DNA from: Octopus vulgaris
Taxonomy: Eukaryota
Direction: 5' to 3'
NCBI GenBank assembly: GCA_951406725.2
Contig: OX597823.1
Span: forward strand, 91,822,001 to 91,886,000
DNA length: 64,000 nt
The notes under the pieces are model-generated. The model ran no database searches. It saw only the letters and a program-made list of their open reading frames with translations, and was not told where the DNA came from. The position numbers were made by a program, and so were the translations under genes. Shown piece after piece: positions 1 to 64,000 of the stretch (position 1 is the stretch's first letter; each line of letters starts with the position of its first letter).

Positions 1-313
1 CCATCACGAGCGTTATGATAATCGTTTTTGTTGTTGTCGATTGAGAGAGAGCGAGAGAGAAAAGGAGACCAATAAATGACTGACGTCCAAGAACAACGCC
101 AAATGGCTTTTTATAGTGTTAGCAATACATGGTCGCTGTTGCAGCCTCTCACAACCTGCCCACCCCACATCTGCTACCACCCTATCCTTATCGTCCTCAA
201 CAGCATAACTCTAACCCTACCAGTACCTCAAGTAACAACAGCTTCTATCGGTTTATCAGCATTGTCGTCAATTACTTCGTATCCTAGAACCACATTTAAA
301 CCATACATATACA

Positions 314-782
314 GGTGCAAGCGTGGTTGTGCGGTAAGAAGCTTGCTTCCCAACCACATGGTTCCAAGTTCAGTCCCACTACATAGCACCTTGGGCAAGT
401 GTGTTCTATTACAGCCTCGGGTTGACCAAAGCCTTGTGAGTGGATTTCGTAGACGGAAACTGAAAGAAGCTCGTCATATATATATGCATATGTGTGTGTG
501 TATGTCTTTGTGTCTGTTTTTATCACCCATCACTGCTTGACAACCGGTATTGGTGTGTTTAGGCCCCCATGACTTAGCGGTTCGGTAATAAGTTCTCGAC
601 TTAAAAAAATAAGTCCTGGGAGTCGATTCATTCGACTAAAAATTCACGGTGGTGCTCCAGCATGGCAGCAATGAAAAAATGACTGACACAAGTAAAAGAA
701 TGAAAGAAGATATAAATTGATGCATGCATGCTGCAGCATGGCCACAGCCTAAGGGCTGAAGCATATAAAAGAATTAAAGAAT
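314..782 (+). mobile_element. tRNA-derived SINE, family A, with internal microsatellite and duplicated tail
   Basis: Pol III A/B-box-like head (tggttgtgcggtaag...gttcagtccc), body gcaccttgggcaagtgt, internal (TA)/(TG) tract, tail ggtgctccagcatgg...tgactgacacaagtaaaaga. The same layout recurs more than 10 times in the window. Confidence 0.85.
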
Positions 783-789
783 AATGTAT

Positions 790-870
790 AAACTCGAAAC
801 GTCGAAGACTTTTTCCATTTTTCCTGAGCGTCAAACTAATCCACGTTGTTTGTAGTTCCCTCCCCTGTCT
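790..870 (+). mobile_element. Fragment of HHR-bearing repeat family H1
   Basis: ctcgaaacgtcgaagacttt...cctgagcgtcaaactaat matches the copies at 57150-57328 and 45575-45830. Confidence 0.6.
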
Positions 871-894
871 CTGATATCTTTATCTTTATCTATT

Positions 895-1219
895 ATTGTT
901 TCCAGTCATTACACTACAGTTATGCAGCACTTTTTAAGCTTTGTACTTATTCTCTAGGTCACTTAGGCTGAACTGCTAGGTAAGCCAATACCGGTCGTCA
1001 AGCTGTGGTGGCGGACAAACAAAAAATGTTGATACACACGTAGAAACATCCATATAAATAGGGCAGACACATTTCAGTTCCCATCTACCAAATCCACTTA
1101 GAAGGCTTTGGTCAGCCTAGGGCTATAGGTGAAGACACTTGCCGAAGGTGCCACGCAGTTGACTGAACCCAAGGCTATATGATTGAGGAGGAAGTTTCTA
1201 AGCCACGCATTCATGCCTG
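895..1219 (-). mobile_element. SINE family A, degraded
   Basis: Reverse complement of the family A body (ctaccaaatccact...aaggtgccacgcag). Confidence 0.8.
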
Positions 1220-1249
1220 ATCTTCAGAGTAAATAATTATTTGAAATCT

Positions 1250-1480
1250 TGACACGAGGCCAGAAATCTTTGCAGGTGAGCGTAGTCGAATACATTGACC
1301 TCAGTACATGACTGGTACCTATCGACCCCGAGTGGACGTGAAAGCTGAAGTTGAAAGCTAAGTCAAAGAATAATATCTTTTATTCTTTTGCCTGTTTCAC
1401 TCATTAGACTGCGGCCATTCTGTGGCACCACCTTGAGCTTTTAGTCAAATGAATCGACCCCTGTACTTATTTATTTAGCC
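1250..1480 (-). mobile_element. SINE family B fragment followed by a family A tail
   Basis: gactggtacctatcgacccc (family B) and gcggccattctgtggcaccacc (family A tail). Confidence 0.65.
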
Positions 1481-3089
1481 TGCGGAATATAACTGCTGTC
1501 TGTTTAAGATATGAGCCGCACGTGGAAGGTTGTCTGTTGTCGCGGGTGTCACTGGCCATTCTCCGTGGCATCGTCTTTGCAACCATGTCCCACCAACCCT
1601 ACCATCTTTTTTTCCTTCTTCTTTGCTTCCTTGGTGAAGTAGCTATATTTTTTATTTCTCGACAATTTGATCTTTTATACTTTTAATGTTTTTTCTTTCT
1701 TTCGTTTCATTCTGTAGGAGGAATTACATCCGTGTTTCGTGGTCTGCTACCACAACAGCTCCTATATAGGATCCAGTTAGCTCAAGTCATCATCAGGAGG
1801 AACCACGTCCAGTTACGGCCCCTACTCCTCTACCGTTTTGACGTGCCCCCCCCTTTCGGAGGTGCCTTCAGCTCTGGTGTTGGGTGCATCTCTTCTTTTT
1901 TCTGTTCCCTGGCCTCTTCGATGTAGCGTCAGCGAGTGTCAGCCGGCGACTGACTGACTTCTCAAATTATTCCCTTTAAATACCTGCCGCTAGGCTCCAG
2001 CAGGCAGCCCCAGCAAGTTGTCACGTGACACTGTCTCACCTTAACTGACTAGTGAAGGCGCATCGTCTTAGCCCACGCATTCTCTAACCGACCGTCACCT
2101 GTCAGTCAGCGATGCTGATTCTGTGTCAGCTTGTCTCACCTAGTGATGTTATTTCCCGCCGGCATGTTATGACTTTCAAACCATATATTATTAATAAAAT
2201 GGGGTGTTTTTAATAGTGGAAAAGATGAAAAGTTCTCTTATAACATCTACCAAATACAAACTTCGAAATATGAGCATGATCTGTAAATTTGGTTATTTCT
2301 TGCTTGTCTTGAATAACTTCTCAAGCAATTGTCATAGCCCTATGTTTGTAGTTACAACCTACCACAACGTTCTATAATTTATTACATGAATCTCATGATT
2401 AATTCAAATACCAGTGTGACGTGGTATATTTTATATAACGTGTATGATATATATCTCTTTATTGCCTTAACACTCGTTAACCATTCTTAACATATGACCA
2501 TACCACAGTGGCAAAATCCATTACTCTGCATAAGCTAGATTGCTAGAATCATCTCAAAAATACTTATTTTCAAACCATTCATCATATTACATAAATTCTG
2601 TGTCCTACGGTTCTGTTGTTAATTTTCGGTCTTACGTTGCTATCACACGACATGCGACGTTACAAGGCATGTGTACTGGGCTCACTCATAGAACTACGGC
2701 CATGTAGGTGAACCACCTTCAAGGATCTTTTTGATTACATCAGGTTCCAATAATATTATCAGCCTGGCAATTATTTTGCCAATCTCCCTTTATTGAACTG
2801 CTAGGTAATTGGATATCATGACGTAAAACATGAACCGAGACACAACGCACACAAACATACACAGACATACAGAAAGCATACACCAATCTGTCGAAAGCCA
2901 ATGGACGTAACTTATATAAAACTCTCTCTCTCTCCCTCCCTGCATATATATGTATGTATATATGTGTGTGCGTGTATATATGGATGTATATGCATGTGTA
3001 TATATATATATAATAAATCAATAAATAAAACATATGCATATATACATACATATGTGTACTACCTACCTCTATATGTATATATACACGCA

Positions 3090-3490
3090 TATATGGGTAC
3101 AGGACACCAAAAAAACGTCGAACACAATGAGCAACGAAAACATAAACACAAAACCAAGGAACTGGACATTTTTCTTAAACAACAAAAAAATAGAGTACAG
3201 GACAAATAACACAAGGAAAATTCCCCTTCTTCAGTCGCCATAGTTTCATCTACTCTGCGTTTCGAAGGTGAAGGCGACACGCATCTTCGATAGAAACTTT
3301 CCTTCTCGCGAAAAGCAAATTAAATAAAATTTTAGATCTTTTTGCAGAGGGGTAAAAATGGTAACAAGAACAGGACAGTAACGACAGTACAAAATATAAA
3401 CAGTAAAAGACAGGACAAGGAGAATAACAAGACAAGAAAGGGCTGTTAAACCGAACGAGAAAAAGTATTACGAACGATATTTTTGAGAAA
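3090..3490 (-). mobile_element. Non-autonomous repeat family H3 with rearranged HHR-like motif
   Basis: Homologous to 14885-15100, 53760-54125 and 61795-62100. It shares gcaaattaaataaaattt with the latter two and GAAAY...GTA...CTGANGA-like motifs with all three. Flanked by microsatellites. Confidence 0.75.
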
Positions 3491-3504
3491 TGTATAAACA
3501 TGTG

Positions 3505-3551
<47 letters not shown>

Positions 3552-3653
3552 TCAGGGTGAATACTTGATAGTTGTAAGCACCTGTATATACCATTTAGTG
3601 GTGTAGGTGATAGAGTATATTAATCAAAGTAAAAACATGATTCAAAGGATTTA

Positions 3654-3741
3654 GCGGTACATATGTTTCGGGCCTTTATTAGACGGTTTTATAACAATGC
3701 ATAATTGATGTAAATGTGTGTCTATGGCCTTCTTCAGCCGC
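3654..3741 (-). ncRNA. Type I hammerhead ribozyme
   Basis: GCGG-CUGAAGA-A-GGCCAUAGAC...GUCUAAUAAAGGCC-C-GAAAC-AUAU-GUA-CCGC. Stem I GCGG/CCGC; palindromic stem III ACAUAUGU. Confidence 0.8.
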
Positions 3742-5184
3742 GTACAATTACTACTTCAAGGACATATATTACATTATAAGTTTTACGTTGGGGATGCAAA
3801 TCCTCATAGTCGCGTACGACAGAGTGGGGCACCAGCACGAAATCGAAGCGCCCATCCCGCTTATGACTCGATGTAGAATGAGGAAGTTTGGATGTTGAGC
3901 TAGAGAGGGAAGAGGTTGGGGGGGTTGAATCTTTAGTGAGTTAGGGATCACAAACGGGAGAGTAAAAGAGTAAAAGATTACAAAAGAGTAAACATTTTAA
4001 AAATATATAAAAAAGATATAAGAATATAAAAAATATATAAGAATATAAGAAATATATATAAGAATCTAAAAAAATATTTAAAAAAGTATCTAAGTATATA
4101 AATATATAAATAAATATATACAAATATATATACATAAATGCACATGGACGTGAAAAAAAACATGGTAATATAAATAAATAGAGATATAGATAAAGGAGCA
4201 AAAATTAAGGACGAAGAAAAAAAAATAATAATAAGGATAAGAAAATAAAAGACTATATAAGGGGATGAAGGAAGAAAAGTAAGGGGGTGAAGAACTAACA
4301 GAGTGGTCAGAAGATAGCGTATTCCGGTTGTTGAGGCGTACCGGTGAAATAACGGGTGTCATAAAGTAACTCTCTGGAGACCAAGTAGATTGGTCAATCT
4401 CGGTTGTCTCGTTCGTGGCTAAACTCTTTATCTACTTCCTCGTAAATTGTCTTTGTTACTAATGGTCAACATGTACATACGTACATGCATGCACATACAC
4501 ATCCACACGTATATATACATACGTACTCTCGTATTATACGTACAAATACATACTCGCACGTACATATATAAAGCCCGCCCGTCTACACCCTTATATGCGT
4601 ATATGCGCACATACATAAATATCTCAGTATACACATACATACGGAAAAGAGCGCATGTAGTTGGGTACAAGAACTGACGCGCATACGTACGTATACACAT
4701 ACACGTACATACGCACATACACACACACTCACACTCGCACACAAGGGGGAGTAAATCCCTATGCATATACACAAAAGTATGCATATATGCATATGCACAG
4801 ACATAGGTATAACAGGTAAATTCATTCCCGCACACACGCAAAACGGACTTACATATTCTAAATAAAAAATTAAGAGGCAAAGAAAAAAAAATTGTGGGGC
4901 AAAGAAAAATTGTTTAGAAGGGATAAGAACAAAAGTAAGAACAAAAATAGAAAATAAAGGAAAAATGGAAATTAAAATTGGAAAAATTGAAAAAATAAAA
5001 TAATAATAAAAAAATAATAATAATAAACAAAAATAAAAATAGGGGACATTAAATTGAGCACTAGCTAGAATGTATGGAGGTTAGGGAAATATAATGGACA
5101 AAAACCGAAGACATGAAACTAAAGAAACCTGAAGGTAAAAAAACTTGAGAGTGAAAAAAACTGAGTGTAAGAAAGAATAATAGA

Positions 5185-5215
<31 letters not shown>

Positions 5216-5218
5216 CAT

Positions 5219-5253
<35 letters not shown>

Positions 5254-5300
5254 CATATATATACATATACATAGACACACATATACACATATATATACAG

Positions 5301-5331
<31 letters not shown>

Positions 5332-6079
5332 CATATATACATATATATACATATATATACATATATATACACACACGCGCACACGCATATACACATGTAT
5401 ATATATACATATACATACCTACACATACATACACACATATATATATGTAAACATACATATATACACACACTCATACATACATACACATACGTATATACAT
5501 ATTCATACATACATATACACAAATAAAAATAAATAGAGATAAAAGGTGATAAAAGGAGGTAAAAATAGAAGTAAAATTAAAAATTAAGAATGAAGATAAA
5601 AATAAAAATAAAAATAAATAAAAAATATAAAATAAAAAATAAAGGTTATCGAGTAAAGATTAACATGAAATGAAGGTAAAAATAAAGGTGAATGTAAAGG
5701 TAAAAATACGGGTGTGTGTAAGAGGGTAACCACCCAGGAAAGGGCAGGAAAACTAAGGTAGGGTGGAGGAGAAATTACGGAGTAGTCGTAAGTGAAGGTG
5801 AGGGGAGCGGAGTTCAGGGGTGTGGGCTCAACATCAAAGTTAGAGATGGAAACAGATATATATATAGGAAAAATAGAAACAGGAAAAAAGATGTAGGAAA
5901 AATAGATATAGGAAAAAAAGATGTAGGAAAAATAGATATAGGAAAAAAAGATATAGGAAAAGAAACGGGATGTGCTGGAGCTGACAAGTTGTACCTGGAT
6001 GGGAGGATGTAGCATGGGGGAGTAGGTATAAGAGCCTAAGCTTTGTAGTAGTTGAAAGTTTTGGTTAGTTTGTGTATAC

Positions 6080-6975
6080 AAGAAGGCTTGAATTCGGATC
6101 TTTTGTTAATTAGTTTGTGTTTCTCTTTTAAAGATATTCAGGAGTTCCACGCAACATAGCTGGCACCCTGTTCTATTATTTAAATAAGGTGCAGCTGATC
6201 CGATAATGGACCACCTGAGGTTGAAAACTATGCTATTGTCTTTTAATTCCCCAATTTTTTTTTTAGATAGGGAGGTGCTGCTAGCCTTGTGTCTATGCAT
6301 AAAGGAAGACCGGTGGTTGTAGTATCTGGATTTCCAGGCGGTCGAGCAACCTATGTAGGTGAGTGTGTTAAACTGGGTACTCATCTCACATGAGTAGATT
6401 ATGTTTTTTAGCCCGACACTCCCCACGTAACGGACAATCGGATGCGCATATGCAGTTACATTTGAGCACTGCATTTCCCGGTCGAGTGTTATTAGTCCTA
6501 GAGGATGGTGTATGGTTGTTGTAGGGGTAGCTACTGTGGTGGGTGGAAATACCGTTTGTCGCCTCGTCACTGATACTGCTGCTCGCGCTGTTGTTGTTGC
6601 TTAAGTTGTTTTGGTCTATATTATTGGAACATTGTTCAGCGTTGTAATTGTTATTATTAATTCTATTACTCAAAGTGGGCGGAGGTGTTACACTAAGTGC
6701 AGGACCAATGTTATCCTCATGATGTATATTATTGATGGGTGTAGTGCTGCTTCTGTTGGGGTGACGGGTGTTGTTACTAGCGGTTCGTGTATTATGGTTG
6801 CCAGCCCAATTATATTGACTACTGCCTGGATGATTGGGGTTCGATTGGTCGTAATAACTTGTTCCTAATCTAGCTTTTCTGATGTTAATATTGTTATGCT
6901 TAGCTATGAGGCAGCTCATGTTGGGTAGGGTAGAGTGGAAAATCCTAATGGTTTTGTTAGAGAAGATGCTTCTAT
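6080..6975 (-). pseudogene. PLE RT-thumb/linker and GIY-YIG endonuclease (CxCx5Cx5C linker, Hydra-clade-like), frameshifted
   Basis: HKYRSIFSNKTIRIFHSTLPNMSCLIAKHN...CNCICASDCPLRGEC, then after a frameshift NIIYSCEM...TYIGCSTAWKSRYYNHRSSF...STSLSKK...WSIIGSAAPY...CQLCCVE. Confidence 0.85.
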
Positions 6976-7100
6976 ATTTATGTGTGTGTGCGTGTGTGTT
7001 TATATGCGTATATGGGTTCACTTCGTATGTTGTATGTATACATGCCCTTTATATAAATTTTTAAAGTTTATTTTATCTATCTCTATATTTTATATTTATC

Positions 7101-8116
7101 CCGTCCCGGGTCATCCTTGAACGATTTCAGCACAACCAAAGCATTCTATAGGGGATTAGTGGAGGGGAGGTACGACGACGCGCTCGGGGCGAACCTGGGC
7201 GTCGACGATGAATACCTGACCCGCCTGTTCAAGACGACTTTCGGGCCGGAACCTATGGACAACTTCCAGAGATCCCTGGTGTGGTAGTGCTACCGTGAAG
7301 CGCTACCCATTCGGGATAAGCTCTACAGACACGGCTCGAGAAACATGGGGCCGACCTGCCCGAGATGCGGTCAGAGCGACGAAACCGTTCTGCACGCACT
7401 CGTGCAGTGTCCAACCATTTCCGACCTGTGGGCTTATGTCGAATGACTGCTGTCACGTGTGGAATGAGTCGGTTTATCAACCGAGTCTATCGTCAATATT
7501 GTCACGCCTCCTTCCTTCAAACGGGAAGGAAGAGCTATTTTCATCATCCTTGTGGCTATGGCGAAAGAATGTATCTGGCGGACGCGTCTGAAAGTATTGG
7601 AGACAAACATTTTCCTCTCCGGTCAATCTCTCATCAACTTTTTCAAGTATCACTTGAAAAGGAAAGTGAGAGTAGAGAGGCAAGTTTAGACTAGCGAATG
7701 TTTCAAAAAAAGATGGGTGAATGTAGCAAGGATGGTACGTATGAATGACGAAGCCACCTTGAGCATGATCCTATGAACCCGAAAAAATTTAAAACAGAGA
7801 GCTACTTACTCGCAAATAAATGTGTTAACATGTGACATTGTTGACCGAGGTTACCGCAGTCTTTTCCGTAGGCTTTTCTTTCTACAGATAAACCTTATCT
7901 GTTTCTCTCTTTACACTATACATCATAACATTTCTGTGATACACGATCCCTATTGATAGTTTTTTTTCACTCTTTTTATGATCCCTTTAGATCGAAAACC
8001 TACCACCTTTTTATTTTTTATTTTTATTTTTCCTTTTTTTTTCTGCCCGAAAAGAAAAGCTCTACTTTGTAATTTGTCCCCTCTGTTTTCAGCTCTGTGT
8101 GGCTAATAAAGAAACA
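7101..8116 (+). mobile_element. 5'-truncated Tx1/L1-clade LINE (ORF2 C-terminus plus 3' UTR)
   Basis: Frame 7102-7776 reads RSLVW*CYREALPIRDKL...CPRCGQSDETVLHALVQC...AKECIWRTR, a CCHC zinc knuckle typical of L1/Tx1 ORF2. It has four internal stops. AATAAA is at 8105. Confidence 0.88.
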
Positions 8117-8266
8117 TATCTATCTATATTCTTTATACATCTCTCTCTATTTATCATATATATCACATGTAAGTGCATATATATCTATTGTGTGTGTATT
8201 ACCCTGTATATTTCTGTGTATCATTTACGATTTTTTCTTTTTTCACTCTTTTCATCCCTTCTGTCT

Positions 8267-8660
8267 TTAGTCATGTGGTGTGGTGGTCGGTGTTATTGTT
8301 CCATCGTGTTTTCTATTGAGGCTCTCTCTGTCTACTGCTATGTGTATAGCCTCTGGGATCTGTCTAAGTTTCGTGTCAGTTCTTTGTATCGATAATACCC
8401 TAACCTCTATGCTATTAATCAAGCCTCCATGTTCTGCCTGAGTATGTTGGTAGAGCACTGACGAGCTTTTCCCTTCTTTGAGCTTTCACCAATGTTCACC
8501 TACACGCCGTCCTACGTTGCATGCAATCTCTTCAAAGTAGATTGTTGTCATATCTCTGCACGTCCTTCGGTATATCGTAAGCTATACACTACATTGTTAA
8601 CCTTACAGCTAACCCGTGGGTTCATTCTACATGCAACACAGTCTGCCGAACTTTATCCAG
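8267..8660 (-). pseudogene. Second, distinct PLE-type GIY-YIG endonuclease remnant
   Basis: CVACRMNPRVSCKVNNVVYSL, then after a frameshift IYFEEIACNVGRRVGEHW*KLKEGKSSSVLYQHTQAEHGG...LRQIPEAIHI...LNRK. Confidence 0.75.
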
Positions 8661-8678
8661 GCGATGTATCCATACATC

Positions 8679-8899
8679 TATTTCTTTACTACGCACAAGG
8701 GGCTAAGCATAGAGGGGACAGACATAGATATTAAGTCGATTACATCGACCCCAGTGCGTAACTGGTACTAATTTCTCAATCCCGAAAGGATGAAAGGCAA
8801 AGTCGACCTCGGCGGAATTTGAACTGAGAACGTAACGGCAGACGAAATACGGCTACGCATTTCGCCCTGTGTGCTAACGTTTCAGCCAGTTCGCCGCTT
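8679..8899 (-). mobile_element. SINE family B, near full length, Tx1-like tail
   Basis: Reverse complement of the 35549 copy; contains gtcgactttgcctttcatcctttcggg. Confidence 0.85.
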
Positions 8900-9284
8900 T
8901 ACATAACCAACACGGCGGGGACAGCGATACGGGAGTATGAGGAGAAAGAAAAGATCCTCAATGCTCATATGATGATGGTGAGGATAATGATAACGACTGA
9001 TGTTGAAGATAATGATACTGAGGATCGCGATAATGACGATAATGAGAAAGATGACAGAGAAGATGAAGATGACGATGATAAAGACCAAGGTAAAGATTAT
9101 GACGATGATGTTGATGATGGCCATCATAGTTTATGAATTCTCTGTGACAAGTGGGGGGGGGGAACTCACCGGCACATTGCATTTAAATGTTTCCTCACCC
9201 ATTCTCCTTCTCACTGTGTTGTCAGATCAATTAACGCTACCCTGATCGACCACGTGATTATTTTTAATGAGCTCCAAATATTTT

Positions 9285-9410
9285 ATAGACACCGAAGGAT
9301 AAAAAGCAAAGCTAACATCAGTGGAAATTGAACTCGGAACGTAAAGAAGAAGAAACACCTTCAGACATTTCGTCATATGATTTAATGGTTACAACAGTTC
9401 GCTCCACCGA
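9285..9410 (-). mobile_element. Degraded SINE family B
   Basis: ggaaattgaactcggaacgtaaag...catttcgtc. Confidence 0.55.
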
Positions 9411-9943
9411 CCACCATCACCACCAATCGGCCTTCAGCATTCTTAGAGAGTTTGGATTTGTATAAAAGAAAGGAAAGCGGGAAGAAATATAGGAATGGTA
9501 AATGGTAAAGAATCATATGAGAAGAGCCAGAATGGAATTGCAAAGATGAACAAGAAAGAAGGGTAAAAATATTAAAAATAATTACTATGCAAATTAAAAG
9601 AAAAGGTAAAGCAGTTGAAAGAACGACAACTGAAATAAATCCATTAATATTTCGAAACAATGGAAGAATCTTTACATAGGGAAAATGGAAGGATATAGGT
9701 GCGAGTGTATGTGCACGCACACACTTACTCACACACTCACACACACATACACGCATACAAGCTGATATATACGTATATACGTTTCTATATATATATATAT
9801 ACATATATATGTGTGTATATATATATGTATATATATGTATATATATATATGTATATATATGTATATATATATGCATATATATATATATATATAATCCTTG
9901 TGATGCAAACGGGTAAACAGAGCTCAAAACATGAGTGTATGTT

Positions 9944-10032
<89 letters not shown>

Positions 10033-10399
10033 AATGCGTATAGTGTGTGTGGCAGGAACTGATGAATGAAAAGAGGGAATGTTTCGATAAACAAATGGAA
10101 ATCCAAGAGATTTACAGAATTTATCTTATGAAAGATTTTAATGAAATATTTACAATTATATTGCATGATTATATAATTAGATTTTTAATTAATTACAGCT
10201 TGACCTAAAAATCAATTTCAAATTGTAAAGAAATAAGTAAATCAAGAAAATAAATAGACAAATAGATAAACAAAGAGATTTACCAGCAACGATCTCATTA
10301 AACAACCATTAATACTCAACAAGCAAAGCATTATCAACAACAACGGTGGATGATTATTGTTGTTATCATTAATTTTATCGTCAGTCCTATTATTTGATA

Positions 10400-11695
<1,296 letters not shown>

Positions 11696-11924
11696 GATAA
11701 TTAAAATAATAGGTTCTTTATTTCGTACAAGAGCTAGAAACATACAACGCATTTAAATACATTAATTTATTTCAATAATCATCTTAGAATCAATAGTGAA
11801 AGTTGACTTATTTGATATGCCAACCACAACAACAACAACAACAACAACAACAACAGTAGTAACAACAACAACAGTAGCGATATGCAGTGCAAAATCAAAA
11901 GGAATAATAATAATGATGGTGCTG

Positions 11925-11985
<61 letters not shown>

Positions 11986-12066
11986 CTGGAATACAAATAT
12001 AAAATTTTAAGTCTATGTAAATATTTTCACAGAAATTGTCATTTAAATATATTCATTTAAATATAC

Positions 12067-12135
<69 letters not shown>

Positions 12136-12289
12136 GGGGGTTAGTCTGTGTGTGTATGTGTGATATTCATGCTTGTATGCATATCTACATATATACGTGG
12201 GTGGATGTGTGTGTGTGTAAATTATTCTACATGCATATATATACATATCTTAGATTTATGGGAATATATATATGTCCCTTCATTTACCT

Positions 12290-12812
<523 letters not shown>

Positions 12813-12891
12813 CGATATATGTATACATATACAGAAATATCTTCCTCCTATCTCTCCTATCCCCCAACTCCACTGACATACATATATATCT

Positions 12892-13134
12892 TTTAATAAA
12901 CACAGTATATACTTTTATGTGTTACAAATTCTTTCGTGCGATGAATACGACTCTGAGCGCATTTTATAAGATGTCTGGTGACTCACGCAGCTTTCAGGCT
13001 ATGACCCCATGGCATAACAAGTTTTACCCGAGGATTGCGTGGAGGTACCAGACATCTGATAAAATGGTGTCTGAGTCGTTTTCATCGCTCGAAACTATAA
13101 GTACCTCATAAGAACATATATTCTATTTATTAAA
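12892..13134. repeat. Imperfect inverted repeat (arms about 100 bp) with HHR 3'-half motif
   Basis: gcgatgaatacgactc...attttataagatgtctggt pairs with accagacatctgataaaat...gagtcgttttcatcgc. GAAACtataaGTA lies in the right arm. Confidence 0.8.
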
Positions 13135-13676
13135 CAATATTTATCTCTCACCAGATGAAGCACTTATATATGTGTGTGCGTGTGTGTTTGTGTGTGTGAC
13201 ACTTATCCACAATCTTTGAAACTTTACGTAGCACGGGATTTTGATCCATACACGTAACACATAAAGAATGTGTTGAGTGCCTTTCTATCGTTTTTCCACT
13301 CACTCGTATGTGTGTGTGTATGAGTATGCTTGTAAGTTTGTATGTATGTCATTATTCAGCTCATTTCAAGATGTCTTGCCAATGGAGAAAGAACCGGTTA
13401 CTAACTTAGATCCAAGGCTCCTTCATTGGAATTTTAACATCAACAACAGGGTATTTTTGTTTGTTTGTATGTATGTATGTATTTATGTATGTATATTTGT
13501 ATGTATGTATATATATGTATGAATATATGTATGTATTTATGTATGTATGTATGTATGTATTTATCTATGTATGTATGTATGTATGTTTGTATGTATGTAT
13601 TATGTATGTGTGTGTGTGTATGTATGTATGTATGTATGTATGTATGTATGTATGTATGTATGTATGTATGTATGTG

Positions 13677-14704
13677 AAGATAAATTATAATCAGGTAGAG
13701 CAATGTCTGGCGAATATGGTGTGTGGTATATTATTTCCCATTCAAACTGCTTCAGCCGTTGGAATGTCATTCTTCTTTTATGTGGCCGAGCATTTTACTG
13801 ATGGATGACCACCTTTCCTCTTGAAACCAAAGATAGTCACTTTTCTTCTAGCGCTGAGTTAAGCCACTCAAGCTGCTCACAGTAGATATCCTTCGTTATC
13901 GCTTGGTTTGGGTTTAAAAGTTCAATGTGGACTAAACCTTTCATATCCCACCAAACAGATCACAACATCTTAGGCGGGTGAAATGCTTTAGGCTAGGAAG
14001 CCGGTGTTTCTCCTTTCCTTATTCCCTGTTTTCGACACTTGACATTTTTATAGACAACCTATTTCTCGTTTGTCACTATTCAGTCCAGAAAAGGTTCATT
14101 CGTGAGACGTGACAGCAAAGAAGAGCACACATTTACCCTCTTCGCACGATTAGATTCGGAAAGTTTGTAAGGAATGCATTAACCCAATTTTCTGATTTTT
14201 CCGATGGCATACAGGTTTCGATGAATGGTTGGATGACCAAATCCAAGCTTCTCTGCTAGTTCCTCAACAGTTACGATGGGAGTTTTTTTTCACCAGGATT
14301 TGCAGGACGTCCTCGTCGAGCTCTACAGATCTTCCGAAATGAGGCTCGTCTTCTAGGCTGTAGTTTCCAGATCGGAATTCCTGGAACCACCGTTGACACT
14401 GGCTTACACTTATTGCCCAATCCCCATATACTGCATTTATATTCCTTGCACTTTCCGTTGCATTGTTGCTTTTATTGAACTAATAAAACAAAATATGTCA
14501 AATATGCTCGTTTGTCACTTCCATTAGAGCTTTGTAATAACAACTATTAAAATTGAACTGCACTCTCCAAAACTTGTACTAAGAATAAGTCAAGGTAAAA
14601 TTACTACCTGCTTTTATATCAAGCTGATGCAGGGAGTTCATCCAGTTCCCTCGGAGTTTTAATTCGTGCAATTGAAAAAAACCACATTATTCATGGGAAT
14701 ACCC
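13677..14704 (-). mobile_element. Mariner-family transposon with decayed transposase and one TIR
   Basis: Translation from the ATG at 14524: ATESARNINAVYG...CQRWFQEFRSGNYSLEDEP...CIPYKLSE...WWDMKG...NARPH...PYSPDIALPDY. The terminus abuts (TA)n. Confidence 0.9.
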
Positions 14705-14792
<88 letters not shown>

Positions 14793-14884
14793 TGGGCGTG
14801 TGTGTGTGTGTGTAAGTATATATATATATACATACGCATACATACACATATATATTTACATACAAACATTTGTAAATACATTCA

Positions 14885-15100
14885 TATATGGGTACAGGAC
14901 CCCACGGAACGTAAACAACATAAAATAAATATACAATACGAAATACAACATGGAATACGGACTTTTTTGTGAACAACGAAAGAAACAAACGGAAAACAAG
15001 ACAAGCAACACGAAAAAATGACCCTTCATCATTTGTTGGCTGTTTTTCTACTTCGTATTTCGAGCATAATTGCAAATCATGGAATAAACATATTGGCTTC
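14885..15100 (-). mobile_element. Repeat family H3 copy
   Basis: gggtacaggac start as at 3094; GAAATacgaaGTA...ATGATGAaggg on the minus strand. Confidence 0.65.
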
Positions 15101-15124
15101 GAATTTTTGCTTAAGCGCAGCATG

Positions 15125-15290
15125 TTGAGGGAGGAGTTAAATCGATTATATCGGCCCCATTGTTGAACTTCTACTTACTTTATCGACCCCAAATTCATGA
15201 AAGGCAAATTCGGCCCCGTTACGGATTGAACACATAACGTAGAGTCGGACAAAATGCCGCAAAGCATTTCACCCAGAATGCTAACTATGC
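15125..15290 (-). mobile_element. SINE family B, degraded
   Basis: tttatcgacccc...atgaaaggcaaa...aaatgccgcaaagcatttc. Confidence 0.7.
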
Positions 15291-15425
15291 ACAAAAAACA
15301 AAAGACAGAAACAGGGAAAATGGAAAAGTGCTTCACATTTCGAGCGTATACTCTGCGACAGAAAGGTATGCGAGGAAAAAATGGAGACAAAGATAGAGAA
15401 AGAAAATGTATCGGGATTAACACTT

Positions 15426-15500
<75 letters not shown>

Positions 15501-15629
15501 AAAGTGCGTTTGTAGTAGTTTGCGGGATGGCCATAACTGGGAAACCTTTGTGTCATAGGTCAACATGATCAGAGTTGAAATGTAACTAAATAGGAAAGCT
15601 GTAAGAAGAATATCAACAATATTATAAAA

Positions 15630-16410
15630 CATGACGACGACTACCGTCACCACTACCACCATCACGACCCACCACCATTACCACAAACGCCAACACAACT
15701 ACCAGAACACAATGACCATCCCCGCACCACCACATCATCACCCCCATCACCCACCCCACCATAACCATCACCATCAACCCCACCACCATCACCAACACGA
15801 CTACCAGCACCATCACCAACACCGCTACCATCACCATCCTCACTACCACATCACCACCACCTTCACAACGAAAAGCCTTACAATTACAAGAATATCCACC
15901 ACAACTACCTCCACTATTACCTCTACAACCGCCAACACCACCACCATTATCACCACCATCACCACCACCACAACTACTTCTACGACCACCAGCACCATCA
16001 CCAACGCGACCATCAGGACCACCACGACCATCATCACCACCACGACCACCACCTCCACCATCACCACCACGACCACTACAACCATGACCATCACGACGAC
16101 CACCTCGTCCACCACCTCCTCACCACGACCACGACCACGACTACCAACAATACTACTAAATTACCAGAACAACTAGCCCCACCACAATTATTTCTACCAC
16201 CGCCTTCCTCATTCCACGACCGCTTGTAAATACCAGCACAAACTCTCACCCGATGTGCCCACCACCACCACCACCACCACCAAACACCAACATCAACCGC
16301 CGTCAAAACTACGACCATATTGCCAAAATCCGAACCTACACCCACAAATATAATTACCCCCACCACCACCTCCAACACCACCACCACCACCATCACGACA
16401 ACAACAATAA
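15630..16410. repeat. Degenerate (ACC/CAC)n low-complexity tract
   Basis: Seen directly. Confidence 0.9.
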
Positions 16411-16776
16411 CAAAAGTTCAATGATTACAATGTAAATTTAGGTTTTCCAATCAATTTCATTAAATATTTAGATTTAATGAACAGCGAAATGAAACATGTT
16501 GCCACACCTTCTTCTTCTCACTATTATTATTGTTGTTGTTATTGCATTAGTAACTCTGTTAATTGATGGCTTCCTTGTTGCTACTGTTACGGCTACAGTT
16601 TGCTGTATTACTATCATTATCATCATCATCATCATCATCATTATTATTATTATCATTATTATTATTATTATTATTATTGTTATTATTATTATTATTATAA
16701 ATAGTAGTAGTAGTAGTAATAATAGTTGTAGTAATAGTAGTTGTAGTAGTAGTAATAGTAGTAGTAGTAAAAGTAA

Positions 16777-16826
<50 letters not shown>

Positions 16827-17431
16827 CTAGTAGTAAAACTGGTGCATTTTATGCAGAGTTTATTAGTAAACGCACGAAATCATGAAGATGGCGATGTTAC
16901 ATAACTTTACAAAAGGTTTCGATCGTTTCAACAATAATTGGAACCATTTCTTTCGCTTACAGATTCTTTTGTTTCCATACAAAACAACGGAATTGAAACA
17001 ATAATTAATCAATTAATTACTTGATGAGCTTTTAGTTGTTGTTGGTGTTGTTGTTATAGTAATAGTGGCTCTATTATTGTTTCATGGTTTTCTTGTCGTT
17101 CTAGCCGTAGAATTGTATGTATTTCACTTGCTTCAATCATCGGACGACTCCAATCCTTTTTATAAGGTCTGATGCTTACGCTAGCGGTCTCGTTTGCCGA
17201 ACCACTAGGTTACAGTAACGGTTGCGAAATAGTGATGGGAAACTAACACAATGCATGGACACACATACAGACTCTATATATGCGTATATATATATATATA
17301 TTCAACAACAATTGAGGAATGGCCTTAATAGGCTATTCGACCAACTAGAAAGAGCAGCCAGGACTCAAACCGCCAAGTAGTAGTAATTCAGAAATCAAAG
17401 GAAAATTTTAAAACATTTACCCTAATTCGTC

Positions 17432-17533
17432 TTTAGACAATGCATTGTTTCGGTGTTTTTAATGGCAAACCAGCTCAATTAAATTAAATTAAACTAAGTC
17501 AATCAACCAAAGGCTACACCTCATCGGTAAAAA
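17432..17533 (-). ncRNA. Type I hammerhead ribozyme (core CCGAUGA)
   Basis: UUUA-CCGAUGA-GGUGU...ACACC-GAAAC-AAUGCAUU-GUC-UAAA. Stem III is the palindrome ACAAUGCAUUGU. Confidence 0.75.
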
Positions 17534-17834
17534 AGCCAAGGAGGGACAGATATACACGAGGCAGCTGTGTATATATATATATATGAATAGCTTCGCGTAA
17601 ACCATTGGTTCGTTTTGTTCTTTTACTTTATTATCATCTTATAATCATCTCATAATAATGACCTTTATGACTCGTATTACTACCTCAATCAATCTAAATG
17701 TGTATATTTGTCGCTACCTGTCATAAATTCATAAATAGCCTTTTTTTATTTGCAATATACATTTTCGTTGATTTTTCATATTTTATCCTTACATTTCCAC
17801 GTGTATTTTATATTTTCTTTTCGTAACATATTTC

Positions 17835-17883
<49 letters not shown>

Positions 17884-18039
17884 CATACATACATACATAC
17901 ATACATACATACATACATACATACATACATACATACATACATGCATGCATACATACCAGAGTAGGCACATAAATGCGAAACAAGGTGGAGAAAGTAGTAC
18001 TTGAATACCAAGGGTAGAGTAATAGTCTTTGCTAAAAAG

Positions 18040-18126
18040 TAGCAAAAATATCACAAAAACTGTTACTCAGAGTTTCACGTTCCTGTTCGTCGGTCAACCT
18101 GACGAACGGAAAGGTTAAACTCTGAG
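18040..18126. ncRNA. Divergent inverted pair of minimal HHR-like motifs
   Basis: Minus: CCGACGA-ACAGGAACGU-GAAAC-UCUGA-GUA. Plus: CUGACGA-ACGGAAAGGU-UAAAC-UCUGAG. Confidence 0.6.
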
Positions 18127-18209
18127 AATAAGTCCTGGATTCGAGTTGCTCGACTAAAGGCGGTGCTCCAGCATAGCTACAGTCAAATGACTGAAACAAA
18201 TAAAAGAGT
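18127..18209 (+). mobile_element. SINE family A tail
   Basis: ctcgactaaaggcggtgctccagcat...aaatgactgaaac. Confidence 0.8.
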
Positions 18210-18217
18210 ATATATAT

Positions 18218-18417
18218 TTATTCTTTTATTTGTTTCAGTCATTTGACTGCTGCCATGCTGGAGCACCACCTTTAGTCGAAGAAATCGACAACATGACTTA
18301 TTCTATCGTGGTCTTTTGCCGAATCGCTAAGTTACAGGGACCTAATTACACGGACATCGCTTGTCAAGATTTGTTGTGTGTGTGGCGGGGGAAACACAGA
18401 CACAAACATATACACAT

Positions 18418-18467
<50 letters not shown>

Positions 18468-18640
18468 TCATATATATATACATATATGCAATGGGCTTCT
18501 TTCAGTTTCCGTCTACCAAATCCACTTACATAGCTCTGGTCGAAGCGAGGCTACACTAGAGCACAGACACCGGATGTGTCACGCAGTGGGATCGAACCCG
18601 GAACCATGTGATTGGGAAGCAAGCTTCTTACCACATTCGC
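18218..18640 (-). mobile_element. SINE family A
   Basis: Reverse complement of head, internal microsatellite and tail. Confidence 0.85.
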
Positions 18641-19496
18641 CCTTAAAGGGTTAACACAAGTTAGTTTTCTCTCACAACTATGAAAATATCAACCGAGAAA
18701 ACTTCCAGATTGTTCTGCGTCAGTGTAAGACACAGATCGGTATTTGGCAGGAAAACAATTGGAATTTTGGGAAGAAAATATTTTCCATTCGTCTCCATGG
18801 TTTTCCCCAGTGCCAAGGCCTGGCAATGAAAGATCCCGGTCATTTTACCTTCCATTAAGCAGGTGTAGCACACTGCGGATGATATATCAGGCTGGCTCCC
18901 TTGCAGTTTTACCTCTCAACGTGTTCCAATATAAGTTGACCACTCAATTGCATCAACAGGCTTTAGCAAAAGGGAGATCAAACACTTTTATGTCGCATTC
19001 TGCATTTCTCTGATCCATACATATGCACTACCCACCGCCACAACCACCACCATCACCACAATAATACACAAACAGATACATGCATTGGCACACAGACACA
19101 AACACACACACAAACACACATACACGCTGGTTTATAGATAGATACTTGCAACAATATTTTCAATGGCGGTTATCTACACGCTCAAACACTTCTCTCTCAA
19201 TCTACAAATTAATTTTCGCTACGTCTCTCTCTCTCTTACTGCCGCTGTGAATATCGCTCATTTCCCCTCCTCCTCCTCCTTCTCTACTTCCTCCTTCTCT
19301 ACTTCCTCCTTCTCTACTTCCTCTTCTCTCTCTCTCACCCTCTCTTCCTACGTCCGTTCTTTCACACGTTTTCTTATATAGTTGCTATCTACCTCTTGTA
19401 TTTCATCTAACTGTTTATCTATCCTTTATCTATCTTTCTACGTAGCTGGACGTACAATTGTATAATCTATCAACATGTCTGCCTAACATTGTACTC

Positions 19497-19528
<32 letters not shown>

Positions 19529-19850
19529 ACACACACATACACAAACAGAGGCACATATGTATATAGGTATATGTGTATGAGAGTTTATGCCTGTAGGTGA
19601 GTAATATAGACGTCTTACTGTGTGTCGGTATAGAACAATATACAAGTATACATACGTAAATATACACTCTCATATATGGATATATGCTTTTATATATATA
19701 TGTATGTATGTATATATAAATATGTTTGAGTGTATGTATGTAGATATATACATCCTTACTTATACACATATACATATATATTTGTATTTAAAAGGAAGGA
19801 AGTATATGTATGCACATATATACATACATCTATGCGCATATATAAAAATA

Positions 19851-20420
19851 CACACACACACATATATATATGCATATACATACATTTATGTTTATATATA
19901 TGTGTGTAAATTTATATTTGTATATATATATATATATATAGATAGATAGATATATAGATAGATAAATAGATACACATATATACATATGTATGTATACATA
20001 TGTCTGTATATAAATATATATATATATGTACATATATACATATATATATATATACATATATATACATGTGTATATATATATATATATATACATATATATA
20101 TACATGCATATTTACATACATACACTCACACACACACATATATATATGCATATACATACATTTATGTTTATATATATGTGTGTAAATTTATATTTGTATA
20201 TATATATATATATATAGATAGATAGATATATAGATAGATAAATAGATACACATATATACATATGTATGTATACATATGTCTGTATATAAATATATATATA
20301 TATGTACATATATACATATATATATATATATATATACATGTGTATATATATATATATATATACATATATATACATGCATATTTACATACATACACTCACA
20401 CACACACATATATATATATA
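19851..20420. repeat. Tandem duplication of an approximately 276-bp compound microsatellite unit
   Basis: Interruptions such as gtgtgtaaatttatatttg and tgtctgtatataaat recur 276 bp apart. Confidence 0.85.
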
Positions 20421-20427
20421 TACTTAT

Positions 20428-20480
<53 letters not shown>

Positions 20481-21044
20481 GACACAGACACACACAGACA
20501 CACAGACACATACACATACACACGAACAGATACCTTTACACACTTGGCGCTCTCGTATTTCTGCTTCCTTCTATATTCACATATCGCTGTCCAACTTTTA
20601 TATCGCTTCCTATGCTTCGTTAATACACAGAAGCGTCTCTATATCTTTCTCTCTTTATCACTCACTATCTCTGCTATAAACCTCTTCAGCTTTTAACCAA
20701 ACACCAACATATCTTCGTCGTCTCCCCGCTCCAACTGTCCCCCAACTCTTATGTTATTTCCATGAAACCACCATCAAAGCTGCCCATATTAATGCAACGC
20801 GTTGAACATATTACTGGGACCAAATTTAATCTACCGACTTGGTTAATTCTGCATTTAAAGGGACAATAAACACAGAAGGTGATTGTGAGGTTCTGCTTCA
20901 TCCTTTTTACTAACATCGTGCTAGGAAGAATAAACTAATCAGAGTGAGTGTTAGGTCAGAGGGACCTTTACTGAAGGCAGCCAATATTGTGATGTCTTTT
21001 AATATACATGCGACACAGTCTTTTAGTCTTTAAGATGCCAAACT

Positions 21045-21434
21045 TTAGCGTTCTTTGCTGCTGCTGGTGCAGTTGCTGCTGAGCGTAGTGGTCTTCTGTT
21101 GTGGGAGAAGTCCGAAACGTGGTCCTTTGCTATTCGTAAGACCCGCAGAAGAGAAAGCAGGTCAACCCCCCGACACCGAGAACATCGACAGATGGATGAA
21201 TGCGCATCCAGGCTCAGCAGTTGCGTAGGAGGTCGGGGACAGAAAACAGGAAGAAAGAGTGAGAGAAAGCTGGGGCGAAAGAGTACAATAGGGGTCGCTA
21301 CCACCCCCTGCCTGAGCTCGTGGAGCTGTAGGTGATTTCGCTCAATAAATACACACAACGCCTGGTCTGGGAATCGAAACCGCGATCCTCCGACCGCGAG
21401 TCCGCTGCCCTAACCATTGTGCCATTGCGCCTCC
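21045..21434 (-). mobile_element. tRNA-Arg-like SINE, family C, tail type 1
   Basis: Head ggaggcgcaatgg...ggttagggcagcggactcgcggtc...ggtttcgattcccagacc, shared with the 41035 copy. Confidence 0.85.
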
Positions 21435-21880
21435 ACTGCTGCTGTTGCTGTTATTGTTGTTGTCTTTGTAGACAGTGTTATTGTTGCTGTTGTTATTACT
21501 TGTCAGCAGTACGTTCAGCACCGAGGTGGTCATTGTAAAACTCAAAGAATTCCAAACATAATCACACCATATTCTTTTTGCCTGAAGCTACATTAGCCAA
21601 AGTGGTTTTCCTTTCGAAATTCGGCTGCTGTTTCTAGCAAAACTATCGAACACATAGACGTTACTGAATCGACTTGAAGCTGTTCATTGTTGTTGTTTTT
21701 GTTGATGATGATGATGTCGTTATCGTTGCTATGGTTGTTCTCAGTTTTCCCCTTCTTCATAATCTAGGAAAGCTAATTCTTAACAGCAGATGCAGTTTCG
21801 TGAAGAAATTTCTGCAAGACAATATATATTTAAACATGAAGTGCTTTCATTGGTAAACTTTTAAGGTAGTTTTTACACAA

Positions 21881-22051
21881 GGCGGAGGCGTAGCTGTGTG
21901 GCAAGCAGATTGCTTACCACTACATGGTTCCGGGTTCAGTCCCACTGCGTAGAACCTTCGACAAGTGTATTTTCTATAGGCTCAGATCAACTAAGGCCTT
22001 GTGAATAGATTTGGCAGAGACAGGGAAACTGAACGAAACCCGTCATATATT

Positions 22052-22085
<34 letters not shown>

Positions 22086-22280
22086 TGTGTGTGTGTTTCA
22101 CTTCGTACCGCTTAACAACTGGTTTTAGTGTGCTAACATCCGCGTAACGTTGCAGTTCGGCAAAAAGTACGATAGAATAAGCACCAGGCTTTAAAAGACA
22201 GTCGATTAATTCGAGTAAAATTCTCCGAGGCGTTGCTCCAGAATGGCCGCAATTCCACGGCTGAAACATATGAAAAGTAA
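21881..22280 (+). mobile_element. SINE family A
   Basis: Head atggttccgggttcagtcccactgcg, internal (TG)n, tail gctccagaatggccgca. Confidence 0.85.
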
Positions 22281-22337
22281 ATGAAATGGCAATACATTGT
22301 TAGAGATTTCACGGTGAACAGGCTAAACGTAAATAAA

Positions 22338-22790
22338 GTTTGTCCTCTCTGTGTTTAGCCCCTTGTGGGTAGTAAAGAAATATGTATTTCGTCTCCCGTT
22401 TCGTTTTGAGTTCGAATTCCGCTGAGGTCGACGTTGCTTTCATCCTTTCTTTACTACCCACAAGGGGCTAAACACAGAAGGGACAAACAAGGACAGACAA
22501 AGGGATTAAGTCGATTATATCGACCCCAGTGCTTAACTGGTACTTAATTTATCGACCCCGAAAGGATGAAAGGCAAAGTCGACCTTGGCGGAATTTGAAC
22601 TCAGAACGTAACGGCAGACGAAATACGGCTACGCATTTCGGCTGGGGTGCTAACGGTTCTGCCAGCTCGCCGCCTATAAATAATTACCAGTTACACACTG
22701 GGGTCGATGTAATCGACTTAAAAACCCTTTGTCTGTCCTTCTTTGTCCCCTCTTTGTTTAGCCCCCACTGTGGGCAATAAAGGGAATAAA
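22338..22790. mobile_element. Nested SINE family B cluster: a minus copy (22447-22675) inside a plus copy
   Basis: The plus copy breaks after catccttt and resumes at ataaataattaccagtt. Confidence 0.8.
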
Positions 22791-23348
22791 TACACGAATG
22801 CCTATGCCTATATTTAGAAAAGTACACTCAATAATGTTTATTTTAGCAAGTTTAAAGTGATTTTCTCTGCCGTAATCCATTTAGCATTTTTGTGGTGCTT
22901 CCATTACCGCGATGCCCTGATCACGTGCGTATTTTACTTAATGGATTATCCAGCCGAGTTTGCATCTGTGTTCACTGAACTGAGATTGTTGAGCATGCGT
23001 CTTGTTTCCAAGACGACCTCAGGTCACGTGCACTCAGTCTACTTAATCAGAATAAAAGGCCTAGTTGGATGAAGGTATGAAGGTGGGGAATGTAAGCCGG
23101 GGCCACTTACGCAAAAGAGTCCAGGTATTTCGGGGCAAGCTTTGAGACTACCGGGAACGTTTATCCCGAAATAACACTCTTATCTCTATATTCGGTCTTA
23201 ATTTACACCGTTCATTCTACATCATTTAGTTAACACGATCTCCTCAATCATATTTCATCACACCGACCAACAACTATCGATTAATTTGCACTTTACATCG
23301 CCCATCAATTTATTCTGTACCGCTATGTGTACATACATACATATACAT

Positions 23349-23428
<80 letters not shown>

Positions 23429-23470
23429 TTATATATATTTATATATATATATATTTATATATTTATATCT

Positions 23471-23525
<55 letters not shown>

Positions 23526-23726
23526 CATATATATATACACATACATATATACATATACACGTATACAAGAATACATATAGATATACATATGCACATGTGG
23601 GCGTATGTTCATGTCTGTATTTATGTATATATGCAGACACACACATTCACACAAACATATACATATACTTATATACATATGCGTATATGTGCGCACATAT
23701 AATGATAAACATAGCGGACTCACAGT

Positions 23727-23765
<39 letters not shown>

Positions 23766-24701
23766 GCACACACATATATATGTGTGTTCATATACATATG
23801 TGTTTATTTATTCATATATATATATAGACACACATACATACTAACATACATATATATATATATACATATACGCACACACAGACACACATATATATATATA
23901 TATATATAAATACATATATATGCATATGACTATGTATATATGCATAGTCATATGAAGATATACATACACAAACACACACACAAATAACCACAACCAACCA
24001 CGTACACTTGTGTGCGTATGTGTGTGGTGAAATTGTGTGCGTGAGAGAGTTCATATAAATCTCCTTGAATTTTCCTAACTGAATTATATCCAAATATATC
24101 TACATTTTTCTCTCTTCTGTCAATCACCTGAGGGACCTTTCTTAATTATATAATTCACGCATCTGTTTTCAGTGACAATTATTGTGCAAATATTACCTAT
24201 ATTTAGCAATATTACTGCGAGATAATAACAATAATTTTGAAGATAAGGAAGTATAAATCTACAATATTACTGAAATGTATAACTGATTACATCGATCGGC
24301 TTATTTGAGCCAATAATGGCGACACGACTTTGTCTCGACCAGACAATACTTGCAGCTAGTGTCCTTCGAACCTTCTCCTACTTGCTTATATATGTTCTAT
24401 GTATAACTTTAAACTGCTTCCGATAGTAAGACCCTGGTTCAGGAGTTCCATGTTTTCGAAGAGAGTGGAAAAATATCTTGGCCACTGCTATTCCCAAGTC
24501 TGCTATTCCCTCCCGGAGTCGCAGTACCTGTAAAATGGCATGTATCTGCCCGAGCCAGAGTACGCTGAATTTATTGGATGCGGCCCAGGATGCAGCATGG
24601 TGAATATTTCGGCAAATGAATTTATTTACCGAAATTTTCTGAGTGGATGAACAGACAACAAATTCTCAACTCCAGGATCAACCAGCTCAGTTAGCGAAAT
24701 A

Positions 24702-25329
24702 CAGTAATCCCACGCCATATCGCGGTTCACCTTTCGCGGTTCATCTCTCATGGTTTATTATTTAAGCTTACTTCGATCCCTCCGTGGTGTTGTTTTGCAT
24801 TTATAATAATATAAATTTTTACAAATCTCACAATATATAAAGCTGAAGTTGTATGTGTATGGCAGGTTTGGTAGCCTTCAACTAACACTATCTCTTCCGA
24901 GACCCTGCGGCGCAAGTTGACCAAAATTGAAAGTATGATAGAAAAAGGCTTGCGCTTCCTTCCGTAGAAGAAAAAATTCAAATCGGACCATGATAAGACC
25001 AAAAATTATTTATATAAAAATGTGCTTTTTTTCTATGAAAATCCCTATTTTTTTCGATTTTTTGACTTTTGCATTGCCATTTTTCTGTGTATTTCAACCA
25101 GAAAAATGTTCACTTGAAGAGAATAACAAGCTACATAATGCGAAATGTTTACTTTTCAAAAATTTCAATTCTAAAGGGTCGAAACAAATCCGAGCAACAC
25201 CGGGCGATACTGCAAGTTATAGAAATAATTCAAAAAGATATACAGTACAGTACTGTTTCTACTTCGCGGATTTTCACCTATCGCGGTGGGTTTTGGAACG
25301 TAACATCCGCGATAGTCGACGGATTACTG
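24702..25329. mobile_element. pogo/Tigger-like MITE with TA target-site duplication
   Basis: TA|CAGTAATCCCACGCCATATCGCGG ... CCGCGATAGTCGACGGATTACTG|TA. Confidence 0.8.
24826..25216 (+). mobile_element. Non-autonomous Helitron-like element
   Basis: 5' A|TC...atatataaagctgaag; 3' imperfect GC hairpin ccgagcaacaccggg followed by CAAG|T (a CTAG variant). Confidence 0.65.
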
Positions 25330-25639
25330 TACTGCTATCATCTGCAGTAGTGTGGTGTGCAGATGAGATAATTCAACTAGCGAAAGACCAAGGTGAATAA
25401 GACCCAAGCCAGATGTTCTTGCTGCATCGCTCGACCGAGATATCTGGCATGGAAAAATTACGTTGGTACGGGAAAGTTTTTGGACCGGATAACGATGATT
25501 GGCTTAAAAATGGTCACGTTGGATAATGTTAACTTGTGTTTTCTGCACACAAAAAAATGATGGTCAAGGATCGAACGCTTTTGATCATAGCTCCCTCAGA
25601 CTCCGGGCCCACCTTTGGTTACACAAAATTACTTTTGGT

Positions 25640-25942
25640 AATCATTCAAAAGATTGATTACAGGTTAGCTTGGGAAGGTAAGCAGTTGGGGACGATGAAA
25701 AAAGTAGCAGTAGTACCAATAATTGTCGGAGCCCTGGGAACAGTGAGCAAGAATCTGGAGAGATGCGTGGAACAAATAGGGGCTGCAATAGGGGTGGAGC
25801 ACTTGCAGAAAACAGCACTGCTTCGAAACGCTCGAATACTCTGGAAGGTGCTCGAAAAATAAGGGGTGTTACCTTAGTTCACTGGTAGTGAACAGCTGAC
25901 ACTGTAGTAATCTCCAGCATTAGAAGCTGTGCAAAGGTAATC
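25640..25942 (+). mobile_element. 3' end of a Dong/R4-clade restriction-like-endonuclease retrotransposon
   Basis: VVPIIVGALGTVSKNLE...LQKTALLRNARILWKVL* followed by a short UTR and (TAA)n. Confidence 0.8.
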
Positions 25943-26021
<79 letters not shown>

Positions 26022-26567
26022 TAATAATGATGATGACGACGACGACGATGATGATGAGGAGGAGGAGGAGGAGGGGGAGGGGGAAGAGGAGGAGATGGGT
26101 AATAATCATTGTTTTTGTAAATAATGCTTAGCTTGTCTGAATCGAGGATCATTGATGATATTTGGTAAGCAAAAGAGACACAAATTCATTGTAATGATGA
26201 AGTGAGGAAGAAAATTCTTGCATTGAAAATTGTTTTTGCAACTTGACTGATTTGGAGATAATGGCGATCATCGATGAAAATCAGGTGATAGAAAAACATT
26301 GTGAAGAAGAAGGAAACGTTTCTATAATTACAACTTTATTGCGATAGATATTCCTGTAGAGTTGGTGTACATTTAGCTTAGCGGTCATTGTTATATTACA
26401 TAAAGCTGTGTATGGAAATACCGAAACGTAAACGCGATTTACATGGAAACACGAAAACTTATTGCAAAAAAAATAAAATAATAGCAAGAAATTGCATCCA
26501 AGAATCTAGAAATTTAGATTACTTTTAGGAATTTTAATAATCTTAATCTTAACAACTGAAATTGATT

Positions 26568-26569
<2 letters not shown>

Positions 26570-26642
<73 letters not shown>

Positions 26643-26651
26643 CCTACCTAC

Positions 26652-26746
<95 letters not shown>

Positions 26747-26783
26747 CCTACCTACCTATCTATCTATCTATCTACCTACCTAC

Positions 26784-26823
<40 letters not shown>

Positions 26824-26824
26824 A

Positions 26825-26866
<42 letters not shown>
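26570..26866. repeat. (TATC)n microsatellite
   Basis: Seen directly. Confidence 0.95.
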
Positions 26867-27279
26867 GGAAGTGCTCGGAATTGTGTAGAATTTGACGACA
26901 TGGCAACGACAGTAAACACGCAGTGAAATAAGTGTTTTGTTATTTTTAGTCTATATATCACTTTGATCTCTCCATCGTTGCTCTACATTTCATTTATGGC
27001 AGATGATGTTTGTCAAATTAATATTTGACGGAAGAAGAAATCAATTCGCTAGCAGAAAAGCATTTTGTCTTGTGCGGTGTTTCTGTGCTATCAGCAGCCA
27101 ATTATTTGGAGTTCATTAACAAAGCATATTTGGGGTGAAAAGTGTTGGATCAATCATCAGAATAGCTCTAACAAAGAATAGTTAGCGCATTTGTAAGATC
27201 TTGCAATCTTACACTTAAACCCGAAGAAATGTAAAGTTAATGCTTTCTTTCAGAATCTCTTCAGGATTACGTGTAGGGA

Positions 27280-27810
27280 TTTATTTCGTTTAATCCTCCA
27301 TTCAGTCTAGATGGTTTCCCTAATGTAGTTGGGTTATTCCCGATGCTAATAAGACAGAATTTCTCAGAAATTCTTATATCTTATAAACTCTTTAGTAATC
27401 ATAATATCAAAGTTGGCCACTCATGCATAGATAATATCGCTTCCAACATTGCATGCTTCAACAGAAAGCACAAGCACATTCACAGTCTATATCGGAACCT
27501 TTTCCTGCTAAATGAGAACATGTAACTTTTGAAATTACATTAACTGCCCACAGGGAGAACATAATTCATAAAGTTTGTGATTTAATTCTATCTCCGGTGT
27601 CACAAGGAGTCATTTTACGGGAAAAACAGCTTATGATTTTAAGAGGTAAAATTACGATAGATGTACTGACAGGGAAATCACCATGTAACTGGCCCACTTC
27701 ATTTGTAGAATGTCCGAGCGAGACCAGTGATCTTCATAGCATAACAAGATATGTCCTAGATAAACTTACTGAGTTCCAAAAGGGAAGAATTTATTAATAC
27801 CAAATCCGTG
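27280..27810 (+). pseudogene. Old PLE fragment (thumb/linker region of the same type as 6080-6975)
   Basis: FNPPFSLD...YKLFSNHNIKVGHSCIDNIASNIACFNRK, then in another frame TCNF*NYINCP. Confidence 0.7.
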
Positions 27811-28213
27811 CATTTAAGGAAATGCATATTTATATTTTTCTATCCAGCAATGAATCTTTTTTACTGCGGAAATTTCTATGTATTTCGATCAATCTATTTA
27901 TTTCACTCTTAGTCTAGAGTTTCTATATACGTTGCGCCGCCGCGATGCGATAGGTTATCGTAACAAGCCTAGGGAAATTTAAATTGCATAGGGCCGAGTC
28001 AGTCTGTTTTATATAAATAACACACACACACACACACTCGCACACATGTACAAACACACATACACATACTCATACACACGCTCGCACACACGCACGCACA
28101 CGCACATATTTACAAAAATTAAAAGTGCCATGCACGAAAGAAAGATCTCGGCCCGTGGAATCCTTTTGTGACTTCTGCTGACTAGAAATAAGAAGTTGGA
28201 TTTTACATACTCT

Positions 28214-28250
<37 letters not shown>

Positions 28251-28376
28251 GCATATATATACATATATATATAGACCTATATATATATATACACACACAT
28301 ATATACATGCATAAATATGCCTACATATATATGTACTTATATAATAAAAATAAGCAACAAGGATATCCAGGGGTAA

Positions 28377-28463
28377 TGCAGTACGATCGTTTCATGCGAC
28401 TCCATTTAATTAAACAATGCAAACATTACATCAATTTAAAATGTAGTGTAATTTTCAGCTGCA
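28377..28463 (-). ncRNA. Degenerate HHR-like motif
   Basis: UGCAG-CUGAAAA...GAAAC-GAUC-GUA-CUGCA. Stems I and III are intact; stem II is not evident. Confidence 0.5.
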
Positions 28464-28833
28464 CAAAAAACAGAGAATTTAATTAAATTCGAAGGACTCA
28501 TTAGTATAATCTTATCCAAAGTCTCCAAGAGGATTAGGAGATAGACATAGAACATGTTTTACCGACAACATCACAGTTATAACTGAAATTTTTCAAAAAA
28601 GACACTGCTTTTCCCTGATTATTTCTGTTATTTAGATTTAATTATGGGGTGGGGGGTCCAGTTTCAATTTTATAGGCTAGTTTATGAAATCTGAGAGAAG
28701 ACAGAGGGTAGTATCATTTAGGGGTGGGGTAAAGTGGATAGACAATTTAAGTGGCATGGTCATAAATGAAAATTTATTTGAAGCAAATACATTTGGTTCA
28801 GTAATACACACACACATACATACGTATATATTT

Positions 28834-28916
<83 letters not shown>

Positions 28917-29689
28917 CATAAATATATATATGTGCGTGTATGTGTATATTATGAATGCAGTGAGCAAAACAAACAGATAGCACTGGTAAGAAAGTTTCAA
29001 CAAATATTGCATTAACTTAAAGCTTAAAAGGGAAAAATGTTTCAGTCACTTGAGCTTCATTAGAAGAGAAGTACAAGAAGAGTTTGGAAGAAGAGAAGTG
29101 GTTGAGAAGAGAAAATAATGACTTCCGAAGGCAGAGCTTATATTGACAACGTATACTCCAGTTGATAGAATACGTCTCTTTACTGAATGTGAAGCCATTC
29201 CATTCCATTCCAGGCCAAACAACAGCTGTAGCCGATACTCATTCCGAGCAATGTGGTCTGTAATTATGAAGAATTTGCTGCTTCCCTAGGAAATAGAACC
29301 AGCTGCCCGAGGATCATACCTCACCGCCTACGATCCTTAATCGCTCACACCAAACAGTAAGCGTCTCCGTTTCTCTCACACCGATACACATTGATTTACA
29401 CCCAGACGTTAACGCTGAGACGCAGCCGACACGTACGCAAGTGTATATGTACACCTGTATGTATGAGGATTGTATGCATGTTTATACGCACGTCTATATA
29501 TTATTGCATGTATATATATATCTGTTTAGTGAACATGTAACACATTATCCATGAACGAATATCTCAGCATCTCAGTATATCAGTAAATTCTACTCTACTG
29601 TAAGTCAGCATCACACTATATACATCTCTGTATATCTAATTATAACAAAAGACCTTAACAATACGGGTGTTGTATCTATGGTATTTTTT

Positions 29690-29935
29690 GTTAGAAAATG
29701 TTAAGCATTTCAGCAAATCGCTCCTTCACTCCAGACAACGGCATCACAACTACAACAGCTGTTTTCCATTCGATAATGGACTTATTGAATATTTTAGCTA
29801 TTCATCAACTTAACATATTTAAGACAGACTTTTAGCTGACCTTTCCACGACCAACTTTGCACAATACACTGGCTTTAGCTATTATCTTCACCTTGAAGAA
29901 CTTGTAGTGCTCTTGATGTCCTACCTAAAGGCAAA
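29690..29935 (-). pseudogene. Possible decayed hAT transposase fragment
   Basis: SRALQVLQGEDN and SGVKERFAEML resemble hAT C-terminal motifs; short and broken. Confidence 0.3.
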
Positions 29936-30624
29936 ATAACTGCAAGCCGATGAAAATACTACAGTATATTGCTAAATATGTGTTTTACCATTAATTCTGT
30001 TGGAATATATTCTGAGGTCACTTTTTGAAATAGCTGACATTCTCTTCAATTAGTACTGATTTTATAACGATTTAAATACCAGTTTTGACACAATTTAATA
30101 AACATCTTTACTCTAAACCATATTCTAATCAACAGCATGAAGCGATAAGTGCTTTGTTTTGACTTGTTATAAACAGCGACCAAATATCCCTTTAAATCTA
30201 TCGGACAATCTTACAAAAGTTTACAAGACTAGTTTGTTACAAGACTGAAAAGCAGAATGGTCCCGATTGGAGCTTCTCATATCATAGGTCAGCCCAATTA
30301 ATGCTCAACCTTATACCAAACAACGATGGCATGGTACCAGTTTGAAGATTCTGCATATGTCTTAAGCTCTAGCTCTACTCTTTTAATTAAATTAGCAACA
30401 AGCACAACACTCATTTCTGAAAAGCGAGATATCCAAGAACATTGCTAGTAGAAAGGGCAACAGCTGATATCATTGATCCTAGTAAATAACTGGTACTTGT
30501 TGACTATCGATGGTAATGCATATAACATATTGCATACATTTTAAATCCAGTGGATCCAGAATTTCTGTTGCTCCGAACTGAAAGCGTCATTGAAGAATAT
30601 TATCTTAGAAGAAGGTAAGCACTT

Positions 30625-30805
30625 TCGAGGAAGGGAGCAAGTTGATTAGATCTACCCCTGTGTCCAACTAGCACATATGTTTTCGACTCTGAAAGTATGA
30701 GAGGTAAAGTCGACTTTGGCAGAAATTGATCTCAGAATGTAAAGCGGACGAAATGCCGCAAAACATTTGCCCAGCCAGCTCACGATTCTGTCAGCTCAAT
30801 GCCTT
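30625..30805 (-). mobile_element. SINE family B, degraded
   Basis: ggtaaagtcgactttggcagaaattgatctcagaatgtaaagcggacgaaatgccgc. Confidence 0.75.
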
Positions 30806-31485
30806 ATAGAACGTAAAGATTCGTTGTTGTGTATGGATTCCATTGTGAAAAAGAATCTTTCACAGAGCGCTTTCTGTTTGAGCATGTTAGAATAATTGTT
30901 TCCGAGTTCTTGGCCGAATATAGCGTTGAGGCTGGATACAAACTCCCCAACAAGTATTCGAAACACAAATGTTGATGTTCATATTTATTGTAAACAACAG
31001 GCTGCTAGCCTCCAGACTAAATTATGCCATAATGCTGGATGACCGGTGGCAGTAATATTACTTTTGCAACAGACGTGTATTCTGGCTGGAGCGTAGGTGG
31101 ACTTAACAAAGAAGCACCTGTAAACTGTCAGTCAAAAGGTATATAAATGAATGTGTATAAATGTACACACATACACACACATACACACACACACGCACAC
31201 GCACGCACATACACACACATACGAACAGACACAATATAATGTAATATAACAAAATGTACGGTCACATACCTGCATAGATTTATATTCATATAGATTTAAA
31301 TGCATAGCTATCTATCTATATACTTATATAAATTCATAAATGAGGGTGAAAAATTAGATATTAATTTAATAATACCTTTAGTTTAACACCAAGTGGCCTA
31401 GCACATAAAAACCAGGGAGACAGTACAAATTTATACGTAAATATAAGAGAGTTAACGTTAAGTGGTTAACTCTCTTATATTTACT

Positions 31486-31557
<72 letters not shown>

Positions 31558-31949
31558 TGTACATATATATATGTATAGATACAAAGATATGAACACATAT
31601 ATGTATATATACATATATATATGTACATATTTATGCATATATATATACATATATAAATACGGAGAGAGCGAGAAAAAGAGGGAGAAAGGGAGAGAAAAAG
31701 AGGGAGAGTGAGAGCAATTTATAATTGTATAAGATACAATTATCTGACGATAGACGCTAACGCCGACGGATTTAGCGTCTATCTCCAGCATATAGGCACA
31801 GAAGCCTCTCTGCCCTTAATTATATTTCTAATTTATATTATTATAAATCTCTATAAATGAATTACCTAAATAGGTCTATTTTATATGGTGGGCACTGATA
31901 GAATTTTTAATGATATTATCCTTTAATTATGTCCTTAATCGAAAGACAC

Positions 31950-32257
31950 CTGCTGTTATGTCCTGTTATTTGTATTTGTGTAACATTCTCCGTATTTTTC
32001 CGTCCTTGTTTTCGTATACATTCGCTGCTTTCTTCTAAGAAATCTAATGCTCTTAGCTTAGTTTTTTCTTGCGGCTGGCCAGATTGGAGCAATCATGAAT
32101 ATATCCATCCGAAATTGCAAAGATAATCTGGAAAGATTGTGGAAAGAAAACTCCGAATGACCCGACCTTGTTTTCTTTGTATCAGCTGTCTGGAAGTTTT
32201 GTTGCCCCTATTTTTTGTATCACCTGTCTGAATGTTTTGCGTTCTTGTCCCATTTTG

Positions 32258-32260
<3 letters not shown>
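31950..32260 (+). mobile_element. Distant relative of repeat family H3
   Basis: Pyrimidine-rich flanks; CCAGAT...GGA..TCC-GAAAT...ATA-ATCTGG; ends in (TA)n. Confidence 0.45.
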
Positions 32261-32339
<79 letters not shown>

Positions 32340-32385
32340 ATATATAAGTATATATATATGGATATATATATATAATCTTTCTTTT

Positions 32386-32619
32386 ATTCTTTTATTTATT
32401 TCAGTCATTTGACTGCGGCCATGCTGGAGGACCACATTTAGTCGGGCGGATAGACCACAGGACTTGTTTGTAAGCCTATTACTTATATTGCTCTCTTTTC
32501 CGAACCTCTAAGATATAGGGATGTAAACACACCAGCATTAGTTATGAAGCGATGGTGTATGGATAAACACAGACACACAAACAGACACACACACACAGAC
32601 CCGCACGCACACACACACA

Positions 32620-32690
<71 letters not shown>

Positions 32691-32858
32691 CGGCGGGCTT
32701 CTTTCAGTTTCCGTCTACCAAATCCCCTCACAAGGCTTTGGTCGACCCGAGGCTATAGTAGAAGACACTTGTCCGCCGAAGGTGCCACACAGTGGGATTG
32801 AACTCGGAATAATGTGGTTGGTAAGCAAGCTATTTCCCACACAGCTACTCCTGCGCCT
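32386..32858 (-). mobile_element. SINE family A, full length
   Basis: Reverse complement of head ggcgcaggagtagctgtgtgg, internal (CA)/(TA) tract and tail. Confidence 0.88.
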
Positions 32859-33071
32859 ATACATATAGCATGGCGTGGCCGCAGTCAGATGACTGAAACA
32901 AGTAAAAGAGTAAAAGTGTTAGAAAGTTCGAAAGATTTGGAGTAAATTAAGTTTTAAAATGTGATACTCAAAGAAGAGACTTCAAATAATATTGGAAAAG
33001 GCGTTTTGGTAGAAAGGAATCGAAGGGCTCCAATGTGGGACTCGAACACACAACCTTCCGTAAACACGAAT

Positions 33072-33190
33072 GTGCCTTTCATCCTTTCAGGATCGATAAA
33101 ATATGCACGAGTTAAACAGAGGTAGTGTCAATGTAATCAACTAACGCACGCCACCAAAATTGCTGGCCTTGTGGCAAAAGCTGAATCCAT
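33072..33190 (+). mobile_element. SINE family B 3' part, alternative tail
   Basis: gcctttcatcctttcaggatcgataaaat...aaaattgctggccttgtg. Confidence 0.7.
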
Positions 33191-33533
33191 TATTTATAAA
33201 ACTTTGCCTTCTTCAAGTTTTACTGCTTAGAAAAATAATCTACTTCACACAGTAAATGTATGTTTATATGTATGTAGGTATGTATATACAAGTCGATATA
33301 CATAAATATTTCCCTTCGTGTCACACATTCTATGAGCGCAGTCAATGAAGAGATTATATATACGTTATAAAATACTGTTGTCATAAAAACACTTCTTGTA
33401 TTGACAGCTGAATGACAGATTGGTTGGAGTTGACTAAAGGACCTAATCAAGTCACCGATACAATATTGCCGACATATTCGACAATGTTATTAGCTATAAT
33501 ATTAGAGTGGTGTGGTGTGGTGTGTGTATGCGT

Positions 33534-33567
<34 letters not shown>

Positions 33568-33860
33568 CTATAAATATATCACAGGCACACACTCACACAC
33601 AAAGGCATCCATATAAGTGATTACGTTTACATATGTAAATATATATATATATGTATACATGCACACATCCATACATACATAGAGATATCCACACATACAA
33701 ACATACAAACAGGTGCAGATACGAAACAAGCGTATACATACATATGCGTATACGTATATAAAGATATATTAGCAGCAGGCGCACTGCCGTTATCTTCTCG
33801 CCGCTGTATATTATTATTACTTTCAATGCAATCACCATGACCAATTCTGATGATAATAAC

Positions 33861-33944
<84 letters not shown>

Positions 33945-34124
33945 ATAATAATAATAATAATGATAACATCAATAATATTAATAACAACAACAACAATAAA
34001 AATGATAGTAATAAAGATGATAATAATGAGAATAATAATAATAACACCGACAACAACAATAATACATATACCTACGTTCATTTAAATAAAAATATGTATA
34101 TATACAAGTATGTGTGTGTGCGTG

Positions 34125-34186
<62 letters not shown>

Positions 34187-34462
34187 TATATATATGCATT
34201 GTGTTCAATAGTTATACTAATGTTCAGTGTAACCTTATCATTTGAGACGCTATATTATTATAGCAATAACTTTTTATCTTGACCGGAGCCATCAACACAC
34301 TACTAACATCGACACATATACACACTCATACACATACACACCCACGCTCACGCACACACGCACACACATATATCTACTCATATCGCACGGCGATCATAAA
34401 TTGTTCATCTTTATTCCATATACGCGTGCGACGTCTGTGTGCATCTATACACATATCCATAT

Positions 34463-34505
<43 letters not shown>

Positions 34506-34632
34506 AATATATATACATATATATTTTATTTGTATATATATATGTGCACATATATATATATGCATACATATATATATATATATATATACATATATGTATA
34601 CACACACACACATATATATACACATATACACA

Positions 34633-34694
<62 letters not shown>

Positions 34695-35242
34695 CATGAC
34701 ATATACAAGTATTCATATTAACATATACACATATGTGTGTGCGTTTGTGTGCACGTGCGTGTGTGTGTGCATAAAATTTTATATTTCCGTGATGGCGTAT
34801 ATTTAGACGGTTGTATGGTAGCGTATGCACAAAGTTCAAGTGCGTAGGCAGAGTTACCAACTGGGCTACGTATGATATGTATGTTGTTGAAACTATATTC
34901 TTTCTGTACATGAGAAGCCTATAGCGAAAGTAAATATACTTGTCGACGTTTGAATATCGTAATAATCGTTATCATTAAAAGTCGACGCCTGCTTTGTTAT
35001 TTTCTAATGTTGAAATGCCGTCCTCTCTGATGGTGGGGCTTCCTAGTCCGTACGATAATGCCATGCGATATTTGTGGTATGTATGAATGTACGTTCATAT
35101 CAAACAAAAGCATGGACCGTATCTATTTCGGATAACTCATAACCTCCAGTTATTATGCATTATATATACATATGTGTGTGTATGCAAACATACATATATA
35201 CATACATACATCCATACATACATACATACATACATACATACA

Positions 35243-35277
<35 letters not shown>

Positions 35278-35406
35278 GTTTGTGTGTGCGTGTGCGCGCG
35301 TAATACATGCATATATATATGCTTACATATTCATATATATGGATGTAAATGATTGTATTTGTATATGTATATACATGTATAAAAATATTTGTACATACAT
35401 GCATAT

Positions 35407-35460
<54 letters not shown>

Positions 35461-35548
35461 TCCTATCCATACATACGTACGTACATGTGCATATATATAA
35501 ATATATGTATAAATATACATATAAAATATATGTGTAAATGTGTAAATA

Positions 35549-35780
35549 TAAGGCGGTGAGCTAGCAGAAACGTTAGCACGCCGGGCGATATGCATAGCCA
35601 TATTTCGTCTGCCGCTACGTTCTGAGTTCAAATTCCGCCGAGGTCGACTTTGCCTTTCACCCTTTCGGGGTCGATACATTAAGTACCAGTTACGCACAGG
35701 GGTCAATATAATCGACTTAATCCCGTTGTCTGTCCCTGTTTGTCCCCTGTGTTTAGCCCCTTGTGGGTAGTAAAGAAATA
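35549..35780 (+). mobile_element. SINE family B, full length, Tx1-like tail
   Basis: Head aaggcggtgagctagcagaaacgttagc, B-box gagttcaaattcc, core gtcgactttgcctttcaccctttcggggtcgat, tail tttgtcccctgtgtttagccccttgtggg. Confidence 0.9.
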
Positions 35781-35938
35781 TATATAAATATATGTATATG
35801 TTCATACCTCCACACACATATATCTGCGTACATATGAATATATGTATATACATATGTGTATACACATATATTTATATGCATTTAAAAATGAAATAAACAA
35901 AGAATGATAAATTATCAAATAATATGTTGGACTTCAAT

Positions 35939-36018
35939 AGCTTACAGCTGTTTCTGCACTGAGTTGCAATACACTCATATTTGAATGCTTGTGTATCACC
36001 CCATGGCTTCGTCGGAGC
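35939..36018 (-). ncRNA. Type I HHR-like motif
   Basis: GCU-CCGACGA-AGC...GCA-GAAAC-AGCU-GUA-AGC; palindromic stem III ACAGCUGU; weak stem II. Confidence 0.6.
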
Positions 36019-36356
36019 CGTTGACGCGTTGCTCTGAAGCATGTGTGTATAAACATCTATTCCTTTATTACTTTAATTTCTTATTAGTGATCTGTACTTG
36101 GATGACGCTTCTTTCTAAAGCCACAGACACATTTCAGCGCACACACACACAAACACACACAGAGACACACACATACATCCACATAATTTATATTCCATTA
36201 ATACGTGTAATAGTTTAACGGCAATGTATACAGACAAATGAAATCTATTTGTAGAACAAAATTGATTTATTACTATAGACTACGTTTGAAACATCAAATT
36301 CTAAGACTTTAGGACATTGAAATGTAAATCTGCCTGTGTATATATGTATGTATGTA

Positions 36357-36447
<91 letters not shown>

Positions 36448-36457
36448 ATATATATAC

Positions 36458-36504
<47 letters not shown>

Positions 36505-36944
36505 CGTGTGTGTATATATAGACATACATATACAAATACATTTATATATATACATACATATAAATACATTTACATATATACATATACATATACATATGTG
36601 TGTGTGTTATTTAATATATTGAGAAAATTGGTGTAAGTCTATAAAATTTATAACCATTAAATTGTGTGAAACAAGTAGAAATATCACACGGGAAACAATA
36701 CAGAATCCCAAATTGATTTCAAATCATCCGATTTTTGGTCCTGTGAAGGACGAAACCCGTAAAGTTACTGTGACATTTTCTGGAGACATGCGCACGTGGT
36801 GTCAAGTTTTATTTCCTCCTTTCGAATTCATTATATTTGTTGCCTGAAACTAAAACTCGTATGTAATATATTACCCATTCTAACTAATCAGATGTTGGCC
36901 AGGGCGTCCAAGGGAGATAATATTGCAATATTGGATTCAAATAT

Positions 36945-37143
36945 TTGCACCAGGCCAGCAATTAACGTGGGAGGGGGTAAATGGATTACGTCGACCACAA
37001 TGCTCAACTGGTACTTATTTTATCGACCCCAAAAAGATGACAGCAAAGTCAATCTCGGCGGAATTTGAATATAGAACATAGAGACGGGTGAAATACCGCA
37101 AAGCATTTTACTTGCCGCATTAGCGATTCTGCTACTTCGCCGC
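36945..37143 (-). mobile_element. SINE family B, alternative tail
   Basis: aactggtacttattttatcgacccc...ggcggaatttgaa. Confidence 0.8.
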
Positions 37144-37170
37144 AAAAAAATAAAACACAAAATGTAGCTT

Positions 37171-37243
37171 CGCTCAACGTTGGGATCGAACCCACAACCT
37201 CGAGATTAAGAGTCTCGTACTCTACCGACTGAGCTAGCCGGGT
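37171..37243 (-). tRNA. tRNA-Lys(CTT), probable pseudogene
   Basis: 73 nt ACCCGGCTAGCTCAGTCGGTAGAGTACGAGACTCTTAATCTCGAGGTTGTGGGTTCGATCCCAACGTTGAGCG. Two acceptor-stem mismatches and one T-stem mismatch. TTTT lies 9 nt downstream. Confidence 0.85.
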
Positions 37244-37414
37244 TGGCCAAGTGAGCATAATATTAAAGACTATTCACTGATGAACGAGCAGGTGTTTAGT
37301 GCTAATATCAATTCACATTTTGGTTTTATATCTTATCTTTTTACGCTTAGATTTCATTATATTGTGAATAACTTTTCAATGTCCTGAAATGTGCATATTC
37401 AGTTGCGCTTCCTA

Positions 37415-37483
<69 letters not shown>

Positions 37484-37489
<6 letters not shown>

Positions 37490-37658
37490 ATCAGTAACTT
37501 TTTTTAGACATTCAGTAGTACAAACCCCCCCACCAAAAAAAAAAATATGACACACTAGGCATAACAACAACATGAACTTCCAACCTGTTGTCTCTTGAGG
37601 TCTCTGGGTGAGACTTGGAGCCAACTTGTACAAATATAAAGCAAAAGTCAAACATAAA
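37484..37658 (+). mobile_element. Probable 3' UTR fragment of a Dong/R4-like element within (TAA)n
   Basis: Non-microsatellite insert flanked by (TAA)n on both sides; contains gaggtctctgggtgagacttgg. Confidence 0.45.
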
Positions 37659-38385
37659 ATAATAATAATAATAATAATAATAATGATAATAATAACACCG
37701 AAAAATGCCTTAGGAAGGAGAACCAGGTTCGAAATTTATATGTATATATATATATCTTTTATATTCGATTAAGGTGACATTAGGAGTATGCAAATAATTC
37801 TCCTATTTCATTAAGCCGGCTATCTTCTAATGATACTGACTAGTGAGTCACTTCTTCGGAGTTGCATCACGGTCATACCGATATAATGTAAGATAACTAT
37901 GATAATAACAGGCCATCCTCATGAGCCATAAGAAAACTACGATCAACAACAGAAGAGGGTTACAGGAAGCGAGCTGGTTGCTATAGCAATACCTTTCCAC
38001 GCATGTCCACTCCACACACGCTCACACGCACGCACATCGGCAACATTCGTCAATTTCTTGAAAATGGATTCATAACCCCGAAATATTGAATGCAAAGTAA
38101 GTCTACATTAATTCACATATTTGTTTTCTTGTGATTTACCTTGCATTCACTTCGCATTCTTTTGGCCCTTCCCACGATCCTTTACACTATAATAATAATA
38201 ATTCTTACGTTTATATATTTGTTTTGCAAGATTCTTGATGTGAAATCATGTGTTGAAACAGATGTAGTTGTATTTAGGAATGGTCATTTTGCCAGTTTAG
38301 CCAATAAAAACACACGCACTATATATTTGGTGTTAATTTGCTTCAGCGTTTTTTATTTTTTACATTAATCTTAATCTTACTTCAG

Positions 38386-38425
38386 CCAGAGTTCTTTCGT
38401 CACACTTCTGTGACCTCATCAGTGG
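38386..38425 (-). ncRNA. Minimal type I hammerhead ribozyme
   Basis: CCA-CUGAUGA-G-GUCAC-AGAAGU-GUGAC-GAAAG-AA-CUC-UGG. Confidence 0.7.
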
Positions 38426-38706
38426 TCCTTTGCTTTATAAATATTTAATACATTGCTACGCGCATTTCCACAAATCACATGATTTTGACATCAGAGTTGG
38501 TATCCCTGGGATTAGTACAGTATAGTCCGTATTATCCATGGGCACCCGGTTTATCATCATCAATGATTCATTTCATCAGGCAATACTGCCTTATTCGAGG
38601 AATCGCAGAGGGACGTTTATCCTTTCTTGCCAGTGTGAAGACCATCAATGATGATGATCAACTGGATGCCCAGGGATAATACAGACTATACTGTACTACA
38701 CCCATT

Positions 38707-38913
38707 TGTGTGTCTGTGTTTGTTCCCCCTCCGTTGCTTGACAACCGATGCTGGTGTGTTCACGTCCTCGTAACTTAGCAGTTAGGCAAAAGAGACCGAT
38801 AGAATAAGTACTAGGCTTACAAAGAATAAGTCGTGGGGTCGATTTCCTCGACTAAAGGCGGTGCTCCAGTACGTCCGCAGTCAAATGACTGAAACAAGTA
38901 AAAGAGTAAAAGA
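38707..38913 (+). mobile_element. SINE family A 3' half
   Basis: gcttgacaaccgatgctggtgtgtt...gactgaaacaagtaaaagagtaaaagag. Confidence 0.85.
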
Positions 38914-38970
38914 GTATGTATGTATGTATGTATGTATGTATGTATGTATGTATGTATGTATGTATGTATG

Positions 38971-39019
<49 letters not shown>

Positions 39020-39431
39020 TATTTGTGGGTCAGCAAGCCTTCCAATGGTTTCATATGACATTTTTCAGGTCTACCATATGGGAACCTCGGTAATCAGATG
39101 TGAAGATTATTTATCCACCAATGCAGTGTTGAATGCTTATTTTAACTGTTCAATAGTAGCGATTATGTCTCTGTCTGTCTGTCTGTTTGTCCGTTTGTCT
39201 GTCTGTCTGTCTGTCTTTCTCTTTCTCTCTCTCTCTCTCTCTATCTATCTGTCTATCTATCTATATCTACATCAATGGAACATTCATAGGTTAATGGCAG
39301 TGAATAGTTAAATGTCAAGAGAGCTGCGCTTCATATTGGAGATACTGAACACTAAAACACAATTAGATTCTCTTCATCACTAACTGACCGCTATGAAGGC
39401 GAGGGTAGAGAGGAGAAGATGCAGAGAGAAG

Positions 39432-39467
<36 letters not shown>

Positions 39468-40080
39468 AAGAAAGGGAAGGAGGGAGGGGGAGAGGTCAAT
39501 GTAAATTAATCACAGCAATCAGACTGTAACGAGAGGCGCGAAGTGGGGCGAAGTGAGTTCGTTATCAACAGCTACAAAATTGATCATAGCAAGTGCGACG
39601 TTGTATAATGAGACACCGCCATAGATAATAGCATTTTTGGTTACACTTGTCTCGACGGTGTTGTGGTGAATGGCGGTGAAAGGTGGTGATTGGTGGTGAT
39701 TGGTGGTTCCTATTGGCAAGTTACAATTCATTAATCATTGCTTATTTGGTTGCACATATTTTGATCTCACAAGTTGTTGTTGTTGTTGTAGATGTTGCTG
39801 ATGCGGTTGCTGCAGCTGTTGTTGCGGTTGTTGTTGCTGCTGCTACTGGTGTTGTTGTTGTTGTTGTTAGAGGTTTTGATGATGGTGTTCGTCTGCTCTG
39901 CTTCCTTCTTTTTACTCTTGCTCATTCTGCTTCTTCTTCATCTTTCTGCCCCCTCCCCTTCCCCTCCTCCTCCTCCTCCACCTCCTCCTTTTTCATCAGC
40001 ATCATTGCCATCACAATCATCATCATCATCGTAATCATCATCGTAATCATCATCGTAATCATCATCGTAATCATCATCGT

Positions 40081-40158
<78 letters not shown>

Positions 40159-40271
40159 CACTGTAGCATAGCGTTAGTCTAATGTCTGCAGATAAAAAAT
40201 CTGTTTTTTTTAAAATATATATATATATATAGACTAGTGTTTGTATGGGTCTCTGTATATATATATGTCTG

Positions 40272-40317
<46 letters not shown>

Positions 40318-40384
40318 GTGTGTGTGTGTAGATATATATATTTATGTAAATATATATATATATATATAAGTGTGTGTAGATATA

Positions 40385-40426
<42 letters not shown>

Positions 40427-41034
40427 TGTATGTATGTATGTATATATGTATGTATATATGTATATTTATGCCCACATCTATTTAAGTATCTGTCTAATCA
40501 ATCTTCGAATAGGTATGCATATGTGTATGCATATACATGTGTATATGTATGTCTGTATGTGTGTGCGCGCGCGCGTGTGTATGTACGAATACACGTCTGT
40601 AACCACATAAATCCGATGTAAGCATCTTTCTGCTTGAGCCAGTTTGCAGACATAAATATGTGCCTGCGAATATGCTTACGTGTGCATGTGTGAGTGAGCA
40701 TGCGCAACATGTGCTTCCTTCTGTCTCCTTCCTTCCTTCTTTCTCTCTTCCTGTTTCTCTCTCTTTACCTGTCGAACTGCCTGTCTCTCTCTTTCTCTCT
40801 CCTTCCCCCTCTCACAAGCACGCTCACTTATATGCTGATATCTGCTTTTAGTCCGTCGAGCCGTTGAGTGTGCCAGAACCGGCTGATAATTTAAAAAAAG
40901 CAGAACATATGACAATATCCTAAACGTGTTTCAGGCAAACGATTTGTGATGACAATAACCGCTTGATAAGCTTTTATGCGATTTTAATAGACCTGTCTCA
41001 TTCTTCGCTTGCACGAACATATATATGCACACGT

Positions 41035-41415
41035 GGAGGCGCAATGGCCCAGTGGTTAGGGCAGCGGACTCGCGGTCATAGGGTCATGGTTTCGATTCTC
41101 AGACCGGGCGTTGTGAGTGTTTATTGAGCGAAAACACCTAAAAGCTCCACGAGGCTCCGGCAGGGGATGGTGGTGATCCCTGCTGTACTCTTTCACCACA
41201 ACTTTCTGTCACTCTTACTTCCTGTTTCTGTTGTACCTGTATTTCAAGGGGCCGGCCTTGTCACTCTCTGTGTCACGCTGAATATTCCCGAGATCTACGT
41301 TAAGGGTGCACGTGTCTGTGGAGTGCTCAGCCATTTACATGTTAATTTCACGAGCAGGCTGTTCCGTTGATCGGATCAGCCGAAACCCTCATCGTCGTAA
41401 CCGACGGAGTGCTCC
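41035..41415 (+). mobile_element. tRNA-Arg-like SINE, family C, tail type 2
   Basis: Head shared with the 21045-21434 copy; tail shared with 61075-61250. Confidence 0.88.
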
Positions 41416-41424
41416 CTTTGATAT

Positions 41425-41464
<40 letters not shown>

Positions 41465-41497
41465 ACACACACAAACACACTCATATATATATATATA

Positions 41498-41677
41498 TTC
41501 TTTTATTCGTTTCAGTCATTTGACTGCGGCCATGCTGGAGCACCGCAGGACTTATTCTTTGTAAGCCTAGTAATTATTCCATGAGAGTCTTTAGTCGAAC
41601 CGCTAAGTTACGGGGACGTAAACACACCAGCATCGGTTGTCAAGCGATGTTGGGGGACAAACACAGACACACAAACA
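41498..41677 (-). mobile_element. SINE family A 3' half
   Basis: tttcagtcatttgactgcggccatgctggagcaccgc. Confidence 0.85.
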
Positions 41678-41678
41678 C

Positions 41679-41733
<55 letters not shown>

Positions 41734-41744
41734 TATATATATAT

Positions 41745-42018
41745 TAAAATAGTGTACATTTAAACACAAAAGAAAACTAGCCTTTAACAGGTAATTTTTA
41801 CATGCTACAAATAGCAGCCAACACGGCAGAAACCACGATTCAATAGCAGTTTTCGAAGTAAATGAAAAATAAAATCTTTTACCGTGTTATTTTTATTAGC
41901 GGTTATACGAAAATTACTATTAAATCGTGGTTTTGGCCGTGTTGGCTGCTATTTCTAGCATGTAAAAATTACCTGTTAAAGGGTAGTTTTCTTTTGTGTC
42001 TAAATCTACACTATTTTA
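41745..42018. repeat. Inverted repeat with arms of about 110 bp
   Basis: ctttaacaggtaatttttacatgctacaaatagcagccaacacggc pairs with gccgtgttggctgctatttctagcatgtaaaaattacctgttaaag. Confidence 0.92.
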
Positions 42019-43093
42019 AAATATGAATATGTTGTCTATTGACTATATATACATGCTAGGCCACTGGTGTTGATATTTATAACGAATATTCGCTACCCTA
42101 TAGATGTATCTTATGAATATGTTCGCAGCATTGTCCTTATACTGGTGGTGCCCCAGCATGGCCGCGGCCTCAAGACTAAAACATGTAAAAGAATAGAAGA
42201 ATACGTTTGGTTATATTTTCAGTTCAGTTGCAGTTGTGTCGCCGAAAAGAATATAAGTGTGCCGCAAGTGAAAAAAGTTTGCGGTGTACTGATCTATCGA
42301 TCTCTATACTTACACCCCCCCCCCACACACGAACCGACGTATCTTATACGTGTATACCTTGTCAAATATATAAACACAGCCATGTATCTTAAATGATTGT
42401 CCCTCTCAGAGGAAAATTTTCCTCCTATATTTACAAATTGTGCCAATATACGCTGACTAACGGAACGCTTTACTTTTCTATACACAGTTCCATGTTTGTC
42501 TTTGAGGAGATTGGATTTGGTGCTGACGCCAGCACTGCTGCTACTGCTGCTGCTGCTGCTGCTGCTGCTGTTTATATTGCACTTTCTGGTGCCAACATTT
42601 TTTTGTGTTTCAATCATTATTTGGTTTATACTTTGTGATGTTTGTTGTTGTTTTTCTTTCGTATTTTTATTTATATAATTTTCATTTTTGAATTGGTTTA
42701 AGACTTGTTTTTTCGATTTTTTTCCCCGTTTTTCGCAAGTAAATAAAAGAAATATGTCTGTGACGTGGGTGTATACATACATACGATGTAGTTATAAGTA
42801 CATGCGTATGGTGTGTGTGTATGTGTGAGTATATGTGTGCGTGTTTATGTGCGTATGTCTATGGGTGTATGTATGTGTGTCTATATGTGTGTGTTTACTT
42901 AGGTATGTATACATACATGCATTCACACACACATGCACATGTGTATATGTATATACATATATTTCTGTGTTTGCGTGTGTGCGTATATATATGTGTATGT
43001 AAACATATATACACTACAGGTATATATGTGTGTAGACATATATGTTTATATATATACATACATATGCATTTATAAATATATACATACACACAC

Positions 43094-43142
<49 letters not shown>

Positions 43143-43150
43143 CATATATG

Positions 43151-43247
<97 letters not shown>

Positions 43248-43858
43248 ATGTTAGAATATGTATGTGTACACGCCGCTGTTTAAGCATTTATACTCCTGTA
43301 ATATTAAAGTGCAGTCACACACACGTGCACACACATATATACATACATACATGCATACACACTCATCCATACATAACTACATGCATGAACACACCTCTAT
43401 ATAAAGTCCATTTTAGTTTGCGCACGTAGCAATCTAAGCGACCATGTCATTTTAGATGTACATTTAAACACGATGCAATGTCGACAGAGCCCGACGTTGG
43501 TTTACCTCTAACATTACCAGTAAATTACCACATTAAAACACACTGCATAGTCCTATACTCCCCCCACTCACCCGTAGATTTGTATCCGATTTGCTCCCAC
43601 CCAACTTCTCGCTGCCAAACTTACCCCACCGACCTCCACCGTGCCCTCGGCCGTCGGTACAATCCAATCGATGAATGGTCCTCTTTAGCTGCTAGTCACG
43701 GATTGAAGTCAAGTGTTCTGACGTGACTCTGCTACAGGGATAGTCCATTAACAGGTGGCGTAAAATCCAATGCCAGCACCAGCACCAGCACCAGCACCAG
43801 CATCAGCAGCAGCAGCACCACCAGCGCCACCTCTTTTATTTTTACCATCAGTTATTCT

Positions 43859-43898
<40 letters not shown>

Positions 43899-43987
43899 AT
43901 CTCTCTTCGTTGAGTGACCATTCAACTAACATCATAAGTGTTGATTATCGTGGTCGAAGTCGTCGTCATCATCACCATCATCATCAA

Positions 43988-44047
<60 letters not shown>

Positions 44048-44406
44048 TCTACCATCCCCCCACCACCGCCACCACCACCATCATCGCATTCAACGTAATC
44101 ATCAACATCATCATCAGCCTCCCCGCTCCCCACCGCTACCAGCAGCAGTAACGCCAGCTGCAATACCAGCCGTACATGTCACTGAGAAAACCCGCCAACA
44201 GGAATCCTCATGCTAGAAAGAGCAACCACATCACTCATATCTTACCAGAATACCTTGAAAAAGAAACAATGCATTCGCTAATATCCAGATGTAGAATGTT
44301 TGGCAAAATGAAAAGGAGGGAATGATCACGGCTGGAACCCCTTGCACCATTATTTAAAGCTATTGACAAAACAACCAGCATAACCTCATTCTGTATATAT
44401 ATATTT

Positions 44407-44615
44407 TTTTACTACCCACAAGGGCCTAAACACAGAGGGGACAAACGGATTAAGTCGATTACATCGACCCCAGTGAACTGGTACTTAATTTATCGACCGC
44501 GAAAGGATTAAAGGCAAAGTCGACCTTGGCGGAATTTGAACTCAGAACGCAACGGCGGACGGAATACCACAAAGCATTTCACCCGGCGTGCTAACGTTTC
44601 TTCCAGCTCGCTGCC
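44407..44615 (-). mobile_element. SINE family B, Tx1-like tail
   Basis: tttactacccacaagggcctaaacacagaggggacaaac...ggcggaatttgaactcagaac. Confidence 0.88.
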
Positions 44616-45574
44616 TACTTATTCTGTATATATGAGTCATCGCTTACTTAATGAAAGCCTGATAATGAAACTTTTGATTTATTCATTTAGCTTTTTTCTG
44701 TTTCTTTTTGGTATCTCGGGAGGGGGCACTATGCCAAAAGATAAACACACGCACTGGTTATGTTTCACTCTTTTATTGTTCATTTGTAAATTGCTTAATC
44801 ATTGTTTCATTAATCCTTCGGTCAATCTATCACAGTTGTCGACGTCCTTTCGTCTATTTTAAATGACATACTCTCTGTATTCCACATCTGCAGCTAATTA
44901 AGTGATTGACCGACGATTAACCAAACAATTTAACCAAGTGAGAAAAACAAGTGAAGTTAAATAGAACCAATGTGCGTATCGTTATTGGCACGATGACCCT
45001 ACCGAGATTCATCAAAATCTGAAAGCCGATTACAAAAATAAGAATATTTTAAATATATGCAAAGCAAGGTGTGGTAGAACAGTCTAGGAGGATATGGATT
45101 CACACATCATTGCGACAAAAAACAATGCCAAACCAATTCTTTGTCACAACTATGTGTAGAAAGTGTTGCATTGTTCGAATCAACTATCTGGTCTTTGCTA
45201 CAAATGGCGCCCAACTCACAGTTAAAGCAAACACTATCGTCTTTAAAATGCAGCGAATATTATGTGCAGTGATCTATGATACGACTTACATAGAAAATAA
45301 TATAAAATGCTACACACACACACACACACACATACACACACACACACACTCACACACAGTGAATCCAAACAAAGAAGAACAAACAAGAAAAAACAACAAC
45401 GCGAGGACGAGGAAGAAAGAGAGGATTTTACGTTGCGAGCAAAGATCTTCAAAAATAGAGGAAAGTTCAAATGAAGGGAAGACGGAGGAAGAAAATCGCC
45501 AACGATGCATAGGTGGTTACATTTTGAAATGACCGGAAAGAAAAGGGGGAAGAATTACACACACGCACATATAT

Positions 45575-45830
45575 ACTGAAAATTTACAAAAATGAAAGAC
45601 GAAGACGTGTGTGTAAACAACAAACAGATGTATCAGTCTAACACTCGGGAAGTGAGAAAGTCTTTTACATTTTGAGCCTAAGCTCCTCAACAGAAAGGAT
45701 CACAGAAATAAACAGAGAAAATAGAAAATGGTTTACTGGCTAACGATCTATCATGGCGAATGACGGACAGAGGTGTCACACAGAAGAGCTAGGAAGAAAG
45801 GGAGGTAATAAAGCTGTGGTGAACCCATAT
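45575..45830 (-). mobile_element. Repeat family H1 with variant HHR (45660-45697)
   Basis: CUUU-CUGUUGA-G-GAGC-UUAG-GCUC-AAAAU-GUA-AAAG; homologous to the 57150 copy. Confidence 0.7.
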
Positions 45831-45854
45831 GAATATATGTATGTGTGTGTGTGT

Positions 45855-46062
45855 TTGTATCGTTGTGTCTGTGTTTGTCTTCCTCACCAATCTACAATCG
45901 GTGTTGGCTTGTTTATGCCTGTAACTTAGCCGTTCAATAAAAGCGATGGACAGAATAATTATTAGGCTTAAATATATAAGTACAGTGTTTTAGTTTTTCA
46001 ACTGAAACCCTTAAGCCAGTGATACATCATGGATGTTGTCCAATGACTGAAACAGATAAAAA
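45855..46062 (+). mobile_element. SINE family A 3' half, degraded
   Basis: gtaacttagccgttc...caatgactgaaacagataaaa. Confidence 0.7.
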
Positions 46063-46126
46063 TAGTATACGTATATATATATATATATATATGAAATCCG
46101 AAAAATAAAGTATTATATATCCATTA

Positions 46127-46220
46127 CGGCTGATCCTACCTATCAGTTTCGCGCAAGGAATACAATGGAGTGTTAGGTAAAAATCCGATTATATAACCTT
46201 ACGCTCATCAGAGTTAGCCG
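46127..46220 (-). ncRNA. Type I hammerhead ribozyme
   Basis: CGGCUAACU-CUGAUGA-GCGUAAGG...CCUUGCGC-GAAAC-UGAUAG-GUA-GGAUCAGCCG. Confidence 0.75.
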
Positions 46221-46281
46221 ATATGGAAAGGAATATGGCGACCGTTCTATATACATGTGTGTGTGTGTGTGTGTGTGTAGT

Positions 46282-46722
46282 AATTGATTAAGATGACAGA
46301 AGGTGAATTTGCTATTAGTTTTTAATACGTATGACGGTCGTTCGACCCATTCTACGACTGTCCTTTATAGATGAGATTTTGTGCATCAGTTTTTGCAGTG
46401 TGAGTCACGTCAGGTACATGCATACATCAAGTGGAGTCCCAGTTAGAATATTGATGTCAGGTAGTCATGATAGTCATGAGAGCATTTACCCGCTTCAATC
46501 CATAATAAAGCGGGCAAATACCAACATGACTGCCTGAACTCAATATTTTTAGTGGGACACCACTTGATGTATTCCTGTACCTGACCTGACCCACACTGCA
46601 AAATCGATTCGACACATGTTGCACAACATCTCACCCACACAAGACATTCGCAGGATGGGTCGGACTATCGTTGTACGAAATAAAAATAATACGAAATCCG
46701 TCTTCCGTTTCCTAAATAAATT
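46282..46722. repeat. Imperfect foldback of about 440 bp; each arm carries a decayed HHR
   Basis: ttttgcagtgtgagtcacgtcaggtacatgcatacatcaagtgg pairs with ccacttgatgtattcctgtacctgacctgacccacactgcaaaa. Confidence 0.88.
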
Positions 46723-47306
46723 ATCTCATCTAACATTGGGGAATTCATGAATCAGATTCAACTGAAATATACCCCAACTTCAGATGATACCAGGTAACCC
46801 AAACCATGCTAGTGCTTTACTCAACACTATTTGACATACATTCATTAACCCAAAAATTACACACAAACACACATACGTACACGCACACGCACACGCACAA
46901 ACACATGTATATGTGCATGTTTATAGCTTTATCTCTCTATATTACATTTTATGACGAAAAGGTTGATAGCGACTTCGAAGTCATTGTCAGTCTGCTTCTT
47001 TTAAATGTTAATAAATATTTTGCTAAAATGTAGTCAGTAATCCTTCAGTTTAATATTAAATTCTTTATGAGACAAAGAAAAAACCCATTAGCATACATAC
47101 ATTAACACACACGGACACACACATACACACACACGCATAACGAGTTATATCCATTAATCATCCGGATAGTCACATCTACACCATCGGATACTCCTCAACC
47201 TGTTGTTAAGTATCCCACCCGTGAGAGATCGATGCCAGATGGGTCGAAACAATTGTAGTGATTAATAAAAATTCTTGCATCTTCCATCTTCTGTCTCTCA
47301 TTAACA

Positions 47307-47339
<33 letters not shown>

Positions 47340-47618
47340 AATATGTATGTAAATATATATATATATATACATACATACATACATACATACATACATACAT
47401 ACATACATACATACATACATACATACATGGGCGTTAGCAATGTTTAAAACTTCGATAGGGCGTGAAATGATTCGTTTTTTTAAGTTTGAACTCCAAGGAG
47501 AAAAGCTGTTTATAATAGCGTGCAAATATTGGATCAAAGGATAAATCGTTTGGGAAGAAATATCTGAAGACTGCACGCAATCACAATTATATGTGAGTGC
47601 TTATACACACACACATAC

Positions 47619-47691
<73 letters not shown>

Positions 47692-48524
47692 GATATGAGC
47701 GTATATAATGTTATGCCTTCTTATGTACTCGATTAAAGTATTTTCTCCCTTTTAGTAACTTGGGTGTTCAATTGCTCAGAATGAATGAAATAAAAAATTT
47801 TATGCGTTTTCTATTATTTTAAAGCATATGTTTTTTGTTCATCCTTCATATATAAATTTTATCTATTGATGCCCCCGCACACCCTTCAAAGAAAATAACT
47901 CATAAATAATTGAACAGTACAGTAGCAAATATGGAATTTCAAAATTATATGGTATGCATCGCCCACCCACCCAAAAGGAAAAGCAATAACGTAATACTAC
48001 TACTAATAATTTTAACTCTAACAATATCATGTAAAACTATATAAATATCTCATTAGAGTTAATCCCTTCAAGAATCAGTTAGCTTATTCCCTTGTCGATC
48101 ATTTTACGATTTACATTAGTTCATTCAGCTGTTATTTAATGAGCTGATATTGGCGCTATTCTCTTTTATCTTTCACATAGTGTTGCTAAGACGAGATATT
48201 ATTTGAATGCATTTAGGTTATCGATACTTTCTTTAAGAGGAATTTAACTGGTTCTGGTTTGGGATGCGTTTAATGTCAGTCCCTACAACTGTTTTCGTCT
48301 TTAAGAAAACGTCTTCTATTTAAGGCGCATGAGCGGATAAATATTACACGTTGATGCCTTTTAAACGATGTAGTTTATTTTTTAAATAATCCTGGAAAAA
48401 TTTAATACATAATTTTGGCCTAGTTTTGTTTATATTGAACAACTAGCAGCAAGTTCCTGTTTTTAAACAATCGTATATGATATGGGCTTGTACATTTGTT
48501 ATATATTTGAGTGAGGAGCTGTGT

Positions 48525-48685
48525 AGGCTATATCGACCCCAGCGCCTTTTTGATACTTATCATATCGACTCCCAAAGTATGAAAGGCTAAATCAACCTCG
48601 GCGGAATTTGAACTCAGAACGTAAAGATAGACGAAACGGCGCTAATCATTCTTGTAGGTGTGCTAACGATACTGCCAGTTCACCA
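48525..48685 (-). mobile_element. SINE family B, degraded
   Basis: aacctcggcggaatttgaactcagaacgtaaag. Confidence 0.8.
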
Positions 48686-49949
48686 CATTATTTTCTATTA
48701 ATACCCGTATGTATTTTTCCATCCATTTGATTTCGTATAAGGTTTGAGGTGTACGGTGATCACTTGTGTTATTGTTCGTTATAAAGTAGTTTTACAAACG
48801 TCTCTTACAGAATTTTACGACACGATAGAAATTGCAATCATTGAAGACTGTATAACTTCTCTTTCGCTTGCTTGTCCATGAAGTAATTGCATTATATTCT
48901 CCGGGATGGTTGTGTTTTCAGAAATTTATCGTGTTTAATTTTCGTAGATAATTGCGTGCAGATACTGAGAGCACCACAGAAGAAGTTCAATGAGATCCGA
49001 TTTTCCTCGGTCACCGTTTTTACGCTATAGTTTATAAGTGGTCACAAAAATATGCAAGTATTCGCTGTATGTCTCTTTGTTACATTTAAAACTGAATCAT
49101 TATCCACGTATATCTAGATGTATGTAGATTTTAAGCCCGACTCACCATTTATCGCGGGTCACTTTGGTAATTTTCATTTGTCAGGTTTCCATAACGAATC
49201 CGTTCCTTCTGTTCCATTACAGAAAGTTGGGTGTGACACAAGAGATGTTTGTCCGTAATTATTTAATTAGACATAACGACTGCTATTATCTGCCTCGTTT
49301 GGCGTTCACAAACTTACTGAATCAGATATCTTCAACTAGTTTAAACTAACCATTACGATATCAACGTATGCTACAACTTTGTCCTCCATCAAACATATGT
49401 TCTAAAGGGAAACGAAGAGATCTGGCATGCAAGATAATATTTTCATTGTCCTGTGAGATGCAAACGAATTTTATTGTAAAACGGAGAGCTTTAAGGTGCA
49501 GATCTTTTGATTCAATCGACTATTTGTCTTCCCTACAAACATATGGCTTTCCGCCAACATAAGAAAACCTTATTATTAGTATATTGTATTTTTCATTTAT
49601 TTAGTTGTCTTCAATCAGCTTCTCTTGTTCTTTTCTACTTTCATCCCCGTGCTCTCTTTTCTTAAATATCGCATTTTGGCCAGTGCTTCGTAGAAGTGGC
49701 AAGTATGTGTGCATCTCAATATATCTCTGTCTATTTTATTCTGTGTGTAATGTGAAATGATTGTGTATGTGCATAGAATCTTGTCTTAGCGTTAGTATGT
49801 GCATACGCATGTCTATTCATCTCCGAGTGAATCGATTTGGCTGCGTCTTTCTCCATGTAGTTGTCTTTGGTCATTGTGTCTGTATGTAAGAATTTCTAAA
49901 TGCGATCGCTCGTATATGTGAATGCGAGCGCTAATGTACAAATGCACGC

Positions 49950-49995
<46 letters not shown>

Positions 49996-50090
49996 GCGTG
50001 CCTGTGAATGAACGCGTACGCTTATGTATGCGCACTTTTGTGTGGATGATTTCTTGGATGTATACCTGTCTGTGTATGATTTATCATTAC

Positions 50091-50166
<76 letters not shown>

Positions 50167-50581
50167 TCTTTTAAGTAAACGTTTTATGAGCATGTGTGCA
50201 TGTGTAAATTTATATGTGCCTACGTGTAAATGTGCGTGTATCGCTATGCGCATATATGGATGTTACCTATGGGCGGGTTGGTGGCGGAGAGGGGGGATTA
50301 CAGTTAAACAAAAGTGGTTGGAACAAGAGATTTCATTTAGTCTAATAGCAATCCAATTCGCTCTGTTTCCTTGGCACTATGTTGCTGTGTCTTTGGAGAA
50401 AATTCTTTGAGCGTTCTCCTTTGTCGCTGCCATTTTAGTTAGAAAGTTCTGTCGTCTTTTAAAATTTCTTTCTTCTCTTATTTAAACATTTTACCATTTC
50501 TTTTGTTCCAATATTTTTCTTTTTTTTATGCGAATTACTTTTATTTTCCCCTCGCTCCATTGTTTATACTGAACCTCATAC

Positions 50582-50629
<48 letters not shown>

Positions 50630-50814
50630 TATTATTATTATTATTGTTCTTCTTCTTCTTCTTATTATTATTTCTTTTTCGTTTTTTTCCTTCGATGTTT
50701 CTTTTCGATTGTTGTGAGTTAGCAGAGATACAGAAGCGGTAGCAATAATTCAAGTGAACGCACTGGTGTATTTTATTTCGAGCGGTGTAAGAACGGAAAG
50801 GGCAAAGTACTGGT

Positions 50815-50853
<39 letters not shown>

Positions 50854-51091
50854 CACACACACATACACACACACAAATACATTCACACAGAGACACATAC
50901 ATACACACAAATATATGTATTTATATGTTTATATATACAGAGAGAGAGAGAGAGGTTTACATATCTGTATGTGCGTATCTGTATATATCTATGCATATAT
51001 ATATATATATGCATATATATAAACATACATATATATATACATATATAAATATATATATATATATATGCATATATATATGTATACATACATA

Positions 51092-51162
<71 letters not shown>

Positions 51163-51236
51163 ACGTATATATTCATGTATATAGGTGTGTGTGTGTAAAA
51201 ATTATATACAAGTCTCAACATATCTTTTGTCTTTCC

Positions 51237-51604
51237 TCTTTTATCACTTACTTGTTTCAAGCACTGGACTGCTGCCATGCTGGAGCACTTCCTTGAAAAA
51301 TTTTAGCCACAAAGCTTGACTTCACTATTTGCTTTTTCAAGCCTGGTAATTATTTTATCAGTCTTATTTGCCGAATCGCTAGCTTATGGGGATGAAAACA
51401 CGCCAACACCGATTGACAAGTCGTGGTGGGGGACATTCGCAAACACCGACACAAACGCACGCACACACATGCACACTAACACGCATGAAAAATACATAGG
51501 TGTATGTCGGGCTTCTTTCAATCTCCGCCTTATAAATTCACTCACAAGACTTCGATCACCCCAAAACTTTAACAGAAGACAAGCTTCTTACCGCACGTTC
51601 AAGC

Positions 51605-51608
<4 letters not shown>
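51237..51608 (-). mobile_element. SINE family A, degraded
   Basis: gactgctgccatgctggagcac...gggcttctttcaatctccg. Confidence 0.75.
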
Positions 51609-51650
<42 letters not shown>

Positions 51651-51767
51651 GCATATATATGTGGACATGTTTAAAATATGTGTGTATGTATATATATATA
51701 AACGTATTTATGTATCGGTATATATATACACATATGTATATGTATGTGTGGGGGAATGTGCATGTGT

Positions 51768-51813
<46 letters not shown>

Positions 51814-52744
51814 TTATACACACATATACATATATATTAGATAGATGAATAGATCTTTAGACAGGTAGGTAGATAGAAGTAAACAGATACATAGCTAGAT
51901 ATGGATAGATATACAGTTTGATAGATAGATAGATAGATATATAGATAGATAGATAGATAGATAGATTGTCATGTAAACATTTACAGTGTTTATTTACATT
52001 CGTTTACACTTAGCTCTAAACCCCAACAGGGCCTAGCGCTTGTTTCTATCTTGTGTCGTCCTACCATCATCTATCATTGGAATGCGTTCAATATGTAACA
52101 CCGCGTCCGTGTTTCACGGCAAATATAGATCAATTCTCAGTTGTTTGTGTTTTATTTAGTTCCTGTTCCTTTCTTTCATGTTTTTTTTTTTTAATTCTGC
52201 TAAGAAATCTCTCACCAGCGCACTTACATAATCGGTAGCGCGCCCGGGCGAAAATATTTGACACCATTTTGTCCATCTTTACATTCGAATTTCAGATTAC
52301 GCCGTAGTCAAACTTTGCCCTCCATCATTCCCGGACAAGACCCCTCCCCATAATTACGGGCGTTGTGGATAGAATGAATTTATTTCCTGGGGTACGTTAA
52401 ATTAGAGAGTAACAGTCAAGAGAACGGCGGAATAGGATAACTGAATTCTGGGAAGTTAGATCTACAACAAAAATATTCGGGGAACAGTTTGCAAGTTCCA
52501 AAAGATTGTAAACCAGTGAACAGGTAGCATTTGCAGCCTTTTTAGACGTTTTTTACAGTATCTTAGTATTCTCCGCGGTACATAAAGAGCATCTTATATC
52601 ACCAATTGTTTGATTAACTACTAATATCGTCTCTCAGGTCGAGATTGGAATGGTAGTAGTTAGGAAAGTGTTTATGAGTTCCTAAAAATATTTTGTTCGC
52701 GATATTAATTTTTACATCTAAAGACAAAAGTTAAGCAAGACACA

Positions 52745-52865
52745 AAATTTTGTAGAGCGATTTTTGTGGAGCCATTTTGAGGGTCAAGCTTTTAGGTCCA
52801 CTTTGTAGGTCGATTTTACAAGGCCGTTTTAGTAGGGCCATTTTTGTAGTGCTATTTTTGAGTCG
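52745..52865. repeat. Degenerate minisatellite with a unit of about 14-15 bp (ttttgtagggcca-like)
   Basis: About 8 imperfect units visible. Confidence 0.65.
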
Positions 52866-53378
52866 AGCGATGGGTGAAAAAAATACGAAATAAATTTGAA
52901 CGATAGGGCTTCTTTTCGTTTAGGTGCTATAATAGTACGGTACAGTAACACGAAGAACGCTGTAATTGGAGGGGATGGTCGAAATTTTACTCTGATATTA
53001 TGGATGAAATTTTGAAAACAGCAGTTCCTTCTTCTTCCTCCTCTTCTTCTTTTTCTTTTTCTTCTTCATCTTCATCTTCTTCTTCTTCTTCTTCTTCTTC
53101 TTCTTCTCTTTTTCCTTGGCACCTAATCATGCGATAAACAGACATTTTTTGTTATTGGAAAATCATCATTAAATCCCTTCAAATGGCTACTATAAACCCA
53201 CGCTTGACCGCATCTGGTCACTCGTTATTGTTATTTATGATGTGAAATCCCGAGAAAATGTTTCTAGCAAATTATACAAATCTTAAATTATCGTATGTTT
53301 CTCATGGTTTTTATCTCCGCTACAATTTCAGTGTTCTCCTCACCTCCATCTGCGTTTACTTCGCTCATATCTTCACCC

Positions 53379-53436
<58 letters not shown>

Positions 53437-53759
53437 AACCCTCTATATTTTTATACAGCCTTCCTCTTATTTCTATGTTACTTTCTCACTTTGCTCTTCC
53501 CACTCGTTAACCAATAATAGAATATAATTCTAAATTAAATACCAAATTTTTATTTTGATCACAATTCTTACAGTCTCTACTAGAAGTACTAACGCCTACT
53601 ACATTTTAGTTAATACAGCCAACCATAAGAAATATAAACAGTTATAAATGTTTCTCTGCCTAGAGACTTCACTGTCTGGTGAGGCTTACGACTGATTAAA
53701 CTTCGAAATATCATGCGGCTCCCACATGATCATCGGCCATCTTTATTTCCCTCCGTTGT

Positions 53760-54125
53760 TGCTGGAACTAAGAAGACGTGTTCTTGATTGTCTCCTGTCC
53801 TGTTTGTGATACCTAATTCGACCCTCCGCAAAATCCCAAATTTTATTTAATTTGCTTTGCGGGAACAACTGTTTTATCGAAAGCGTATATTGTTGTTAAA
53901 TACTCGAAGTACGAGACTTGAAAAAACAGCCCTCAACTGATGAAAGGTCGTTCTTTATGTTGTTTGTTTTGTTTTCCATTTGTGTTTTTCGTTGTTTGAA
54001 AGAGTAGTTCATGTTCTATGTACTCGTGCTTCGTACTCTTTTGTTGTTGGGCACAGGGCGTCATGAAACGTGTACGACAAAAGAGTACGAAGAACGAGTA
54101 CATGGAACATGAACTATTCTTTCAA
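53760..54125 (+). mobile_element. Repeat family H3 copy
   Basis: ccctccgcaaaatcccaaattttatttaatttgcttt...caaCTGATGAaagg. Confidence 0.75.
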
Positions 54126-54136
54126 ACAACGAATAT

Positions 54137-54167
<31 letters not shown>

Positions 54168-54281
54168 GATAGATAGATAGATATGTATATATATATACGT
54201 ATAGATGTAAGTATGTACATATACGTATGTATATATGCATATATATTTAAATATATTTATATATATATACACACACACACT

Positions 54282-54367
<86 letters not shown>

Positions 54368-54370
<3 letters not shown>

Positions 54371-55256
54371 GGTGTGGTTAATGTATTGTCGGGTGAAATA
54401 CACAAAAAGGAAAATAAAAATGAAAATATCATTTTAACAGATATATTTAGCAAAATTACATGAAAATATCTTGAAATACTAAAGAGTAAATTTATTCCAT
54501 AAAATCGCCATTGGCTTCAACCACAGTTACAAAGAGCTTCGGAATCGCCTGCAGCTCTTCTGAACGGTCTCTTTGTTTAAGTTGATGAATGCTGCCATAA
54601 TTCTTGCCTTCAGTTCATCTTTGATGTCATAAGGGGTTTTGTTGGTCTCTTGCTCAACTGCGCCACACACATGATAATGAAGGAGGCTGTAGCCTGGGGA
54701 GTTAGGTGACCCGATGCTAAGGATGATGTGTTCGCAGAAACTGTCTGACAGCCATGACTAGGTTCTCCTGCTTATGTGGCATGATGCTGAGTCCTGTTGT
54801 CAGACACGGTCTTCCAGAGGCCACCCTCTTAATCCAGAGCAGCACTACCTCCTCAAGATTCTTGATGTAGGCCACCGTGTTGAGTCTGTGGCAGTGGGAG
54901 AAGATGGAGGTATAAAATCGCTATCACCCCAGGCACAAATGGTGTTGAATGGATGTTTGATTTTTATCCCTCTCGGTGCATGCTTTGAGGACGCGAAAAG
55001 CCAAGAATTGCTCGGTGTGTTCACGATCTGTTCGAAATGATGTTTCAGGTGCGAATGCCATGTAGTATAGCATGTCTTTTCCAAATTTTTGGCAGTGTGC
55101 ATTCCGTCATGATGCTGTTTTTCTCACAGACGGTCTCCAAATGACCCTGCTATAATGTATAGTCGACAAAATCAAAAAGAATGTGCTAGATACAAAACAA
55201 AAAGCAATGCGCTAAATAAAAAATATACAATGGCGACAATTTACACATCGCATATG
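54368..55256 (-). mobile_element. Internally deleted DD37D (maT-like) Tc1/mariner transposon
   Basis: QQDSASCH...SPNSPGYSLLHYHVCGAVE, with 37 residues between the second D and the position of the third (now H). C-terminus VVEANGDFME*. Degenerate TIRs (attgtcg/cgacaat) next to TA tracts. Confidence 0.85.
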
Positions 55257-55309
55257 TATATATATATACATACATATATACGTACACACACACACTCACA
55301 CACACACAT

Positions 55310-55340
<31 letters not shown>

Positions 55341-55628
55341 CATATATATACATACACATATATATATACACATATACATGTATACATACGCAAAAATGAT
55401 ACACATATATACACATACACACACACAGACAGATGCATATACATACATATATATATATAAATATATAAACTACATATCTATATAAATACATACATAATAC
55501 ACATATACACACACATATATATATACATTCATGCATATACATATACAAGTATACATACACATACATACACACACACGCGCACACATACATATACACACAC
55601 ACATATACAAATACATACATACACACAT

Positions 55629-55659
<31 letters not shown>

Positions 55660-56478
55660 CATACATGTACACATATACATATGTATATATATATCAACAA
55701 GGGAGGGTAAAGTTAATTAGTTATTAATCAATTTCATCAAGTGTTCAGTATGTAAAGGGACCATTATTATTTTGAGTAAACAATGTTAGAGGGAAAAAAA
55801 TTCTCTAAGTAGTGGAAGAGGCTAAAAAACTTTATTGGCTGCTATTTCTAGAAAGTTTAGTATGTGGCAAAGTAATTTATTTTATTTTCCTAAGCCCTAA
55901 TTATATAATATTTTATACATACATACACATACATAAGCACATACATTTACACATACATATGCATATACATATATACACATATACATACAAACACATATAC
56001 ACATATACACACACACACACACATACAAACATACATACATACAAACATACATACATACATACATACAAACATACATACATACATGTATGTGTGTGTAGAT
56101 ACGTATACATGTGTGTATAGGTATAAGTGAGAATCTCCTTATTTACCTATAACTCTATCCCCCTTTTTTTATATATATATTTTTTTATATATATATTTTA
56201 TATATATATTTTTTATATATATTTTTTATATTTTTTTTTTTTTTTTATTTTTTTATTTATTTTATTTATTTTTTTACTTTTTTATTTTTTTATTTTTTAT
56301 TTTTTTATTTATTTTTTTATTTTTTTATTTATCTATTCTTTCATCTAACTTACCAATGACTCCTTGACCACTCCCCCAAGTATGATATTTTGCGCTATGC
56401 CTACCCCCAAAAAGTCCCCCACCACCACTCCTTTAAACCTGCCTAAATGTATAAATGCTAATACAATTCTTGTTAAAT

Positions 56479-56529
56479 AGCTTCCTGAAGATTTCTCTTG
56501 AATGAAACAGTACTAGTCCTGTAGAAGCT
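56479..56529 (+). ncRNA. Type I hammerhead ribozyme
   Basis: AGCUUC-CUGAAGA-U-UUC-UCUU-GAA-U-GAAACAG-UACUAGUC-CUGUA-GAAGCU; followed by (TA)n. Confidence 0.8.
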
Positions 56530-56540
56530 CCTTCTATATA

Positions 56541-56592
<52 letters not shown>

Positions 56593-56712
56593 GTATATAT
56601 ATACATAGACATATATATATATATATATATAAATTTATGTGTATGTATATATATATATATATAAGTATAGATATATATATATGTATATATAGCGATGTAT
56701 ATATATATATCT

Positions 56713-57090
56713 ACAGGAGTGGCTGTATTGTAAGTAGCTTGCTTACCAACCACATGGTTCCGGGTTCATTTCCACTGCGTGGCACCTTTGGCAAGTGTTT
56801 TCTACTCTAGTCTAGCGCCGACCAAAGTCTTGTGTGTGAATTTGGCAGACAGAAACAGAAAGAAGTCCGTCGTATATATGTACATATATATGTATGTGCG
56901 TGTATATGTTTGTGTGTCTGTGTGTCTCCTCCCAACATCGCTTGACAACCGATACTGGTTTGTTTACGACCCCGTAACTTAGCGGTTCGGGAAAAGAGAC
57001 CGATAGAATAAGTACCAGGCTTACAAAGAATAAGTCCTGGGGTCGATTTGCTCGACTAAAAGATGGTGCTCCAGCTGAAACAAGTAAAAT
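56713..57090 (+). mobile_element. SINE family A
   Basis: ggagtggctgtattgtaagtagcttgcttaccaaccacatggttccgggttc... Confidence 0.88.
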
Positions 57091-57112
57091 ATTAAAAAAG
57101 TATATATCTATG

Positions 57113-57149
<37 letters not shown>

Positions 57150-57154
<5 letters not shown>

Positions 57155-57323
57155 TCGCCACTACATACATTTTTTTCTCTCCTTGTATTTTTCTGTGTCT
57201 CTTTCTGTAGAAGAGCGTAGGCTCGAAACATAAAAGACTTTTCCTATTCCTGAGCGTTATACTAATACATCTGTTTGTTTTGTACACCACCTGTCTTCGT
57301 CTTTTGTCTTTTTCGTAAACTCT

Positions 57324-57328
<5 letters not shown>
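57150..57328 (+). mobile_element. Repeat family H1 in (TA)n with variant HHR (57200-57237)
   Basis: UCUUU-CUGUAGA-A-GAGC-GUAG-GCUC-GAAAC-AUA-AAAGA; (TA)n on both sides. Confidence 0.75.
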
Positions 57329-57416
<88 letters not shown>

Positions 57417-57554
57417 TATAAAGAATAAAACAAATAAAATAGTAAAGGAATACATATATATATGTATATATAAATATGTTTGTCTTTATGTACATTTCTA
57501 TTAAAAACAACTTTACATTAACCTGCTGGGTTACTCTATGCTTTTGTATAGAGT

Positions 57555-57620
57555 ACTTCAGAGTTTCAGGCAGCTAAGCCATCATCGGACGATGACTTAG
57601 CTTGTCCGAAACTCCGAAGT
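57555..57620. ncRNA. Divergent inverted pair of HHR-like motifs
   Basis: Minus: CCGAUGA-UGGCUUAGCUGCCU-GAAAC-UCUGAA-GUA. Plus: CGAUGA...GUCC-GAAAC-UCCGAA-GU. Confidence 0.55.
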
Positions 57621-58475
57621 GACTGGCAATAATAGCTTCGTTTTAGAATTAAATTGATGCGTTCTCACTATTCGTCTTCTTGACACTGATTAAAACAGTA
57701 AGAATATTAGCCGTGAAACACAACAAATTATATTCACCTTTCCCTCATATTGAAACCCTTCTATTTAATTACTTTTTTTTACCCATTCACAGTCCCGGCG
57801 CTTGGTTTTCACCTAATTTATTAACATTGTACTCCGAAGTAATAAAGCACGTTCATTCACTCTTAATTAAAGATTTTACACTGCAGATGTAATTTTCTAT
57901 CTAAAAACGTAATTTCTTTATAATTAAGTAATTAAGGTTTGTATTTTCTTTCTACATATACATTAAAATGTTAGACGTACACTTATACACAGACATACTT
58001 ACAAATATGGGGACGCTCACGCGCACATATATACAGCCTGATATGTGTATATACATGCATTTATGAATATACGTATGTTTTTATATTTTCATAGATCGAT
58101 AGGTATCTTTGTATACATGCATATGTATATGTACACACACACACATGTTTATATATGCACACAGCTGTATACATATATATATATTTATGAATATAGGTAA
58201 TATATATCTATCTCTATATATATATGCACATATGCACATATACAAACACAAAACACTCACACATACGTGTATATATGTTTAAGTGTATGCATATTTATAT
58301 AAGAGGTATGTAAATATGTTTGTATACATGAGAATGTGAATGTGTGCGTTAGGAATCTGATACCAGATCGTCTAACGTAGTAATTATGGATGTGTAGCGG
58401 TTTCGTCATCACATCAACACGGACAGAGAGAGAGAGGGGCGGAAGAGAGAGAGGGGCGGAAGAGAGAGAGAAAGA

Positions 58476-58520
<45 letters not shown>

Positions 58521-58721
58521 GGGGGAGATTGGTGGTGGTGGAGAATCTGTGGCAAGAATCAAAGAAAAACACGCAAACGAAAAGTACAAGAAGATAAAAA
58601 GTGAAACGAAGACCAAAACAGTCACCCTGAAGATCACGTGCTTTACATAGTTGCATAACGTGCATACACATATACATACATACATACGTACATACATACA
58701 TACATACATACATACATACAT

Positions 58722-58776
<55 letters not shown>

Positions 58777-58827
58777 TAAAAGTGTGAATATTTATATATA
58801 TGTGTGTATGTGTGTGTGTGTGTATAG

Positions 58828-58930
<103 letters not shown>

Positions 58931-59014
58931 TCTGTGTGTGCATGTATAAGTATATATATACGCACACATGCACATGAATATATATATATATATATATATA
59001 TCACTTTTGTGATA

Positions 59015-59075
<61 letters not shown>

Positions 59076-59232
59076 AGAGCGTAAGCCAACGAGCGAAAGA
59101 GAAAACGTTTGAGAGTTTTATAGAACGAAAATGCGTTGTTCGTTTGTTCTTTGATGTAATTTCCAAATCTTTTCTAATGTTTTCGATTTCCTTCATACTT
59201 ATTAGTTTGTGGTTTACCACTTCAAACAGAAT

Positions 59233-59267
<35 letters not shown>

Positions 59268-59567
59268 TGAGGAGGGTAACGTGTCGAATTGGGTCGATAA
59301 CTATTTAACGCTGTCTTCATTTTTTTCTCACCTTTTCTATTGTAATGTTTTTCTGCGTGTTATTTTTCGTTTAAGACGATATTATTGCTACTACCAGCAA
59401 TAATAATAAAAATAGTACCTATAATAATAACTATGGTGCAACTACGAATCACTTTTTAAGTCTTAATTTCCGTATGTGATACATCAAATTTCTATGTTTT
59501 ACATTTTAGATTCCGAAACCAGGACTTTAATCTGGAAAAAATATAATAATATAATAATAGTAACAGG

Positions 59568-60600
59568 CTTACGTTCTAAGTTCAAATTCTGCCGAGGTCT
59601 ACTTTGTCTGTCATCTTTTCGGGGTCGATAAATTAACTACCAGTTGCATACTGGGGACGATCTAATCGACTGGCCCCCTCTTCCAAAATTTCGGACCTTG
59701 TGCCTAAAGTAGAAAAATATATAAAGGCGGTGCGGTGGTAGAATCGTTAGCATGCTGAGCAAAATGATTTTCGGCATTTCGATCAGCGCTCTGCTGAAGT
59801 CGACTTCACCTTTTATCGTCTCAGAGATCGATAATGTAAGCACCGCAGAACTGCTGGTCTTGAGCCAAAATTTGAAACCAATATAATAACGGCAACAAGA
59901 ACAAGATCAACAACGATGACGAGAACAAGAACAATAGCAACAACAATAATCAAAATGTTTTTAAATTGATTACATTGACTCCAGCGTTCAAATGATACTT
60001 ATTTTATGGATCCCGATTTCATGAAATGCAAAGTCGGTCTCGGCGGAATTAGAATTTAGAAGGTGAAGACGAACGAAATGCCACCGAGCATTTTGCTCGG
60101 CTTGTTAACAATTCTGCCAGCATGCAGTCTTGTACAGGTTTCAATTTTGGCACAAGGTCAGCAATTTCGAGGGAACGGGGCTAGTTTGATTAGATCAACC
60201 CCAGTGTCGAGCAGCATCTCGTCCGTCATTATGTTCTGGTTTCAAATGCAACCGGGGTTGACTTTCCCTTCCACCCATTCGGGGGTCGATAAATTAAGTG
60301 CCAGCTGTGCACTTGGGGTCGATGTAATCGACTTACTCCTCCACCGAAATTTCTGGTCTTCTGTCAAAATTTGAAACCATTAATTCCGAAGTCTGTGTCG
60401 GGTCATGAGGTCGGTGAATCGTTTGACATGTCGTTTAATTTACGTTCTAAGTTCAAATCCCATTGAATCAACTTTATCTTTCATCCTTTTGTGAGTTCGG
60501 CAAAAAACAAAGTTCCAGTCAAGAACTGGGTCTATATAACGACTAACCGCTTACTGTAAATATTTCAGAACTTGCCGTTAAAATGGAATCGATTCCAGTG
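59568..60600. mobile_element. Cluster of at least five SINE family B fragments in both orientations
   Basis: Repeated gttcaaat..., ggggtcgataaattaa and gtaatcgact motifs. Confidence 0.8.
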
Positions 60601-60952
60601 CATTAAGTGCTTACATTCAGAACCAGACACATGCATCGGATTAACTTTTGAGTAATTAAGAAAATTCAGAATCTAAATATGTTTGATTTTGATTGGAAGA
60701 CTCTAAGATATGGCATCTATCCCAGTTTGACTGAAAAATATTTCACGTGCGCGAAGCCAGCATCTTGCAGATTGTGTTTTAAGGGTTATCATGAAATCGA
60801 CCAAATATGCACTTAAAATGGTTTTGAAAGTAAGCTCCTCAGAATGTTGTTGTTAACAAACCACTAAACGCTGACTGATTTAAACTTAGGAGAAAAGATA
60901 TCTTACATAGATTAGGAGGAAACACATACCAAATACCGTTTAGCATTAGAAA

Positions 60953-61250
60953 GTGAGTAGCTTAGTGGATCGAGTATTGCGCTTACGATCGAAACGTCTC
61001 GAGTTCGAATACCGGTGGTGCGTTGTGTCATTCAGCAAGACACTTTATTTCACGTTGTTCCTGTCCATTTAGCTGGTGTAGTACCTGTAATTCGAAGGGG
61101 AGAAACCCTGTCACACTCTGTGTCACGCCGAATCTCCCTCCGAACTACGTTAAAGATACACGTGTCTGTGGAGTACTCAGCCGCTTGCATCTTAATTTCA
61201 GGAGCAGGCTGTTGCATTGATCAGATCAATTAGAGACCTGGTCGTCAGGA
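60953..61250 (+). mobile_element. SINE with a different tRNA-like head and family C tail type 2
   Basis: B-box gagttcgaatacc; ttgtgtcattcagcaagacactt; tail ctctgtgtcacgccgaat...cacgtgtctgtggagtactcagcc. Confidence 0.8.
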
Positions 61251-61794
61251 CAGACACACAGACAACCAGGATGTGAATACATACGCAAAGACACACGAAC
61301 GCACGCAAGCACAATCACACACATACACACACACACACATGCACGCGCACACGCACAAACATACACACACTCTCACAAACTCACACACAAGCAAAACCAC
61401 GCGCAAAGCATATGTCAAAACAGAAGACTAGAAAAAAATTGGCATATTTTTAATTTCATATTACACCGGTTTCATTCACAGCATATAGAAAAAAACACGT
61501 ATATAATACTTTTAATACTTTATACAAACATATGCGTGTGTATACGTGTGTGTGTGGGGGATGTGCGCGTACACGCACATGCACGTGGATTGCTTTATGT
61601 CCAACGAATGATAATGAAGAGCTCAATACATGTAGAGGATATTTTCCTTATTTCAACTGAAATTGATACCGAGATTTGCTTTAGTGACACGAGTGGGGCG
61701 AGACAATATATGATGATAATAATGTATATATATATGTGTGCATACATACATATATTTACATACCTACATATATATATGTATATATACATGCATA

Positions 61795-62100
61795 TTTGGG
61801 AACAGGACGAGGGCAAAATGAAAAACAAGAACATAGAAAACAAAAAAAAAACATGGAAAACGAACTTTTTTCGAACAACGAACGAAACAAATAGAGAAAC
61901 GAGACAGGCAGCATAAAGAACATTCCCTTCATCAGTTGTCCCCTGTTTTATTTACTCTGCGTTTCGAAAGTAGAGACAAGGCGCGACTTCATTAAAACAG
62001 TCCTTCTCGCAAAGCAAATTAAATAAAATTTGGGATTTTTGCAGAGGGTTAAAGTAATAACAAAAACAGGACAGTAAAAGAACAAAACAGTAAAAACAAA
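61795..62100 (-). mobile_element. Repeat family H3 copy
   Basis: tactctgcgtttcgaa identical to 3251-3266; aaagcaaattaaataaaattt also shared. Confidence 0.8.
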
Positions 62101-62621
62101 CGGCTAGCGCTGTTCAGCCATAACAATGTGTTATGTCGCACGTTCTGATGCCTTCTACACAACTCTGCTCTCTCTGTTCCTCCGGCTGCTACTCAGCTTT
62201 TCTCTACTCCACTCTGTTCTAGTCTACCCTCTACTACTCCCTGGCTGTGCTCTCTGACGACTAGACTTCTCACTCTATATCTACATATTGGGCTAGCCTA
62301 CTTCATCGTCTGGGGGCGTCCACACAACACAAGGTGAAGTGGCGAACGCTAGAGAAAGTAGCTAAGACAGGTGGTCTTATCTCTTGTAAAGCAAGAGGAA
62401 GAAAGAACGATAGCCGCTGGTCACGTGTGAGCAACGAACGTCAAAGAGGACGAGTGAGAGAAAGAGAACGGTGAAGGGGAGGATAGGAAAAACAGAAAGA
62501 AAGAAGAATAGCGATAAAGGGAGAATAGAGAGTGTAGAGTGTACATAGGAATTAAGATAAAATTTACTTGGAAATGAACGCCACGCATCCATTTCCAAGT
62601 AAATTTTATCTCTAACTCTCT

Positions 62622-62654
<33 letters not shown>

Positions 62655-62656
<2 letters not shown>

Positions 62657-62740
62657 GGAGTAAACTGTAAAAACTTTAACGGCAACGGAAAATTCAGAGT
62701 AACAGGTTTTGTTGAATTTTCTGCTGCTTTAAATAAAGTA
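62655..62740 (+). mobile_element. Short (TA)n-flanked fragment related to the 18040 HHR unit
   Basis: gagtaacaggttttgttgaattttctgctgcttt versus gagtaacagtttttgtgatatttttgctacttt. Confidence 0.55.
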
Positions 62741-62771
62741 TATATATATATATATATATATATAGATGATG

Positions 62772-62934
<163 letters not shown>

Positions 62935-63629
62935 TATGTGTGCGATCATGCAACTTTATTTCAGATACTGGTATTGTATATTGAAGTCCAGCTATATATT
63001 TAATTTTCCCTGACACGAAAATTATATTGAAATAAGAATTTGCGAACACGTGTTCAATGTAGTTGTATGTTGCAAAAAAAAAAAATTCCATATAAATATG
63101 TTGTCTTCGATTTCATTCAATATCTATCGATTGTTTGCTTGTTGACGTAAATATAAGGCAAAGGGTATAACAATCAGAAAAAACTGAGCAAAAGATGACA
63201 AGTGTGCAACAAAGAACATAGTTTCAGAGATGTTCTTTGGAAAACTTCACTGTTGGTTTTACGACATCACAGGAATCAAATATGAACATGGTTGTCGATA
63301 TTATTCAAAGAATTTTAAAAGCTTTCAAAATAACCTTGGAATTTCCAAGTTTACAGAAGCTAGGATAATTTATTTTTCAAATTGAACACATCAATATGGA
63401 TATATTGAATTCCTTGGGTTTCCTGTTTACCGATATTAAGGATATATATTATGTGTGTGTGTGTATACATTTATGAGTGTATATACATTTATATTTGTGT
63501 GTATGTATAAGCATGTATATGTTTGTATACACATATATATGAATATATATATATATTATATATACATGATTAATATATTTATAGGCATATTTTATATAAT
63601 AATATTCAGATAAATTTATGAATATATGC

Positions 63630-63673
<44 letters not shown>

Positions 63674-63777
63674 ATATTATAGATGATAAATAATAATGAA
63701 TGTGTATGTATTTTAAGATTGATTTGTGAGTCAAAGATTTATATATAAGTATACATATACATATATATGTATATTTA

Positions 63778-63814
<37 letters not shown>

Positions 63815-64000
63815 AAAAGTTAAAATATTTCATATGTAAATAATAAAATGAGAATTGAATTGAAATAAAAATAATATCTGTTTAAGATTATGAAGTATTG
63901 AGAATAATGAAACAAATTATAAAATATGGAATGAAAATATGTATTTCCACTACATGTGAAAACAAAGTTCTATAAGAAACGACAAAAAAATAATAAACTA

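Follow-up and report, generated by a model that had tools for sequence, protein, structure and literature searches.

Hammerhead ribozymes of types I, II and III are unknotted three-way junctions (block orders CGS, GSC and SCG), and non-circularly permuted hammerheads were previously known only from unassigned environmental sequences. Type SGC, made up of HRIMA-1 and its variants, cleaves in vitro at 0.007-0.19 per min, and only two type-CSG sequences have been published; the classification given in the same work (Eckert et al. 2023, PMC10085705) assumes that the CUGANGA block and its two neighbouring strands are inseparable, and it notes no insertion longer than 1-2 nt. Penelope-like retrotransposons (PLEs) carry minimal hammerheads of type I, with one extra nucleotide between A9 and G10.1, a vestigial palindromic stem III and a dependence on dimers (Cervera and De la Pena 2014, PMC4209133), and the metazoan non-LTR retrozymes, which are non-coding PLE-derived repeats with a ribozyme in each unit, form type I tandem arrays of 150-450 nt units (PMC7229834; bioRxiv 10.64898/2026.07.22.740005). 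In the pseudoknot (pistol-like) hammerhead, a pseudoknot with a stem-loop on helix I takes the place of helix II, which shows that the wiring around this helix can be altered without losing the G12/G8 chemistry (Zhan et al. 2024, PMC11300833), and hammerhead variants "containing additional helices" are mentioned in PMC13725137. Naiad PLEs are described, in the part of Craig et al. 2021 (PMC8557442) given to ribozymes, as elements without canonical hammerheads in which "HHR_core" or "HHR_half_core" words are flagged with no structure given, and this lack of ribozymes is used there to argue that hammerheads may merely parasitise PLEs.

We analyzed a window of 64,000 nt of the Octopus vulgaris genome, the window being the whole stretch under study. 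An earlier note had marked in it, at 3221..3300, a rearranged, possibly pseudoknotted hammerhead-like RNA that fits none of types I, II and III, and this description was borne out: the block order is S-G-C, and stems I, II and III cross one another. The letters of the motif were confirmed at 3300-3221 (minus), 62012-61921 (minus) and 53868-53950 (plus), but the first copy proved to be larger than had been marked, extending from 3352 to 3223 on the minus strand, and a fourth, 5′-truncated copy lies at about 15070-14870 (minus). Copies in the genome were sorted into five subfamilies (A-E) and two further families, F, which is distant, and G, which is old. The account that we favour, with a probability of about 0.72, is that the motif is a self-cleaving split S-G-C hammerhead, opened between A9 and G10.1, carried by a probable non-autonomous relative of Naiad elements. 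The predicted parts of the first copy, its host element and the other copies are as follows.

3011..3489, minus: host element (limits by eye), a 5′-truncated member of subfamily A flanked by (TA)n runs; the full PLE-like unit is non-coding and about 780 nt long
3348..3352, minus: P0, 5′ strand CCCCU, which pairs with the strand directly after A9
3306..3347, minus: Pup hairpin, which adjoins P0 and G10.1 with zero unpaired nucleotides
3301..3305, minus: stem II strand 10.1-10.5, GAAGG, relocated to the 5′ side of the ribozyme (94% paired)
3289..3297, minus: tie helix, 5′ strand (the "stem I" of the earlier note), linking stems I and II
3279..3283, minus: stem III strand 16.5-16.1, UGCGU (92% paired)
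3277..3278, minus: predicted scissile bond 17/1.1, with G17 (GUG) in this copy
3273..3277, minus: stem I strand 1.1-1.5, UCGCC (95% paired)
3264..3268, minus: stem II strand 11.5-11.1, CCUUC, with a 4-nt linker to stem I
3256..3263, minus: core G12-A13-A14 and stem III strand 15.1-15.5, ACGCA (from the alignment)
3243..3250, minus: tie helix, 3′ strand (from a flexible helix search)
3235..3239, minus: stem I strand 2.5-2.1, GGCGA (from the alignment)
3228..3234, minus: core C3-A9, CUGAAGA, in which only N7 differs between subfamilies
3223..3227, minus: P0, 3′ strand AGGGG, directly after A9
61924..62050 (approximate), minus: second copy, subfamily B, with U16.1 changed to C and stems I and II damaged
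53820..53950 (approximate), plus: third copy, subfamily C, with an intact AUA triplet, A15.1 changed to G and stem I damaged
14870..15070, minus: fourth copy, whose 5′ end lies just inside strand 11.x, a few nucleotides 3′ of the predicted cut, with C3 changed

Read from 5′ to 3′, the order is P0, Pup, 10.x, tie helix, 16.x, NUH, 1.x, a short linker, 11.x, GAA, 15.x, tie helix, 2.x, CUGANGA and P0, so that strand 10.x and one half of the tie helix stand at the 5′ end and A9 leads into P0.

The fold was examined on a MAFFT alignment of 41 natural copies, made without structure information, whose rows were 31 cluster representatives of A-E (chosen by centrality), the three window copies and seven copies of family F. 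Clusters of A-E were used only where the best member passed the structure score, and two of the 33 listed representatives were left out, one being truncated and one partly deleted. The 23 pairs of the revised fold were 90.4% paired vs 74.8% after shuffling, with 183 vs 59 changes on both sides of a pair, figures that have to be read in the light of rows stemming from only about 10 lineages and of a shuffle control that ignores relatedness. Slid-register controls were only 38-44% paired. The number of pairs with any both-side change was less striking (19 vs 16.2 in shuffles, 35 of 500 shuffles reaching 19).

On the alignment, covariation supports five helices, i.e., P0, Pup and stems I, II and III. 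Stem I was 95% paired, all five of its pairs had changed on both sides, and its 1.1-2.1 pair stands directly before C3. Stem II is formed by the strand before GAA and a strand upstream of the region marked earlier; it was 94% paired, carried G10.1-C11.1 directly before G12 in 37/41 copies and had three pair types at two positions (variants GAAGG/CCUUC, GAGCA/UGCUC and GGCUG/CAGCC). Stem III was recognised by comparison with distant relatives, in which the supposed linker pairs with the strand after GAA. It has 5 bp, was 92% paired, kept U16.1-A15.1 in 38/41 copies and had GC (19 copies) or AU (19 copies) at 16.2-15.2, the variants being UGCGU/ACGCA, CGUAU/AUACG, CUCAU/AUGAG, GCAAU/AUUGC and AUGGU/ACCAU. 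The Pup hairpin was 87% paired, with GC/AU and CG/UA swaps, and P0 81% paired, the seven family-F rows being out of register in the P0 columns. P0, Pup and stem II abut without unpaired nucleotides in A-E and F2; in F1 and in one D subgroup, one or two unpaired or U-U positions are found beside this junction. The AU-rich loop of Pup (window 3313-3335) is nearly invariant across A-E without a catalytic role, and is possibly a protein-binding site.

The tie helix was not counted on the alignment because its register differs between subfamilies. With a flexible search it was found in 26/28 A copies vs 104/560 shuffles. Both the tie helix and Pup with P0 exceeded looser shuffles in subfamilies A-C and to some extent in F1, where the tie helix did so only weakly, and both were at shuffle level in family G (tie helix, 13/21 vs 257/420; Pup with P0, 14/21 vs 249/420). 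Folding of single sequences gave a modest signal or none (z from -2.7 to +1.1) and returned other structures, as is expected because the structure is pseudoknotted. A descriptor built on stems I, II and III, in which U16.1 was not forced and only its pairing with 15.1 was required, was passed by 28/30 A copies (vs 1/150 shuffles), 12/27 B copies (1/135), 29/29 C copies (4/145), 28/30 F1 copies (3/150) and 16/29 G copies (8/145). We hold it very likely that the secondary structure of the motif is the one given here.

The core is that of the hammerhead class, since C3 U4 G5 A6 N7 G8 A9 and G12 A13 A14 are kept and N7 is free. In 25 copies found in flanking sequence and unselected on the core, conservation was 0.84-1.0 in the core columns and 0.6 at N7, although the profile behind these columns included the core, and the helix interiors were mostly 0.5-0.8 conserved. 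That the core is fully canonical follows from stem III, by which NUH comes to stand immediately 5′ of the strand paired next to C3. The triplet at this upstream site was NUH (GUA, GUC, AUA, AUC or CUA) in 112/113 copies that passed the descriptor, and the only other one, GUG, is that of the window's own copy; among the 28 passing A copies G17 occurs once, and 26 have GUA. G17 blocks hammerhead cleavage, and owing to it the window copy at 3352-3223 is probably inactive. Because the real 5-bp stem III lies upstream, the predicted cut moves there too, to the bond before UCGCC (window 3278/3277). Site-specific self-cleavage at the upstream NUH would be likely.

The earlier note had instead placed the cut after the downstream GUA, with a long helix as stem I, GAAG/CUUC as stem II, a 2-bp stem III, a short YGAA core and an appended CUGANGA supplied from the 3′ end. 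Both of its long complementarities are real and are present in all three window copies, but their identities changed: what the note called "second helix" corresponds to stem I, and what it called "stem I" to the tie helix. Its 2-bp stem III is indeed 77% paired, vs 92% for the 5-bp stem III. GAAG/CUUC, in turn, was 65% paired, which 65/500 shuffles reach, the real partner being the upstream strand with 94%. Neither the YGAA core nor the second core could be retained; there is one canonical core, G12-A13-A14 with C3-A9, and its CUGANGA is preceded by a stem I strand. Furthermore, the triplet at the downstream position is GAU, GAC, GAA, UGA or GGA in families D, F and G, no pile-up of truncations is seen there (about 2/25, by eye), and a cut at that place needs 2.1 and C3 to be unlinked, though a fully canonical junction exists upstream. 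Cleavage after the downstream triplet is thus highly improbable. An interim model of our own, with a downstream-triplet cut, the long helix as stem I and A16.1 triplets in F and G, was dropped once the 5-bp stem III had been found.

The motif shares with type SGC (PMC10085705) the S-G-C order, a stem I-II linker of about 3 nt, a helix that ties the opposite sides of stems I and II, and a pseudoknotted core; it differs in that strand 10.x is detached from A9 and placed 5′, the gap being occupied by two additional helices. In type SGC block C is uninterrupted and 10.x lies within 1-2 nt of A9, whereas here the upstream partner of 11.x is 94% paired and the strand after A9 only 78% over the alignment, mostly by G-U and with one covarying pair of four. 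The latter strand could nevertheless pair with 11.x in 26/28 A and 21/26 C copies, so that an ordinary contiguous SGC fold is possible in these subfamilies. The active fold might then be an ordinary type SGC in which the strand after A9, set off by one extra A, is the true 10.x, and the 5′ strand, P0 and Pup either assist folding or form an inactive state; PLE hammerheads typically have an additional nucleotide between 9 and 10.1 (PMC4209133). We consider this quite unlikely, since the strand after A9 is unable to pair with 11.x in F1 (0/27), in G (0/21 and 0/12) and in 8/9 B copies, and by eye the same holds for the coral Naiads and those near part 12 of the supplement to PMC8557442, among the entries covered there; the tie helix, moreover, needs the 5′ strand where it stands. 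Of the predicted folds, only the split form is shared by all families. A type II reading, with stem II made by the strand after A9, was rejected as weaker than the upstream partner (78% vs 94%).

Judged by the order of its strands, the arrangement is type SGC circularised and then re-opened at A9/G10.1. The cyclic order of strands is also that of type CSG (Eckert et al. 2023), but type CSG opens between 15.x and 2.x and the window motif between A9 and G10.1. With the PLE minimal hammerheads of PMC4209133 the motif has in common the PLE context, the G10.1-C11.1 pair and an insertion between A9 and G10.1. The type I order with a vestigial palindromic stem III was, however, not found in it: stem III is 5 bp long, and what is inserted is a domain of two helices in which both ends of the RNA lie. 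In contrast to the pseudoknot hammerhead (PMC11300833), helix II is kept and the chain is broken at A9/G10.1. The window families resemble the non-LTR retrozymes as non-coding PLE-derived repeats with a ribozyme per unit, but they are neither of type I nor built of 150-450 nt tandem units, being mostly dispersed units of 700-840 nt with at most partial tandems. No report of the split A9/G10.1 arrangement or of permuted hammerheads in Naiads was found in the literature, subscription journals and Repbase notes lying outside the scope of the search; within that scope the motif, as a hammerhead-class variant tied to Naiad PLEs, would be new.

In a different repeat, 420 nt upstream of the split motif, the window also holds at 3655-3745 (minus) an independent type I hammerhead that belongs with the minimal ones of PLEs. 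Its stem I is 4 bp long, A9 is followed by an additional A, loop II is long at about 55 nt, and stem III is short and palindromic.

The host genome has 2.8 Gb and is rich in microsatellites. Similarity searches with the three window copies gave 3,197, 3,217 and 2,388 first-look candidates, and for family F the best matches had 94-99% identity with the query. A pattern with GAAA and CUGANGA as its anchors had 7,216 exact matches in the genome, vs 31 for the reversed pattern; 7,216 is a lower bound on the number of copies because decayed copies fail the exact pattern. A looser pattern had 78,325 matches vs 22,991 for its reversed control. The motif is not a chance match. No hammerhead was present among 150 of the 352 Rfam matches listed for the window, and since standard descriptors and Rfam miss the motif, copy counts in invertebrates are probably too low. 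In viral and metagenome scans (153 loci), 0/196 candidates passed a superseded descriptor and 5/256 passed the corrected one at its floor, which equals the shuffle rate; these scans are no proof of absence because their patterns had been built on the wrong, downstream triplet. Two other features of the window were noted: a long near-perfect inverted repeat at 18125-18303 (MITE-like), which draws spurious Rfam microRNA matches, and a tRNA-like Rfam match at 37171-37243 (minus; 46 bits, above the gathering score), which is possibly the head of a SINE.

In copies of A, B and C the 3′ end is constant, lying about 230-250 nt beyond C3, and a microsatellite comes after it; 5′ truncation is variable, and inverted partners and partial tandems occur. 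Spacings within a family were 589-1,135 nt, mostly 700-840, and the units are non-coding, 5′-truncated and roughly 600-1,100 nt long. These families share with Naiad PLEs (Craig et al. 2021, PMC8557442) the (TA)n targets, the 5′ truncation, the partial tandems, the inverted copies and a short 3′ tail, traits that are not diagnostic alone because other PLE clades have them as well. At the A-C 3′ end (e.g., L004, L050 and L081) a conserved, splice-donor-like AAGTAAG marks the unit boundary, and a long pyrimidine tract comes next. The possibility that the Pup/G10.1 boundary is a 3′ splice site was rejected, as CAG occurs there only in D and some A copies and no spliced joint was found in the contigs. 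Copies of F, A and E stand head to tail on one strand, 810-1,040 nt apart, at two loci (L162 and L158), which suggests insertion beside earlier copies or their (TA)n tails.

A Naiad is defined by an N-terminal GIY-YIG domain, a CxC linker and a C-terminal RT in one ORF. No ORF adjoins the copies of A-F, no intact Naiad ORF was found in the genome, where all top RT matches were short or broken, and in 20 regions of 9 kb around an intact 781-aa PLE and other GIY-YIG loci no motif was attached to the ORF. The intact element (L424-L433) is a young PLE with a 781-aa RT/GIY-YIG ORF, an overlapping upstream ORF of up to 479 aa and tandem CCAAT-like repeats after the stop, with no hammerhead seen; we take it to be Neptune-like from its C-x2-C linker. 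Family G has a broken RT upstream on the same strand, and it is only the RT part of the ORF layout that was inspected: the remnant, whose PF00078 match (E 1.3e-5) falls short of the curated cut-off, is located 1.1-1.6 kb upstream of a family-G motif, and in 12 of the 30 loci found with it (query locus included) the motif is downstream, on the same strand and within the 1.5-kb flank.

By eye, the 3′ end of family G is near-identical to those of Naiad_Obim and Naiad_Ovul (PMC8557442), both of which parse exactly into the split layout, and the HHR_half_core flag of Naiad_Ovul in Craig et al. 2021 falls at this motif. With family G the window families, which are without an ORF, share architecture and, in A, B and C, the word CATCC near the 3′ end, but not alignable sequence; CATCC was not seen in one D, one E and two F1 copies that were checked. 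The host of the window families is probably a non-autonomous relative of Naiad PLEs.

The supplement of PMC8557442 was surveyed in part for CUGANGA, covering places 1-7 and 17-46 of 62, 1-22 of 43, 1-22 of 23 and 1-22 of 25; occurrences were parsed by eye, and words broken at line ends were missed. Among those covered, the split layout, with six helices and NUH in unrelated letters, was read in the Acropora elements Naiad_Amil, Naiad_Aacu and Naiad_Anas. It was also read in one Naiad entry of the hydrozoan Clytia (part 9), in two entries near part 12 (among Morbakka-2, Pomphorhynchus and Didymodactylos) and in one crustacean entry (part 19), and a Beroe entry looks like a variant of it with a short stem I. 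Naiad entries of Nippostrongylus (1-3), Haemonchus, Ascaris and one of Pristionchus read as type CSG; these nematode 3′ ends (supplement S5) appear by eye to hold complete type-CSG hammerheads with a tie helix. Several 3′ UTR cores (spider, ostracod and Euprymna region) fitted no layout, and for most bivalve entries no core was seen among the occurrences covered. On balance, it is probable that Naiads from cnidarians to cephalopods and crustaceans have as their native ribozyme a seventh natural hammerhead arrangement, which is opened at A9/G10.1 and which a four-way junction closes, and that nematode Naiads have its circular permutant, type CSG.

The 5′ ends of genomic copies were then compared with the predicted cut. 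A first sample held 100 listed of 889 copies anchored 3′ of this cut, with 61 nt shown and boundaries called by eye: 73 read through, two had internal deletions and 25 (one pair duplicated) were 5′-truncated. All 25 start between the predicted cut and +37, nine of them at +6 to +8 and one at the cut, and there was no start in the 23 nt upstream of it. The second sample comprised 78 further copies in which an intact end of strand 11.x was required, likewise curated by eye. Thirty-three boundaries were called at -3 or later, six of which were dropped as indel artefacts, so that about 27/78 starts fall in 0 to +13, six of them at 1.1. Another 17 boundaries were called in -5 to -28, and about three of these look real. 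The main peak lies 6-8 nt inside the cut, not at it. This pattern fits a minority of templates that may end at the predicted cut, and RT stalling in the structured 3′ half could be the source of much of it.

Stalling would be the whole explanation of the truncation peaks if the structure were conserved as a signal for protein binding or reverse transcription, cleaving poorly or only with the protein of the element. The reading-through of about three quarters of the copies (73/100 listed) and the conservation of the Pup loop in A-E without a catalytic role are in line with this, and so are the weak cleavage of PLE minimal hammerheads (PMC4209133) and the findings of Frangieh et al. (PMC11167929) on an Anolis PLE hammerhead, which needed protein for cleavage, was not required for insertion in vitro and had no RNA-seq ends at its site. 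However, stalls leave the starts exactly at 1.1 unexplained, and although N7 and the helices have drifted, all the catalytic positions, A15.1-U16.1 and the NUH rule are conserved. A signal of this kind is, in our view, unlikely.

In the self-cleaving split hammerhead that we favour, P0 and Pup would stack on each other and cross the stack of stem II and the core as a four-way junction, as the geometry of the junction suggests, and this junction would sit at the surface position where PLE hammerheads have their one extra nucleotide. Acid-base cleavage by G12 and G8 after NUH would yield RNA of unit length from tandem or read-through transcripts, and a Naiad-type RT/endonuclease may insert this RNA into (TA)n. 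Because most insertions read through the site, the main template would be uncut or re-ligated (circular) RNA, with cut RNA in a minor role.

The strong covariation in this family breaks the assumption of an unsplittable CUGANGA block, and predicted ribozymes of this kind are thereby located in a retrotransposon of an animal. A testable answer is also gained to a point left by Craig et al. 2021 (PMC8557442), where Naiads have hammerhead core words but fit no descriptor. If our account is true, Naiads are not without hammerheads but would be the main natural home of the non-circularly permuted ones, with thousands of genomic copies, and a route between permutations would become visible, i.e., tandem duplication followed by re-opening. 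The A9/G10.1 junction would also give engineered ribozymes a new attachment point. At one further locus (L011, minus, about 1060-1190 from the 5′ end) a single copy was seen of a family with GAAA before CUGAUGA and helices of its own, probably a further split-SGC lineage.
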